Origin: Candidatus Dormiibacterota bacterium
GTDB taxonomy: Bacteria; Chloroflexota; Dormibacteria; Aeolococcales; Aeolococcaceae
NCBI GenBank assembly: GCA_963709585.1
Contig: CAVPXI010000014.1
Coordinates: forward strand, 224,001 to 288,000
Length of the DNA stretch: 64,000 nt
Direction: 5' to 3'
The notes beneath the pieces are model-generated. The model worked only from the letters and a program-made list of their open reading frames with translations, did not search any database and had not been told where the DNA came from. The number at the start of each line of letters is the position of its first letter. Positions within the stretch are counted from its first letter, which is position 1. Of this stretch, positions 1 to 64,000 are shown one piece after another. A program made the position numbers and the translations under genes.

Positions 1-392
1 CCGACAACCACACGCAGTTTGAAGTCATCCCAGGAGGCGGCGCTACGCTGCGCGCGCCGCGCCGGCTCGGTATGCAGCGCGCCAAGGAGTTGATCTTCAC
101 GGCGCATTGGATTGACGGCAGGGCCGCCGAACGCATCGGTCTGGTCTTGCGCTCGGTCCCCCGCGCGTATCTGGACGACAGCGTCGACGAGCTGGTGGCC
201 GCGTTCCGCGAGAAATCGCGTGACTGCCTGTCGGCCGCGAAAGCTGCTATTAATAACGCGTCCGACCAGAGTGTCGAAGCAGGTTTGCGGATCGAGCTCA
301 GCGAGTTCTTCAGGTATCTCGATGAGTCGCCGGACCCCTCCGAGGGGTTTCGCGCCTACCTCGAGAAGCGTCCGCCCACGTGGCGCTCCTAG
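1..392 (+). CDS. Enoyl-CoA hydratase/isomerase, 5' truncated by window edge
   Basis: Frame open from position 3; IPGGGAT..R.G..RAKELIFT and C-terminal EGFRAYLEKRPPTW crotonase motifs. Confidence 0.9.
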   Translation, partial: DNHTQFEVIPGGGATLRAPRRLGMQRAKELIFTAHWIDGRAAERIGLVLRSVPRAYLDDSVDELVAAFREKSRDCLSAAKAAINNASDQSVEAGLRIELSEFFRYLDESPDPSEGFRAYLEKRPPTWRS

Positions 393-847
393 ACGATGCG
401 GAACGCGAAGGTCGCAAGCGCCTCAAGCACGGTTTCGTCGTGCTGATTGCTGCACGTCCATGCGAAGGTAATGAACCCACGGCGTCCAGAAGCCGAGACC
501 TCCTTTCGCGCGACCTCCATCTCGAGATGGATGCTATCCCCCACGATGCAGGGCTTTACGAAGCGAACGTCATCCAGCCGAGTCATCGCCAGCGTTGTCT
601 CATCGAAGACGCCTGTCCCCTCTGCGAGCCCGCCCAACAGCAGCAATACCATTTCGCCCGGTACCGGGATACCGGCGAAACCAGCACTGTGGGCGAAGGC
701 CTCGTCAGTGAACAGCGCGAACACATCGCCGGCCCACGCGGTGACCTCACGTGCTCGGTCGTCGAGCCTAAACTCCGCTGTTCGCCACCGTTCACCAAGC
801 GCCGCGCGCTCGAAGAGTCCGCTCAGGATGACACCCCCATGATCCAC
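389..847 (-). CDS. MaoC-family (hotdog-fold) dehydratase
   Basis: DEAFA...GF.GIPVPG, VRFVKPCIVGDSI, NQHDETVLE motifs. Confidence 0.85.
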   Translation of the reverse strand: MDHGGVILSGLFERAALGERWRTAEFRLDDRAREVTAWAGDVFALFTDEAFAHSAGFAGIPVPGEMVLLLLGGLAEGTGVFDETTLAMTRLDDVRFVKPCIVGDSIHLEMEVARKEVSASGRRGFITFAWTCSNQHDETVLEALATFAFRIV

Positions 848-894
848 CAGCCCATCGCAATCACAGTATGGCAGCGGTTCGGCGCGCTAGCCCG

Positions 895-2367
895 ATGAAC
901 CGCTACAACTCGATCGTCACCAACGGCTTGGTTATCCTGCCCGGGCTGGAAGAGCCGGCGGCAGTGTCGATCGGTGTCCGGGACGGCCGGATCGCTACGA
1001 TCGCCGAGGAGATCCCGCGGTCGGAAGCCGACGTCGTCATCGACGCTCGCGATCGCGTCGTGTTCCCGGGTGGGGTCGACAGTCACTTTCACATAGGGAT
1101 CTACCGTGACATCGAGCTTGACGCGGCGTCTGAAACGAAGTCGTCGCTCGTCGGCGGCGGCACCAGCGTGATCAGCTACTTCCGAACCGGAAGCCACTAC
1201 CTCAACAAGGTGGGGCCCTACCGCGACATCCTCCCCGAGGTTCTGGACCGAGCCAAGGGACGCGCGCACACGGACTACGGCTTCCACATCGCACCGATGA
1301 CGACCTCGCAGCTGGACGAAGTCGACTGGATGGTGCGAGAGGCTGGCATCACGAGTTTCAAGTACTACATGTTCTACAAGGGCCTAAATCTCTCCTCTTC
1401 CTCGACCGATGCGGCCGCGTATACGATGTCCAACTCATACGATTTTGGTCATCTGTACATGATGATGGAGAAGGTCGCTGAAGCCGATCGCAATCACGGA
1501 GACCGCGGTCGCGTGTCCCTCTCGATCCATTGTGAAAATGCTGAGCTGATCAAGCTCTTCATGGATCGCGTTCGCAACATCGGTATGCCGGCCTTGGAGA
1601 CGTACAGCAAGGCTCGGCCACCGCTGAGTGAGCGTATATCGATTCACGAAGCTGCAGTGCTGGCCAGTGATACCAAGGTGCGCATCAACCTACTTCATCT
1701 GTCGAGCGCGGAAGCACTGACAGCTGTACGTCAGGTCCGGTTGCTGTACCCGGAGCTCGACATCCGCTCAGAGACAACGCTCCACCATCTCTGTTTGACG
1801 TACGACGCACTCGAGGGCCGCGGTCTGGGCGGCAAGGTAAATCCACCCGTCAGAACCCGACAGGACGCCGACGCTTTGTGGGATGCAATCGCGGACGGCT
1901 CGATCAACTGGGTGGCCTCGGACCATGCGTGTTGCCTCGAGGAGCTCAAGAAAGACGAACTCTGGACGGCGCAGCCCGGCTTTGGTGGTACCGCCCTCCT
2001 CTACCCCGCCCTCATTTCTGAGGGCTATCACAAGCGCGGTCTCACACTGCACCGAGTTGCGGAGTTGGCGAGTTCCAACCCGGCGCGTGCATATGGGTTG
2101 CACCCGGTTAAGGGCACGATCTCGGTCGGCGCGGACGCAGACCTCGCCATCGTCGACCTCACCCGTGAGCAAATTGTCACCCCGCGGCTGCTGCACTCCG
2201 CGCAGGAATACACACCCTTCGAGGGACTTTCGCTGAGAGGCTGGCCGACCATAACGATGCTGCGTGGCACCGTTGTATACCGCGACGGCGAAGTCGTCGC
2301 GCCCGCCTCAGGCGAATTCCTGAGACGGCCACTGACGGCGCGACGGCAACCGACGCTGCCGCACTAG
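895..2367 (+). CDS. Cyclic amidohydrolase (dihydroorotase/allantoinase/hydantoinase family)
   Basis: PGGVDSHFH, SFK, HCEN, LHLSS, KVNPP, ASDHA metal-binding motifs; ATG 895 chosen as start. Confidence 0.9.
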   Translation: MNRYNSIVTNGLVILPGLEEPAAVSIGVRDGRIATIAEEIPRSEADVVIDARDRVVFPGGVDSHFHIGIYRDIELDAASETKSSLVGGGTSVISYFRTGSHYLNKVGPYRDILPEVLDRAKGRAHTDYGFHIAPMTTSQLDEVDWMVREAGITSFKYYMFYKGLNLSSSSTDAAAYTMSNSYDFGHLYMMMEKVAEADRNHGDRGRVSLSIHCENAELIKLFMDRVRNIGMPALETYSKARPPLSERISIHEAAVLASDTKVRINLLHLSSAEALTAVRQVRLLYPELDIRSETTLHHLCLTYDALEGRGLGGKVNPPVRTRQDADALWDAIADGSINWVASDHACCLEELKKDELWTAQPGFGGTALLYPALISEGYHKRGLTLHRVAELASSNPARAYGLHPVKGTISVGADADLAIVDLTREQIVTPRLLHSAQEYTPFEGLSLRGWPTITMLRGTVVYRDGEVVAPASGEFLRRPLTARRQPTLPH

Positions 2368-2374
2368 AGCAGGC

Positions 2375-3577
2375 ATGGGTGAGCTAATGCCGCGTGGACC
2401 ACTGACCGGACTGACCGTCCTCGATCTCTCGACGATATATGCGGGGCCGTTCACCGCAACACTGCTAGGCGACTTCGGCGCAGAGGTGATCAAGGTCGAG
2501 CACCCGCAGGGCGACCCTCTGCGAACCCACGGGCCGCAGAAGGACGGGCACGGGCTATGGTGGAAGCAGCTCAGCCGGAACAAGAGTTGCGTGACGTTGA
2601 ATCTATCCATGGCCGGTGGACAGGAGCTTCTGTTGAAGCTCGCCAAGGGTGTGGATGTCGTCATCGAGAACTTCCGCCCCGGTGTGCTGGAACGGTGGGG
2701 TCTCGGATACGACCGGCTCTCCTCGGAGAACCATCGTTTGATCCTGCTGCGCACGACCGGCTTCGGCCAGTCGGGCCCATACTCGCAGCGGCCAGGCTTT
2801 GGGACACTGGCCGAGTCAATGAGCGGCTTTGCAGCAATGACTGGCTCGGCGGACGGACCGCCCACATTGCCTCCCTTCGAACTCGCGGACGGAATAGCGG
2901 GCATCGCCGGCGCCTTCGCTGTGATGGCCGCCGTCCATGCACGCGATGCGCAGGATGGTGATGGCCAGGTGATCGACCTGGCGATAATCGAACCAATTCT
3001 CATGGTGCTCGGGGCGCAGGCCACCGCATACGATGCGCTCGGCGCAGTCCCGAAGCGGCACGGCAACCGCTCGACGAACAACGCCCCACGCAATACTTAC
3101 GTGACCCGTGACGGGCGCTGGGTCGCTGTTTCAACCTCAGCCAACAGCATCGCCACCAGAGTGATGCAGCTGGTCGGCCACCCGGAGGTCGTTACGGAGC
3201 CTTGGTTCCGGAGCCAGACGGAACGAGCCAAACGCGCAGACCTGCTGGACGAGATGGTCGGCGGTTGGATAGCAGAGCGCGACCATGACGTTGTGATCAC
3301 AGCGTTTGAGACAGCGGGCGCCGCCGTGGCGCCCGTATACGACATCAGCGAAATCGTCGCCGACCCTCAGTACCGGGCGCTGGAAACGTTCATCCGTCTT
3401 GTCGATGAGGATCTCGGCAGTGTACTGATGCAGAACGTCATCGCACGGATGAGCGCGACGCCTGGCGAGGTGCGTTGGCCGGGCCGGCGCGTCGGACAGG
3501 ACAACGAAGCCGTGTACGGACGCCTCGGCTACAGCGCGGTAGAGATCGCCCAGCTCCACCAGGACGGGGTGGTCTAA
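2375..3577 (+). CDS. CaiB/BaiF family III CoA-transferase
   Basis: AGPF...LGDFGAEVIKVEHP.GD, RNK, ENFRPG motifs. Confidence 0.95.
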   Translation: MGELMPRGPLTGLTVLDLSTIYAGPFTATLLGDFGAEVIKVEHPQGDPLRTHGPQKDGHGLWWKQLSRNKSCVTLNLSMAGGQELLLKLAKGVDVVIENFRPGVLERWGLGYDRLSSENHRLILLRTTGFGQSGPYSQRPGFGTLAESMSGFAAMTGSADGPPTLPPFELADGIAGIAGAFAVMAAVHARDAQDGDGQVIDLAIIEPILMVLGAQATAYDALGAVPKRHGNRSTNNAPRNTYVTRDGRWVAVSTSANSIATRVMQLVGHPEVVTEPWFRSQTERAKRADLLDEMVGGWIAERDHDVVITAFETAGAAVAPVYDISEIVADPQYRALETFIRLVDEDLGSVLMQNVIARMSATPGEVRWPGRRVGQDNEAVYGRLGYSAVEIAQLHQDGVV

Positions 3578-4376
3578 GTGAGCCTCATCAGGAGTTGGCT
3601 GTTTGCGCCTGGGCACAACGAACGGATACTTGCCAAACTGTTCGACTCTGGTGCGGACGCTGTACTGCTCGACCTCGAGGACGCCGTGCCTGAGGCGCTG
3701 AAGGATCACGCAAGAGCACTCGTGAGTTCGGTGCTCGAGGCGCATCCGGAGTCGTGGGTTCGCATCAACAAGCCACGCACCGCGGCCGCCGAGGCCGACC
3801 TTGCCGCGATCTTCGGTCGCTGCGCCGGTATCCGAATCCCCAAGGTGGAGTCGCCTGATGAGGTGCGATGGGTTGCGGAGCGAGCTCCGGCCATTCCGCT
3901 CACGTGCACCATCGAGAGCGCGCGCGGCGTGATGCTGGGGTACGAGATTGCTGCATGTGAGTGCACTCAGGACCTCACGCTCGGCGCTGCCGACCTCGCA
4001 CTCGACCTCGGGGTCGGGAGCGGGTTCGAGGAGTTGCTCTTTGCTCGATCGTCGCTGGTGGTGGCAGCCCGCGCGGCAGGCAAGCCGGCACCGATCGACG
4101 GCGTGTTCACCCGCCTCGATGATCCGGCTGGCCTCCGCGAAGAGGCTCTGACTGCACGTCGACTTGGGTATTTTGGCAAGTCGGCAATCCACCCGCGCCA
4201 GGTGCCGGTAATAAACGATGTGTTCACGCCAACCCCCGAGGAGCTCGCGTGGGCACAGCGAGTTCATCGATGCATTCGAACAAGCAGGTGGTGCAGCGAC
4301 CAAGCTGCATGATGGGGAGTTCGTCGACGTGCCGGTCGCCAAACGCGCGCGCCGCCTCTTGAAGGAGAGACGGTGA
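3578..4376 (+). CDS. CitE-like acyl-CoA lyase (HpcH/HpaI family); apparent +1 frameshift at ~4262
   Basis: LDLEDAV, IPKVES, IESARG, GKSAIHPRQ. Removing one T at 4260-4265 restores ...DGEFVDVPVAKRARRLL, ending at a TGA that overlaps the next GTG. Confidence 0.9.
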
Positions 4377-5182
4377 GTAGTCTCTGGGATTCCCTTGAGG
4401 GAGCCCTCGTCTACGATCTAGCTCGGCCGCTGGAAGCATCCACCCCGACAAGCCCCAACCATCCACCGTTCCGCATGGCCCTCATCCGCCGACATGGCGA
4501 TTCCACCCGTGTAGACGGCGCCACCGGGGCCAACGAGCTCTTCACGATGGGAGGTCACACGGGCACGCACATCGACGCGCTGTGCCACGTCGCACAGGAC
4601 ATGAGGCTGTACGGCGGCCTGGACGCCGCAGAGACTTCTCGAGGGGGCCGCTTCCAGGAGCTCGGCGTCGAGACCGTCACACCGATACTGTGTCGCGGCG
4701 TACTCCTCGATGTATCGCACGCTCTCGGAGTCGACGCCTTGCCGGCGGCACATCCGATCACCGCTGACGAGCTTGAGCTGACCGCTCGCGCGCAAAAGGT
4801 CGAGGTGCGCGTTGGTGATGCCGTCCTTCTCCGCACCGGATGGCCTGCCGGGCGTTATCAGGATGTCGCCGCGTATGTTGGGTTAGCGACGGGCGTGCCG
4901 GGACCGGATGAGTCGGCTGCACGCTGGCTCGCGGCCAGGCGTATCCGAGTAACGGGCGCCGACACCATTGCGTATGAATGGCTTGCTGAGGGGGCGGGAC
5001 ACGCTCGCCTTCCCGTGCACAGAATCCTCCTGGTCGAGCACGGTATCCACATCGTCGAGGTCATGGACCTCGAGGACCTCGCTCGCGACCGAGTGCACGA
5101 GTTTCTCTTCATCCTCGCGCCGCTCAAGCTGGTGGGCGCTACCGGGTCGCCGGTTCGACCGCTCGCTATCACACCTAGATGA
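4373..5182 (+). CDS. Cyclase family (kynurenine formamidase-like) metal hydrolase
   Basis: HTGTHIDA motif, LLRTGW, GATGSPVRPLA. Confidence 0.92.
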   Translation: MSSLWDSLEGALVYDLARPLEASTPTSPNHPPFRMALIRRHGDSTRVDGATGANELFTMGGHTGTHIDALCHVAQDMRLYGGLDAAETSRGGRFQELGVETVTPILCRGVLLDVSHALGVDALPAAHPITADELELTARAQKVEVRVGDAVLLRTGWPAGRYQDVAAYVGLATGVPGPDESAARWLAARRIRVTGADTIAYEWLAEGAGHARLPVHRILLVEHGIHIVEVMDLEDLARDRVHEFLFILAPLKLVGATGSPVRPLAITPR

Positions 5183-6570
5183 AGGCTCTCGCCCCGCGCA
5201 TCGCTGAGTGGGTCGCTGCTCTTCGCTACGAAGACATCCCTACCGAGGTCATCGCGAGCGCGAAGGACCGTATCCTCGACATCACCGGCATCTGTGTTGC
5301 CGCTCAGGGGTCCGAGGCGTCGATTGCTGTTCGGCGCCTTCGCGACCACTCGGGAGCAGGATCGCCGCAGGCGAGCTTCGTCGGTGAAGATCGCAAGGGA
5401 GCGGCAACCATCGTCGCGATGGTCAATGGGACCTACGCGCACGCTCTGGACTTCGACGACACGCACCTTCCTTCGGTCGTCCATCCGAGCGCCCCAATGA
5501 TCCCGGCGTTACTCGCCGAGGCAGAAGCGACAGGCTCCAGCGGGGCCGAATTGTTGACGGCCCTCGTTGCCGCCTACGAAGTGAACACTCGGCTGGCGAT
5601 GGCGCAGTACGACGCCGAGCTCGGCAACTCGATCTTCTTCGAGCGCGGTCTGCACGCGACGTCGATCATCGGTGCAGTGGCAGCGGCCGCTGGCGCCGCC
5701 CGCCTCCGCGGCTGCGACGCTGACGGGATCATGAGCGCAATCGCGATCGCATGCTCCCTCGGAGCCGGGTTGATCGAGGCGAACCGCGCGGGAGGCTCGG
5801 TCAAGCAGTTCCATGGCGGCTGGGCAGCGCACGCAGCGGTGACCGCGGCTGAGATGGCCCTGTACGGTTTGACGGGTCCCGTAACCATCCTTGAGGGCAG
5901 ATTTGGGTTCTTTCAAGCTTATTGCGGGAATCGCTGGCATCCCGAGGCTGTTACCAACTCGCTCGGAGAACGTTGGAACACGCCGTCGATCTTCTTCAAA
6001 CCGTACCCGTGCAACCATTTCACGCACGCGTTTGTTGACGCTGCACTTGCATTCAAGAATCGCGGCTTGGTAGCAGCCGACGTGAACTCAGTGAGGCTCG
6101 GGACAGCTGAGGCCGCGTGGCGGACGATCGGCGATCCGATCGATGAGAAGCGGCATCCACAAACGCCCTATCACGCCACGTTCAGCGCCCCGTTCGTGTT
6201 CGCAACGGCCCTGATCGGTGGCAGCGGCCTCGGCGTATCGCCCCGAGACTTTACCGCCGCGACGCTTGCGGACCGGGAGCGACGGCGAATAGCGGAGCGG
6301 ACAGACGTGGTCGTCGATGGCGAATGCACGCGGATCTTTCCAAACCAGTTCGCTGGCGTCGCGACCGTCCGTACGAAGGACGGCCGTGTGCTCGACGAGC
6401 GCGTGATGGTGAATCGCGGTGGGCCTGAACGACCACTGTCACGCGATGAACTCGTAGAGAAACTCGGCGACAATTCCGGCCTGCTCGCGAGCGGGATAAG
6501 TGTCGCGTGTCGCGATCTCGACACTGCGCCAAGCCTCGATGCGCTCCTCGCCGCGACCCGCCCGAGATGA
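5179..6570 (+). CDS. MmgE/PrpD family protein
   Basis: NGTYAHALDFDDTH..VHPS, K.FH.G, FKPYPCNHFTH. Confidence 0.93.
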   Translation: MKALAPRIAEWVAALRYEDIPTEVIASAKDRILDITGICVAAQGSEASIAVRRLRDHSGAGSPQASFVGEDRKGAATIVAMVNGTYAHALDFDDTHLPSVVHPSAPMIPALLAEAEATGSSGAELLTALVAAYEVNTRLAMAQYDAELGNSIFFERGLHATSIIGAVAAAAGAARLRGCDADGIMSAIAIACSLGAGLIEANRAGGSVKQFHGGWAAHAAVTAAEMALYGLTGPVTILEGRFGFFQAYCGNRWHPEAVTNSLGERWNTPSIFFKPYPCNHFTHAFVDAALAFKNRGLVAADVNSVRLGTAEAAWRTIGDPIDEKRHPQTPYHATFSAPFVFATALIGGSGLGVSPRDFTAATLADRERRRIAERTDVVVDGECTRIFPNQFAGVATVRTKDGRVLDERVMVNRGGPERPLSRDELVEKLGDNSGLLASGISVACRDLDTAPSLDALLAATRPR

Positions 6571-6585
6571 GCGCCTGAACTCCTG

Positions 6586-8111
6586 TCAGCCGGTGTCGCC
6601 GGCGAGCGCTGCTTTGAGGACCTTGCCGCTTCCGGTGCGAGGCAACTTTGCGGAGAACGCCATGCTCCGAGGCAACTTGTAGGGAGCAAGGAGGCGCCGG
6701 CAGTGTTCCAGCAACTCGGCTTCAGAGGCCCTCACACCGGCATTCAGCACAACTACGGCGTGGACACGTTCTCCCCATCGCGCGTCGGCAACTCCCAGGA
6801 CCGCCGCGTCGCGCACGGCAGGATGGGCCATCAGAACCTCCTCCACCTCTCGCGGGTAGATCCCCACTCCCCCGGATTTGATGACATCCGATCGACGTCC
6901 GACGACGTAGATATAGCCCGCGTCATCTAGGCGGGCGAGGTCCCCCGATGTTGCGAATCCGCCGTGAAAGGCGGCATCCGTTGCCTTGGGATCACGGTGA
7001 TATCGACTGAACAGGAACGGGCTGCGCGAGTAGAGCTGTCCGATTTCGTTCGTCATGGTCTCACGCATGTCGTCGTCGTAGATTCGCACTTCGTTGAGCG
7101 CGAGCGGACGCCCTACGCAACGCTGCTTGCGAAGCTGATCCTCAGGCCGGAGTGACGCTACGGTGCCGCATTCCGTGGATCCGTAGATCTCGAACAGGCG
7201 GGCGTTGCGCCACTGTTCGAGGATCAGTGTCTTTAGATGTTCGGGCAGTGCCGACGCATTCGAGAGAAGGGTTACCGCCGTGCTCGACTGCGGGCGGAGC
7301 CGAGGCGCGAGATCGAATATGGCGGCGAACATCGTCGGCACCATGAAGGTCGTGGTGACGCGCCCTGAGTTGAGCTCGGCCACATGTCGCTCAGGATCGA
7401 ACCCTGGGTGCAGCACAACGGAGCCACCGAAGATGAGCGGCGCTATGGCGCGCGTGAGTCCCGCTGGATGGTACATCGGTGTTGCGATCAGGCTCGTATC
7501 AGAGCTCGTGTAGCAGCCGTACTCCTGGCCAAGCAGCAGCATCAGCCCCGTTCGCGCGCGGTGAGAGATGACCGCAGCCTTTGGCTTGCCGGTGGTGCCC
7601 GACGTGTACCCAAAGAACAAGGGGCTGTTCTCGTCCACGTCACGGGCGATCAGCTGTTCCGCGCTGGCTTCGATGAGTTCGGATACCGAGCGAAGTCCTC
7701 CTTCGGTGTTCCCAGGCGTGGATCTGGACTCCCCCACTTCGCCAACCGTCCATGGCGTCTTCGAGCCGGTCCGCTACAGCGTCATCAGTCAACAGCGCAC
7801 GCATCCCGCTGGAACTCGACGAAATGCGCCAGCTCTCGCTCGGTAGACCCGTAGGGTATCGGGGCGAGCGTGAGCCCGGCTCGGGCGATCCCCAGTGTCG
7901 CTACGAAGTATTCTGGCCGATTGGTGAGCATCAGCCCGACCCGTTCGCCTGATTGCAAGCCAAGTCCTTCGCCCAAGGCTATGGCCAAGCGCCGCGATCT
8001 CAACTCGAGAGCTTTGTAGGTCCACGAACTGTCTCCGTAGATGACAGCGACCTTGTCAGCATTTGCGCGAGCCGCTGCGGCAAATGCGTCATGCAGGCAC
8101 AAACCAGGCAT
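6586..8111 (-). CDS. AMP-binding acyl-CoA ligase (split by apparent frameshifts at ~7815 and ~7730)
   Basis: N-terminal ORF 7785-8111 plus ORF 6586-7737 with YTSGTTGKPKA, YGSTE, SGDLA, YKLPR, GSGKV. Confidence 0.88.
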
Positions 8112-8119
8112 TGAGTCCC

Positions 8120-9003
8120 TCAGCCGGCTGAAAGGCCCAGGTTAAAGACGCGCAGAGCGTTGGTTCGCAGCAGTTTGGTCCTAAACTCTGGGCGCAGGTC
8201 CATGGCGTCGATCTCAGCGCGAGCCCGCACCATGTCGATCACGGGGAAGTCCGTGCCGAAGAGGACCTTCTCACTTCCCCAGGAGTTTGCAAAGTGCCGG
8301 AGGGATTCCGGCCAGTACTTGGGTGCGTATGCATCTAACCCAATGTAGACGTTAGGGTGTTTGTACGCCATCGAGATCATCTCTTCCGTCCAGGGATAGC
8401 CGATGTGCATCCCGATGAGTTTCAACTCGGGGAAGTCACACGCCACGCGGTCGAGGGTTATAGGTCGGCCGACACTCGGAAACGTGTGGCCGCTCCCATA
8501 TCGCAAGCACTGTCCCACCTGCAACATGATCGGGATATCGAGCTCGCAGCACTTGGCGTAGATCGGGTAGTAGAGCGCGTGATCGGGCGGCAGCTCGAAC
8601 CAGTGTGGGTACAGATGCGCCCCACAAACTGAAGCTCACGCACCCCACGTTCGAGCTCCCGAAGCCCCCGCATCCCTAGCGTCGGATCAACTCCGGCAAG
8701 TCCGCGAAAGCGTTGCGGATGGTCAGCACACACTTCGGCAACTCGCTCGTATGGCAGGTTCCACGAGTCCCGCATCCGCCACGATCCCGCCTTGGTGGCC
8801 GGGATGAGCGCTATCTCGATTCGAGCCTCATCCAACTTCGCCAGCATCTCCTCCACTGAGATGCCCCGCTGGACACTGGGCTCGAGGCGCACCTGGGTCA
8901 AAAACGTCGCGTCAACGGACTGGCCGCGCAGAGCCACTTCGCTGGCGGTGAACAGGTTGCACACGATATCGATGGCGCGCGGTTGGTCCAGGGTCACTCG
9001 CAC
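8120..9003 (-). CDS. Amidohydrolase-2 family protein (G-run frameshift at ~8620)
   Basis: FRGLAGVDP in ORF 8458-9003; shifted frame gives HLYPHWFELPPD; ORF 8120-8527 has HIGYPW and VLFGTDFP. Confidence 0.85.
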
Positions 9004-9099
9004 GCTCCTTGAAGCGCAATAACGGAAAATGGCATCTGTTCTCTCCGAAGAATAGACGTCGGAGGAAGGGAAACGGCTCGCGGGGACCCTCTGCTCAGG

Positions 9100-9951
9100 T
9101 CAGGGCTCCCCGTCGAAAACCTCTCGAACACGGGCGGCCATCTCCGCCGCGCTAAGTGTGAAGATCTCGTAAGCGAGATGCGGGAGCTCCACGAACCGCG
9201 CCTGGGGAGGAAGGTTCACTACAGCCCGCCGAGTAGGCTCCCAAAGGTCATCGTGAGGTCCAAAGACGACAAAAGGTTGGCGGATCAGTGCCGTGCGTTC
9301 GCCTACTGCATAGTCGAAAACCGCGTGGTACGTCCACCACACGTTGGGAGCCGCACGCAGATGGTCAAGCATCCGCGTGTGCACGAGCTCCGTCGGCCGA
9401 ACGGAATCTCCTTCGGTGCCACGCCACCAGTGCCAATACGCCTGCAGATGGGATCCGTCAGATGTCGGCTCCGGCATCGGCCCGTAATGAGCTTTGAGCT
9501 CCGCGCGCTCACGTTCATCAAGCGCGGGCAGAGCCACGACCGCGATGCGGCGCACGCGTTGAGGGTGGGTGCTGGCAAGCTCGATCGCCTCGCATGACCC
9601 GGTGTGGATGCCGAGGACATCCACCTGTCCGATTCCGAGAGCATCGAGGCAGTCGAGGGTGGCCAGAGCGTATTCGGGAAACCGGATCGGGCGTTTCAGG
9701 CGGTCGGAGTCGCCAAAGCCGAGCCGGTCGGGCGCAAGAACGCGCCGATCAGCGGACATCAACGGCAGCATCGCGTCCCACATCCGGCTCGATAGTGGTG
9801 ACATGTGTAGCAGCAGCAGGGGCACACCCCCGACACCCGTTTCGCGTATGTGCATGAATCCATGCCGCGTCGGCAATAGGTGTCGGCGTTCCTGAGTCGC
9901 CCCTTCGCTCGTGGCATCCAGCTTCGAGGATGCACCCTGTCGGTCAGACAT
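9100..9951 (-). CDS. Alpha/beta-fold hydrolase with non-canonical nucleophile elbow (GIHTG)
   Basis: LLLLH, APDRLGFGDS, DVLGIHTG. Confidence 0.85.
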   Translation of the reverse strand: MSDRQGASSKLDATSEGATQERRHLLPTRHGFMHIRETGVGGVPLLLLHMSPLSSRMWDAMLPLMSADRRVLAPDRLGFGDSDRLKRPIRFPEYALATLDCLDALGIGQVDVLGIHTGSCEAIELASTHPQRVRRIAVVALPALDERERAELKAHYGPMPEPTSDGSHLQAYWHWWRGTEGDSVRPTELVHTRMLDHLRAAPNVWWTYHAVFDYAVGERTALIRQPFVVFGPHDDLWEPTRRAVVNLPPQARFVELPHLAYEIFTLSAAEMAARVREVFDGEP

Positions 9952-10256
9952 CTCGCCCGGGTGAACAGTACTAGGACAGCCAGGTCCGCGTCATAAATCG
10001 CGCGCCCAGCGTGCTGTTGCCAAGTCACCGGTCATCGGTCTGGGGCTGAGCTGTAGGTCGCTCACCGCTCAACATCACCTGATCCCGACTCGGTGATTGT
10101 CACCCGACGGCACCGTCCGGCGGACCCCATCCGCTTCGTCGCAATACGTGGATCCACCCCGAGAAACCACAAGGGACGCGGCGCTTATGGCAACTCGGTC
10201 GGGCTCATCGCCGCCAGGCGCCCTTCTTTTATCAACCGGCGGGGCGCCGTTAGGCG

Positions 10257-10592
10257 TCAGTCAGGTAGGGGAAATTCGGTGAGCCCCTCCTCGAGGCAGA
10301 GCCGCGCAGCAGCCGGAATGTCGGGCACGCGGTGCGAGGGGGTCGCGCCACAGCCACGGGCGCAGTGCATCGTGATCCTCGCGCCGCCTCCCCCATCGAT
10401 GGGAACGGGGATGGCGTCGATGGGATGCTTGCCATTGCGATCAGAGGCACTGACGCCAGCGAATCGATACTCCCACAGCGGATCGATCCAGAACTCGCCG
10501 GACGATTCGTGGAGTTCCCGGCCGGTCCATCGCCGGCGCGTCCCTCGACACCGGACGTGGGCGATGGGTTGTCGGCAGGCTGGACAGAGCAC
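10257..10592 (-). CDS. Hypothetical Cys-motif protein, possible mobile-element remnant
   Basis: Open frame with CPAC and CARGC just downstream of the tRNA 3' end; no clear RBS. Confidence 0.3.
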   Translation of the reverse strand: MLCPACRQPIAHVRCRGTRRRWTGRELHESSGEFWIDPLWEYRFAGVSASDRNGKHPIDAIPVPIDGGGGARITMHCARGCGATPSHRVPDIPAAARLCLEEGLTEFPLPD

Positions 10593-10609
10593 CGCAACTG
10601 AGAGGAAAC

Positions 10610-10700
10610 CGGAGCGAGAGGGATTCGAACCCTCGATACCGCTTGACGCGGTATACCGCATTTCCAGTGCGGCGCCCTCGACCAACTAGGCGATCGCTCC
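10610..10700 (-). tRNA. tRNA-Ser(GGA)
   Basis: GGAGCGA/TCGCTCC acceptor stem, CCGCA-CTGGAAA-TGCGG anticodon arm, long variable arm, GGTTCGAATCC; -10-like TACAAT at 10707-10712. Confidence 0.97.
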
Positions 10701-10817
10701 TCCCCGATTGTATCCGCGACCACCGGGCCAGCCCGGCGCCGCCCGGTCGTTTCACACGAAGCCCCCGCCGGGTATCTACCATCCCAGCTACATATCGCCT
10801 CAGGGAGAACCTCCGTC

Positions 10818-10973
10818 ATGTGCGTCCTGATCGCCTTCCTTCTCTTCACCGCCCTGCTCTTCGGGTTCGGCTTCGCGCTCCACGTCCTCTGGTGGATCGC
10901 CTTCATCTTCTTGATCTTCTGGCTCATTGGCTTGGCAGTCCGCCCGCGCGGAGGTCGCTGGTACTACTGGTAA
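10818..10973 (+). CDS. 51-aa hydrophobic membrane peptide (MCVLIAFLLF...RPRGGRWYYW)
   Basis: AGGGAG RBS, two hydrophobic segments, basic/aromatic tail; absent from the ORF track. Confidence 0.75.
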   Translation: MCVLIAFLLFTALLFGFGFALHVLWWIAFIFLIFWLIGLAVRPRGGRWYYW

Positions 10974-11040
10974 CGACGGCGCCTCAACCCATTGCCCCCA
11001 ATCGAGGCAGCCGACGATCGCCCCTATACTCGACGCTCCC

Positions 11041-11131
<91 letters not shown>

Positions 11132-11229
11132 AACCTCGTACGCAGCAACGGCTTCGCCAGATCGTGGCAGAAGGCCTGAGTCCCAGCCCGAGCCGCCAAC
11201 CAACGGATTGCCAACGCCCTCGGGAAGCG

Positions 11230-11600
11230 CAACTGCTCGAAAAAGCCGCGGTGACATCCTCGAACTCGATCGATGCGAGCGCGAGATCAGGCACACCTGG
11301 CGAAGCTGGTCGAGCGCACCGGATCCACCCTCGGGATGCTCGTTGGGCTCGACACGCGCAGCGTTGCCGAGCTGCTCATCGAGATCGGCGACCCCCGCCG
11401 ATTCACCGAGGGCGGTTTTGGGCGATTCGGTGGGACCGCGCCGATCCCGGCTTCGTCTGGTGAGGGGCAGGCGAGCCGGTGCGGCACCGGCTCAATCGCG
11501 GTGGCAACCGCCGCCTCAAGGCCGTGCCGCACCGCATGGCGGTGTCGCAGCTGCGCTGCGACCCGAGAGCGCAGCACCTCTGAGACGACGCGCGAGCCGT
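11230..11600 (+). mobile_element. IS110-family transposase remnant (C-terminal domain, degraded)
   Basis: ELLIEIGDPRRF...GTAPIPASSG, then in a shifted frame RHRLNRGGNRRL...AVSQLRCDP followed by a stop. Confidence 0.8.
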
Positions 11601-11631
11601 GGCGCGCTCTGGACTCTTTCTCCGTGAATCA

Positions 11632-13764
11632 TTAGGTCACGGTCACAGTGACGGCAGTCGAGGTCGTCGAATTACCGGCGTTGTCCGTGGCCACGGCCGT
11701 CAGCCGGTATGTCCCACGCTTGACCTTGGAGGTGTTCCAGATGAACGTGTACGGGCTCGTCTTTATGGTGTCCAGCTTGGTGGTCCCGAGGTAGAAGATC
11801 ACGTTAGCGATACCAGAGGGCGCGCCCGAGCCGGTGCCCACATCGGACGCGCTGGCCGTGACCCTCACCCTCGTGCCCACGGCAAAGCTCGATCCCGATA
11901 TTGGCGATGTGATGAAGACCACCGGCGGTGCGGCGTCGATCTTGATCGTCTGGGACTTGACGGCCCCCGTGTTCCCCGCGGCGTCCACCGAGCAGTACTG
12001 CACGATCGTTGTCTGCGACACTGCGAACGAGCCGGTGTACAGGATCGCGGTCGTGCTGGTCTGCGGGTTGGTGCCGTCAGTGGTGTAGTAGGTGGCGGCA
12101 ACACCCGAGCCACCGGTGTTGTCCGTGGCCGTCAGGGCAACCGTCACCGGAGATGTCTTGTACCAGCCCGTGGAGCACGTGGTGTTGTTGCAGGTGATGG
12201 CCGTCGTCGGTGCAATGGTGTCGATCTGGATGGCCTGGGACTTGACGGCCTCAGCATTGCCGGCGTTGTCCACCGAGAAAAACTTGACGGTGGTCGTTGT
12301 CGACGCCGTGAAGGGCGCGGTGTAGACCGTGCTCGAGGTGGTCGGCGTCGAGCCGTTGGTGGTGTAGTAGGTGGCCTTGACACCGGAGCCGCCAGTGTCG
12401 TCCGTGGCCGCCAGGGCGACGGTCACCGGCGTGGTGTTGTACCAGGCCGTGCACGTGGCGCTGTTGCAGGTGATCGTGGTCGTTGGCGGGGTGGTGTCGA
12501 CCTGGATCTGCATCGCTTGGGTGCTGCTGGTAGTGCCACCGGGGGTGGTCACGCTGATAGGCCCGGTGGTGGCCCCTGCCGGGACGGTGGCGGTGAGCTG
12601 GCTGCCGGAGGTCACGGTGAAGGCGGCGGCGGTGCCGTTGAAGGACACCGCGCTGGTTCCTGTGAAGCCGCTGCCCTCGACCGTCACTGAGGTCCCGGGC
12701 CAGCCAGAGGTAGGCGTGAACGAGGCGATGGTGGGGGCGGGCGCGGGTGCCGGGCTAGGGATGGGCAGCGGGGTGGCCGTGGCGCCGTTGTTGGGGGCGG
12801 TGCCCAGACCGAAGTAGTTGTAGAGCCCGGCCTCCAGGCTGTAGTGCGTGTAGGGGGTGCCGTCCGTGGACCCCGGGGTCACCCCTGCCCCGACCGCAAG
12901 CGCCACGACATGCTCCCACGGCGTCGTGTTGATCGACCCCTCGTCCCAGGTGATCACCACGGTCACGCCGGGCTGGGCCAGCAGCGAGGGGACCACCGAG
13001 GCCAGCCAGTTGTCACCCATGCCGATCACGCTGGTGCCGCCGTTCGAGCCGAAATAGGCGGGGCAGGCCTGGCCGCTGCCAGGCAGGGTGTGCATGTCGT
13101 CGCACTGGTTGGGCACCACGTAGCTGAACGCAGGCAGGCTGGCCGGGTTGAAGCTGGTGGTGGTCATCGGCACGTCGTTGGTGGAGCAGGTCGAGTTGGC
13201 TCGGTATTGGTAGTCCGGGTCATGGCTGGCGGTATAGAGCGGGACCGTGGTTCCGGGAATGTTGGCGTAGTTTCCGTTTGCGCAATTTCCAGGCATCAAC
13301 TCCATGAACTCCTTCCACGTCAGCACGCCGCCGGTGCCGTCGATGGCCTGGAAGATGTTGGGCGATGGAGGGGACGGCGAAGAGGTCAGACCGCTGGTCA
13401 TGGCCGTGTAGTCCGGCGTGCTGCTCGGGGCTACCGCCGTGTAGTTGGTGAACAGCTCCCAGTTGGCAATCAACTGGTTCAGGTACGGGGCCTGCGTATT
13501 GCCGACGATGCTCCCGTACGGTTCGTTCTCCTCAACGATCACCACGACCTTGCCGCTTTGGGCGGTAGTTGTCGCGGTATTGCCGTTGGAAGTCGAGCCC
13601 GAGACGTTCCCTGGCACCGCCGTCGCCGCTCCCGCGTGGACCGAGGTCAGTCCCTCACCACTCGGCGGCCCAGCAGCCTGTACGTTCAGGGCGCCGGCTC
13701 CTCCCGCGAACGCAGCCAACACGAGCAGCGCGCTCACTCTCCGGACCCGCCTGCCCATCATCAT
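11632..13764 (-). CDS. Secreted phosphoesterase (acid phosphatase-like) with IPT/TIG and Ig-like repeat domains
   Basis: Signal peptide; KVVVIVEEN, VVPNQCDDMH, ITWDEG, YTHYSL; PT/PA linker; IPT domain; two beta-sandwich repeats; C-terminal AVATDNAGN. Confidence 0.85.
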   Translation of the reverse strand: MMMGRRVRRVSALLVLAAFAGGAGALNVQAAGPPSGEGLTSVHAGAATAVPGNVSGSTSNGNTATTTAQSGKVVVIVEENEPYGSIVGNTQAPYLNQLIANWELFTNYTAVAPSSTPDYTAMTSGLTSSPSPPSPNIFQAIDGTGGVLTWKEFMELMPGNCANGNYANIPGTTVPLYTASHDPDYQYRANSTCSTNDVPMTTTSFNPASLPAFSYVVPNQCDDMHTLPGSGQACPAYFGSNGGTSVIGMGDNWLASVVPSLLAQPGVTVVITWDEGSINTTPWEHVVALAVGAGVTPGSTDGTPYTHYSLEAGLYNYFGLGTAPNNGATATPLPIPSPAPAPAPTIASFTPTSGWPGTSVTVEGSGFTGTSAVSFNGTAAAFTVTSGSQLTATVPAGATTGPISVTTPGGTTSSTQAMQIQVDTTPPTTTITCNSATCTAWYNTTPVTVALAATDDTGGSGVKATYYTTNGSTPTTSSTVYTAPFTASTTTTVKFFSVDNAGNAEAVKSQAIQIDTIAPTTAITCNNTTCSTGWYKTSPVTVALTATDNTGGSGVAATYYTTDGTNPQTSTTAILYTGSFAVSQTTIVQYCSVDAAGNTGAVKSQTIKIDAAPPVVFITSPISGSSFAVGTRVRVTASASDVGTGSGAPSGIANVIFYLGTTKLDTIKTSPYTFIWNTSKVKRGTYRLTAVATDNAGNSTTSTAVTVTVT
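11938..12498 (-). repeat. Two ~92-95 aa tandem domain repeats within the phosphoesterase
   Basis: DT..PTT.ITCN..TC...WY...PVTVAL.ATD.TGGSGV.ATYYTT.G...SVD.AGN..AVKSQ.I at 12223-12498 and 11938-12222. Confidence 0.85.
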
Positions 13765-14101
13765 GCCGTTACGTACCAGGCCGACTCATGCAAGCTGCGC
13801 CACGCAGCGGCGTGGAGTGACGGTCGGGCCAGGAAAGACGGAGGTTGGGGTGCTTCGAAAGTGGCGTGCCCACCAAAAACCGCGCTGAGAGATGCTGGAT
13901 CTGCCTGGACCGCGATCCCGACAGGCCTCGGAGTCATTGGCAGCGATCCTGCAGCTGACCTCGGATTGCGCTGCCATGCCCCACCCTCGCAGGCTGGCTG
14001 TCAACGCGACCGCCTGGTTGCCCGCGTGTCCGGCAATCTAGCACACGGCGAAATCTAACTTGGGCGCGTTTGGCTCGCTTGGACCCCTTCTCGACGTGAA
14101 C

Positions 14102-14704
14102 CTATACCCGCCCCGCGATCGTCTGAGCCGCAGCTCCGACCTGTGAATCCATGGCAGCACCGGACTTCGATCCCGAGGTGACGTTGATCACCACAAGAAA
14201 GTTGTCCTTGACGAACGCGTACGTGGCCGAGTTCGCGTCGATCTCCTTGATCGCACCGCTCCCCAGCCCGGACACGGAGGTCGCGGTGCCGCCGTTGGCC
14301 GTGGTCTGGCCGCTCAGCGCCGCCGAGATCGCCGCCTGCAACGCTGCCTGGGCGAAGGCTCCGGGGAAGGGCTGGACGAAGACGACCCCGCCACCACCGC
14401 CCATTCCGCTTGTGTCCGAATACACGCAGGTGGTCGCCGCGCAGGCGCCGGCGAGCGCCGTGACGTTCGGGTCGCCGCTGATGCTCTGCGCGTTCGCCAC
14501 TGTCAACAGCGTGTTCGCGGCCGGAGCCGACCCGCTGGAGCCCAGCCCCGGAATTCCAGGGATAGTCAAACCACCGCCCGTCGGCGTTGGCGTTGGTGTC
14601 GAGGTGCCGGCTGATCCGCCGCAGCCCGCGATGCCGAGGACCGCGCCAACCGACGCGGCTGCGATACGGAGCGAATTGATGGTCATGGGCTTCCCAGTCG
14701 TCAT
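14102..14704 (-). CDS. Putative lipoprotein
   Basis: GGAGGGAG RBS; lipobox IAGC followed by a TP linker. Confidence 0.75.
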   Translation of the reverse strand: MTTGKPMTINSLRIAAASVGAVLGIAGCGGSAGTSTPTPTPTGGGLTIPGIPGLGSSGSAPAANTLLTVANAQSISGDPNVTALAGACAATTCVYSDTSGMGGGGGVVFVQPFPGAFAQAALQAAISAALSGQTTANGGTATSVSGLGSGAIKEIDANSATYAFVKDNFLVVINVTSGSKSGAAMDSQVGAAAQTIAGRV

Positions 14705-14858
14705 ACGCCAGCGCTCCCTCCGCGCTGAATCGCCGCCGATGATATAGCGGCCGCAATGGCAATTCGAGTGCCGTCACCAAATCGGGAAAACGCCATCAGC
14801 TTGATACAGTCGAAGCAATGACACCCGCCACCCGCTCGTACTCGGAAGGGTTGCTGCC

Positions 14859-16910
14859 GTGATGCACGGAGGCGGCTTCATGGGCGGCAAACGCGAGAAA
14901 CCCTCGGGGCGCGTCCCGAATCGGCAGCTCCTCCGCCAGACGGCAAGCCTCTTCGGGGCGCATCGGGCCGGCGTGGCGGCCATTGCCGGGCTGGTGGTGA
15001 TCACCGCCGGCGCCGGGGTCATCAACCCGGTCCTCATCAAGGTCGTCTTCGACACGGCCCTCTTTCCGACGCGAACGGTAGCTGCGACGCCATCGGTCGC
15101 TGCTCACCTGGTCTATCTGCCCGTCAACCTCCCCCGGATCGAGATCCTCGTCGGAATCATGATCGGGATCACGATTGTGACGGGCGCGATCGGCGTGCTC
15201 CAGACGTACATCACCAACCGCGTGGGCCAGCGCGTGATGGAAGAGCTGCGCAACCGCCTCTACGAGCACCTGCAGGGAATGTCGCTCCGTTTCTTCACCG
15301 GCACGCGAACCGGTGAGATCCAGTCCCGGCTCACCAATGACGTCGGCGGCATCCAGTCCGTCGTCACCGATACGGCCACGTCGCTCCTGTCCAACATCGT
15401 GACCCTGCTGAGCACCCTGGTCGCCATGCTGATCCTCTCCTGGCAGCTGACGGTGCTGTCCCTGGCGATCACCCCCCTCTTCGTCTTCTACACATATCGC
15501 GCGGGCAAGGTGCGCCGCCAGATCACGATGCAGGCGCAGGAATCGAAGGCCGAGATCAGCGCCATCACCGAGGAGACACTCTCGGTGTCGGGCATGCTCC
15601 TCGCGAAAGTCTTCGGCCGTGGCCCGGAGGAGGTGACGCGATTCCGGAAGGAGAACCACCGGCTCGCCAACCTCGCCATCCGTCAGGAGATGATCGGTCG
15701 AGCTCTCTTCGCCGTCATCGGCGCGTTCTTCAGCAGCGCTCCGGCGCTCGTGTATCTCATCGCCGGTTTCGTGCTCGCGGGGCGCAGTGCGACGACCGTG
15801 CCGTCGATCACCCCAGGCACCATCGTCGCCTTCACCACCCTGCAGAGCCGGCTCTTCTTCCCGATCGGCAGCATGCTCTCGGTGTCGATCGAGATCCAGG
15901 CGAGCCTGGCGCTCTTCGAGCGGATCTTCGACTACCTCAAGATGCCCCACGACATCGTCGACCGGCCGGACGCACGCGCGGTCGCGGCCAACGACATCAA
16001 GGGGGACGTTCAGCTCAAGAGCGTGTACTTCCGCTACGACCGGGGCAGTTTCGGACCCATGACCGAGCCGGTCCAGCGACCAACGGCGACCGTCGTGATC
16101 CCGAACGGACAATCCCCCGACGAGAACGATCCGGTGCCCAACGAGATCCGCCGCGACTGGGCGATCGAGGACGTGAGCTTCGGGGTCAAGTCCGGCCAGC
16201 TCGCCGCGATCGTCGGGCCGAGCGGCGCGGGCAAGACGACGATCTCCTACCTGATTCCCCGCCTCTACGACGTCACCAAGGGCGCGGTGCTGCTCGACGG
16301 CATGGACGTCCGCGACTACACGATCGCGTCGCTTGCCAACGCGATCAGCATGGTCACCCAGGAGACCTACCTATTCCACGCCTCGGTGCGCCGCAACCTC
16401 ATGTACGCCAAGCCGGACGCGACCCAGGAGGAGCTCGAGGCCGCCGCGCGGGCGGCGTTCATCCACGATCGCATCGTCGCGCTCGACGAGGGCTACGACA
16501 CGCTCGTCGGCGAGCGCGGCTACCGCATGTCCGGCGGCGAGAAGCAACGCCTGGCCATCGCCCGGGTCGTCCTCAAGGCACCCCGGGTGCTGATCCTCGA
16601 CGAGGCGACCTCCGCCCTCGACACCACCAGCGAGCGCCTGGTCCAGGCCGCGCTCGAGCCGCTGCTCACCGGCCGCACGACCATCGCCATCGCGCACCGG
16701 CTCTCCACCATCCTCGCCGCCGACGTGATCTTCGTGATCGACCGTGGGCAACTCCTCGAGCAGGGCACCCACGCGGAGCTCCTCCGCCGGGGCGGCGCGT
16801 ACGCCAAGGTCTACGAGCAGCAGTTCCAGGGAGGCCGCGTCGAGGCGGTCTGCGAGGACGGGATGGTGCTGGCGAGCGGGGAAGTCGTCGCCGCCACCCC
16901 GGCGGCGTAG
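14859..16910 (+). CDS. ABC transporter fused permease/ATPase (MsbA-like exporter)
   Basis: TM domain, GPSGAGKT, MSGGEKQR, ILDEATSALD, IAHRLST. Confidence 0.95.
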   Translation: MMHGGGFMGGKREKPSGRVPNRQLLRQTASLFGAHRAGVAAIAGLVVITAGAGVINPVLIKVVFDTALFPTRTVAATPSVAAHLVYLPVNLPRIEILVGIMIGITIVTGAIGVLQTYITNRVGQRVMEELRNRLYEHLQGMSLRFFTGTRTGEIQSRLTNDVGGIQSVVTDTATSLLSNIVTLLSTLVAMLILSWQLTVLSLAITPLFVFYTYRAGKVRRQITMQAQESKAEISAITEETLSVSGMLLAKVFGRGPEEVTRFRKENHRLANLAIRQEMIGRALFAVIGAFFSSAPALVYLIAGFVLAGRSATTVPSITPGTIVAFTTLQSRLFFPIGSMLSVSIEIQASLALFERIFDYLKMPHDIVDRPDARAVAANDIKGDVQLKSVYFRYDRGSFGPMTEPVQRPTATVVIPNGQSPDENDPVPNEIRRDWAIEDVSFGVKSGQLAAIVGPSGAGKTTISYLIPRLYDVTKGAVLLDGMDVRDYTIASLANAISMVTQETYLFHASVRRNLMYAKPDATQEELEAAARAAFIHDRIVALDEGYDTLVGERGYRMSGGEKQRLAIARVVLKAPRVLILDEATSALDTTSERLVQAALEPLLTGRTTIAIAHRLSTILAADVIFVIDRGQLLEQGTHAELLRRGGAYAKVYEQQFQGGRVEAVCEDGMVLASGEVVAATPAA

Positions 16911-16918
16911 CAACCGCA

Positions 16919-18351
16919 TTGCCGGAGCGCCTGGACGCTGTCGTCATCGGCAGCGGTCCCAACGGCCTGGCTGCCGCGGTCGAGCTGGCGCGCAATGGGG
17001 CTTCCGTCCTCGTCCTCGAAGCAGCGGACACGATCGGCGGCGGAACCCGCACCGCCGAGCTCACTCTCCCCGGCTATCACCACGACGTCTGCTCCGCGGC
17101 GCACCCGCTCGGGATCCTCTCGCCGTACCTGTCGACGCTCCCACTCGCCCAGCACGGACTGACCTGGATCCAGCCGCCGGCGTCGGTCGCGCACCCGCTC
17201 GACGGGGAGCCGGCGGTGATCCTCCGCAAGTCCATGGACGCGACCGCCGGCTCGCTCGGAGCGGACGCGGCCGCGTACCGCCGGCTGATCGGCCCCCTCC
17301 TCCACCACCCGCATGAGTTGATCGCCGAGATCCTCGGGCCGGCGCATCTGCCCCGGCATCCGCTCCTGCTCGCGCGCTTCGGCGTCCCCGCCCTGCTCCC
17401 GGCCACAGTGCTGGGCCACCGGTGGTTTCGCGGCGAGCGCGCTCGCGCCCTGCTGGCCGGCTGCGCCGCCCACTCGGCGCTGCCCCTCACCCGGCCGGTC
17501 AGCGCCGCGGTCGGCCTTCTCTTCCTGCTCACCGGCCACGTCGAGACCTGGCCGATCGCGCAGGGCGGGTCGGCGGCGATCAGCAGCGCCCTCGGCGCGT
17601 ACCTCCTCTCCCTCGGCGGCCGGATCGAGACGGGACGGCCTGTGCGCGAACTGGCCGATCTCCCTCCGTCGCGCATCGTGCTCTTCGACACCGGCCCCGA
17701 CCAGGTTGCAAGCATCGCGTCCCGGGTGCTGCCCAGCCGGTACGTTCGCCGGCTGCGCGGTTATCGTTTCGGCCCCGGCATCTTCAAGATCGACTGGGCT
17801 CTCGACGGCCCCATCCCGTGGACCGATCCGGCCTGCCTCGACGCGGCGACGGTGCATGTGGGCGGCACCCTTGACGAGATCGCGTCGTCGGAAGCCGCCG
17901 TCTGGCGCCGCGAGCACCCCGACCGCCCCTACGCGATCGTCGTGCAGCCGAGCCTCTTCGATCCCTCGCGGCGCCGGCCGGCAAGCACACCGGCTGGGCG
18001 TACTGCCACGTTCCCGCCGGGTCGACGCTCGACCGCACCGACGTGCTCGAACGTCAGGTGGAGCGCTTCGCGCCGGGGTTCCGCGATCGCATCCTCGCCC
18101 GCAACGTGATGCGCACCGCGGATGTCGAGGAATACAACGCGAACTATGTCGGCGGCGCGATCACGGGCGGCGTGACCGATCTCGGCCAGCTCTTCACCCG
18201 GCCGGTGGCGCGCGCCAACCCGTATTCCACGCCCAACCCCGACGTCTTCATCTGCTCCGCCTCCACCCCTCCCGGCGGCGGCGTGCACGGGATGTGCGGC
18301 TATCACGCGGCGCGAAGCGCGCTGCGCCGCCTGGCGTCCGTGGCTGTGTGA
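16919..18351 (+). CDS. Phytoene dehydrogenase-like NAD(P)/FAD oxidoreductase (frameshift at ~17970)
   Basis: IGSGPNGL, HDVCSAAHP; C-terminal ORF has CSASTPPGGGVHGMCG. Confidence 0.88.
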
Positions 18352-18361
18352 AGATTGGGCC

Positions 18362-18694
18362 ATGATCCTGGTGGTGTTCCGATCGCGCAACCGGCCCGAC
18401 GGCGATGTCGAGGAGTACCAACGGCGCAGCAAGCGGATGCACGAACTGGTGCAGCAGCATCCCGGCTTCATCTCGATCGAGAGCTTTGAGACTCCCGACG
18501 GCGAGGAGGTGTCGCTCGAACTCTTCGAGAACGACGAGTCGGTGAAGGCGTGGCGCGACAATCCCGAGCATCGCGACACCCAGCGCTGGGCTCGTGAGGA
18601 GTTCTACTCCTGGTATTCGAGCCAGGTGAGCGAGGTCATCCGCGCGCACGAGGTCGATCTCACCAAGCGCGACACAGCGACCACCGCGTCCTGA
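18362..18694 (+). CDS. Antibiotic biosynthesis monooxygenase (ABM) family protein
   Basis: PGFISIE...W..NPEH...Q...R..FY motif. Confidence 0.85.
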   Translation: MILVVFRSRNRPDGDVEEYQRRSKRMHELVQQHPGFISIESFETPDGEEVSLELFENDESVKAWRDNPEHRDTQRWAREEFYSWYSSQVSEVIRAHEVDLTKRDTATTAS

Positions 18695-18696
18695 GC

Positions 18697-19125
18697 TCAG
18701 CGTCGCGCGCGGAAGAACTCCTGCAGTAACGCCGCCGATTCGGTAGCGCCGACACCGTGCACAACCGCGATCCGGTGGTTGTTGCGCGGATTGCGGAGCA
18801 CGTCGTACACGCTGCCGTCGGCGCCCTTCTTGGGATCGCGGGCGGCATAGACGCACGACAGAATGCGTGACTGGACCATCGCCCCGGCGCACATCGGACA
18901 TGGCTCCAGCGTCGCATACACCGTCACACCGTCCAGACGCCAGCCGCCCACGATCCGGGCAACCCGGCGCAGCACCAGCAATTCCGCGTGCGCGGTGGCG
19001 TCCCCGCGCCGCTCTATCGCATTGCCAGCGGCCACCAGGACGGCGCCGTCGCGCACAGCAACCGCGCCGACCGGCACCTCACCGCGCGCCCCGGCGGCGC
19101 GAGCCACCCGCAGGGCACGGCGCAT
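18697..19125 (-). CDS. tadA: tRNA adenosine(34) deaminase
   Basis: GEVPVGAV, HAE, TLEPCPMCAGA, DPKKG, FFRARR. Confidence 0.92.
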   Translation of the reverse strand: MRRALRVARAAGARGEVPVGAVAVRDGAVLVAAGNAIERRGDATAHAELLVLRRVARIVGGWRLDGVTVYATLEPCPMCAGAMVQSRILSCVYAARDPKKGADGSVYDVLRNPRNNHRIAVVHGVGATESAALLQEFFRARR

Positions 19126-19148
19126 GAAGCGCTCGTGGGGCTCGATCG

Positions 19149-21371
19149 CTACCCCACCGCGACGAGCGGCAGATCGATCCTCAAGTCCGGACGCTCCACG
19201 ACCCGCATGGTGTCATCGACGAAGCGCACCCGCTCGAACGTGATGCAGTTCACCGGACAGTGGTCCTCGCAGATCCTGCAGTTGGTGCAGCGGTCGTAGT
19301 TGATGTAGATCTCGCCTTCGTAGCCGCCGCCTCCGGGCACGCCCCCGGACGTCGCGCACACCAGCGTCTCCCCGCCAGAGGAACGCTCGCGATCCTCGCC
19401 GAACACCACCACGTCGATGGCTTTCTCGGGGCACACGTCGTCACACGCGCCACAGAGCACGCACACCGTCTGGTCGTAGTGATGCACCGAATCGCACTGG
19501 AAGCAGCGGATCGACTGGACGATCGCCGTCTGATCGCTCCAGGACTGCTCGACCTCGGCCATGTCGTAGCGTTTGGCGGCCGCGAGGATGCCGGGTTCGG
19601 TGCGCGCGAACAGCTCCGATTGACGATGGTCGTCGGTGCGTTCCACGACCGTCTGGTAGATGCGGTCGCCCGCGGCTTCCATGTCCTCGCCGAGGAACTC
19701 GCGAATCGAGCGCGCGACGCGATGTCCCCAGCCCGCAGCATCGACGATGAACGACGGACCCTGGACGCAGTCACCGCCGCAGAAGAGCTTGGGGACTCCC
19801 GTGTGGCCGCCGCGATCCGCCGACAGCAGACCACGCTGGGTCACGGGGACGAGCTCGTCGGGGCGCTCCATGATCTGACCCGAGGCGAAGATGCAGTAGT
19901 CGGCGGCGACCGTCCACTGCTCGACGTTCTCCTGCTCCTTCACCGACGAGAAGATCAACTTGCCGCTGAGTGGATCGAACTCCAGGTCCTTCAGCGGGGC
20001 GAACGACACCGCGGTGACGTTGCCCTTCTCGTCTGCACGCACCTCCTTGACGATCACCCCGTCCTTGATGCGCAGCCCGATCTCCTTGGCTTCGTGCAGC
20101 TCGTTGCCGAAAGCGGGGAGGTGGTCCTCGGGCTCGATCGCCACCATCCACACCTCGCGGGCACCGAGCTTGATCGACGTCTGGCACGCGTCGGTGGCAA
20201 CCGCACCACCGCCCACGACGACCACGGTCCCGCCGATCGGAAAGTGCTCGGGGATCCGGTCGTATGACACCGTACGCAGGAAGCTCATGGCGTCGATGAC
20301 CTGGGGCAGATCGCTCCCCGGGATCGGCAGGATCCGTCCCTTCATCATCCCGATCGAGAAGAACACCGCGTCGTACTCGTCGAGCAGGTCCTTGGTCTTG
20401 ATGTCGTCGGGATCCGGCCCGACATTGCTGTTCAGGCGCACTTCGATCCCGGTGGACATGATCATGTCCAGCTCCCACTGGAGCTGACGGTGATCAAAGC
20501 GGAACGGTGGGATCGAGGTGCTCAGCAGGCCGCCGACCTTGGCCTCGCGCTCGAAGAGCGCGACGTCGTATCCCTGCACGCGCAGGTCGAGCGCGCACGT
20601 CAGGCCGGCAGGCCCGGCGCCGACGACCGCAACGCGCTTGCCGTTCGCGGGCGCGATCTTGTAGTTGATCCAGAGCCCCTGCTGAAACGCGAAGTCGGTC
20701 GAGAACCGCTTGATGGATTTGATCGTCACCGGCTCCTCGCCGGGATCCCAGCCGCGTTTGCAATCGGTTTCGCACGGGTGATTGCAGAGCCGCCCGAGCA
20801 TGCTGGGGAACGGATTGGTCTCATGGATCACCGACCACGAGTCCACGTATCGGCCCTGGCTGACATAGTCGATGTAGGTGGCGATGTCCTGGCGGATTGG
20901 GCAGTTGCGCTGGCAGGGCGTGATCGGCACGTTGAACCCCAGGTCGAGGTGCCCGCTCATGATCTTCATCGGCGCCTTGTCGATCACATTCTTTGCAATC
21001 GCGCCGAGGACGTGGGCGGCGCTCACCATCCCGACCGGCGCGCTCTTGCGCGAGAAGATTCCACCGTCGGACGCGGTGACGATTGCCGCCTCCGCGGACG
21101 AGTGACGCATCACGTCGGCGCCGCGCTCGACGCGCTCACCGAGGTCGATCTCGGGTGCGGGACGCATCACGTCACGAACGCTGGTCTGGTCGAGCACGTC
21201 GAACCAGGAGGTGATGGTCTCGAGGCCGACGGTGCCGAGCACGCTCTCACCTCGAACCACGAGCAGCGGCACCGGGTCCTGGAGACGCAGCACCTCGAGC
21301 ACGTCGGACAGCGTGTCTTCGGGATCGCACTCCGCACCCAGTGGGGAGGCGATGCTCTCGAGCTCAGGCAT
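19149..21371 (-). CDS. CBS-domain + GltD/DsrL-like FAD/NAD oxidoreductase + C-terminal 2x[4Fe-4S] ferredoxin
   Basis: N-terminal CBS-like pair; PCQRNCP, CNHPCETDC; GAGPAG; GGGAVATD; RCFQC; CVLCGACDDVCP; CTNCRICEDHCP. Confidence 0.85.
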   Translation of the reverse strand: MPELESIASPLGAECDPEDTLSDVLEVLRLQDPVPLLVVRGESVLGTVGLETITSWFDVLDQTSVRDVMRPAPEIDLGERVERGADVMRHSSAEAAIVTASDGGIFSRKSAPVGMVSAAHVLGAIAKNVIDKAPMKIMSGHLDLGFNVPITPCQRNCPIRQDIATYIDYVSQGRYVDSWSVIHETNPFPSMLGRLCNHPCETDCKRGWDPGEEPVTIKSIKRFSTDFAFQQGLWINYKIAPANGKRVAVVGAGPAGLTCALDLRVQGYDVALFEREAKVGGLLSTSIPPFRFDHRQLQWELDMIMSTGIEVRLNSNVGPDPDDIKTKDLLDEYDAVFFSIGMMKGRILPIPGSDLPQVIDAMSFLRTVSYDRIPEHFPIGGTVVVVGGGAVATDACQTSIKLGAREVWMVAIEPEDHLPAFGNELHEAKEIGLRIKDGVIVKEVRADEKGNVTAVSFAPLKDLEFDPLSGKLIFSSVKEQENVEQWTVAADYCIFASGQIMERPDELVPVTQRGLLSADRGGHTGVPKLFCGGDCVQGPSFIVDAAGWGHRVARSIREFLGEDMEAAGDRIYQTVVERTDDHRQSELFARTEPGILAAAKRYDMAEVEQSWSDQTAIVQSIRCFQCDSVHHYDQTVCVLCGACDDVCPEKAIDVVVFGEDRERSSGGETLVCATSGGVPGGGGYEGEIYINYDRCTNCRICEDHCPVNCITFERVRFVDDTMRVVERPDLRIDLPLVAVG

Positions 21372-21855
21372 GGACGGCCCTGCGCCGCGCGAGGGCGAAA
21401 TCGGCGAGCTCGCGCGGGGTGAGCATGCCCACCACCGTCTCGTCCTCGTGGGTGACGATGGCGAGGCGGCGTTCGTGCTGGGCCATCAGCGCGACGACCT
21501 CACTCAGCCGCTGATGCTCGTCGACGAGCAGCGGTGACTGGCGCAGCATGTTGCGTGCCTGCACGCTCGTCGACGGTGGACGCATCGCGAAGTCGCTTCC
21601 GGACACAACGATGTCGCCGGCGATCAGGTGATCGATGATGTCCTCTTTGGCGACGTAGCCGACCGGACGGCGGTCGACGAGCACGACGATTTCGCTCAGG
21701 ATGTTGTCGGCGAGAAGCTTGGCGATCGCGTCGGCCGGCGTGCTCGGGAGGCAGAACACCACCTCGTTGCGCATCACCGACCCCACCTCCGGATCACCCG
21801 CCTCGAGCGCGAGGCTGTCAGGGTCGATGGAGGCCGTTAAAGGGACCGAGGTCAC
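21364..21855 (-). CDS. CBS domain protein
   Basis: VGSVM...V.C, VLVDRRPVGYV, VVGMLT; GTG at 21855 overlaps the upstream TGA. Confidence 0.8.
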   Translation of the reverse strand: MTSVPLTASIDPDSLALEAGDPEVGSVMRNEVVFCLPSTPADAIAKLLADNILSEIVVLVDRRPVGYVAKEDIIDHLIAGDIVVSGSDFAMRPPSTSVQARNMLRQSPLLVDEHQRLSEVVALMAQHERRLAIVTHEDETVVGMLTPRELADFALARRRAVHA

Positions 21856-22547
21856 GCCCCCGCCTCTTCCGCCATCTGCTCCTGCAGCCGGCGAAGGACG
21901 TCCTGCCATGTCTCGGTCGTCCCCACAGGCCGCGCCTGGGCGCGTGGAGCAGCACGTTGAATCTTCGTGCGTGTCTTGGTGATCTCGCGCTCTCGCTTGC
22001 GATCCTGGACGGACCGGGCGGACTCGACCGCCTGGCGCACCTCGGTCTCGACCTCGGTGATCTCCTCCGCCGACGTTGCCCCGCGCAGCGACCGGCCCAA
22101 CCGCGAGGTGACCTCCGGCGGCAGTTGCGGGCCGGCGTCGCGCAGCATGTCGCTGCCGCGACGGCGCAGCAGGTCGAGCGCATGCGCGGCGCGAGCACGT
22201 TCCGCGTTGGACGCACGCTGCTGCTGGTACAGCTCCATCCCGGTCGCGATCAACTGCGGGTACTGGAATGCCTGACTGAACTTGCCGGTGTTGATGCGCG
22301 CGGTGATCTCGTCGATCGATCGCTGCAACTCGTCGCGCGGCTCACCCTCGAGGCTGCCGAGCAGATCGGCGAGAATCGGCCGTGCCTGCGCATACGCCCG
22401 CTTCACCCACGCGGGAAGGTGATGGTGCGATGGTTCCGCCACCGGCGCCGGCGTCGTCGCCCGAGGAGCGCCGACTGGACGGACGATGGCCGGGAAAGCT
22501 GTCGTGAGGGGCGCCTGCTGCTGGCCGCGTTCCCTCGTCTGGATCAC
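21852..22547 (-). CDS. Hypothetical helical/coiled-coil protein
   Basis: 231-aa ORF with genome-typical codon use, coupled to the CBS gene. Confidence 0.7.
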   Translation of the reverse strand: MIQTRERGQQQAPLTTAFPAIVRPVGAPRATTPAPVAEPSHHHLPAWVKRAYAQARPILADLLGSLEGEPRDELQRSIDEITARINTGKFSQAFQYPQLIATGMELYQQQRASNAERARAAHALDLLRRRGSDMLRDAGPQLPPEVTSRLGRSLRGATSAEEITEVETEVRQAVESARSVQDRKREREITKTRTKIQRAAPRAQARPVGTTETWQDVLRRLQEQMAEEAGA

Positions 22548-22640
22548 TGCGATACCCGCATCGTACCCGGCTTCGGGGGTGTCGCGACTTCCCCGTATAC
22601 CGATTGACTCATGATCCTGCCCTGAGCATCCCGGCAGAGT

Positions 22641-23405
22641 TTAGCGAGCGGTCGCCGCTCGATGTCGTGGGGCGCGGCCGGGCGTGGTCAGACCGAGTTC
22701 CGCCGAGGGGCAGATGTCGGCGAGGACACACTCGTGGCAGCGTGGCTTGTTGGCGATGCAGATCCGCCTGCCGTGGAGGATGAGACGCAGGCTCAACGCG
22801 GTCCATTCGCTGGCGGGGACGATGCTGCACACGTCCGCCTCGATCTTCACGGGGTCGGTCGCGGCGGTGAGGCGGAGCTTTCTGGTGAGGCGCGTCACAT
22901 GCGTGTCGACGGCGAATCCCGGCACCGCGAACGCGACTCCCAGCACCACGTTGGCGGTCTTGCGTCCCACGCCACGGAGCTGCACCAGGTCCTCCATTCG
23001 TGGCGGCACCTCGCCGTGATGCAGCCGAACGAGGTCCTGGCTCATCTCGCGAATCGCGCGCGCTTTGGAGCGGAAGAAGCCCGTCTTGTGAATGATCGCT
23101 TCGACGTCCGCCTGCTCGGCTGCCGCGAGGTCCCCAACGCTCGGGTAGCGCGCAAACAGGTTTGGTGTCACCGAGTTGACATTGACGTCGGTCGTCTGCG
23201 CACTGAGGATCACCGAAACCAGCAACTGCCAGGGATCCCCGAAGTCCAGTTCCGTATGCGCATCCCCATATTCGAGCGCAAGCCGCGCCACCACGATCGG
23301 AGCGCGCTCCCGAGCCCCCGCCGGCAATCGCCGCTTGCGCACCTTCGCCTTAGCAGGCGCCTTCGGCTTCCCTTTAGCGCCCGCGCCCTTCACCGGACTC
23401 ACCAT
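22641..23405 (-). CDS. nth: Endonuclease III (start uncertain)
   Basis: ILSAQTTD, HhH LRGVGRKTANVV, VDTHV, CIANKPRCHECVLADICP. Confidence 0.95.
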   Translation of the reverse strand: MVSPVKGAGAKGKPKAPAKAKVRKRRLPAGARERAPIVVARLALEYGDAHTELDFGDPWQLLVSVILSAQTTDVNVNSVTPNLFARYPSVGDLAAAEQADVEAIIHKTGFFRSKARAIREMSQDLVRLHHGEVPPRMEDLVQLRGVGRKTANVVLGVAFAVPGFAVDTHVTRLTRKLRLTAATDPVKIEADVCSIVPASEWTALSLRLILHGRRICIANKPRCHECVLADICPSAELGLTTPGRAPRHRAATAR

Positions 23406-23629
23406 CCCATCCAGCCCAACCGCAGCACCATATCGCGAGGACCCCCGACCCCGACCCAAATCGCATCCCCGTCACTGCCATAGGACGGCGTCCGCTCCCA
23501 ATTCAGCAGGGGCCGATGGTGAGACTGCACAGCACGCCGCATCCTACGCAGCGCTCAGCATCCGCGGGCTCGTTACAGCAGCGGGGCGTTGTGGCGGGAT
23601 TGCCGAACGATGCCAGGAGGGCTCACAGA

Positions 23630-23828
23630 CTCAGCGGGTGGCGTCGTGGGGGGCAGCGCCGCCGGAGGGTCGGGCTCCGAGGATGCGTCGCCCACCAGCC
23701 ACGACGACTCGCTCCAGGAGACCCGACCCGGAGGCGGCGAGGGGCCCCGCGACGACAGGACCCGCGCCTGAGCGTGGGGCAGGCTGACGGCGAGTGGTCC
23801 CCACGATGACAGGACCCGCCTTTGAGCG
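23630..23828. repeat. Long imperfect hairpin plus ~33-bp direct repeat (structured intergenic element)
   Basis: Arms 23630-23690 and 23702-23772 pair; 23741-23774 is repeated at 23796-23828. Confidence 0.6.
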
Positions 23829-23873
23829 AGAAGTAGCCCGGGCCAGCAGAGCGCCTGCGTAGAATCGAGCGCC

Positions 23874-24857
23874 GTGCGAAGCAAGATCACCGTCGTCGGC
23901 GCCGGCAATGTGGGCGCGACGCTGGCCCAGCGCGTGGCGGAACGCGACTACGCCGATGTCGTGCTCGTCGATATCGTCGAAGGTCTCCCTCAGGGCAAGG
24001 CCCTCGACATGCTCCAGTCGGGCCCGATCGTCGGGTACGACTCGCTGGTCACCGGGACCAACGGATACGACGAGACCGCCGGGTCGAAGATCGTCGTGAT
24101 CACCAGTGGCATCCCACGCAAACCGGGGATGTCGCGCGACGACCTGGTGATGACCAACGCCAAGATCGTGTCGGGCGTCGTCCGGCAGATCGTCGAGCGG
24201 TCCCCGGACTGCATTCTCATCGTGGTCGCCAACCCGGTCGACGCCATGACCCAGCTGTCGATGGCGGTCTCGGGCTTCCCGCGCTCGCGCGTGATCGGCA
24301 TGGCCGGCGTCCTCGACACCGCTCGCTATCGCACCTTCATCGCTCAGGAGCTCGACGCCTCCGTGCACGATGTGCAGGCGTACGTGCTCGGCGGTCACGG
24401 CGACACCATGGTCCCGCTCACGCGGATGACGACTGTCGCCGGTATTCCCGCCGCGGAGCTCATCCCCGCCGAACGCCTCGCGAGCATCGTGCAGCGTGCT
24501 CGCGACGGCGGCGCGGAGATTGTGAACCTGCTGAAGACGGGCAGCGCCTTCTATGCGCCGAGCGCCGCGGTGGCGCAGATGATCGACGCGATCGTGCTCG
24601 ACACGCGCCAGGTGCTGCCCTGCACGGTGCATCTCGAGGGCGAGTACGGCATCAACGGGCTGTTCACCGGCGTCCCCTGCAGGCTCGGCGAGGGTGGCCT
24701 CATCGAAGTGATCGATGTCGCGCTCACCGACGACGAGCGAGCCGCGCTCCACCGCAGCGCCGAGTCGGTACATCAGGTCGTCGAGGTGATGAGCTCGCGA
24801 CGCGCGGAGATCGATCCGAATCTCGGCTCACTGACCACCGGCATCAGGATCGGCTGA
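23874..24857 (+). CDS. mdh: Malate dehydrogenase (LDH-like)
   Basis: [33 protein letters not shown]. Confidence 0.96.
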
Positions 24858-25507
24858 GCAGCAGCTCCGGGGTGATGTCGACCAGCGAGTCGATCACGAC
24901 GTGGGCGTGACTGATGTCACCGGCCAGCGCGCCGTCCGAACGGAGCCCGATGCAGCGCATGCCCGCCGCGATGGCGGCGGTGACACCGACCGGTGAATCC
25001 TCGATGGCGACGCATGACGACGGCATCACGTCGAGCGCTCGCGCGGCGCTGATGTACACGCCGGGATCGGGTTTGCCGCGCTCCTCGTCATCCGCGCTGC
25101 ACACCGCGTCGACAAGCTCGCCGATGCCCAGCCGGTCGACCACCGCGTTGATCAGCTCTCGAACTCGACGAGGAAGCGATCGCAACGCGGAGCCCGGCGT
25201 CGCGCGCGGTGTGGATCGCCTCGACCGCACCGGGCATCGAGACGCCGTGCGCGCGCACGTGTTCGACCATCTCGCGGATGATCTCGCGCTCGACGGCGCG
25301 CGGCCGGATGCCGTTCCACGGCCGGACCCGGTAGCGGTAGTCGACGACCTCCTCGATGCGCATGCCCCAGGTCTCGCGCAGTTGCGCGTCGGTCAGCTCG
25401 ACGCCGACGCGGGCAAACACGTCGTGCTCGGTCTCACGCCACACCGGCTCGGTGTCGATCAGGACTCCGTCCATGTCGAAGACGCAGGCGGAGATCGTCC
25501 TCCCCAT
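24844..25507 (-). CDS. HAD-family phosphatase (frameshift at ~25163)
   Basis: [30 protein letters not shown]. Confidence 0.88.
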
Positions 25508-25518
25508 GAGTGGCGATG

Positions 25519-25776
25519 CTACTCCCTCGGTCCGGACGGACTGATCCGTGCCGGGGGCTCATCATCGTCAGCGCCCGGCGCCGAGATGCTGGGAATCTCC
25601 GGCGGCTCTCGCCGGTAGTGCTGCCCGAAGATCGGCCCGACGACGACCATCATGTTGAGCAACGCCTTGCGCGTGTCCGACTGCCCCCACGCCGGCGTCC
25701 GCGAGTAGAAGTAGAACCAGGCGAAGATCACGATCATCACCACGATGACCGCGCTCAGAACGAGGATGCCTATCAA
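25519..25776 (-). CDS. Small membrane protein coupled to sdhB
   Basis: TTG overlaps the sdhB TGA; 85 aa with an N-terminal TM helix. Confidence 0.55.
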   Translation of the reverse strand: MIGILVLSAVIVVMIVIFAWFYFYSRTPAWGQSDTRKALLNMMVVVGPIFGQHYRREPPEIPSISAPGADDDEPPARISPSGPRE

Positions 25777-26594
25777 TCGCCGCTGCGACCGAAGAGCTTG
25801 CGCCCGACAAAGCGCACCGGGTCCCAGTGCACATCCGCAACCCGCTCCTTGAGCGGGATGATCGCGTTGTCGGTGATGTGGATGTGCTCCGGGCACACCT
25901 CGGTGCAGCACTTGGTGATGTTGCAGTACCCGAGCCCGCCCTGCTCGCGGGTCTGCTCCCGACGATCGAGGACGTCCTTGGGGTGCATCTCCAGCGAGGC
26001 GACACGAACGAAGAATCGTGGTCCGTAGAACCGGTCGGCGTAGTCGTGGCTGCGGAGGATGTGGCAGACGTCCTGGCACAGGAAGCACTCGATGCACTTG
26101 CGAAACTCGTAGAGACGGTCGATGTCCTGCTGCGGGATCCGCCATGGCGTGCCGTCGTCGGGCGCAGCGGTGAACGGGGGAATCTCACGATTCACCTCGT
26201 AGTTTCGGGAGACGTCGGTGACCAGGTCCTTGATCAGTGGGAATGACTTCAGCGGGTGCACCGTGACCGGCCCGGCGGGGAGGTCGTCCAGACGGGTCTT
26301 GCACATCAGCACGGGGTGACCGTTGACCTCCGCGCTGCACGAGCCGCACTTGGCGGCCTTGCAGTTCCACCGGCACGCGAGATCCGTGTCAAGGTTGTGC
26401 TGCACGTAGTGCACCGCGTCGAGGATCACCATGCCGGCCACCACCGGGACCTGGTATGCGACCTCGGCCTGCTCGCCGCCCGGCACGCCCTTGAACACCC
26501 TGAGCGTCAGCGTCTCGCCGGTGAGCCCACTCGCGGTCAGCGCGTTCTCGACGGGCAGCTCGACGCTCGCGGCGGGCTGATCCACGACTGCCAT
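25773..26594 (-). CDS. sdhB: Succinate dehydrogenase/fumarate reductase Fe-S subunit
   Basis: CKAAKCGSC, CIECFLCQDVC, CNITKCCTEVCP. Confidence 0.95.
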   Translation of the reverse strand: MAVVDQPAASVELPVENALTASGLTGETLTLRVFKGVPGGEQAEVAYQVPVVAGMVILDAVHYVQHNLDTDLACRWNCKAAKCGSCSAEVNGHPVLMCKTRLDDLPAGPVTVHPLKSFPLIKDLVTDVSRNYEVNREIPPFTAAPDDGTPWRIPQQDIDRLYEFRKCIECFLCQDVCHILRSHDYADRFYGPRFFVRVASLEMHPKDVLDRREQTREQGGLGYCNITKCCTEVCPEHIHITDNAIIPLKERVADVHWDPVRFVGRKLFGRSGD

Positions 26595-28420
26595 TACTTC
26601 TTCTTCCTGGCGGTGCGGCCGGCGGGCGCCGGCTCGGTCAGATACCCCTTGGGGAGCTTGGCGGGATCGTAGAATCGGCTGCGCTCGAGGAGGAGACGGA
26701 GGTGATCGGGCAGAGGGGTGAGCGGTACGCTGACGACCTGCATCGCGTCGCCGCCGCGGCGGGTCACGAAGTTGACCTTGCCGAACGCCACCTCCTGCTC
26801 GAGGTGATCGAAGCGCCACTGCGAGCCCCGGCTCTCGCGCCGTTCAATCGCGCCGCGGACGATCGCCTCGGAGATCACCAGCATGTTGGAGACGTCGCGA
26901 CACGTGTGCCAGCCGGGGTTGAGCGCGCGACCACCGGAGACGCGGATGCGGGCGCTTCGCTCACGGAGCGAGAGGATTGCGCCGAGCGCGCGCTGCAACG
27001 ACTCCTCGCTGCGCCCGATGCCCGCATCGTCCTGCATCGCCAGCTGCAGGTCCTCGTGCAGCTTGTATGGGTTCTCAGCAGGCGCCGAGCCGTTGGCATC
27101 GCCGCCGAGCGGCCGGAGCAGGTCCGCTTGCTCGGTCGCGATCTGCGCCTCGTCGATGGCCCGGGTCGCTCCGGTCGTTCGGGCGTACTCGGCGGCGGCA
27201 TCGCCCGCGCGCCGCCCGAAGACGAGAATGTCGCCGAGCGAATTCCCGCCGAGACGGTTGGCGCCGTGCAGACCTCCGGCCGCCTCGCCGGCGGCGTACA
27301 GCCCGGGCAGCGTCGTCGCCGCGGTCTCGGGATCGACGCGCACACCGCCCATCGTGTAGTGGATCGTCGGACCCACCTCCATTGGCTGGCTGGTGATGTC
27401 GATCGATGCAAGCGCGTGGAACTGCTCGTACATCGACGGCAACTTGCGCTTGATGTAGTCGGCGCCGAGATGGCGCACGTCGAGGTACACACCGCCGTGG
27501 GGCGTGCCGCGACCGGCCTGCACCTCCTTGTAGATCGAGCGTGCCACGACATCGCGCGACGACAGCTCTTTCTTGACCGGGTCGTAGTCGAGCATGAAAC
27601 GGCTCCCCTCGGCGTTGAAGAGGAGGCCACCCTCACCGCGCACCGCCTCGGTCACGAGGATCCCGCGCGCGCCGGGTGGCCAGATCATGCCGGTGGGATG
27701 GAACTGCATGAACTCCATGTCGAGCAGATCGGCGCCGGCCTGGTATGCCATCGCTGCGCCATCGCCGGAACACTCCCAGGAGTTGGACGTGTAGCGAAAC
27801 ATCCGCCCCCATCCCCCACTGGCCAGCACGACCGCGCCGGCCTTGAACGCCACGAACGCTCCGGTGTTGCGGTTGTAACCGAAGGCACCGCACACCCGGT
27901 CACCGGACTTGAGCAGGGCGGTGAGCGTGTACTCCATGCACACGTCGACCCCCTGGGTGTGCACCATCCGGTCCTGGCAGGTGCGGATGAGCTCGAGACC
28001 GGTGCGATCGCCGACATGCGCGAGCCGCCTCCACGAGTGCGCGCCGAAGGCGCGCTGCATGATGAGCCCATCCTCGGTGCGATCGAAGATCCCACCCCAG
28101 CGCTCGAGCTCGAGGACGCGATCGATGACCTCGTGCGCGTAGAGCTCGACCATGCGCCAGTTGTTGATCAGCTGGCCGCCGAGCATCGTGTCCGCGAAGT
28201 GCACCTCCCAGCTATCCTCGGGGTCGAGATTGCCGATGCCCGCGGCGATGCCGCCCTCGGCCATGACGGTGTGGGCCTTGCCGAGCAGCGATTTGGTGAC
28301 GACGGTCACGCTGCAGCCGGCCTCCGCCGCGGCGATCGCCGCGCGCATGCCCGAACCGCCGGCTCCGACGACGAGCACGTCACATTCGATGGTGTCGTAT
28401 GGCTCGGGAGACCCTGCCAT
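26594..28420 (-). CDS. sdhA: Succinate dehydrogenase/fumarate reductase flavoprotein
   Basis: AHTVMAEGG, QFHPT, HYTMGG, HGANRLGGNSL, RESRG. Confidence 0.96.
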   Translation of the reverse strand: MAGSPEPYDTIECDVLVVGAGGSGMRAAIAAAEAGCSVTVVTKSLLGKAHTVMAEGGIAAGIGNLDPEDSWEVHFADTMLGGQLINNWRMVELYAHEVIDRVLELERWGGIFDRTEDGLIMQRAFGAHSWRRLAHVGDRTGLELIRTCQDRMVHTQGVDVCMEYTLTALLKSGDRVCGAFGYNRNTGAFVAFKAGAVVLASGGWGRMFRYTSNSWECSGDGAAMAYQAGADLLDMEFMQFHPTGMIWPPGARGILVTEAVRGEGGLLFNAEGSRFMLDYDPVKKELSSRDVVARSIYKEVQAGRGTPHGGVYLDVRHLGADYIKRKLPSMYEQFHALASIDITSQPMEVGPTIHYTMGGVRVDPETAATTLPGLYAAGEAAGGLHGANRLGGNSLGDILVFGRRAGDAAAEYARTTGATRAIDEAQIATEQADLLRPLGGDANGSAPAENPYKLHEDLQLAMQDDAGIGRSEESLQRALGAILSLRERSARIRVSGGRALNPGWHTCRDVSNMLVISEAIVRGAIERRESRGSQWRFDHLEQEVAFGKVNFVTRRGGDAMQVVSVPLTPLPDHLRLLLERSRFYDPAKLPKGYLTEPAPAGRTARKKK

Positions 28421-28421
28421 C

Positions 28422-29213
28422 TCAGAAGACGATGTGCGGGTCGATGAGGATCCCGGCGCGGAGCAGGTGGATGTAGACGTCGGTGATGACCACGCTGAAC
28501 ATGCTGCACCATGCCCAGAGCGGGTGGCGCTGGTTGAGCACGGTCACCCACTGCCACGCGCGGTAGCGCGCCTGGCCCAGCGTCGACTTCGAATAGCAGT
28601 CGAGCCCGCCGCCGACCAGGTGGCGCCACGAGTGGCAACCGAACGTGTAACCGCTGAGCAGGATGACGTTGACGAGCATGATGCCGGTACCGAGACCAAG
28701 CTGAACGTGGCCGTCGGGCGCCCAGAAGGCGAGGTACACGTCATACCAGAGGAAGCCCGTTACGATCAGCACCAGGTAGAAGAGGAAGCGGTGCAGGTTG
28801 TTGAGGAACAGCGGGAACGCCGTCTCACCGCGGTAGTTGCGGTGGCGGAGCTCCCCGACCGCGCACGACGGCGGGTCCCAGAAGAACGAGCGGTAGTACG
28901 CCTTGCGGTAGTAGTAGCAGGTGGCGCGAAACAGGAGCGGGGAGCCGAGCACCCACAGCGCCGGGCTGACCGGTCCGGTACTCCAGAGGGTCGGCGAGTA
29001 GAACGGTGAGAGATACGGACCGCTCTGGTTGATCCCGCCGGTCAGGAACGCGGTCCAGATCGAGTAGAGACCGAAGAGTCCGAGGACGGTGACGACCGTC
29101 GCCGGAAGCGCCCACCAGGGGAGCGAGTTTAGGATGCGCTCGATGTACCCGGGACCGCCGACAGCGGCGGTCGCGAGCGATGCGGGCGATACCTTGGTGA
29201 CATGGGTGGACAA
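28422..29213 (-). CDS. Membrane anchor of mycobacterial Sdh1-type succinate dehydrogenase
   Basis: SPFYSP, RATCYYYRKAYYRSF, PPSCAV, GCHSWRH; multiple TMs; first gene of the sdh operon. Confidence 0.85.
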   Translation of the reverse strand: MSTHVTKVSPASLATAAVGGPGYIERILNSLPWWALPATVVTVLGLFGLYSIWTAFLTGGINQSGPYLSPFYSPTLWSTGPVSPALWVLGSPLLFRATCYYYRKAYYRSFFWDPPSCAVGELRHRNYRGETAFPLFLNNLHRFLFYLVLIVTGFLWYDVYLAFWAPDGHVQLGLGTGIMLVNVILLSGYTFGCHSWRHLVGGGLDCYSKSTLGQARYRAWQWVTVLNQRHPLWAWCSMFSVVITDVYIHLLRAGILIDPHIVF

Positions 29214-29257
29214 GCGATGACCATCCTAACCTCGAGGCTCGCGCACGCGACCTTTGG

Positions 29258-30631
29258 TCACCCGGGCGCGGCGAGGGCTCCCGCAGGCGCCTGACGGTCG
29301 GCGAGGGACATGCCGCCGAGGTCGGAGAGCACGTTGACGACATTGCCCACCACGAGCGTCGAGGGTGGCTCGAGGCGAGCCGCACGCGCCGCCGCGGCGA
29401 TGCTTCCGATCGGAGCGCGCACCACCTGCTGCTCCGCTGTGGTCGCCTGGGACACGATCGCCGCGGGCCGGTCGGGACCGAGCACCGCCGAGAGGCGTCC
29501 GGCGATGGCGTCGAGCTCGGCCGGCATCAGAACGACCAGGGTGTCGACGCTCTTCGCAAGTTCGTCGAACGCAGCCAGATCGCCACCCGCGCGGTGACCG
29601 GTCACGAAGGCGACCGACGCTGCGACGCCCCGATGGGTCACCGGTATCCCGGCCGACGCCGGAGCCGCAAGCGCCGCGCTCACACCGGGAATCACCCGAA
29701 CCGGGACTCCGGCACGTTGCAACGCCAGGACCTCCTCGCCACCCCGGCCGAAGAGGAACGGGTCGCCGCCTTTCAGGCGCACCACCAGGTCCCCGGCGCG
29801 AGCGGCGGCGATCATCGCGTCGTTGATGCCGGCCTGCGCCGCCGACCGGCGGCCCGAGCGTTTGCCGGCATCGACGAGGCGTGCGCGGGGGCCGCAGAGC
29901 CGCAGGACCTCGGGACCGATCAGCGCATCGTGAAACACGACGTCGGCGTCGGCGAGAACAGCCCGGGTACCCATGGTCAGCAGGTCCGGATCCCCTGGTC
30001 CCGCTCCGGCGAGGACGACCTCGCCCATCGGCACCCCGCGGTCGGTGGCGTGCGCGCTCTGCTCGATCGTCAGTGCCAGGGCGGCGGCGGCGTCCTGGCT
30101 GCCCTCATGAAGCATTCCGAGCGCCCGGGATCGGAGCAGCCGCCGGTAGGCGCGCTGCTGGGCATCGCCCGAAACCCCGGCCCGGCGCAGCCGGCGTCGC
30201 ATCCGCCCCGTCAATGTCGTGAAGGGCCCCCACTCCGCGCCGAGCATCGACTCGATGCGCTCCCGCAACGCGCGCGCAAGAAATGGGCTCTCGCCGGAGG
30301 TGGAGATCGCAACCTGGAGCGGACCGCGCCGCACGAGCGCGGGAGCGATCCAGTCGCACTGCGGGGTGACGTCGACGACGTTGAGGAGCACGCGCTCGCG
30401 GTCCGCCTCGGCGCGTGCGGCCCGCTGGCCGTCCGGATCGTCGCTCGCGTCGATCGCGAGGTACGCACCCACCAGGTCACCGGGCTGAAACCCGCGCCGG
30501 AGGTGGATGGCGCTTGCGCCGCTGGCGCGAAGGCCTGCGGCTTTCTCCTCGGCGAGCGGGGTGTTGCCGAGCACGACGCAGCGCCGCTCGTGGAGATCCA
30601 GGACGACCGGGTAGTAGGCGGCCGCTTTCAT
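29258..30631 (-). CDS. cysG: Siroheme synthase (dehydrogenase/chelatase + uroporphyrinogen-III C-methyltransferase)
   Basis: YPVVLDL, AISTSGESP, GAGPGDPDLLT, RLKGGDPFLFGRGGEE. Confidence 0.92.
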   Translation of the reverse strand: MKAAAYYPVVLDLHERRCVVLGNTPLAEEKAAGLRASGASAIHLRRGFQPGDLVGAYLAIDASDDPDGQRAARAEADRERVLLNVVDVTPQCDWIAPALVRRGPLQVAISTSGESPFLARALRERIESMLGAEWGPFTTLTGRMRRRLRRAGVSGDAQQRAYRRLLRSRALGMLHEGSQDAAAALALTIEQSAHATDRGVPMGEVVLAGAGPGDPDLLTMGTRAVLADADVVFHDALIGPEVLRLCGPRARLVDAGKRSGRRSAAQAGINDAMIAAARAGDLVVRLKGGDPFLFGRGGEEVLALQRAGVPVRVIPGVSAALAAPASAGIPVTHRGVAASVAFVTGHRAGGDLAAFDELAKSVDTLVVLMPAELDAIAGRLSAVLGPDRPAAIVSQATTAEQQVVRAPIGSIAAAARAARLEPPSTLVVGNVVNVLSDLGGMSLADRQAPAGALAAPG

Positions 30632-31372
30632 CACACGGCACCTTGCCGTGCGGGCACCTCCGCCGGCTCTGGAGCGCCCGCCACCTCGATCGGCGGATGC
30701 AGCAGGCACTCCTTGTGGGCATCGCTCTCCCACCACCAGCGGCCGGCGCGTTCCTGCTCCCCGGGTTGGGTCGCCCGGGTGCACGGAGCGCAGCCGATCG
30801 ACATGTAGCCGCGGTCGTACAGCGGATGATGAGGGATGCCGTGGTCGCGGAGGTAATCCCATACCTGCTCTCGAACTCCAGGACGCGAGCGGCACCACCT
30901 TGGTCATGCCCTCGTGCCCGGGATCGCTGGCGACCACCGGGGTCGCCGCGCGCGTCGGGGTCTGATCTCGGCGGAGTCCGGTGATCCACGCGTCGTACTC
31001 CTGCAGCGCCCGCGCCAGCGGGTTCACCTTGCGCACCGCGCAGCACTGGTTGCGCAACGCCACCGACTTGCGGAACGGCATGTCGCCGTGCTCCGAGGTC
31101 ATCGCCTCCAGCTCGTTTGATTCCGGGGCGAGGATGCGCAGGCGTATCGGGAACTGCTCGCGCACATATTCGATGTAGTCGTGCGTCTCTTCGTGCAGGC
31201 GCCCGGTGTCGAGCGTGAGCACCTCGGGCGCGGGGACGATCTTGCAGGCGAGATCGATCAGGACCATCAACTCGGCCTGGAAGCTGGCGACCAGCGCGAC
31301 GCGACCGAATCTCCGGTACGTCCACGCGAGGATGTCCTCGGCGGTCGCGTTCTGCAGGTCGGTTGCGTTCAC
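30631..31372 (-). CDS. cysH: APS/PAPS reductase, 4Fe-4S type (frameshift at ~30875)
   Basis: LDTG, CCAVRKVNPL, WITGLRRDQ; after removing one base: PLYDRGYMSIGCAPCT...RAGRWWWE...KEC, with TGA overlapping the cysG ATG. Confidence 0.9.
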
Positions 31373-33081
31373 GCAGGCACCTCCACCAACGCGTGACGTT
31401 CGGCAAGCTGGGCGACGCCCTGGCGCCGGCACCAGTCGCCGAACCCCTCGCCGGGGAGCTGGGTGCGGGCGTACTCGAACAGCGGACCACGCAGTAGGTG
31501 TGGGATCTCCTCGAGCTTGACGTTGCGCATGTAGAGCTCGTTGAGGCGCGTGCCCTCGACGTCACCGCCGAGGAACATGTCGTATTTCCCAAGCGTCGTC
31601 CCGACGAACCCCACGTCGCCGAGATACGGCCTCGTGCAGCCGTTGGGGCAGCCGGTCATGCGGTAGCTGATGCGTTGATCCTCAACTCCTGCCTCGCGCT
31701 GGACCAGCGCGATCTCCCGGATCAGGCTCGGCATCGCCCGTTCCGACTCGGCGACCGCAAGCCCGCAGGTCGGGTATGCCGGGCACGCCATCGAATGCCG
31801 GATCGCGCTCGGCAGCGATTCCGACCGCGCCACCTCCCAGCGATCAAGGATGGTCGTGAACACCTTGCGGCCTGAATCGGTGAGATTGGTGATCAGGATG
31901 TTCTGCTGTGGCGTCAAGCGCAGCTCGGGCCGCAGCGTCTCGACGACCTCGCGCAACGCGGATCGCAGCCCGTCGTGGATGCGTCCGTTCTCGACGAAGA
32001 GTCCGTAGCAGTGCGTGCCGTTCTCCTGCTCGCGCCATCCGAGGTGATCGTCCGCCGTCCTCCAGTGCAGCGGGCGCGACGGCTCGAGCGCGAACGTGAG
32101 CCTGGACGCCACCTCGGCGCGAAACCAGTCGATACCGCGATCCGCGATCAGGTACTTGAGCCGCGCATGACGCCGATCGGTGCGATCACCGTAGTCTCGC
32201 TGCACCGCGACCACCGCACGAGCAGCCTCGACAACATGCTCCGGTCGCACGTACGCGAGCGGCCGCGCCACCGCCGGCCAGGTGTTCGGCTTGTTCGCGG
32301 TGCGGCCGAGGCCGCCACCGGCGAGCAGATCGAATCCGGTGAGGTCGCCGTCGTCGTTTGCGTGGGCAACCAACCCGAGATCGTTGGCGTAGATGTCGAC
32401 GCAGTTGTCGCCCTCGACCGCGATCGCGGTCTTGAATTTGCGCGGCAGGTACCGCTCGCCGTAGAGCGTGTCCGGTGGATCCGGTTGATTCGACGCGGCG
32501 AGCTCGCCGTCGAGCCAGATCTCACAGTACGCACGCGTGGTCGGGGTGAGTCCGCTCACGAGTGCCGCCAGCGCGCGGTTGATCTCGCTGTGCAGACGAT
32601 CGCTCCACGGCGCCGGGCAGGACATGATGTTCCGCTCCTGGTCGCCGCATCCGCCCAGCGTGGTGAGCAGCGACTCGTTGATGGCGCGGATCGCGCGCTT
32701 GAGGTCGCCCTTGAGCACCCCGTGCAGCTGCAGGTCCTGACGGGTGGTGATCCGCAGCGTGCCGTTTCCCCACGCGCCGGCGATGTCGTCGTGTGCGAGA
32801 TAGGCGTCGGGGCTGACGATGCCGCCCGGGATTCGCGTGCGGATCATCGTCATGTGGTGCTTGTCGAGGCCGAGCTTCCGCGCCTCCTTGCGCAGGTCAC
32901 GATCGTCCTGCTGATACACGCCGTGGAACTTGAGGATGACTTCCGCGTCGTCGCTGAAGACCGCCGTGTCCTCGAGCAACTCCTCGCCGAGGCTGCCGCG
33001 AAGACGGTTGCTCCGGGCCTTGACCTGCTCGGCGCCCGACATGCGCTCGAGCTCGGTGGTGCAGCCGCACGCATCGCACAT
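31369..33081 (-). CDS. sir: Assimilatory sulfite reductase hemoprotein (Sir/CysI type)
   Basis: KFHGVYQQDDRD, TTRQ, LPRKFK, ACPAYPTCGLA, TGCPNGC; GGGAG before ATG 33081. Confidence 0.93.
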   Translation of the reverse strand: MCDACGCTTELERMSGAEQVKARSNRLRGSLGEELLEDTAVFSDDAEVILKFHGVYQQDDRDLRKEARKLGLDKHHMTMIRTRIPGGIVSPDAYLAHDDIAGAWGNGTLRITTRQDLQLHGVLKGDLKRAIRAINESLLTTLGGCGDQERNIMSCPAPWSDRLHSEINRALAALVSGLTPTTRAYCEIWLDGELAASNQPDPPDTLYGERYLPRKFKTAIAVEGDNCVDIYANDLGLVAHANDDGDLTGFDLLAGGGLGRTANKPNTWPAVARPLAYVRPEHVVEAARAVVAVQRDYGDRTDRRHARLKYLIADRGIDWFRAEVASRLTFALEPSRPLHWRTADDHLGWREQENGTHCYGLFVENGRIHDGLRSALREVVETLRPELRLTPQQNILITNLTDSGRKVFTTILDRWEVARSESLPSAIRHSMACPAYPTCGLAVAESERAMPSLIREIALVQREAGVEDQRISYRMTGCPNGCTRPYLGDVGFVGTTLGKYDMFLGGDVEGTRLNELYMRNVKLEEIPHLLRGPLFEYARTQLPGEGFGDWCRRQGVAQLAERHALVEVPA

Positions 33082-33262
33082 GATCAGACCGACTCCCGGT
33101 CTGCATGCGGTCGGAAAGGGCTTGGTGTTCCGGGCATTTGCGTTGTGTTGTGACCTGTGCTCGCACGCGCGGCTGTCGCGCGCGAATGGGTTTGCACTGT
33201 TCTGGCGCGGCACGCCGGCCGCGATGTGTCGGCGAGGCACCGGAGGTGCCTCAGCGCGAGTA

Positions 33263-33352
33263 CTAGCCGCTACAGTGGGCGATGCCCGAACGGATACGTC
33301 CCCAGTCGAGCCAGAACCGCCGGGTGAGTGTAGGGAGATCCGCGCCGTTCAT
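33263..33352 (-). CDS. Putative Cys-sensing leader peptide MNGADLPTLTRRFWLDWGRIRSGIAHCSG
   Basis: 29-aa ORF 10 nt after the -10 box, upstream of sir, followed by hairpin 33234-33252. Confidence 0.65.
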   Translation of the reverse strand: MNGADLPTLTRRFWLDWGRIRSGIAHCSG

Positions 33353-33362
33353 CTGGCTGCAC

Positions 33363-33392
33363 ATCCTACGGAATCCCCACTCGTCTAGTCAA
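33363..33392 (-). promoter_or_regulatory. Sigma70-type promoter of the sir-cysH-cysG operon
   Basis: TTGACT-N18-TAGGAT. Confidence 0.7.
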
Positions 33393-33744
33393 CTTTCGTA
33401 TTCACGTTCGCGCCGTCGGTGACGAAATCGACCTCGGTGAAGAAGCACGTGCGCTCGCCCGTATGGCACGCGGGGCCGTCGGGATGAACGTTGAGCAGCA
33501 CCGCATCACCGTCACAGTCGATGCGAACCGCTCGCACGTGCATGATGTTCCCGCTGGTCTCGCCCTTCTCCCACAAGCGCTGCCGCGAGCGGCTGAAGAA
33601 CGTCGCGCGGCCGGTGCGAAGCGTCGCTTCCCACGCGTCGCGATTCATGTGCGCGACCATCAGCACCTCCGACGTCGTCGCATTCTGCACGACCGCCGTG
33701 ACCAGCCCGTCGTCGCCGAACCGCGGCCGGATGGGGTCGGTCAC
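33385..33744 (-). CDS. hisI: Phosphoribosyl-AMP cyclohydrolase
   Basis: [29 protein letters not shown]. Confidence 0.95.
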
Positions 33745-34499
33745 AAGCGGACCTCCACCCCATGATCGTGCAGGTAGCGCTTGGTCTCGGGGACGGGATA
33801 GGCGTCGAAGTGAAAGATGGATGCGGCAAGCGCCGCGGCGGCGCCCGCGCCGGCCAGCACGCCGCGCAGGTGCTCGGGGTTGCCGGCGCCACCACTGGCG
33901 ATCACGGGCACGTCAACGGCCGCCACCACCTCTGCGGTCAGGTCGAGGTCGTACCCGTTCCTGGTCCCGTCCTGGTCCATCGACGTCAGCAGGATCTCGC
34001 CGGCACCGCGTTCGGCGGCTTCACGCGCCCAGTCCACCGCCATCCGCCCGGTGGCGTGACGCCCGCCGCGCGAGTACACCTCGTGACCACTCCCCCTTCG
34101 CCTCGCATCGATCGCGATCACGACGCACTGGCACCCGAACCGGCTCGCGGCCGCCTCGATGAGCGCCGGATCCTCGAGCGCCGCCGTGTTGATGGACACC
34201 TTGTCGGCACCGGCGCGGAGCAGGACGTCGATATCCGCGATGCTGCGTACGCCGCCGCCGACGGTCAGCGGGATGAACACCCGGTCGGCGGTTCGTTGCA
34301 CGGCGTCGAGCAGGATCGCGCGCCCGTCACTCGACGCGGTGATGTCGAGGAACACGAGCTCGTCCGCCCGGTCCTCGTCATACCGGGCCGCGAGCTCGGC
34401 CGGGTCACCCGCATCGCGCAGGTCGACGAATGCGACGCCCTTCATCACCCGGCCCGCAACGACGTCGAGGCATGGGATGACCCGCTTGGCGAGGGTCAT
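33741..34499 (-). CDS. hisF: Imidazole glycerol phosphate synthase cyclase subunit
   Basis: [34 protein letters not shown]. Confidence 0.96.
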
Positions 34500-35230
34500 G
34501 AGGCGGCGCTCTCGACCGCCCGCATCGCGAGCGCGAGGTCGACCCGACCTTCGTAGAGCGCCTTGCCGACGATGACCCCGGCCGCTCCGGCGGCGGCGCA
34601 GGCGGTGATGTCGTCGAGGCTTCCGATACCCCCCGAGGCGATCACCGGCCCGCCGTACAGCTCGAGACAGCTGCGCAGCCCGTCGAGGTCGGGACCGGCG
34701 AGCAACCCGTCTCGCGCCGTGTCGGTGTACACGACACCCGCGGCGGGCCACGTTCGCCATTCGCGGAGCAGCTCTGCCGCCGTGGCTCCGTCCTCGGTCC
34801 ATCCCTCCACCCGCGCGACGCCGGCGCGAACGTCGAGGCTGAGAAGGACGTGGCCGTGCGCGGCAACGCAGATCGCGATCGCAAGGTCCGGGTTTCTCGC
34901 GGCCACGCTGCCCACGATGACCAGCGAAGCGCCGGCGTCCAGCCAGCGCGCGGCTGCGTCGATGTCGCGAATGCCGCCTCCGACCTGCACCGCGCAGCCG
35001 GCCGCGACCGAAACCGCGACCATGCGCGCGACCGCGGCAACGCTGTCCGGCGCCGCCAATCCTCGAGCCGCGTCGAGATTCACCACGTGCAGGCGCGCAG
35101 CACCTGCATCGATGAATCTCCGGGCCGCAACCACCGGGTCAGCCGCGTAGACGGTCGCCTGCGCACGATCACCCTGCCGGAGCCGCACGCACCGGCCGCC
35201 CTGCACATCAACAGCGGGGATCACGTCCAT
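34496..35230 (-). CDS. hisA: ProFAR isomerase
   Basis: [31 protein letters not shown]. Confidence 0.95.
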
Positions 35231-35233
35231 GAC

Positions 35234-35878
35234 TCACCCCGCGCGCTGCGCGGGCACGCGCGCCGCGCACATCGAGACGAAGTTCGCGTACACCCGCAAC
35301 CCCGCGGCACCACTCTTCTCAGGGTGAAACTGCGTGCCCATCACCGAGCCTCGTTCGACGGCAGCGACCAGGTCGTCACCGTATGCGGTCACCGCGACAG
35401 TGTCACCCGGCTCGGACACCGCGGCGTACGAATGCACGAAATACATGTAGGCACCGGACGCGACACCGTCGAGCAGTGCTGACTCCCGCAGGGTCGTGAT
35501 CGTGTTCCAGCCCATGTGGGGCACCTTGAGCCCGCCGCTTGGTGACAGCTCGACGACGTGTCCGCGCAGCAGTGCCAGGCCCTCGCCGCCGTGCCCCTCA
35601 TCACTGCCATCGAAGAGCAGCTGGTGCCCGAGGCACACGCCGAGCACTGGCCGGTCGCGCCGCGCCAGCTCGCGCACCGCGTGGCCGAGACCCGTATCCG
35701 ACAAGGCTCGCGCGGCAACCGAGAACGCACCGACCCCCGGGAGCACCACGCCGTCGCACGCGAGGATCGTGCCCGGGTCAGCGCTGATGACCGGCTCCGC
35801 GCCGGCGACCTGGAGCGCGCGCTCGACGCTGCGCAGGTTGCCGACCCCGTAGTCGCAGACTCCGACGCGCGGGGTCAC
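35234..35878 (-). CDS. hisH: IGP synthase glutamine amidotransferase
   Basis: DYGVGNL, LPGVGAF, GVCLG, QFHPEKS. Confidence 0.96.
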   Translation of the reverse strand: MTPRVGVCDYGVGNLRSVERALQVAGAEPVISADPGTILACDGVVLPGVGAFSVAARALSDTGLGHAVRELARRDRPVLGVCLGHQLLFDGSDEGHGGEGLALLRGHVVELSPSGGLKVPHMGWNTITTLRESALLDGVASGAYMYFVHSYAAVSEPGDTVAVTAYGDDLVAAVERGSVMGTQFHPEKSGAAGLRVYANFVSMCAARVPAQRAG

Positions 35879-36465
35879 AGCGTCCCTTTCGTCGACGGCA
35901 CCCCACCACCCACGACGCGAAACGCCTCGCGCGTGGCGAGGCCGAGCGCCTTGAATGCGGCTTCGGCGATGTGATGGAGGTTGTCGCCGCGGATGCAGTC
36001 CAGGTGGATGGTGGCGCCGGCCGCCTGCGCATAGCCCTTGACGAATTCGGCGATGACCTCCACGTCGAAATCATTGATGCGTCCGTGCAGCGGCTCCATC
36101 GCGTAGACGACGTGTGGGCGGCGCCCGTAGTCGACGACACAGCGCACCAGTGACTCGTCGAGGGGCGCGTGCGCCTCCCCGAATCGCCTGATGCCGTCAC
36201 GGTCGCCGAGCGCGTCGCTCACCGCCGCCCCGAGCACGAGGCCGACGTCCTCCACCAGGTGGTGCGCGTCGACGTCGATGTCACCGGCGCCCTCGAGCGC
36301 GACGTCCATGCCGCTGTACTTGGTGAACGCTTCGATCATGTGCTTGAAGAACGGCAGTGGCAAGGAGATCGCGGCGATGCCGGTGCCGTCGATGGTCACG
36401 TCCGCGCTGATCTGCGTCTCACGCGTGTCCCGCCGTATCGTGGCGGTGCGCAACCCCGACTTCAT
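35875..36465 (-). CDS. hisB: Imidazoleglycerol-phosphate dehydratase
   Basis: R.TRET, DAHHLVED, NLHHIAEAAFK, PSTKG. Confidence 0.95.
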   Translation of the reverse strand: MKSGLRTATIRRDTRETQISADVTIDGTGIAAISLPLPFFKHMIEAFTKYSGMDVALEGAGDIDVDAHHLVEDVGLVLGAAVSDALGDRDGIRRFGEAHAPLDESLVRCVVDYGRRPHVVYAMEPLHGRINDFDVEVIAEFVKGYAQAAGATIHLDCIRGDNLHHIAEAAFKALGLATREAFRVVGGGVPSTKGTL

Positions 36466-37805
36466 GGCTCCCGCGCGACGCGCATCCGAGCGCGAATCGC
36501 TCCCTCGTGCGCGGCCAGTCCCTCGGCCTCGGCGAGGCAGATCGCCACCGGCGCCAGCGCATCGAACTCGGCGTCCGAGAGATGCACGACGCTCGGCCAT
36601 CGGACGAAGTCCATCACCGCGAGCGGTCCTCGATATCGAGCGGCCCCCTGGGTCGGCAGGGTGTGGTTCGGACCGGCGACGTAGTCTCCAATGCTCACCG
36701 GGGACATCGACCCGACGAACACCGCGCCCGCGTTGCGCACCGAGGCGCGCAGCGATTCCGCGGCGGCCCCCTGGAGCGAGAGATGCTCGGGGGCGAAGGC
36801 GGCCGCGAGCGTGACCATCTCCTCGGGGGACGTGCAGCGCACCACCGCCGCATGCCTGCCCGCCGCGATGCCGATGATCGCCTGCCGCACCGCATCGCCG
36901 GCGATACCGGCGAACCGTGTGGCGATCGACTCGGCGAGCACGGCGTCGTCGGTGAGACACACTGCCCAGGCGAGCGGATCGTGCTCGAGCTGCGACACCA
37001 GATCGGCGGCGACCATCTCGGGATCCGCCCCGGCGGTGGCGATGACGACGATCTCGCTCGGTCCGGCAAGCTGATCGATGCCCACGGCACCGAACACCTC
37101 GTGCTTCGCCAGGGTCACGAACGCGTTGCCGGGCCCCACGATCTTGTCCACCCTATCGATGCTCTCGGTGCCGAAAGCGAGCGCCGCGATCGCCTGCGCG
37201 CCACCAGCGGCGACCAGCTCGCGCACGCCGAGCAGATGCGCCGCGGCCGCGACCAGGGGATGGACCCCACCGCTCGGTGCCGGTGGGCTGGCGACCACGA
37301 TGCGCTCGACCCCCGCAACCTGTGCGGGGATCACCGACATGAGCACGGTGCTCGGGTAGGCAGCGCGGCCGCCTGGCACGTAGCAGCCGACGCGACCGAG
37401 CGGCACCGGGTGCAGCCATGCGCCGCCCGCGCCGCGATCGAGCACGTCAACCTGCAGCGCGTGGAACTCGCGGAGCCGCTGCGCCGCGGCGGTGAGCGCA
37501 TTGCGCAGCGGTTGCCCGAGCCCATCCCATGCCGCCTTCATGGTCGCGCGATCGACGTGGACCGCCTCGACGTCGACACCATCGATCCGGTACGTCCACT
37601 CGCGCAGCGCCGCGTCCCCGCGGGCACGGACATCGGCGATGATCTCGCGCACCGCGTCGCGCGCGTCGATCTCACGGTGAAAGAGTCGTTCGAGGCGCTC
37701 GGTGGTCGCCGGATCGATGTCGGTCGCGGAGAATCCCACGCGCTCGCGCCCGACGATGACGGCTCGGAACTGCGCTGGATCGAGAACGGCGAGCTCGATG
37801 GTCAT
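36462..37805 (-). CDS. hisD: Histidinol dehydrogenase
   Basis: YVPGGRAAYPS, GGAQAI, GPGN, AGPSE, APEHL, GPNHTLPT. Confidence 0.96.
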   Translation of the reverse strand: MTIELAVLDPAQFRAVIVGRERVGFSATDIDPATTERLERLFHREIDARDAVREIIADVRARGDAALREWTYRIDGVDVEAVHVDRATMKAAWDGLGQPLRNALTAAAQRLREFHALQVDVLDRGAGGAWLHPVPLGRVGCYVPGGRAAYPSTVLMSVIPAQVAGVERIVVASPPAPSGGVHPLVAAAAHLLGVRELVAAGGAQAIAALAFGTESIDRVDKIVGPGNAFVTLAKHEVFGAVGIDQLAGPSEIVVIATAGADPEMVAADLVSQLEHDPLAWAVCLTDDAVLAESIATRFAGIAGDAVRQAIIGIAAGRHAAVVRCTSPEEMVTLAAAFAPEHLSLQGAAAESLRASVRNAGAVFVGSMSPVSIGDYVAGPNHTLPTQGAARYRGPLAVMDFVRWPSVVHLSDAEFDALAPVAICLAEAEGLAAHEGAIRARMRVAREP

Positions 37806-38456
37806 GCGGCACCTGCGGTGAGGCGCAGAGCTGCGGCGCGGCGGAGCGCGAGCGCGAGTGCCCCCACCGACTCATTGCGAGTTCTTGAGCGCCGCATGGT
37901 TGGCGATCAGTCGAGCGGTGGAAGTCCCCGCCTCGGCGATCTCGACCAGGTTGTTCGCCGCCAGCGTCCGTCCGGTCGCGGTGATGTCGAGCACGCAGTC
38001 GGCGAGGCCGGTCAGCGGCGCAAGCTCCACCGACCCGTGCAGACGGATCACGACGACGTTCAACGAACGCGCGGCGAAGAAGCGGCGCGCGGATACCGGA
38101 TATTTGGTCGCGACCCGCACCGCCTGCGGCCACACCCCACGCGCGAGCGCCGAATCGCGGGGAGCCGCGAGCACGAGGCGGCACTGACCGAAGCCGAGGT
38201 CGGCGAGCTCGTAGCATTCACGGCTGCTCTCCCAGAGCACGTCCTTGCCGACGATGCCGCATTCGCAGCCGCCCATCTCCACGTACACCGGCACATCTGT
38301 CGGGCGCACCTTCACATACACGTCGTCGCCGTCGCGAATGCTCAGCTCCCGGTCGAAACGCGCTGGATCGAGACGGGTGATCCCAGCCGCGTTGAGCAGG
38401 CCGCACGCGCTCTCGAACAGCGTTCCCCCAGGGAGCGCAACGCGCAAACCCTTCAC
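37802..38456 (-). CDS. hisG: ATP phosphoribosyltransferase, short form (frameshift at ~37880)
   Basis: GIVGKDVL, VATKYP, GSVELAP; removing one base extends the frame to a TGA overlapping the hisD ATG. Confidence 0.92.
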
Positions 38457-39700
38457 GGCACTCGCGCAACGAGCGCAGCCACCGCCGCGTCGACGGTGCC
38501 GTGCTGGTCACGTCCAAGGTGTGACCAGCGAGCACCGGAAGGGCTCACCCTGACGTCACCGTGACCTCCCGCGGCGAGATCGCACGCGCAGGCAACGCCA
38601 CGCCGGCGCAGGCCGCGGGCCAGTTCCAGCGCATCCGCATGCGCGCCGTCGTCCCAGCTGACCTGGAGCACATCGGGTGCGGCGAGCACGCCCGCGCGGC
38701 GCACGATGCTGTCCTGGCAGCGATCAACGTGAAGCACGAAGCCGGTTGCGGGGAGTGCGGCACCGAAGCGAGAGAGGAGCGTGTCGTACCGTCCCCCTGA
38801 CCCCAGCGCGAAGCCCGAGTCCTCGCTGAAGACTTCGAAGGTCGGTCCGGTGTAGTAGCCCCAGTCGCGGACCGCGCCGAGATCAAGGTGCACGCGATCG
38901 GTGATGGCGTGCGCGTCGAGCAGATCCCACAGCTGGGCAAGTTCCTGGAGCGCGCGATGCGGCCGTTCGCCGCGGAGTTCCCCGGCGGCGGTGTCGAGGA
39001 TGTCGCGGCCGCCGCGAAGCGTCGGAAACGCGAGCAGCAGGCGGCGCTCCGCGTCCGCGGCGTCGGTGCCGTCCAGCGCCGACTCGACCGCGACCAGGTC
39101 CCGGCGCGCGAGCGCGGCCAGCACCTCCTCGCGTGCGGTCGGGTCCAGCCCCGCGGAATCGAGCAGCCCGGGGATGAAGTCGGCGTGACCGACGTCGACC
39201 TGGATGTGCTCCACGCCACCGCGTTCGAGCGCCGCGGCGGCAAGCGCGATGCACTCGGCGTCGGCGGCCAGACCGCCGGCGCCGACAAGCTCGCATCCCG
39301 CCTGGAGGCTCTCGCGTCGCCGACCCGCGTTGAGCGCCTGATTGCGCAGCACCGAGCCGGCGTAGCAGAGGCGCAGTGGAAAAGGGCCGTCGTGGAGTTG
39401 GGTGGCGACCACGCGAGCCACACTCACCGTGCGCTCGCCCACGAGCGCGAGCAGCGCTCCATCCGAATCCATGAAGCGGAAGAGGGCCGACTGCTGGACG
39501 CCGCCGACACCTGCCGCGATGGTGTCCAGCGGCTCGATCAGCGGGGTGACCATGAAGCCGTAACCCCATGCCTCGAAGGTCTCGATGAGCCGATCGGTGA
39601 GCACCCGGCGGCGGCCGGCCGGACCGACGAGGTGATCGGCGAATCCATCGGCGCGCCCGCGAACCGATGCGCCGGGCGGCAGCGCGTCGAGGCCTGTCAT
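38453..39700 (-). CDS. hisZ: ATP phosphoribosyltransferase regulatory subunit
   Basis: HisRS-like fold: PLRLCY.G.V.R, QAGCELVG, YYTG, GGRYD. Confidence 0.92.
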   Translation of the reverse strand: MTGLDALPPGASVRGRADGFADHLVGPAGRRRVLTDRLIETFEAWGYGFMVTPLIEPLDTIAAGVGGVQQSALFRFMDSDGALLALVGERTVSVARVVATQLHDGPFPLRLCYAGSVLRNQALNAGRRRESLQAGCELVGAGGLAADAECIALAAAALERGGVEHIQVDVGHADFIPGLLDSAGLDPTAREEVLAALARRDLVAVESALDGTDAADAERRLLLAFPTLRGGRDILDTAAGELRGERPHRALQELAQLWDLLDAHAITDRVHLDLGAVRDWGYYTGPTFEVFSEDSGFALGSGGRYDTLLSRFGAALPATGFVLHVDRCQDSIVRRAGVLAAPDVLQVSWDDGAHADALELARGLRRRGVACACDLAAGGHGDVRVSPSGARWSHLGRDQHGTVDAAVAALVARVP

Positions 39701-39709
39701 GCGGGGATT

Positions 39710-40777
39710 CTACGTGCGACTCAGGATTGACCCGTCGAGATCCGAGATCGCGGCGAGCAGGCGATCGGTCGCCGCGGCGTCGCCGACGGTGATCCTCAGA
39801 GCGCCCTCCAGGCCGGGAACCGCGAAGTGGCGGACGAGGATCCGCGCATCCCGGAGGCGGGTTGCGATCGCGGCCGCGCTGACCCCCGAAGGCGGCGACG
39901 CGAACACGAAATTCGCATCCGAGGGCGGAACCGTCCATCCGAGTCCACGAAGTCGATCGCTCATGCGCGCGCGCTCGCGGAGCACCGTTTCGACGATGAG
40001 ACGGTGATGCGCCTGATCCTCGAGTGCCGCGATCGCCCCGGCGATCGCACAGCGATCCACGGGGTACGAGTTGCGCACCGCGTTGAGGTCGGCGACCACC
40101 GCCTGGTCGCCGAGTGCGTATCCAACCCGAAGGCCCGCGAGCGCATGCGACTTCGACAGCGTCCGGACAACCAGCCAGTTCGTGTGCGCGGCAAGGAGCG
40201 GGACGCACGAGGCCGGCGCGAAATCGCAGTAGGCCTCGTCGATCGCGACCACACCTCCGGCCTCGCGCAGCCGGGTCTCCAGGATCGCGGGCGGGGTCCA
40301 GTGTCCGGTCGGTGCGTTCGGATTGACGACGACACGGAGAACGGCATGCCGGAGGGCGAACTCCGCCGGCAGCGAGCCGTCAGGGTCGAGCTCAACCGGA
40401 TCGTCGCGGATCGAGAAGAGCGCCGCCAGCACCGGAAGCAGCGAGTACCCGGGCTCGGTGCGCACGACCGTGTCGCCCGGCGATGCGAACGCGCGAAAGC
40501 AGCAGTCGAGCACCTGGTCGGCACCGTTGGCGACGAACACCTGCTCCGGCTCGACGCGATGCCGGCGGGCGAGCGTGCTCCGCAAGGGCTCGGCGACCGG
40601 GCTCGGATAGCGAGCCAGGTCGGCGGCCGCGGCGGCGACGGCCGCGGCCACCGTCGCCGACGGTGGAAGCGGCGACTTGTTGCTGTTGAGCTTCAGCCAG
40701 CCGCCCGCATCCGACGGCTGCTCGCCCGGCGTGTATCCGAAATCGGCACCGAGCGATGCACGCAGGAACCTCGACAC
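39710..40777 (-). CDS. hisC: Histidinol-phosphate aminotransferase
   Basis: YTPGEQP, NPNAPTG, IDEAY, RTLSKSHALAGLRVG. Confidence 0.93.
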   Translation of the reverse strand: MSRFLRASLGADFGYTPGEQPSDAGGWLKLNSNKSPLPPSATVAAAVAAAAADLARYPSPVAEPLRSTLARRHRVEPEQVFVANGADQVLDCCFRAFASPGDTVVRTEPGYSLLPVLAALFSIRDDPVELDPDGSLPAEFALRHAVLRVVVNPNAPTGHWTPPAILETRLREAGGVVAIDEAYCDFAPASCVPLLAAHTNWLVVRTLSKSHALAGLRVGYALGDQAVVADLNAVRNSYPVDRCAIAGAIAALEDQAHHRLIVETVLRERARMSDRLRGLGWTVPPSDANFVFASPPSGVSAAAIATRLRDARILVRHFAVPGLEGALRITVGDAAATDRLLAAISDLDGSILSRT

Positions 40778-40832
40778 GGCGTGATCAGGACGATGCCGTT
40801 GCGCTCTGCATGGGTGGCGAAAGGATAGGTGG

Positions 40833-40862
40833 TTGACGCGATGGATCGACCGCTGCTACGCT
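40833..40862 (+). promoter_or_regulatory. Sigma70-type promoter of the lysine operon
   Basis: TTGACG-N18-TACGCT. Confidence 0.7.
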
Positions 40863-40872
40863 GCACCCCGTC

Positions 40873-40950
40873 ATGCAGACGTCCGCGCGCCTCGCTAAAA
40901 AAGCCGTCTCGCTCCCGAGGAGTGGGTTCCTTTGCGCACGGATGAGGTGA
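40873..40950 (+). CDS. Lysine attenuator leader peptide MQTSARLAKKAVSLPRSGFLCARMR
   Basis: Tandem AAA AAA codons, upstream of a terminator and of homocitrate synthase. Confidence 0.75.
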   Translation: MQTSARLAKKAVSLPRSGFLCARMR

Positions 40951-40982
40951 CGGCGACCAGTTAGCACCGGATCAGATTCCGC

Positions 40983-41017
40983 GAAGAGCCCCTTCCTCGA
41001 AGGGGCTCTTTTCTTTT
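40983..41017 (+). terminator. Intrinsic terminator (attenuator) before the lysine operon
   Basis: AAGAGCCCCTTC-CTC-GAAGGGGCTCTT followed by TTCTTTT. Confidence 0.9.
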
Positions 41018-41040
41018 GTCCACCAGCACATTCGGAAGAC

Positions 41041-42168
41041 ATGAGCATCACCTCGTTTCGCATCATCGACAGCACGCTCCGCGAGGGCGAGCAGTTCGCG
41101 CTCGCTCATTTCACGGTTGAACAGAAGCTCGCCATCGCGAGCGCACTGGACCGATTCGGCGTCGATTACATGGAGCTCACCTCGCCGGTGGCGTCACCGC
41201 AATCGGAGTCGGATCTTCGCCGCCTGGCACGGACCGAACGGCATTTTCGCTTGCTCACCCACGTTCGGTGCAGCCTCGACGACGCGAGGCTCGCCGTCGA
41301 TACCGGTGTTGACGGCGTCGACGTGCTCATCGCAACGTCGTCGCGGCTCCGTCCCGTCTCGCACGGCATGAGCATCGCCGAGATCATCGACGTCGGGACC
41401 GCCGTGGTCGGCGAGATCCGCAGCGCCGGCTGCGAAGCACGCTTCAGCACCGAGGACTCGTTTCGAAGTGACCCCGACGACCTGGTGCGCATCTATCGCG
41501 CGATCGACCGCGCGGGCGTGAACCGGGTCGGCCTCGCCGACACCGTCGGGGTCGCGACGCCGCCGCAGGTCCACGATCTGGTGTCGCTGGTGCGGCGGAA
41601 CGTCGGCTGTGACATCGAGTTCCATGCTCACGACGACACCGGGTGCGCGGTGGCCAACGCGCTCGCGGCACTCGAGGCCGGGGCGACGCACATCGACACC
41701 ACCATCCTCGGTATCGGGGAGCGCAATGGCATCGTCCCGCTCTCGGCGATGATGGCCCGGCTGGTGACCATCCAGCCCGAGCTGGTCGAGCACTACCGGC
41801 TCGAGATGCTGCCCGAGCTCGACGCGATGCTTGCGGAAATGCTCGGCGTCGCCGTCCCCTTCAACGCCGCGGTCACCGCCCCGACCGCGTTCCACCACAA
41901 GGCGGGGATGCACACCAAGGCGGTGCTCCTCGATCCCGGTGCCTACGAGGTGCTCGATCCCGCCCAGTTTGGACGCGAACGCAGCATTCTCGCCGGCCAC
42001 CGCCTCGCCGGCCGCCACGCGATCGGCGATCGCGCCTCAACGCTCGGCGTCCGCCTCGACGACGCCCGTCTGCGAAGCCTCACCGCCGAGGTGAAGCGTC
42101 GCGGCGACGACGGGCCCCTCGACGTCGCGGCCCTCGACGCGTTGATCGTCAGCTGGGAACAGGCGTAG
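41041..42168 (+). CDS. Homocitrate synthase
   Basis: DSTLREGEQ, FSTEDSFR, HAHDD, HKAG; heads the LysW operon. Confidence 0.92.
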   Translation: MSITSFRIIDSTLREGEQFALAHFTVEQKLAIASALDRFGVDYMELTSPVASPQSESDLRRLARTERHFRLLTHVRCSLDDARLAVDTGVDGVDVLIATSSRLRPVSHGMSIAEIIDVGTAVVGEIRSAGCEARFSTEDSFRSDPDDLVRIYRAIDRAGVNRVGLADTVGVATPPQVHDLVSLVRRNVGCDIEFHAHDDTGCAVANALAALEAGATHIDTTILGIGERNGIVPLSAMMARLVTIQPELVEHYRLEMLPELDAMLAEMLGVAVPFNAAVTAPTAFHHKAGMHTKAVLLDPGAYEVLDPAQFGRERSILAGHRLAGRHAIGDRASTLGVRLDDARLRSLTAEVKRRGDDGPLDVAALDALIVSWEQA

Positions 42169-42177
42169 GAGATCGAT

Positions 42178-43416
42178 ATGGGAACCATCACCGAGGAACT
42201 GTTCAGCCGCCGCCTGGAGCGCCCGGTGCACGCGGGGGACACGGTCATCGCCGAGGTCGACGTCGCGATGGCGCACGACGTCACCGGCCCGCTCGCCATC
42301 GAGGCGTTCAGGAGCCTCGATCTGCCGCTCTGGGACGCGAGCCGCATCGTCTTCAACTTCGACCACGTCATGCCCGCCAACACGGTTGCGGCGGCGGAGC
42401 TGCACCGCGTCATCCGCGAGTTCTGCGTCGAGCACGCGATCACCAATCTCTTCGCCGAGGGCATCTGCCACCAGGTGATGGTCGATCGGCGCCTCGCCCA
42501 GCCTGGTGGCATCGTGGTCGGGGCCGACTCGCACAGCACGACCTACGGCGGCCTCGGGTGCTTCGCGACCGGCCTCGGGTCCACCGACATCGGCGTGGTC
42601 TTCGCTACGGGCAAGACCTGGTTCCGGATCCCGGAAACAGTTCGGATCGATGTGCGTGGCGCGCTCCCTCGCGGCGTGTACGCCAAGGACCTGGCGCTCC
42701 ATGTGATCGCGCAGATGGGCGCCGATGGCGCCGACTACTGCGCGGTGGAATGGGGCGGCGAGGCGGTGGCGGCGATGAGCGTCGACGAGCGCCTGACGCT
42801 CTGCAACCTGAGCACCGACTTCGGCGCCAAGACCGGGATCGTGGAACCCGACGCGGTCACGTTCGCACACTCCGGCGGCGAGCCGGTGGACCTGCATCCG
42901 GTCCGACCCGAATACATGCGTACGCTGGTCGTCGACGCCGAGCGCCTGCGGCCGCAGGTCGCGGTGCACCCGAGCATCGACAACGTCCACAACATCGACG
43001 ACGTTGCCGGGACTCCGCTCGACGAGGTGTTCATCGGCAGTTGCACAAACGGCCGGCTCAGCGACCTCGCCATCGCGGCCGCGATCCTCGCGGGGCACAC
43101 TGTACATCCGAACACGCGGACGATCGTGGTACCCGCGTCGCGCGGCGTGTACCTGGAGGCGCTCGGCGCCGGTTACATCGAGACCTTCGCGCGCGCCGGT
43201 GCGCTGGTGCTCAACCCCGGGTGCGGCCCCTGCCTGGGACGGCAGCACGGCGTGGTCGGTCCCGGCGAGCGCGTGCTCTCGACCAGCAACCGCAACTACC
43301 CGGGCCGCATGGGCAGCCCGGACGCGCAGATCTTCCTGGCCTCGCCTGCGGTCGCCGCCGCATCCGCATTGGCGGGTGCGATCACCGATCCCGCCACCCT
43401 GGAGCTCGTCTCGTGA
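42178..43416 (+). CDS. Homoaconitase large subunit (LeuC family)
   Basis: DH, GICHQ, DSH, GSCTNG, CGPCLG, SNRNY.GRMG. Confidence 0.92.
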   Translation: MGTITEELFSRRLERPVHAGDTVIAEVDVAMAHDVTGPLAIEAFRSLDLPLWDASRIVFNFDHVMPANTVAAAELHRVIREFCVEHAITNLFAEGICHQVMVDRRLAQPGGIVVGADSHSTTYGGLGCFATGLGSTDIGVVFATGKTWFRIPETVRIDVRGALPRGVYAKDLALHVIAQMGADGADYCAVEWGGEAVAAMSVDERLTLCNLSTDFGAKTGIVEPDAVTFAHSGGEPVDLHPVRPEYMRTLVVDAERLRPQVAVHPSIDNVHNIDDVAGTPLDEVFIGSCTNGRLSDLAIAAAILAGHTVHPNTRTIVVPASRGVYLEALGAGYIETFARAGALVLNPGCGPCLGRQHGVVGPGERVLSTSNRNYPGRMGSPDAQIFLASPAVAAASALAGAITDPATLELVS

Positions 43417-43922
43417 GCGGCCGCGTGTTCCTCCTCGGCGACGGAGTCAGCACCGACGCGATCATGCCGGGGCGCTACAACGTCACCACGGATCCCGACG
43501 CACTGCGGCGCAGCTGCCTGATCGAGGCCCGGCCAGACTTCGTCGAGACCGTGCAGCCCGGTGACGTCATCGTCGCCGGGCGCAACTTCGGCTGCGGCAG
43601 CTCCCGCGAGCACGCGCCGCTGTCCATCAAGCGCAACGGCATCGCGGCGGTGATCGCCGCCAGCTTCGCCCGCATCTTCTACCGCAACGCGGTGAACATC
43701 GGCCTGCCGGTGATCCGCTGCGCGGACGCGCACCGTGTCCTCCACGACGGGGACGAGGTCACAGTCGATGCGCTCAGCGGGACGATCGTTGCTTCGACGC
43801 TGACGCTGCACGGCGAGCCGCCGTCGGGCGTCGCCCTGCGCATCATCGAAGCCGGCTCGCTCGTGGACCTGATCCGGCGGGGCGGCTGGGCTGCCCTCGA
43901 GGAGGTGCGCCATGTGTCCTGA
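43413..43922 (+). CDS. Homoaconitase small subunit (LeuD family)
   Basis: [29 protein letters not shown]. Confidence 0.92.
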
Positions 43923-44070
43923 GTGCGACGCGCAGGTCGCGGTCGACGCGAGCGTCGAACGCGGTGAGGTCGTGACCTGCCCGGAGTGCAATGCCGAGCT
44001 CGAGGTGGTTGGGCTCGATCCTGCTCGCTTCGTGCTCGCTCCTCCGGAAGAAGTCGACTGGGGTGAGTGA
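43912..44070 (+). CDS. lysW: Amino-group carrier protein LysW
   Basis: GGAGG RBS; MCPECDA...[10 protein letters not shown]...EEVDWGE; not in the ORF track. Confidence 0.95.
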
Positions 44071-44074
44071 TCGC

Positions 44075-44935
44075 ATGCTCATCGGCATGCTCTGCTCGCG
44101 CGTCCGCGTCGAGGAGAAGTTGTTGCGCGACGCGCTCGTGCACCGCGGGATCGACGTCGAGATCGTCGACGACCGGGAGCTGACCTTCACGCTGGCGCAA
44201 CCCGTGCGGCGTTGGGACGCCGTGCTCGAACGGAGCATCTCGCAGACGCGCGGGCTCGCCGTGACCCGAGTTCTCGACTCGTGGGGAGTGCCAACCGTAA
44301 ACCGTCATGCGGTGGCCGCCACCTGCGCGAGCAAGCTCGACACGTCGGTAGCGCTCGAGGTGGCGGGTGTTCCCACGCCGGCCACCGCGGTTGCGTTCTC
44401 ACCCGAGGCCGCACTTCGCGCGTGCGAGGAGCTGGGCTTCCCGGTGGTGCTCAAGCCGGTCACCGGCTCGTGGGGCAGGTTGCTCGCGAAGATCAACGAC
44501 CGCGACGCCGCCGAGGCGCTGTTCGAGCACAAGGCGCTGCTCGGCGGGCCCGAGCACTCGGTCTTCTACCTGCAACGACACGTCGACAAGCCGGGTCGTG
44601 ACATCCGCGCGTTCGTGGTGGGCGACGAGGTCGTCTGCGCGATCTACCGGGAGTCCGAGCACTGGGTCACCAATACGGCGCGCGGCGCCAGGACGCGCGA
44701 CTGCCCTGTCGACGCGACCCTGCGCCGGCTGTCGCTGAGCGCGGCGGCTGCGGTCGGCGGCGGGGTCCTGGCGATCGATCTGCTCGAGGATCGCGACCGG
44801 CTGCTGGTCAGCGAGGTCAACGCGACCATGGAGTTCAAGAACTCGATCGACGTGACCGGCGTCGACATTCCCGGACGTGTCGCCGACCACGTCCGCGAGG
44901 TCGCTCGCGGCGCGAAGGTTGCGGTGGGAGGCTGA
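44075..44935 (+). CDS. lysX: LysW-aminoadipate ligase (ATP-grasp)
   Basis: [42 protein letters not shown]. Confidence 0.94.
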
Positions 44936-44936
44936 G

Positions 44937-46004
44937 GTGGCGCTGGGTATAGACGTTGCGACGCACACGAGAATCGAGGTCGCCGAGCTGCTCACCGCGA
45001 TGCTTTCGGTGCCCAGTCCGAGCGGCGAGGAAGACGCGGTGGCGTCGCTGCTGGTCTCGCGGCTGCTGCGCGCCGGCTTCGATGTCGACGTCGATGCCGC
45101 CGGCAACGTGGTGGCCGGATGGGGCGAGGGCGCGGAGACGATCGCGCTCGTCGGGCACATCGACACCGTCCCCGGTCACATCGGCGTCCGCCGCGACGGC
45201 GATCTCCTCCACGGGCGAGGCGCCGTCGACGCCAAGGGTCCGCTCGCGGCGGCGATCGCCGCGGTCAGCCGGCAGCCCCGCGACGGCGGGCGACGCTACG
45301 TGATCGTCGGTGCCGTCGAGGAGGAGACGACATCACGGGGAGCGCGCCACCTGGCGGCGTCGATCCCGGCTCCATCCGCACTGGTGATTCTCGAGCCGAG
45401 TGGCTGGGACGCGGTGACCATCGGATACAAGGGGAGCCTGCGGCTGCGCGCGAGCGTCGACCAGCCACACGCCCACGGCGCGGGTCGCGAGCCGAGCGCG
45501 CCCGACCGCTGTGTCGCCCTGGTTCGAGCGCTCCAGGATCGCGCCGGGCAGTCCGGTGGCGACGCGGGTGTCTTCGACCGGGTGGACGTCCGAGTGCTGG
45601 GGTTCGAACTCGGGGAGCGATGGCTTGACCGATCGGGCGAGCGTGGATCTTGGTGTTCGGACTCCCCGGGGTGCGAAGTGGACGCGCTGATCGAGGTCGC
45701 GCGATCCTCGGCGCCCACCGCCACACTGACCGTTCTCGGCCGCGAACCGGGGGTGCGCACCGACCGGCGCAGCCGGCTTGCCCGCGGCTTCGTCAGCGCC
45801 ATCCGCACGCGGGGCGGGACACCGCGATTCAAGCTCAAGACCGGGACGTCCGACCTCAACATCCTCGGTCCCGCGTGGGGGTGCCAGGCGGTGGCGTACG
45901 GACCCGGCGACTCGCAGCTCGATCACACACCGCGCGAGCACGTCTCGATCGCGGAGCTCGAGCGGGCGGTTTCGGTGCTCGAACTCGCCCTGGGCGCCGG
46001 ATGA
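44937..46004 (+). CDS. lysK: [LysW]-lysine hydrolase (M20); two compensating frameshifts at ~45608 and ~45662
   Basis: GHIDTV, GRGAVDAKG, VEEE, KTGTSD, YGPGD..LDHTP.E. Confidence 0.9.
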   Translation: MALGIDVATHTRIEVAELLTAMLSVPSPSGEEDAVASLLVSRLLRAGFDVDVDAAGNVVAGWGEGAETIALVGHIDTVPGHIGVRRDGDLLHGRGAVDAKGPLAAAIAAVSRQPRDGGRRYVIVGAVEEETTSRGARHLAASIPAPSALVILEPSGWDAVTIGYKGSLRLRASVDQPHAHGAGREPSAPDRCVALVRALQDRAGQSGGDAGVFDRVDVRVLGFELGERWLDRSGERGSWCSDSPGCEVDALIEVARSSAPTATLTVLGREPGVRTDRRSRLARGFVSAIRTRGGTPRFKLKTGTSDLNILGPAWGCQAVAYGPGDSQLDHTPREHVSIAELERAVSVLELALGAG

Positions 46005-47036
46005 TCCGCGCGGCGGTGGTGGGAGGCGCCGGGTACGCGGGCGGTGAGGTGTTGCGCCTGCTCGCCGGCCACCCTGAGGTCGAGGTCGTCCAGGTCACCT
46101 CCGAGCGTCTCGCCGGAAAGCCCGTTGCCTCCCTCCATCCGCCGTTGCGGGGCCGCACCGAGCTGCGCTTCTCGACACGCGACACGCTCGGTGATTCAGA
46201 CGTCGTGTTCGCGGCCATGAGTCACAGCGAGTTCGAGCGCGGCGATCGATCAACTCCGCGCCGCAGCGCCGGTCGTGATCGACTTGGGCGCCGACTTCCG
46301 GTTGCGCGACGCGGGGGACTACCCACGCTGGTACGGCTGGACTCACCCGTCGCCGGAGCTGCTCGCCACCGCCGTGTACGGCCTCGTCGAGATGCACCGC
46401 CCGGAGATCGCGTCGGCGTCGCTCATCGCCGCCGGAGGGTGTCTCGCGACCGCGTCGATTCTCGGCCTCGCCCCGCTCGCCTGCGCCGGGCTGCTCGACC
46501 CCGCCATCCCGGTGGTCGTGGAAGCCAAGGTCGGCTCCTCCGCCGGCGGATCACAGGCGGGAGACGCGACCCACCACGCGCACCGAAGTGGCGAGATCCG
46601 CTCCTACGCGCCCACGGGCCACCGCCACACCGCGGAGATCGTGCAGGAACTCCACCTCGGCTCTGTGGCGTTCTCCGCGACCGCCGTCGAGGCGGTTCGG
46701 GGCGTGCTCGTCACCGCCCACGCGTTCATCAACGCCGACCTCGACGATCGCGAGCTCTGGCGCGTCTATCGATCTCGATACGGCTCCGAGCCGTTCGTGC
46801 GCATCGTCAAGTCGCGCACCGGTCTGCACCGCTCTCCTTCCCCGAAGCTGCTCAGCGGGACCAATTACTGCGACGTCGGCTTCGAGCGCGACCCGCATTC
46901 GCGCCGCGTGGTCGTCACCGCCGCCCTCGACAACCTGGTCAAGGGATCAGCCGGTCAGGCGGTGCAGGCGTGCAACGTCCGCCACGGCTTCCCCGAGACG
47001 CTCGGGCTCGAGTTCGGCGGCCTGTACCCGATCTGA
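46001..47036 (+). CDS. lysY: [LysW]-aminoadipyl-phosphate reductase (ArgC family; frameshift at ~46231)
   Basis: GGAGYAGGE, DLGADFRL, YGLVE, GGC.AT, DNLVKGSAGQAVQ. Confidence 0.92.
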
Positions 47037-47827
47037 TGATCGTCGTGAAGATCGGCGGGAGTGTTCGCCGGCTCGACCCGCTCCTCGAGGACATCGCGAC
47101 CACCACCGAGCAGACGGTCGTGGTGCACGGCGCCAGCCGGGAGCTCGACGACCTCTCCACCCGGCTCGGCAGCCCGCCCCGGATGGTCGAATCGGAGCGC
47201 GGGGACGTGAGCAGGTTCACCGACGCGACGACCATGGACCACTTCCTCATGGCATATGCGGGACGGGCGAACAAGCGGATCGTCGAGCGGCTCCGGCAGC
47301 TCGGCGTCAACGCCTTCGGCCTGTGCGGTCTCGACGGCGCTGTGGTGCGGGGGACGCGCCGGCCCACCCTGCGGATTCGGGAGAACGGCCGGACCAGGGT
47401 GCTCCACGGCAACCATGTGGGGCGCATCGATGCCGTCGACGCGGTGCTGCTGGGCAGGCTGCTCGCAGGCGGGGTCACCCCGGTGATCTGCCCGCCGATC
47501 GCCTCGGAGGATGGAACCGCGATCAATGTCGACGGGGACCGGCTCGCCGCCGAGATCGCGGTCGCGCTCGGCGCGACTCTGCTCATCATCTTCGCCGATA
47601 CGCCGGGACTCCTCCGCGACCCCGCCGACGAGACGAGCCTCATCGGACGGCTCTCGCCCCGCGAGGCGGAACACTTGATTCCGTCCATCGGAGGCAGGGC
47701 GCGGGTCAAGCTGCGCGCCAGTGCCGAGGCGCGGCTTCGCGGCGTCGGCGCCGTCTGCGTCGCGGACGGGCGCGTGCCGCGACCGTTGTTCAGCGCCTTC
47801 TCCGGAGCCGGAACCTGGGTGCGTTAG
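47036..47827 (+). CDS. lysZ: [LysW]-aminoadipate kinase
   Basis: VVKIGG, VVVHG, SRFTD, NVDGDR. Confidence 0.92.
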   Translation: MIVVKIGGSVRRLDPLLEDIATTTEQTVVVHGASRELDDLSTRLGSPPRMVESERGDVSRFTDATTMDHFLMAYAGRANKRIVERLRQLGVNAFGLCGLDGAVVRGTRRPTLRIRENGRTRVLHGNHVGRIDAVDAVLLGRLLAGGVTPVICPPIASEDGTAINVDGDRLAAEIAVALGATLLIIFADTPGLLRDPADETSLIGRLSPREAEHLIPSIGGRARVKLRASAEARLRGVGAVCVADGRVPRPLFSAFSGAGTWVR

Positions 47828-47858
47828 GGACCCGTCGGCTACGCTGACCGCCACGTCC

Positions 47859-48652
47859 ATGGTGCAGCGTTCTTTTTTTGGGACATCGACCACGATCGCC
47901 TTCGCCCATCGCGGGGGCGGCGGCGAGGCCCCGGAGAACACGCTGCCCGCGTTCGAGGCCGCCGTCGCCATGGGGTACCGATACCTGGAGACCGACGTCC
48001 AGGTGACCAGTGACGGCGTGCTCCTCGTGTTCCACGACAGCAGCCTCGAACGCCTGACCGATCGCGTGGGGAGGGTCTGCGAGCTCTCCCTCGACGAGGT
48101 TCGCGAGGCCGACGCCGGGTACGCATTCACTCCCGACGGAGGCCTGACCTACCCCCATCGCGGCACCGGGATCGTGATCCCGACGCTAGAGGAGCTGCTC
48201 TCTCGCTGGGACGACGTCTACCTCAACATCGATGCCAAGGCGGATGACACAGTCGCTCCGCTGGTCGCGCTCGTCAAGCGCATGGATGCGTTCAATCGCG
48301 TGTGCATCGGGTCGTTCTCCGATCGACGGGTCGCGCGCATCCGGGCGCTCGCGGACGGACGGATCTGCTCGTCGATGGGACAGGTGGCGACGGTGATGGC
48401 GTACGCCGCATCGAGGACGGGCAGGATGCCCCGGTTCCACGCCGACTGCCTCCAGGTGCCGCCGCGCTGGAGCAGGTTTCGAATCGACAGGCGGTTCGTG
48501 AACGCGGCGCACCACGCCGGGCTCCCGGTCCATCTGTGGACCGTTGACGACGAGACCGAGATGGAGTTCTCCTCGACATCGGTGTCGACGGCATCATGAC
48601 CGACCGTCCTCGGATCCTTAAACAGGTCCTGGAAGCGCGGGGTCTGTGGTGA
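47859..48652 (+). CDS. Glycerophosphodiester phosphodiesterase (frameshift at ~48567)
   Basis: AHRGG..APENT, ETDV, HD, WTVDD; shifted frame gives GVDGIMTDRP. Confidence 0.88.
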
Positions 48653-48679
48653 TCGCGGCAGCGCGCTATCGTGAAGCGG

Positions 48680-50479
48680 ATGCTGCCCTCTGATTCCGGG
48701 GTGCGGTACATCCCGGCTGGCGATGACGCCGACTGGTACCAGCCGGACGAGCATCTGCGCTGGCTGACCCGCCGGACCGTCGGCGAGACCGCGTGGCCGG
48801 TCGTCGAGGGGGCGCTCCGCGAGCTCGGCACGCTGGTGCCACGGGTAATCGAGCCACTGGCCCGTGCCGCGGACCGGCACCCGCCGGTGCTGCGCTCGTA
48901 CAACGGTCGCGGGGAGCGCGTCGACGAGATCGAATTCCATCCGGCGTACAAGCAGCTCGAATCGACGGTCCTGGGCTTCGGCGCGGTGCGCGCCGCCTAC
49001 GCGCCCGGATGGCGCGGGCTCCCCGGACGCGCGCCGCGAAGCCTGGTCACCGCGATGCTCTATCTCCTGCTCGAGTCCGACCAGGCGGTCACCGGCTGTC
49101 CCATCGGGATGATGGACGCCGCCGCTCGCTGCCTCGAACGCAACGACCCGTCCCTGGCCGCACGCTTTGTTCCCGGCATCATCGACGACGCCGGCAGGCA
49201 CCTCACGGTCGCGATGTTCCTCACCGAGAAGGCCGGCGGATCGGATGTGGGCGCGAACGAGAGCGTAGCCGCTCCCGCGGGCGATGGCACCTGGCGCCTC
49301 TCCGGCGAGAAATGGTTCGCGAGCTGCGCGCACAGCGATCTGATCCTGGTGCTCGCCCGACCGGTGGGCGCCGCCCCCGGACCGCGAGGGCTCGGCCTCT
49401 TCCTGATGCCACGTCTGCTCGAGGACGGAACACGCAACACCTTCATCATCCACCGCCTCAAGGAGAAGTTCGGCACCCACGCGATGGCGTCGGCCGAGGT
49501 CGGCCTGCGCGACTTGTTCGCGTGGCAGGTGGGTGCCCTCGAGCGTGGCCTGCCCCAGATGATGGACATGGTCAACGCGACCCGGATCGGTATCGCCACC
49601 GCCACCGCCGGCGCCATGCGGCGCAGCGCGTTCGAGGCGTTGACACACACGCGGGGGCGATCGACGTTCGGGCGGCGGCTCGATCTCCACCCCTTGATGC
49701 GCGACACGCTCGCGGAGCTCGTGGTGGACTCGGTCGCAGGCCTCAGCGCCGCGATGGGCGTCGCAGACCTCTCCGATCGCGCGGACTCCGGCGACCGCGA
49801 AGCCGGCGACGCCCTGCGACTCCTCACCCCACTCTTCAAGATGCACGGCACCGAGCGCGCCCGAGTCTGCGCCACCGAGGGCATGGAGGTTCGCGGCGGC
49901 AACGGGTTCATCGAGGACTGGCCCGACGCGCGGCTGCTGCGTGATGTCTACGTGCACGCGATCTGGGAGGGATCGGGCAACGTGATCGCGCTCGACGTGC
50001 AGCGCGCCATCGAGCACGGCGCGCTGCCCGGCTTCCTGGGCGACAGCGAGCGCCGGGCCGAGGGGGTCTCGAGCGGCGGAGCTGTCGCGCCCCTGGGTGG
50101 AGTGCTCATCGACACGCTCCAGCGCCTCGAGATCCAGCTGCGGGCGTTGAACGGCATCGACGATCCGGACGCGAGACAGCTGCCGCTGCGTCGCATCGCG
50201 CGACGCATGGCCACAATCGCGATCGGTGCGCGGCTTGCCGAGCAGGCCAACCAGTTCGCGGCCGACACCGGCAGCGGACGCCTCGGCTGGATCGCGGCCC
50301 GCTATCTCTGCCGGCTCGGCGGCGAGCCCTCACTCACGCGGTTCGCCGATGACGCCTCGTGGCTGCCCCATGCTGACGCGTTGCTCCACGGCGGCGAGGT
50401 CCCGGTGGACGTGGCGACGGCGGCGGCGCGACGCACCGCGGCGGCCCTCGGGGCGCCAGGCGCCCTGGTCTCCGTCTAA
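48680..50479 (+). CDS. Acyl-CoA dehydrogenase (AidB-like)
   Basis: MFLTEKAGGSDV, GEKWFAS, RLKEKFGT, EVRGGNG, IWEGSGNV. Confidence 0.9.
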   Translation: MLPSDSGVRYIPAGDDADWYQPDEHLRWLTRRTVGETAWPVVEGALRELGTLVPRVIEPLARAADRHPPVLRSYNGRGERVDEIEFHPAYKQLESTVLGFGAVRAAYAPGWRGLPGRAPRSLVTAMLYLLLESDQAVTGCPIGMMDAAARCLERNDPSLAARFVPGIIDDAGRHLTVAMFLTEKAGGSDVGANESVAAPAGDGTWRLSGEKWFASCAHSDLILVLARPVGAAPGPRGLGLFLMPRLLEDGTRNTFIIHRLKEKFGTHAMASAEVGLRDLFAWQVGALERGLPQMMDMVNATRIGIATATAGAMRRSAFEALTHTRGRSTFGRRLDLHPLMRDTLAELVVDSVAGLSAAMGVADLSDRADSGDREAGDALRLLTPLFKMHGTERARVCATEGMEVRGGNGFIEDWPDARLLRDVYVHAIWEGSGNVIALDVQRAIEHGALPGFLGDSERRAEGVSSGGAVAPLGGVLIDTLQRLEIQLRALNGIDDPDARQLPLRRIARRMATIAIGARLAEQANQFAADTGSGRLGWIAARYLCRLGGEPSLTRFADDASWLPHADALLHGGEVPVDVATAAARRTAAALGAPGALVSV

Positions 50480-51141
50480 GCCCCGACCACCAGGGCGAAG
50501 GCGAATCCGTCCCAGCCCTTGACCCCGACCGTCTGGATCACCGCCGGGGCGATCCGGCGATCGGCCCCCATCTGCTCGATGAGGCGGCGCATGCCCTCGG
50601 CATCTGGATCGTCGCTGCCGGTGTCGATCAGCTTCCCCTGGCGCACCACGTTGTCCACGACGATGAGGCTGCCGGGATGCGAGAGGTCGACGGCCGCGCT
50701 GAAGTACGCGGGCGTGTTGCGTTTGTCGGCGTCGATGAAGACGAGATCGAAGGGCTCGCCACGATCGGCTCGCAACGCCGCGAGGCTGTCGAGCGCCGCG
50801 CCGACCCGCACCTCGACCTTGCCGTCCAGCCCGGCGCGGGCGATGTTGCCGCGCGCGACCTCGGCGTGGTGCTCGTCGAGCTCGAGGCTGATCAGCCGGC
50901 CGTCGTCGGGCAGCGCGCGCCCCATCCAGATGGCGCTGTACCCGCCGAGCGTGCCGATCTCGAGAATCCGGCGGGCGTGGATCGCGCGCGCCAGCACGTT
51001 GAGAAACTGCCCCTGGGCGGGGGACACAGCGATGTTCGGGAGACTGGCGCTGTCCCTGATCGCCGCCTCGAGCACCGGGTCGGCGGGTTGGAGCTCGCCG
51101 GTGGTGTACGCGTCGACGGCGTCCCAGCGATCGTCATTCAT
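50476..51141 (-). CDS. O-methyltransferase (caffeoyl-CoA OMT-like)
   Basis: LEIGTLGGYS, FIDADK, DNV, KGWDG. Confidence 0.92.
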   Translation of the reverse strand: MNDDRWDAVDAYTTGELQPADPVLEAAIRDSASLPNIAVSPAQGQFLNVLARAIHARRILEIGTLGGYSAIWMGRALPDDGRLISLELDEHHAEVARGNIARAGLDGKVEVRVGAALDSLAALRADRGEPFDLVFIDADKRNTPAYFSAAVDLSHPGSLIVVDNVVRQGKLIDTGSDDPDAEGMRRLIEQMGADRRIAPAVIQTVGVKGWDGFAFALVVGA

Positions 51142-51151
51142 TGACCGCAGT

Positions 51152-51923
51152 CTACCGACGCCGGGCCACCCACACCTCCTCCGACGGCCAGCGCCTCGCC
51201 CAGTCCAGGGTCACATGCGGGTAGCGCGTGGTCGCGGTGCTCGAGGGGCGGAGCTCGATCAGGGCCTCGATGTCGAAACCCGAGCCGCGGAGGAGACGGA
51301 TCCAGTCGCCGTGGTTGAGATGGAATTCGACGCTCTCGTCGTCGGGCCACTCGAATCGATGCATCCCGAAGTAGTCGCGCCGGAGTTCGGTGCCCGCGGG
51401 TCCGTCGGCGTCGGAATCGGTCATGGTGAGCATCAGCAAAGCACCATTGCCGAGGAAGATCAGCCGGCCTCCAGGACGGAGCAGCCGGGCGGCCTCGGGG
51501 ATCCAGCGGTACGGGTCGCACCAGATCGCCGCGCCGTACTCGCTGATCGCCAGGTCGAATGTGGCATCGGCGAGCGGGACCGCCTCGGCGCTGGCGTGGA
51601 TCAGCGGGAAGTGAAGCTCGGTGCTCATCCTGGAGTGCACGGGCGGTGGCGAGCTGGTTCTCGGACAGGTCGATCCCGACCGGCCTCGCGCCGCGGCGCG
51701 TGAGCCATGCCGACACGTAGGCGGTGCCGCACCCCAGCTCGATGGTGTCGAGGCCGGCGACGTCGGGGAGGATGCGCGCGTCGCTCTCCGGTATGCCCCA
51801 GATACCCCAGGAGGGCTGCCCAGCGGCCCAGTTTCGGCGCCCCGGCTCGGCGTACTTGGCCGCCGACATGTTCCAGGAGGCGCGATTGCGGGCGATGTGA
51901 TCGCCGCTCTCGTCTGCAGTCAT
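51152..51923 (-). CDS. Class I SAM-dependent methyltransferase (frameshift at ~51622)
   Basis: ELGCGTAYVS then FDLAISEYGA..WCDP...RLLRPGG. Confidence 0.87.
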
Positions 51924-51946
51924 CGCCGGCGACTGTAACCGGGAAT

Positions 51947-52024
51947 TGGGGTGGCCAGCGGGATTCGAACCCGCGACCTCCAGGGCCACAACCTGGCACT
52001 CTAACCAGCTGAGCTATGGCCACC
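51947..52024 (-). tRNA. tRNA-His(GTG)
   Basis: Encoded G-1, GTGGCCA/TGGCCAC stem, GTG anticodon, CCA; TATAAT at 52052-52057. Confidence 0.97.
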
Positions 52025-52109
52025 ATAAGTCTCCGCAGAGGAGGCTCGGCGATTATATGGCGCGGTGACCGGCGTTCCGGACGAATCAGCGCAGGTACAC
52101 TCGCCGCGC

Positions 52110-52185
52110 GCCCCCGTAGCTCAGCGGATAGAGCAGCGAGCTTCTAACTCGACGGCCGTGGGTTCAACTCCTACCGGGGGCGCCA
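52110..52185 (+). tRNA. tRNA-Arg(TCT)
   Basis: GCCCCCG/CGGGGGC stem, CTTCTAA loop, CCA; TACACT at 52096-52101. Confidence 0.95.
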
Positions 52186-52219
52186 CTCCGTTGGACACGT
52201 GGTGGGGAAGGCTTTCCGA

Positions 52220-53836
52220 ATGACAGACTCCGCCGGCTCGGTGCGTGAACACGCGGCCACGCAGGCTCCGTGGACCGGACTTGCGGCCGGCGTCGCGCTG
52301 ATCGTAGCGTTCCGCATCCCCGCGTTTCTCGAGCCGCGGTGGTATTCCGACGAGAGCACCTACGCCTACGTCGGACGCACCGTCTTCGGTGGCGGCGTTC
52401 TCTACCGTTCACCGGGCGCGTGGGACAACAAACCGCCGGTGCAGTACTGGACCTACGGGATCGTGACCCACTTTCTCGGGTACACGGAAGCCGCGATCCA
52501 CCTGGTCCCGTTTGTGAGCGCGATCGCCTCGGTGATTGGTGTCGGCTGGGGCGTGGCCCGGCTCACCGGTTCGCGACGGCGCGCCGCCATCGCCTGCGTG
52601 CTGGCCGCGTTGCTCATCGGCCCACCCATCTTCGATTCCGAGCTCTTCCTGCCGGAGGGGGCGCTGATCGGCCCGATGACCTGGGCGGGCATGCTGATGC
52701 TCGTCTCCGTCGCCTCGCCATGGTGGGCGGCACGGCACCACTGGGCGCCGTACGCCGCCGGTGCGCTGGCCTCGATCGCGCTCGGGATGCAGCAGACGGT
52801 GATCGCCGACATCGTCATCATCGCGATCATCCTGCTCATCGCGCGGCCGGCGCGATGGACAGATCTGCTTCGCTTCTTCGGGGCGGGGCTCGTGGTCACA
52901 GCGCTCTGGCTGGTGCCGACGATCATCGCGTCGGGCGTGGGCGCGACCTGGTTTGCGATCGTCGCGTTCTACGGGATCTACGCCCACAACTCCCTTCCGC
53001 TCACCCTGCTCGCGCGGGTGCTCCACTTCGCGGGGATCGCCGCAGGGGTGGTCGCGATCGTCCTTGGCGCGGCGCTGGTCGCACGCCGAACCCGCAACTG
53101 CTTCTGGATGCTCTGGTTGCTCGCGGGAATCGATCTCCTCGTCGCGGGATCGGCCCACTTCCCCTATCCGCATCTGCTGCTGCCGTCGATCCCATGGATC
53201 TGCTCGGCGCTCGCGGCGACGCCCTGGGATCGGGCGTCCGTGCTCGTCACCGGCGCACGCGGACACCGGCTCTGGTTGGGTGCGGCGCTGCTCTCGGCCG
53301 GCGTGCTGGTCGCCGCCGCGGAGGGTTCCTATGCCGGCTCGTACTGGATCAATGGTCGCAGCCTGTCCACGTATTACGCCGATGGCTACGCCGGGCTGGT
53401 GAACAGTTCGGAACGAACCCGCTGGCAGAACGGCTTCTCCCACAACGTCGTCTTCGACGAGACGGTCGCCGCATGGCTGGACGCGCACCACTACGCCAAC
53501 GCCTCAGCCGTCGTCTGGAACACCTCGGACGAATGGGTCTACCTCTTGACCCCGCTCAACACCGTGCTGCCGACGGTCGGCCTCTTCAACGATGACGTGC
53601 TCCTGGGGAGCCGCGGGGCGATCGGTCCGTACATCGCCCGCCACCGGCCCACGATCATCGTGCTCAACCGGCCGAGCCTGGTGCTCCGGCCCGCCATCAT
53701 CCCGCTGCTCGCCCAGTACTACGTGGCGGCGTACAGCGCCGGCCTGGACACGGTGTACGTCGTGCGATCCCAGCCGCGGGCGGCGAGCTCGGCGACACGA
53801 CGGCGGCGCGGCGATGCCGGCCGCTCAGCCGCCTGA
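52220..53836 (+). CDS. GT-C fold (ArnT/PMT-like) membrane glycosyltransferase
   Basis: EPRWYSDE..Y, WDNKPP, PE..LIGP, QQT..D; many TMs. Confidence 0.75.
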   Translation: MTDSAGSVREHAATQAPWTGLAAGVALIVAFRIPAFLEPRWYSDESTYAYVGRTVFGGGVLYRSPGAWDNKPPVQYWTYGIVTHFLGYTEAAIHLVPFVSAIASVIGVGWGVARLTGSRRRAAIACVLAALLIGPPIFDSELFLPEGALIGPMTWAGMLMLVSVASPWWAARHHWAPYAAGALASIALGMQQTVIADIVIIAIILLIARPARWTDLLRFFGAGLVVTALWLVPTIIASGVGATWFAIVAFYGIYAHNSLPLTLLARVLHFAGIAAGVVAIVLGAALVARRTRNCFWMLWLLAGIDLLVAGSAHFPYPHLLLPSIPWICSALAATPWDRASVLVTGARGHRLWLGAALLSAGVLVAAAEGSYAGSYWINGRSLSTYYADGYAGLVNSSERTRWQNGFSHNVVFDETVAAWLDAHHYANASAVVWNTSDEWVYLLTPLNTVLPTVGLFNDDVLLGSRGAIGPYIARHRPTIIVLNRPSLVLRPAIIPLLAQYYVAAYSAGLDTVYVVRSQPRAASSATRRRRGDAGRSAA

Positions 53837-55339
53837 GCGCACGTAGAGCTGGATGCCGTCAGCATCCATCACCTGGCGGTAGTCGTGGCCGCCGATGAAC
53901 GCGCGGATATCACTCAGGTTCTCGATCCCTACTGGGGTCACAAGGATCAATTGCGGGGGCATTGCGTTCATCCTCGACAGGATTCCGGCGGTGCCATTCT
54001 CGAGTGCGAGGGTCACGTAGAGCGGACCGCTGCGTGTCGGTGGCAGGAGGTCGTCATCGACCAGGGGCCAGGCGAGATTCGTCCACAGCATGGCGGTCAC
54101 CCCGACGAGGTTGTGACTGCTGATCCATGCCTCGGCCTCGTGCTCGCCGTAATTGAGCGCGCCGAAATACGTGTCGTAGTCGAACTGCGATACCGAGCCC
54201 GTCACGTAGCCGGCCGCGTTGGCGTAATACCCGACACTCCACACGGTCGATCGGTATCCGGCCATGAAGAGCGACCACCCCGTCGACGCGATCGCCGCGA
54301 AGACGGCACCGGCGAGCAGCACGCGGGGACGGCGCAGACGTTGTGACAGACGATCGTGGTGACGCGATACCAGGCCGGTGACGAGCAGGACCAGCGGGAT
54401 CACCACCGGCAGCAGAAAATGCTCGTACGAATACCCCGCCGCGACCGCCGTGAACAGCAGCGCGGTTGCCCAGATGCGTACGAGCTCGAGGCGCCCGTCC
54501 GCCGCGGTGCGGTAGAACCATGCCGCCGCGACCATGCCGAGGACCACGCCGGCGCGCACGAGGTAGGCCGGCAGCCGGTCGCCGAGCGCGTCGTTGAGGT
54601 AGTCGACATACGACGACACCAGTGCGAACCAGACGTTGTGCGCGCCGGCGCTCATGACGAACGGGACGATCACGGCCGCCACCATGAGCGCGAAGGTTCC
54701 GCCGACGATCAGCATCGTCCGCCAGTTGCGGCGCACCAGGCACCAGAGCACGATCGACGCGCAGTCGGCGAGCGCGGTCTGCTGAATGAGGAAGCCGCAA
54801 CAGAGCAGCACGCCGATCGAGGCGAGCGTGATCGCACGCGGCCTTCGCGCTCCCGGACCGGCGGACGAGCAGAGGAACCACACCATCGCGACGGTCACGG
54901 GTCCGATCAGCAGGCTTTCGGGGAGCGCGAGGTTGCCGTCGAGCATCGGCGAGCCGATGATCACCGCGATCACCAGGCCACCCCACAACGCCGCTCGTCT
55001 CGACAGCAGGCGCGACATGCCCCACACGGCGGCGACCATCGCAGCCAGCCCGCTCAGCATGGTCAGGGCGTGAAGCCCCGCCTCGCTGGTCCCGAAGAGC
55101 TTCCCGCTGAGTGCGTAGATGCCGATCAGCAGCGGCGGTTTGTTGTTCCAGGCGTTGACGTAGAGCCCGTAGCCGAGATGGGTGAGCCAGGCGGTCGACG
55201 CGTAGCCCGCCTCGTCCTGATACCACTGCGGTTCGATGAGCGAAGGGATGCGCAGGAGCAGGTACAGCCCCACCGGCAGGATGATGTACAGGTTGCGTTT
55301 CAAGCGTGCGGACCTCGGTGAAGCGCCATCCCGTAGCAT
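53825..55339 (-). CDS. GT-C fold membrane glycosyltransferase, paralog of the previous gene (start uncertain)
   Basis: EPQWYQDE..Y, WNNKPP, PESLLIGP, QQTALAD. Confidence 0.75.
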   Translation of the reverse strand: MLRDGASPRSARLKRNLYIILPVGLYLLLRIPSLIEPQWYQDEAGYASTAWLTHLGYGLYVNAWNNKPPLLIGIYALSGKLFGTSEAGLHALTMLSGLAAMVAAVWGMSRLLSRRAALWGGLVIAVIIGSPMLDGNLALPESLLIGPVTVAMVWFLCSSAGPGARRPRAITLASIGVLLCCGFLIQQTALADCASIVLWCLVRRNWRTMLIVGGTFALMVAAVIVPFVMSAGAHNVWFALVSSYVDYLNDALGDRLPAYLVRAGVVLGMVAAAWFYRTAADGRLELVRIWATALLFTAVAAGYSYEHFLLPVVIPLVLLVTGLVSRHHDRLSQRLRRPRVLLAGAVFAAIASTGWSLFMAGYRSTVWSVGYYANAAGYVTGSVSQFDYDTYFGALNYGEHEAEAWISSHNLVGVTAMLWTNLAWPLVDDDLLPPTRSGPLYVTLALENGTAGILSRMNAMPPQLILVTPVGIENLSDIRAFIGGHDYRQVMDADGIQLYVRSGG

Positions 55340-55347
55340 CGCCCTGA

Positions 55348-56019
55348 GTGAGCGAAGCCCCGGTCTCGACCCGCCTCCACCTGGTTCGCCACTGTGACGT
55401 TCGCAATCCGAACGGCGTCCTCTACGGCCATCTTCCAGATTTTCCACTCAGCGAGAAGGGGGTCAAGCAGGCGCATGCGCTCGGCCGCTACTTCGCGCGC
55501 ACCAGCACGCGACAGATCTACTCGAGTCCGCTCGAACGCGCCCGGCAGACTGCCGAGATCATCGCGTCGTACCTCAACTCCGTGCCGATCACCTACACCG
55601 ACGACCTGATCGAAACCCGGTTCGGCCTCTACCTCCAGGGCGTCCCGCCCAGGCAGGTGCCGTGGCGCCGCCCGCTCTGGCTCATCCACATGGTGTGGCC
55701 GGGTCTCCTCGGCAACGACGAGACCATCGCCGAGCTGGCCGCGCGCATCCGCCTCCCGCTCTTGCGACTGATCGCCGACCATCCCGGTGAAGGCGGCATC
55801 TGCGTCAGCCACGGCGACCCGATCCAGGGGTTCTGGGTGGCCTCCGAGGGCCGGCCCCGCTACGCGCTCCACCGCCTGCAGTGTGCCAAAGGAGGGCTCC
55901 TCGAGCTCGATTACGAGGGCGAGGCGCTGCGCCACCTCGCCTACCTCTCCCCCGCACGGGTTGCCGAGCTCGCGCCGGGACGTGATCAGACCGAGGCCGG
56001 TTCTCGGTCGGGGACCTGA
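55348..56019 (+). CDS. Histidine phosphatase family protein
   Basis: LVRHC, SSPLERARQTA, VSHGDPI. Confidence 0.88.
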   Translation: MSEAPVSTRLHLVRHCDVRNPNGVLYGHLPDFPLSEKGVKQAHALGRYFARTSTRQIYSSPLERARQTAEIIASYLNSVPITYTDDLIETRFGLYLQGVPPRQVPWRRPLWLIHMVWPGLLGNDETIAELAARIRLPLLRLIADHPGEGGICVSHGDPIQGFWVASEGRPRYALHRLQCAKGGLLELDYEGEALRHLAYLSPARVAELAPGRDQTEAGSRSGT

Positions 56020-57407
56020 GGCTCACCACTCGCATCCGAAGACCAGCGCCGATCGAGGGTGATCGGCTGGCGCCGCTTGCGCTGGCGGCGCTCGAGGAAG
56101 GGACGCAGGTAGAGCTTGGTGAGCAGGCCGGTCATGATCAGGATGAACGACGTGTAGACGAGCAGGACACCCTGGTCGTCGTTGACCTGGAACAGCGAGT
56201 ACTGGGTCACCGACGGGAAGGAGATCGAGAAGTCGACGGTCTCGCCGTTGGCGGTGTCGATCGGCAGCGGCAGGGTCTGACCGAGGGTGATCGGGATCAC
56301 CTGCGCGTTGGTGAAATACGGCTTCATCCCGGACGTGTTGAGTTGATTCACGTTCTGCGAAGCGCCACTGTTCAGCCCGAGGTTGCCGACGTACAGCTGC
56401 ATCTCGAGCACCGGGTTGCGCGGCGCGACCCCACCCGGTCCGTACGTCGTGGCCGTCGGGTCGATGGATCCGTTGCTGCCGACCGATGCGATCGGCGTCG
56501 CGTCGGGGAAGAACGACATCTTGGCCCCCAACTGCACCGCCTGCGCGGCGCCCGGGATCGTGTAGTTGAAGTCCGGGACCTTGAGGACGCCGTCCCCCAA
56601 CGCCTTGTTGCCGATGTTGTTGGGATCGTCGAAGAACTGGATGGCCCCGTCGTACACGATCTGTCCGGCGGGATTCTTCACGACGATCGTCGGCGCCCAG
56701 CCGTAGTCCTGCTGGTACACGTTGACGTTGTTGACACTGAGGAAATCGTTGACCAGGATGTCCCTGGTCTCCACCTTCCTGCCGCGGTCGAAGACGCTCA
56801 CGTTGCTGACGTAGTTGCTCGCCTCGCCATTGGCGGCATACGTCGCCTCGAAGCTGTTGAGACGCAATGTGAAGGGCGCGTAGTTACCGTGGAAGAGCAG
56901 CCCCTGCTGAAGGGTGTCGTATCCGGCAGGCGTGTTGGTGAAGCTCTGACCCTGGGTGAGCGTCACCAGACCCTGGTACCCGGTGGCCTTGCCCCACACC
57001 ACCGCGATGAGCAACAGGAAGAACGAGCTGTGAAAGAGCCACGATCCCCACTCGCCCCAGTACTGCGGCGTGCGCTTGTATCCGTGCGCGGTGCGCATGA
57101 TCAGGGCCCGGCCACGGCGTATCACGCACCATCCGAGCGACACGTAGAGCAGGCCGAGCAGCACGTAGAAGACTGGTGAGACGAACACCTGGGTGAGCGG
57201 CAGCTGGAGGTCGGCGAAGAGCACGTTCAGGTTGGGCCACGCGGTCAGGAACGCCTCGACCTTGCCCGGATCCGACGTGTTCTGCTGGGGGACGAACGAG
57301 CCGATGAGGACGATTGCGAGGATCCCGAGCAGGAAAAAGATCGCGGTGCGCATCCGCGTGTACTCGTGCCAGTACCTCCCGGCGACCTCCCCGACCTTGC
57401 CTCTCAC
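55986..57407 (-). CDS. resB: Cytochrome c biogenesis protein ResB/Ccs1
   Basis: MRTAIFFL...GSFVPQ, WGSWLFH, VN...YQQDYG, C-terminal TM. Confidence 0.82.
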   Translation of the reverse strand: MRGKVGEVAGRYWHEYTRMRTAIFFLLGILAIVLIGSFVPQQNTSDPGKVEAFLTAWPNLNVLFADLQLPLTQVFVSPVFYVLLGLLYVSLGWCVIRRGRALIMRTAHGYKRTPQYWGEWGSWLFHSSFFLLLIAVVWGKATGYQGLVTLTQGQSFTNTPAGYDTLQQGLLFHGNYAPFTLRLNSFEATYAANGEASNYVSNVSVFDRGRKVETRDILVNDFLSVNNVNVYQQDYGWAPTIVVKNPAGQIVYDGAIQFFDDPNNIGNKALGDGVLKVPDFNYTIPGAAQAVQLGAKMSFFPDATPIASVGSNGSIDPTATTYGPGGVAPRNPVLEMQLYVGNLGLNSGASQNVNQLNTSGMKPYFTNAQVIPITLGQTLPLPIDTANGETVDFSISFPSVTQYSLFQVNDDQGVLLVYTSFILIMTGLLTKLYLRPFLERRQRKRRQPITLDRRWSSDASGEPQVPDREPASV

Positions 57408-58060
57408 CGCAAAGCGCCTGAGCGCAGTAAGCCTTTCGGGTCGAATGCGCCGGCGAGCGCCGGCTCCCAGGTTCGCGTCCCCGGCGGTCTGGATGTCGCC
57501 GTGCGCCCTGCTGCAGGCTCGAGCCGGAACGTGACCGCCGCGATGATCGCCAGACGACCGGCGCTTCCCAGCAGGACCGCGAGCAGGTCGTAGCCGACCA
57601 CGTCCTTGAGCGCGGCGCCGCCCGCCTTGACGGCTTCGCCCGTGGAGAGGACCGCCTCCACGCCCGCCAGGGAGCGCCGAGGCACCTCGCCGCGAGCCAC
57701 CAGCGTGCCCACATGTTCCGAACCGGTGTCCTCGTCCAGGCCGACGATCACGAGCTTGGCCTCGGCCACCGACGACCGCACCCGAGCGACCGTCGCGCCC
57801 GCCCCGGCGCGGACGGTGAGACCCGCCGCGGCCACATGGATGTCGGCCAGCCGGTGCACGCTGAGGATGATCCCACCGTGCTCAGGAGCGCCTGCCGGCG
57901 CGCCAGCGGTCCCGCTGGTCACGATCATCGGGACAGCGTGCTGATTGCAGAGGTTCGCGACCAGCGCTAGCGCGTGCACGTCACCCGGGCTGACCACGTC
58001 GCCGGCGACGCCGTCGGGTGCAACGATCTCGACCATCTGCGCGCGCAGCTCGTCGTTCAC
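57404..58060 (-). CDS. FAD-binding oxidoreductase (GlcE-like FAD_binding_4 domain only)
   Basis: V.AGAG, GG..LKDVVGYDL..VLLGS.G.L, AFDPKGLL. Confidence 0.8.
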   Translation of the reverse strand: MNDELRAQMVEIVAPDGVAGDVVSPGDVHALALVANLCNQHAVPMIVTSGTAGAPAGAPEHGGIILSVHRLADIHVAAAGLTVRAGAGATVARVRSSVAEAKLVIVGLDEDTGSEHVGTLVARGEVPRRSLAGVEAVLSTGEAVKAGGAALKDVVGYDLLAVLLGSAGRLAIIAAVTFRLEPAAGRTATSRPPGTRTWEPALAGAFDPKGLLRSGALR

Positions 58061-59595
58061 ACGATCAACCCTCTGAGCGACGCCGACGCCGCGGTGTAGA
58101 CGAGCACGATCATGACTCCGAGGATGAGCGTGCCCGCAGTCGTCGCGACCAGGACCGCACTGCCGGCGAACCCGGTGCGCGACCAGCGGTACTCCTCGGC
58201 TCCCACGGCGGGGCGCTGGTACATGAGCAATCCAACTCGGAGGTAGTAGAACGCCGACACCGCGCTGGTTGCGATCCCCCAGAGCGCGAGCGGGACCTGA
58301 CCCGCATTGACGGCGGCCGTGAAGACGAGGAACTTCCCGAAGAAGCCGGCGGTGGGCGGAAACCCGCCGAGCGAGAACAGGAAGAGCGCCATGCTGGCGG
58401 CCACGAAAGGACGGCGATGGGCGAGACCGCGCAGGCCGTCGTAGCTGTCGAGATCCTCACCGCGTCCCGCCATGATGGTGATGACCGCGAACGCGCCGAG
58501 GTTGCCGGCAGCATAGGCTGCGAGGTAGTACAGCACCGCGATCGTCCCGAACGAGCTCGCCTGCCCCGACGGCAGCAGCACGGGGCCGACGGCCACGCCG
58601 ATGAGGATGTACCCGGCCTGGGCGATGCTCGAGTACGCGAGCATGCGCTTGACGCTCGTCTGCGTGAGCGCGGCGATGTTGCCGACCACCATCGACGTGA
58701 TCGCCACCAGCGCGACCACCGGCTCCCAGTGCTGGTAGAAGTGGGTTCCCCCACCGTCGAACGTGTACGTGAAGACGCGCACAAGCGCCGCGAACGCGGC
58801 CACCTTGGTGGTCACGCTCATGAATGTCGTCACCGACGTCGGCGCGCCCTGGTACACGTCGGGCGTCCAGGAGTGAAATGGCGCCGCCGAAACCTTGAAT
58901 GCGAATCCGATGAACAGCAGCAGCACGCCGGCGAGCAGAAGTGGATCGACGGCGATGGTGGTCTGGCTCTGAATCGCCGCGGCGATCTGTGCCAGCTGGG
59001 TGTGCCCGGTCTCGCCGTAGATGAGCGCCATGCCGAAGAGCAGGAATCCGGAGGCGAAGCCGCCGAGCAGCAGGTACTTCAGCGCCGCTTCCTGGGAGCG
59101 TTCCTCGTGGCGCGAGAAGCCACTCAGCACGTAGAGGGCCAGTGAGAGCAGCTCGATGGCCAGGAAGATGACCATCAGGCTCGTCGCCCCGGCGAGCAGC
59201 ATCATCCCGAGGGTGGCGGCGAGGATGAGCGCGTAGTACTCGCCGTAATGCAGACCCCGCCGGTTGAGATAGCTCGGACTGATCATGACCACGAGCCCGG
59301 CGCTCACCAGCAGGATCGCGTCGACGAACAGCGCGAAACGGTCGTAGGCGAAGGAGCCCGAGTAGACCAGGCGGCCGGGATTCGCGTCGAACCACGCCCA
59401 GACCGTGACCCCGAACGTGGCCGCGATACCAACAAGGGCGATGCCCGCGAGCCACGTCCGCCGGGACGGTGGGATGACCAGATCCAGGAGCATGAGCAGC
59501 AGGAACGCGCCACCGAGGACAAGCTCCGGAAGGATCCCGACGAGGTCACGTCCGCCCGGAAACGTCAGCGGGACCGGCGAGGCCGCGATCAGCAT
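58057..59595 (-). CDS. nuoN: NADH-quinone oxidoreductase subunit N
   Basis: EAALKY, FKVSAAPFHSWTPDVYQGAP, KRMLAYSSI, GFPPTAGF.GK. Confidence 0.95.
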   Translation of the reverse strand: MLIAASPVPLTFPGGRDLVGILPELVLGGAFLLLMLLDLVIPPSRRTWLAGIALVGIAATFGVTVWAWFDANPGRLVYSGSFAYDRFALFVDAILLVSAGLVVMISPSYLNRRGLHYGEYYALILAATLGMMLLAGATSLMVIFLAIELLSLALYVLSGFSRHEERSQEAALKYLLLGGFASGFLLFGMALIYGETGHTQLAQIAAAIQSQTTIAVDPLLLAGVLLLFIGFAFKVSAAPFHSWTPDVYQGAPTSVTTFMSVTTKVAAFAALVRVFTYTFDGGGTHFYQHWEPVVALVAITSMVVGNIAALTQTSVKRMLAYSSIAQAGYILIGVAVGPVLLPSGQASSFGTIAVLYYLAAYAAGNLGAFAVITIMAGRGEDLDSYDGLRGLAHRRPFVAASMALFLFSLGGFPPTAGFFGKFLVFTAAVNAGQVPLALWGIATSAVSAFYYLRVGLLMYQRPAVGAEEYRWSRTGFAGSAVLVATTAGTLILGVMIVLVYTAASASLRGLIV

Positions 59596-61145
59596 CACTG
59601 CGTCGCCGGGTTCGACGCTGCGGGCTGGATCAGGTTCACCACGGTGCTCACCGACCCGGTGGAGACGTCGGTGATGGGCTTGGGGTACAGCCCGATGAAG
59701 ATCATCAATGCGACCAGCGGCACCAGCAGGAGTCCCTCGCCGATGCGCAGGTCGTGCACTCCCTCGGTCCGCGGCTTGGGTGGGTCGTGCATCAAGCCCT
59801 GGTGGAGTCGGAGCATGTACCAGGCGGCGATGATCACCCCGCCACCGGCGAGGACCGCATACACCCAGTTGAGCTGGAACGCTCCCAGCATGATGGTGAA
59901 TTCGCCGACAAAGCTGTTCATGCCGGGCATGCCGAGGCCGGCCAGTGTCGCCACCAGGAAGAAGAAGTAGAGCCACGGCATCCGACGCTCGAGGCCGGAC
60001 AGCTCGCCGATGTCGCGCGTCCCGGTGCGCGCCTCGACGAAGCCGACGATCAGGAAGAGCGCGCTGATGATGATGCCGTGGTTGATCATCTGGATCACGG
60101 CGCCGTTGATCCCGTTGTCGGTCAGGGAGAAGATGCCGAGCGCGATGAAGCCGAGATGGCTGATGCTCGCGTAGGCGACGATGCGCTTGATATCACGTTC
60201 CGACAGCGCCATCAGCGCCCCGTAGATGATGCTGAGCACGGCCAAGCCGGCCAGCACGAATCGGTACTTCTCCATCTCTCCCGGGAAGAGCGTCAGCGCG
60301 AACCGGATGAGACCGTAGGCGCCGAGCTTGCTGACGATGCCCGCGAAGAACACCAGCACCGCAGGCGGGCAGGCCTCGTAGAGGTCTGGCAGCCACGTGT
60401 GCAGGGGGACGATCGGGATCTTGATCGCGAACGCGAGCGCGAAACAGATGAACGCCAGTTGCTTCGGGGTGAACGTCGTGACGTGGATGAGCGGTATGAC
60501 GTAGGCGGCGCCCGATGTGATCGGTTGCGCGAGGATGCTCTCGAGATCGAAGGAGCCCGACGGTGACTGGATGTACAGGTAGATGATCGCCACCAGCATC
60601 AGCAGGCTTCCGGCCACGGTGTACACGATGAATTTGAGAGTCGCCGGCCCTCGCTTGTCCCCGCCCCAGTTGCTGAGCAGGACGTAGAGGGGGACGAGCA
60701 TGCCTTCCCAGAACATGTAGAAGAGCAGCAGGTCGATGGACAGGAGCACGCCGGTGGTGGCGGCCTCGGTCAGCAGCACCAGCGTGCAGTAGAAGCGCAA
60801 CCGGTCGGTGGTCTTGCGCGAGATCGCGAGCGCCCCGAGCAGGAACACGCCGGCGTTGAGCGCGATCAGCCACGCGGAGACACCGTCGATCCCGACGTGG
60901 TACGTCGCATTGATCGCCGGCAGCCACGCGTGGGTCTCCTGGAAGTGCAGCGGCAGGGGGCCGCCGGTCGCCTTGTTCCCCGGCATCCAGAGCAGGAGCA
61001 ACGTGACGATGACCGCGACCGACAGCGTCGCGAAGATGGTCAGGCCCTTCACCGCCGCGGTCAGGCGGCGCGGGACGAGCTGCAGCAGGATGGCCGACCC
61101 GGCGGGGATGACGATCAGCAGGGTGAGCCAGGGAATGTGGTTCAT
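59595..61145 (-). CDS. nuoM: NADH-quinone oxidoreductase subunit M
   Basis: FYMFWE, KIPIVPLHTWLP, AYASISHLG, FVGEF. Confidence 0.95.
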   Translation of the reverse strand: MNHIPWLTLLIVIPAGSAILLQLVPRRLTAAVKGLTIFATLSVAVIVTLLLLWMPGNKATGGPLPLHFQETHAWLPAINATYHVGIDGVSAWLIALNAGVFLLGALAISRKTTDRLRFYCTLVLLTEAATTGVLLSIDLLLFYMFWEGMLVPLYVLLSNWGGDKRGPATLKFIVYTVAGSLLMLVAIIYLYIQSPSGSFDLESILAQPITSGAAYVIPLIHVTTFTPKQLAFICFALAFAIKIPIVPLHTWLPDLYEACPPAVLVFFAGIVSKLGAYGLIRFALTLFPGEMEKYRFVLAGLAVLSIIYGALMALSERDIKRIVAYASISHLGFIALGIFSLTDNGINGAVIQMINHGIIISALFLIVGFVEARTGTRDIGELSGLERRMPWLYFFFLVATLAGLGMPGMNSFVGEFTIMLGAFQLNWVYAVLAGGGVIIAAWYMLRLHQGLMHDPPKPRTEGVHDLRIGEGLLLVPLVALMIFIGLYPKPITDVSTGSVSTVVNLIQPAASNPATQ

Positions 61146-63087
61146 CGCGCGATGAACACCCACACGACCACGAGCACGACGGCGAACACGGTGAAGATCG
61201 ATGCGTAATCGCGGATCAACCCGGTCTGCACGAGGCGCAGGTCGAGGCTGAATCCGCGCAGCAGCTCCCCGATGCCCTGGACCCAACTGTCCATGACGTC
61301 GGGCTCCACCACGCGTCTCGCCGTGCGCGCGACGGTTTTGATCGGTTGCACCAGCGCGCGATCGTAGATCTCGTCGAAGTAGAACTTGTTGTACGAGAGG
61401 AGCGGGATCACCCGGGGCAGCCTCGCGAGAACGAACTGCGGATCGGGACGGTGCTCATACCAGAGGCGCATCGCCAAGCCGATGCCGATTAGGCTCGCCG
61501 CCGTCCCGATGACCAGACCTACGAGCGCGAGGCCGAAGGAGGGGTCGTGGAGCAATGGAGATTGCGACCCCGCGAACACCGGGCTCAGGAAGTCGCTGAA
61601 CAGATGGAGCGTGTTGGGGAGCGGAAACTGAAGCGGCCACGCGACGACGATGGCGAGCGCACCGAGGATGACCACGGGGATGAGCATCGGGTACCCCGCC
61701 TCCTTGACGGCGAAGCCGCGCGCGGTCTGGGGCTCGCCCTGAAACACCGTGAAGTACAGACGGAACGCGTAGAGACCGGTGAGCACGTTGACGCCAACTC
61801 CGACCGCGTAGAGGATCCACGGGCCGGCCCCGGACCGGACAGCGTGCCGAACCCGAGCAGGTCCTCCTTGCTGAACCAGCCCGAGAAGAAGAAGCCGGCG
61901 AGCGCGAGTGATCCCGCCCCAAAAGCCAGGTGTGTCCAGCGCATTCGGGCGTGGAGACCGCCCATGAGGCGGATGTCCTGCTCGTCGTTGAGGGCGTGGA
62001 TCACGTTGCCCGCCGCCATGAAGAGCAGCGCCTTGAAGACGGCGTGCATCGCGAAGTGGAACAGCCCCGCGGAATATGCGCCGATGCCGACCGCGTAGAT
62101 CATCAGGCCGATCTGCGACATGGTCGAGTAGGCGATCACGCGTTTGATGTCGATCTGCGAGAGCGCGATGATGCCCGCCATCACGGCGGTCCCCATGCCG
62201 ACGCAGGCCACCATGCCCTCGGCGACGGGCGCGAGGTTGAACAGCACGTGGAAGCGGGCGATGAGGTAGACGCCGGCGGTGACCATGGTCGCCGCGTGGA
62301 TGAGCGCAGAGACCGGCGTCGGGCCCTCCATCGCGTCCGGCAGCCAGGTGTGCAGCGGGAACTGCGCGCTCTTGGCGAATGCCCCGATCGCCAGCAGCGC
62401 GCAGATGCCGGTGATCAGCGCGCCCCCTGCTGGGAACGCCTGGGTGCGCGCAAAGATGTTCGGCAGGCTCAGGGTGTGGGTGTTGAGCACGATGAGGAAG
62501 GCCGCGATCACGAGCGCGACGTCACCGATCACCTGGGTGATGAACGCCTTGCGAGCCGCCAGCACCGCGCTGGGCCGGTCGTGCCAGAACCCGATGAGCA
62601 GATAGCTGCTCAAGGCGACGAGTGCCCACCCGATGATGAGGATCACCAGGTCCGCAGCGAGCACGAGCATCAACATCGAGAAGATGAAGAAGTTCATGTA
62701 GCTGAAGAAGCGGGCGAACCCGGGGTCGTGCTCCATATAGCCGACGCTGTAGACGTGGATCAGGAAGCCGACGCCGGTGATGACCATGAGCATCAGCGCG
62801 CTCAACGCATCGAGCGTGAAGTCCATCCCGACCGAGAGATTGGTGCCGCCGCCGAGGTTGATCCAGTCCCAGAGACGCACGCTGATGGCGCCGTGCCCCG
62901 CCGGTGCGCCGATGACGCTGGCGAGCACGAGACACGCGACCACGAAGGACGCGAAGATCGAGACGGTCCCAGCCATGTTGACGAAGCGCCGGCCGAGCAC
63001 CGGACCGAGGAACCCGTTGAGCGCCGCGCCGATCAGCGGAAAGAGCAACACCAGGACGACGAGCGTCGACGAGGTGCTGACGTTCAC
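61142..63087 (-). CDS. nuoL: NADH-quinone oxidoreductase subunit L (G-run frameshift at ~61830)
   Basis: [31 protein letters not shown]; C-terminal ORF 61142-61786 with KFYFDEIYD. Confidence 0.94.
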
Positions 63088-63395
63088 TCTTTCATCTCGC
63101 TCAGGTCGTCGACATCGAGCTCGCGGCCGAGCCGGAAGATCTGCGTGATCAGCGCCAATCCCACCACGACCTCCGCGGCGGCGACGACGATCACCATGAA
63201 GGCAAAGATCTGACCTTCCTCGCTGTTGAGGAAGCGGCCGTAGGCAACCAGCGCCACGTTGGCGGCGTTGAGCATGAGCTCGATACACATGAACACGACG
63301 ATCGGGTTGCGCCGGATGAGCACGCCCATGGCGCCGACCGTGAACAGGAACGCGGCGAGTCCGAGCAGGAACGGAAACAGATTCGGATTCAACAT
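63084..63395 (-). CDS. nuoK: NADH-quinone oxidoreductase subunit K
   Basis: RRN...[19 protein letters not shown]. Confidence 0.95.
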
Positions 63396-63408
63396 CCGCC
63401 GTGCTCCG

Positions 63409-63960
63409 TCACTGGCTCGAGCGCCTGGTCAGGTAGACAGCGCCGATGGCTGCGACCAGCAGGAGCATCGAGGTGATCTCGAATGGCAGGAGGTAGTTGG
63501 TGAACAGCTGTCCCGCGACCGTCTGCACGTTGCCCGCGTTGTTGACGGCGTCCTGCGGGAAGTTGAAGGTGTGGTACGGGTTGCTGGCGCTGCCGACGGT
63601 CGTGGCGTGGAATCCGTTGGTGTTGTATGTGATCCCGTTGCGGGCGGCGACGAAGACCAGTCCCGTCACCAGGATGACCCCGAGGATGCCGATGACGGCG
63701 CGCACATCGAGTGTCGGACGGTCCTCCGCGTCCGGGCTCAGCAGCGCGACGATGAAGACGAACAGCACCATCACCGCGCCGGCGTAGATGATGAGCTGCA
63801 CCGCGAAGAGGAACTGCGCGTTGAGCAGCAGGAACAGGACCCCGAGCATCGACACGGTGAGCACGAGGCTCAGCGCCGAGTAGATCGTCTGGCGGGAGAG
63901 CACGACGCCGAGCGAGCTGACCGCGGCGAGCGCGATCACCACCGCGAAAAGGACCGTCAT
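63409..63960 (-). CDS. nuoJ: NADH-quinone oxidoreductase subunit J
   Basis: [31 protein letters not shown]. Confidence 0.95.
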
Positions 63961-64000
63961 CTCGTCTTCCCGGCTCCCGGCTCGATGACGGTCGGCACGT

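Follow-up and report, generated by a model that had tools for sequence, protein, structure and literature searches.

The window, a 64,000-nt stretch of a Candidatus Dormiibacterota genome, carries on its minus strand a sir/cysI gene (31369..33081, ATG at 33081) whose product matches the sulfite reductase hemoprotein model NF010029 at 695 bits. It is followed by an ORF (29258..31432, minus strand) encoding a PAPS/APS reductase domain and then siroheme synthase CysG domains, the true start of which probably lies downstream of 31432. The sir product begins MCDACGC, and the CxxCGC pattern at this end is conserved in 33 leaders, among them some of other genera. We discarded an in-frame extension of sir from GTG 33240, giving a protein of 623 aa, in view of the numerous leader indels whose length is not divisible by three.

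Upstream of sir, on the same strand, we find a promoter-like pair at 33363..33392, which consists of TTGACT (33392-33387), an 18-nt spacer with GGGATTCCG at its 3' end (33377-33369) and TAGGAT (33368-33363). It is the sole sigma-70-like match in 32900-33600 (one found against 0.1 expected from shuffles), and the hisI stop codon (33387-33385, minus strand) falls inside it. Adjoining the -35 box on its 5' side is an A-rich element, GAATACGAAAG (33393..33403, minus strand), which overlaps the last hisI codons and is conserved among the sir-type leaders; paralogous promoters have a similar GAAA(C/G)TTGACT, and the element may be UP-like. The promoter motif is conserved across loci and genera and, written as TTGACT followed by GGGATTCC-N-TA-NNN-T, occurs at only two places in the genome, both of them followed by a short ORF. 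Identity over the leader region of 361 nt amounts to 77-87% in 23 of the 24 genomes compared within the genus, which indicates that the arrangement of promoter and ORF exceeds chance. No Rfam family matches 32900-33600 at E<=10, and the whole window yields four tRNAs only at the gathering score; a known riboswitch is therefore ruled out as the explanation. Among four sequencing runs, all in the form of contigs, the one true RNA library covers 32948-33119 with a contig of 172 nt and has short pieces around 32418-32475. A preliminary description of this DNA had listed the promoter, a 29-aa ORF, an 8-bp hairpin, a C/A-rich spacer and a hairpin around the sir Shine-Dalgarno (SD) sequence, all of which are present as described, and had reported no U-tailed terminator; likewise, we find no terminator-like site on the minus strand, and no U tract follows any hairpin.

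The first ORF of the leader, which we call sORF1 (33352-33263, minus strand; 29 codons and a stop, MNGADLPTLTRRFWLDWGRIRSGIAHCSG), runs from ATG 33352 to TAG 33265-33263. Its ATG lies 10 nt past the -10 box and has no SD, which makes a leaderless, or almost leaderless, mRNA probable. The same arrangement holds at all loci, with 10-11 nt from the end of the -10 hexamer to the ATG and no SD. An earlier in-frame ATG at 33364 was rejected as the start; indels between the two ATGs in three loci (L013, L017, L020) leave only the one at 33352 in frame, which identifies this codon as the start.

From related genomes we collected 70 distinct DNA versions of sORF1, which encode 49 distinct peptides. The core T-R-R-x-W-x-D-x-G-R is kept in all 70, and our alignment of the family (A2) shows no variation at T10, R11, R12, W14, D16, G18 or C27; all 18 intact sORFs from the first 20 loci are 29 aa long. 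Counted against the commonest codon at each of the eleven core positions, 204 departures are synonymous and 52 non-synonymous, 38 of the latter at position 13, and the core arginines are encoded by both CGN and AGR codons. Such a pattern points to selection on the peptide, beyond selection on the RNA alone. With a profile of the peptide, all 41 genomes of the genus give a match at E<=1 and, by a count of the table, 38 do so at E<=1e-6. One locus, L016 (genome G013), was left out of the counts; here a 1-nt insertion fuses the sORF to a CysG-like frame and the sequence diverges downstream, a probable rearrangement or assembly artefact. Two others, L019 and L047, contain runs of N and are outside the alignments. 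Counts from the genus, phylum, sister-family and rho searches include genomes flagged as unpublished (G027, G032, G036, G044, G045, G054, G100, G151, G152, G570, G615 and G663), whose sequences the alignments exclude.

Codon 27 of sORF1, a near-invariant UGU (33272..33274, minus strand) three codons before the stop, is the only cysteine codon of the window's sORF1; some relatives have CC or C-x-x-C-x-C. A distal cysteine follows the core in 69 of the 70 distinct sORFs, two to three codons before the stop, and exactly two residues follow it in 57 of the 69. The exception, L101, has glycine in its place, which counts against the model that we propose below. TGT serves as the distal cysteine codon in 70 of its 75 occurrences, the remaining cysteine codons of the sORFs are TGC in 39 of 40, and TGT makes up 20% of the cysteine codons in long ORFs of the genome; we stress that the sORF sequences are mutually related, so that there are fewer independent events than these codon counts suggest. 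The one tRNA-Cys found in the genome has the anticodon GCA, which decodes the conserved UGU through wobble. In a sister family described below, TGT occurs 18 times in 18 sORFs and is the last cysteine codon in the 3' ends inspected.

The sORF1 module is not confined to sir. The second occurrence of the sORF and its promoter in this genome (MQGTPRLTRRRWLDWGRCRSDRASCPASA, on contig C8) lies upstream of a gene for a two-domain rhodanese, and among relatives the genes that follow the module are those for sir, cysH/PAPS reductase, two-domain rhodanese, 1-Cys peroxiredoxin and beta-carbonic-anhydrase-like proteins. The view of the preliminary description that the ORF is a conserved leader tied to sulfur genes is supported. 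In the window sORF1 is the first cistron of an operon of sulfur metabolism. Scanning one genome per species for the core pattern (185,579 species) gave 61 loci, 59 of them labelled Candidatus Dormibacterota/Dormibacteria; one of the other two falls in the same family. Within a phylum sample of 401 genomes, convincing matches to sORF1 are confined to the window's own family. Three weak matches in other families were placed inside long ORFs, and one of these, L140, is a real sORF resembling the leader-peptide model NF042934. Among 1.84 billion representative proteins, a search with the profile returned eight matches, by sequence five family members and three repeat proteins. Where the sORF is named as a protein at all, its label is 'hypothetical protein'.

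The second ORF of the sir leader, uORF2 (33084..33137, minus strand), starts at ATG 33137 and has 17 codons (MPGTPSPFRPHADRESV) and a TGA (33086-33084) that 2 nt separate from the sir ATG. Both the sir SD, GGGAG (33097-33093), and the SD hairpin (33103-33085) lie within it. The ATG of uORF2 is invariant, and its 17 codons and their peptide are poorly conserved. The uORF2 stop falls at one of two places in 29 of 30 genus leaders, 5 nt upstream or 5 nt downstream of the sir start, and the remaining leader has uORF2 in frame with sir; the position of the stop holds through indels, including a deletion of 35 nt. In all six leaders of the +5 frame, sir codon 2 is TGT, from which the TGA stop arises; by reading, 2 of the 23 others have TGT there. 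Analogous uORFs are present in three leaders from other genera, where they end at -5 or inside the sir SD (L056 and L059 by reading). A stop codon kept beside the next start despite indels is a signature of translational coupling, and the arrangement is the one expected of termination-reinitiation, in which the end of an upstream ORF adjoins or overlaps the start of the next one and stays there through indels. The coupling of uORF2 to the sir start, the paralogous copy before the rhodanese gene and the bias towards UGU are additions to what the preliminary description had noted.

Between sORF1 and sir, the leader offers several candidate helices, all on the minus strand. The segment TCGCGCT after the sORF1 stop (33253..33259) is complementary to sORF1 codons 3-5 (33346-33340); this candidate helix, P0, is paired in 95.7% of alignment cells, with one compensatory pair, and its duplex energy is no better than that of shuffled sequence (mean z -0.1, 68 leaders). 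Next is a perfect 8-bp hairpin, GAGGCACC-TCC-GGTGCCTC (HP1, 33252-33234), with 88% of cells paired and one pair changed on both sides; a motif after the stop, GCTGAGGC, recurs in other genera upstream of rhodanese and peroxiredoxin genes. A linker, GCCGACACATC, then leads to HP2 (CGCGGC…GCCGCG; linker and hairpin together 33206..33233), which is paired in 81% of cells, and the order hairpin, CCGACAT, GCGGC…GCCGC hairpin is common to sir and rhodanese leaders. The best-supported helix of the leader is HP3 (33163..33183), with 92.7% of cells paired and compensatory changes at three pairs. The least conserved helix of the sir leader is the SD hairpin, CAGACCG-GGAGT-CGGTCTG (33103-33085), which is paired in 63% of cells and has no compensatory change. 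Two observations count against the model that we propose below: the whole proposed leader structure does not rise above its shuffle controls, and three compact rhodanese leaders of 47-52 nt lack all of the hairpins.

A further possible interaction joins the two ORFs, as codons 22-24 of sORF1 (UCGGGCAU) are complementary to the start of uORF2 (AUGCCCGG). For the duplex between the 3' segment of sORF1 and the uORF2 AUG, about 20 of 30 leaders give an energy of -14 to -19 kcal/mol, whereas it is weak or absent in about 10 of the 30, as it is in L056 and L059; its covariation does not go beyond that of shuffles, 65 of 500 of which score as high. A different but analogous complementarity is seen in L057, from another genus, and in the sister family f4 the segment of the cysteine codon, UGCGCC, is complementary to GGCGCA beside the SD. 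We also simulated stalling by masking a ribosome footprint of an assumed size at the cysteine or the stop codon, and computed the opening energy from constrained partition functions. In 30 leaders the mean opening energy of the uORF2 AUG was unchanged (5.8 kcal/mol for the free leader, 5.2 with a ribosome at the cysteine codon and 5.6 at the stop), as was that of the sir SD (11.6, 12.1 and 11.5, respectively), and in 27 rhodanese leaders the values for the SD were 5.5, 5.9 and 6.0, again without change. The preliminary description had considered occlusion of the sir SD as the means of control by a stalled ribosome; with no consistent change in accessibility and a poorly conserved SD hairpin, relief of occlusion by stalling finds no support in these calculations. 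A scan of all pairs in the leaders detected no conserved alternative (antiterminator) helix pair.

How the family relates to known leader peptides depends on its sister groups. The window peptide, in 29- and 33-aa forms, matches no NCBIfam family at E<=10. The relevant model, NF042934 ('cis_reg_atten, putative leader peptide'), is a 19-position domain model with a curated cut-off of 27 bits; in a genome-wide six-frame search it gave no match at the sORFs, ten other family members gave none either, and the window's branch as a whole stays short of the 27 bits. Sister families of the same class have ORFs of 28-29 codons, for example MRSPAIASLAPLTRRRAIDYVRCASCFCS, …LTRRLAVDLGRCASAICTG and …LTRRRAIDYVRCASCFCS; a -10-like hexamer lies a short way upstream of them, and these ORFs precede sir-like and beta-CA-like genes. 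All 18 of the 18 aligned sister-family ORFs (alignment A5) match NF042934 (best E 3.1e-6, 24.7 bits against the cut-off of 27), and all 18 also match NF042933, the 'Ms5788A family Cys-rich leader peptide' (best E 1e-5, 22.6 bits against a cut-off of 45). Comparison of A2 with A5 by hhalign gives a probability of 95.1% and an E of 3.2e-8 over 27 columns, and intermediate forms such as LTRRLWLDHGRCGTAIC make the continuity between the two Dormibacterial groups visible. The sole match above the NF042934 cut-off comes from genome G663, which is flagged as unpublished, and is not relied on here. Leader-peptide models, which the preliminary description had recommended as a check, are thus silent on the window peptide itself, whereas they do match the sister-family ORFs, below cut-off; together with the profile-profile link, these matches bear out the likeness to actinobacterial leaders that it had drawn. 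It had also supposed that no such leader was known from this lineage, and our literature search found no description of one in Dormibacterota.

The namesake of NF042933 has been studied experimentally. According to the part of the preprint available to us, Ms5788A is a 90-nt leaderless sORF upstream of the cysA2 (rhodanese) operon of Mycobacterium smegmatis, which start, nonsense, frameshift and compensatory mutants identify as a Cys-responsive translational attenuator, and whose cysteine tract pairs with the next SD (10.1101/834739). The same part sets a minimum of two cysteine codons in a row as the criterion for mycobacterial sORFs of this kind and leaves open the role of the conserved non-cysteine residues in these leaders (10.1101/834739).

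Given this kinship and the genomic context, we consider it likely that sORF1 is a cis-acting, cysteine/sulfur-responsive leader, which would act as the sensor leader peptide of a small sulfur regulon, and we infer from homology and context that it is cysteine that is sensed. Transcription would start a few nucleotides before the sORF1 ATG, and the nascent chain, with T10, R11, R12, W14, D16, G18 and R19, would lie in the exit tunnel as the ribosome reaches UGU. If Cys-tRNA is scarce, the ribosome would dwell at this wobble-decoded codon, three codons before the stop, and would there cover the 3' part of sORF1, a segment with complementarity, in most members of the genus, to the start of uORF2. 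uORF2 could then be translated, its ribosomes would melt the sir-SD hairpin and terminate 2 nt before the sir ATG, and translation of sir-cysH-cysG would in this way be coupled to that of uORF2; the output would be translational, not Rho-dependent. This fuller model, which combines a stall at the one UGU codon with an output at translation by way of uORF2 and independence from Rho, we hold with restrained confidence, as somewhat the better side of even. Also weighing against it are the single cysteine codon where mycobacterial leaders have two or more, the window peptide's lack of any NCBIfam match, the A5 scores below the cut-offs, the unchanged opening energies and the pairing of sORF1 with uORF2 that covaries no more than shuffles do.

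A different role for the conserved core is conceivable, in which the nascent chain and a small sulfur metabolite would together arrest elongation or termination near the C-terminus; the ligand would be free cysteine, sulfide, O-acetylserine or similar, and the cysteine residue or codon would be part of the arrest site, with no read-out of Cys-tRNA charging. TnaC, which senses tryptophan, and SpeFL, which senses ornithine, are models for such a device. The non-cysteine core is conserved far beyond the needs of a classical leader peptide and is common to the sister families, the distances from core to cysteine and from cysteine to stop are nearly fixed, and the stop is TAG in 51 of 70 sORFs as against 425 of 1827 long ORFs genome-wide, all of which speak for this view, as does the sir-type sequence W-L-D-W-G-R-I-R-[SA]-G, which we take to resemble the SecM arrest motif. 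So does the conservation of non-cysteine residues in mycobacterial leaders, for which the available part of the preprint gives no explanation (10.1101/834739). On the other hand, the arrest is putative, the paralogs do not conserve the IR[SA]G segment, and the bias towards UGU fits slow decoding of a cysteine codon at least as well. We also know of no arrest peptide that senses a sulfur compound, and on balance we regard sensing of a metabolite by arrest as unlikely, though worth keeping in mind. Less probable still is control mainly at the level of transcription, by a protein bound to GGGATTCC between the -35 and -10 boxes, with sORF1 as a trans-acting small protein or a passive first cistron. 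The promoter element is indeed as conserved as the peptide and travels with the sORF, and the computed accessibility of the rhodanese SD is equal in all ribosome states; however, each sulfur operon has its own copy of the sORF at its 5' end, as expected of a cis element, the 29-aa Arg/Trp-rich peptide matches no Pfam or NCBIfam protein family, and the sORF1 family is homologous to a leader for which the consulted part of the preprint reports action in cis in mycobacteria (10.1101/834739).

The two remaining readings invoke attenuation of transcription. HP1 or HP3 might serve as a terminator or pause hairpin lacking a U tract, its formation set by the position of the ribosome on sORF1; in leaders of the sir type and in some others, HP1 begins 10-12 nt beyond the stop codon, where the front of a terminating ribosome would be, and HP3 has its compensatory changes. 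We judge this improbable, with U tracts missing after all hairpins, no conserved antiterminator helix in the all-pairs scan and compact rhodanese leaders without hairpins of the HP1 or HP3 type; moreover, with a ribosome stalled at the cysteine codon HP1 could still form, the opposite of the polarity that induction requires. Alternatively, attenuation might depend on Rho, as in tna, with a C-rich site for the loading of Rho concealed by the stalled ribosome. The leaders consistently have more C than G (mean skew 0.11-0.13, never negative, and up to 0.48 in compact leaders), and Rho was proposed, in the part of their article seen by us, by Seliverstov et al. (2005) for the cys leaders without terminators that they predicted in Actinobacteria (PMC1262725). 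The preliminary description had likewise offered Rho as one route of control. In a search of this genome and 60 other family genomes, 28 of them at least 90% complete, the best score for the Rho model TIGR00767 was 47.8 bits against a cut-off of 509, and none of the 61 genomes rose above the cut-off, as 8 control genomes did. Because rho is not detected in these 61 genomes, we consider Rho-dependent attenuation very unlikely, to the point that little weight attaches to it, and the suggestion of Rho control finds no support.

If the leader reading is correct, a class of Cys-responsive leader ORFs that was characterised experimentally in Actinobacteria extends to Dormibacterota, an uncultured soil lineage, and a small sulfur regulon comprising sir, cysH, rhodanese, peroxiredoxin and beta-CA-like genes is defined for organisms known from metagenomes only. 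The leader would work in two steps, with a sensor ORF followed by a relay ORF that is coupled to the structural gene. The reduction of a polycysteine tract to one rare-codon cysteine, with the non-cysteine core fixed, sharpens the question of what the non-cysteine residues do, and the Dormibacterial branch, with one cysteine codon, one conserved core and no Rho, makes a clean natural test case. Speculatively, T-R-R-x-W-x-D-x-G-R may be an arrest module that is common to the NF042934/Ms5788A leaders of two phyla and, from the exit tunnel, slows peptide-bond formation or release at the C-terminal UGU-x-x-stop, an idea to which we assign a rather low probability. Were it true, a single cysteine codon, or else free cysteine or another sulfur metabolite, would be signal enough, and sORF1 would be the first cysteine/sulfur-responsive arrest peptide, free of Rho and relayed to sir through a uORF.

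Among known systems, sORF1 shares with trpL and hisL a leader ORF that carries a codon of the end-product amino acid ahead of a biosynthetic operon; it differs in having no tandem regulatory codons, no U-tract terminator and no terminator/antiterminator pair. With TnaC, SecM and SpeFL it may share its way of working, through a conserved short nascent chain at a fixed distance from the 3' end of the ORF, although it has no sequence homology to them and its arrest is putative. These three peptides affect the downstream gene in cis, and TnaC and SpeFL act through Rho. A further comparison is with the candidate cys leaders of Mycobacterium, Propionibacterium acnes and Bifidobacterium longum, which resemble the window's leader in being short ORFs ahead of cys genes, in having cysteine near the stop and in lacking a terminator hairpin, as far as the available part of the source describes them; they differ in having runs of cysteine codons and a proposed role for Rho, whereas rho was not detected in the 61 genomes of the window's family (PMC1262725).

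The closest resemblance is to NF042934 and to the Ms5788A-type leaders of the 'Cys ribulon'. L-T-x-R-R-x-[IVL]-D-x-x-R-x-x-S-x-x-C, the pattern of NF042934, is matched by 18 of 18 sister-family ORFs and by L140, and a position upstream of sulfur genes is a further likeness; the window's branch scores nothing with that model, and its link to it is by profile-profile comparison only. The motif LTRR..[IVL]D..R of Ms5788A and NF042933 is likewise seen via the sister-family ORFs, not by direct alignment to Ms5788A. Unlike the Ms5788A-type leaders, which have runs of two to nine cysteine codons in the account given by the part of the preprint at hand, the window's sORF1 has one, UGU; a duplex of cysteine tract and SD is not evident in the window, where a relay uORF is coupled to sir instead (10.1101/834739). 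Further differences are the Trp-rich core (WLDWGR), the failure of the NF042933 HMM to detect the window peptide, and the host lineage, which is Dormibacterota and not Actinobacteria. What the two have in common, by the same partial account, is an ORF of about 29 codons without SD that starts near its promoter, a position as first cistron of cysteine and sulfur operons including those of rhodanese, several independent copies per genome that form a regulon, and the lack of a U-tailed terminator (Canestrari et al., 10.1101/834739). Judged on these sequence relationships, the sORF1 family is most likely a divergent, Dormibacterial branch of the Ms5788A/NF042934 leaders.

Every copy of the module of promoter and leader ORF (sORF) carries, in the 3' half of its promoter spacer, the near-palindrome GGGATTCC[GA] (GGA-T-TCC), which lies at 33369-33377 in the window and near position 119190 of contig C8 of the same genome. 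Within this genome the element was found only together with the sORF, and it is possible that it constitutes an operator for a regulator.

The sulfite reductase encoded by sir begins with MC-x-x-CGC, with three Cys codons among its first seven (window 33061-33081, minus strand), and this start is kept in 33 distinct leaders from several genera, L056, L057 and L059 among them. The conserved residues could form a metal- or cluster-binding N-terminus; alternatively, the Cys-rich start could render the translation of sir itself sensitive to cysteine supply. The end of sir is overlapped by the listed start of a single long ORF (29258-31432, minus strand) that contains a PAPS/APS reductase domain (residues 23-188) and siroheme synthase CysG domains (residues 308-703), an apparent cysH-cysG fusion.

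Small genes of the β-carbonic anhydrase family are found downstream of five members of the sORF family (L063, L064, L137, L139 and L140), and the gene downstream of L147, L161 and L175 was also assigned to this family, as judged by its N-terminal sequence. Some enzymes of the β-carbonic anhydrase family hydrolyse carbonyl sulfide (COS) or CS2 to H2S. Given these family members and the position of the genes under a sulfur-starvation leader, we hypothesize that their products might be sulfur-scavenging COS hydrolases, not carbonic anhydrases.

A few loci are atypical. At contig C153 of the related genome G013 (L016 / L021), a 1-nt insertion ahead of the stop codon fuses the sORF to a 394-aa frame containing a CysG-like methyltransferase; the leader departs from the others beyond ~275 nt, sir and cysH are apparently absent, and the arrangement could reflect a deletion or a misassembly. 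The only sORF that lacks the distal Cys is L101 (record DATDID010000050.1), which ends in …GVPNGS, GGT replacing TGT, and has a Cys at codon 3. Typical family sORFs also occur on contigs labelled Candidatus Saccharimonadales (L107) and Candidatus Acidiferrales (L108); since the L108 genome is placed taxonomically in the Dormibacterial family despite its label, mislabelling or misbinning probably accounts for both contigs.

A search of 61 genomes from the window's own family, 28 of which are at least 90% complete, detected no rho gene in any of them, and this lineage may be without Rho altogether. In the sister family f4 (L148-L174), the leaders ending in …RCASCFCS contain UGC GCC codons complementary to GGCGCA, a sequence located directly 3' of the GGAG SD that serves the downstream gene, which starts with TTG. 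This Cys-codon:SD complementarity occurs without a relay uORF, the second upstream ORF that abuts the sir start in the window. In pairing Cys codons with the SD region, here at the level of sequence complementarity, the f4 leaders resemble the mycobacterial cysteine-responsive leader Ms5788A.
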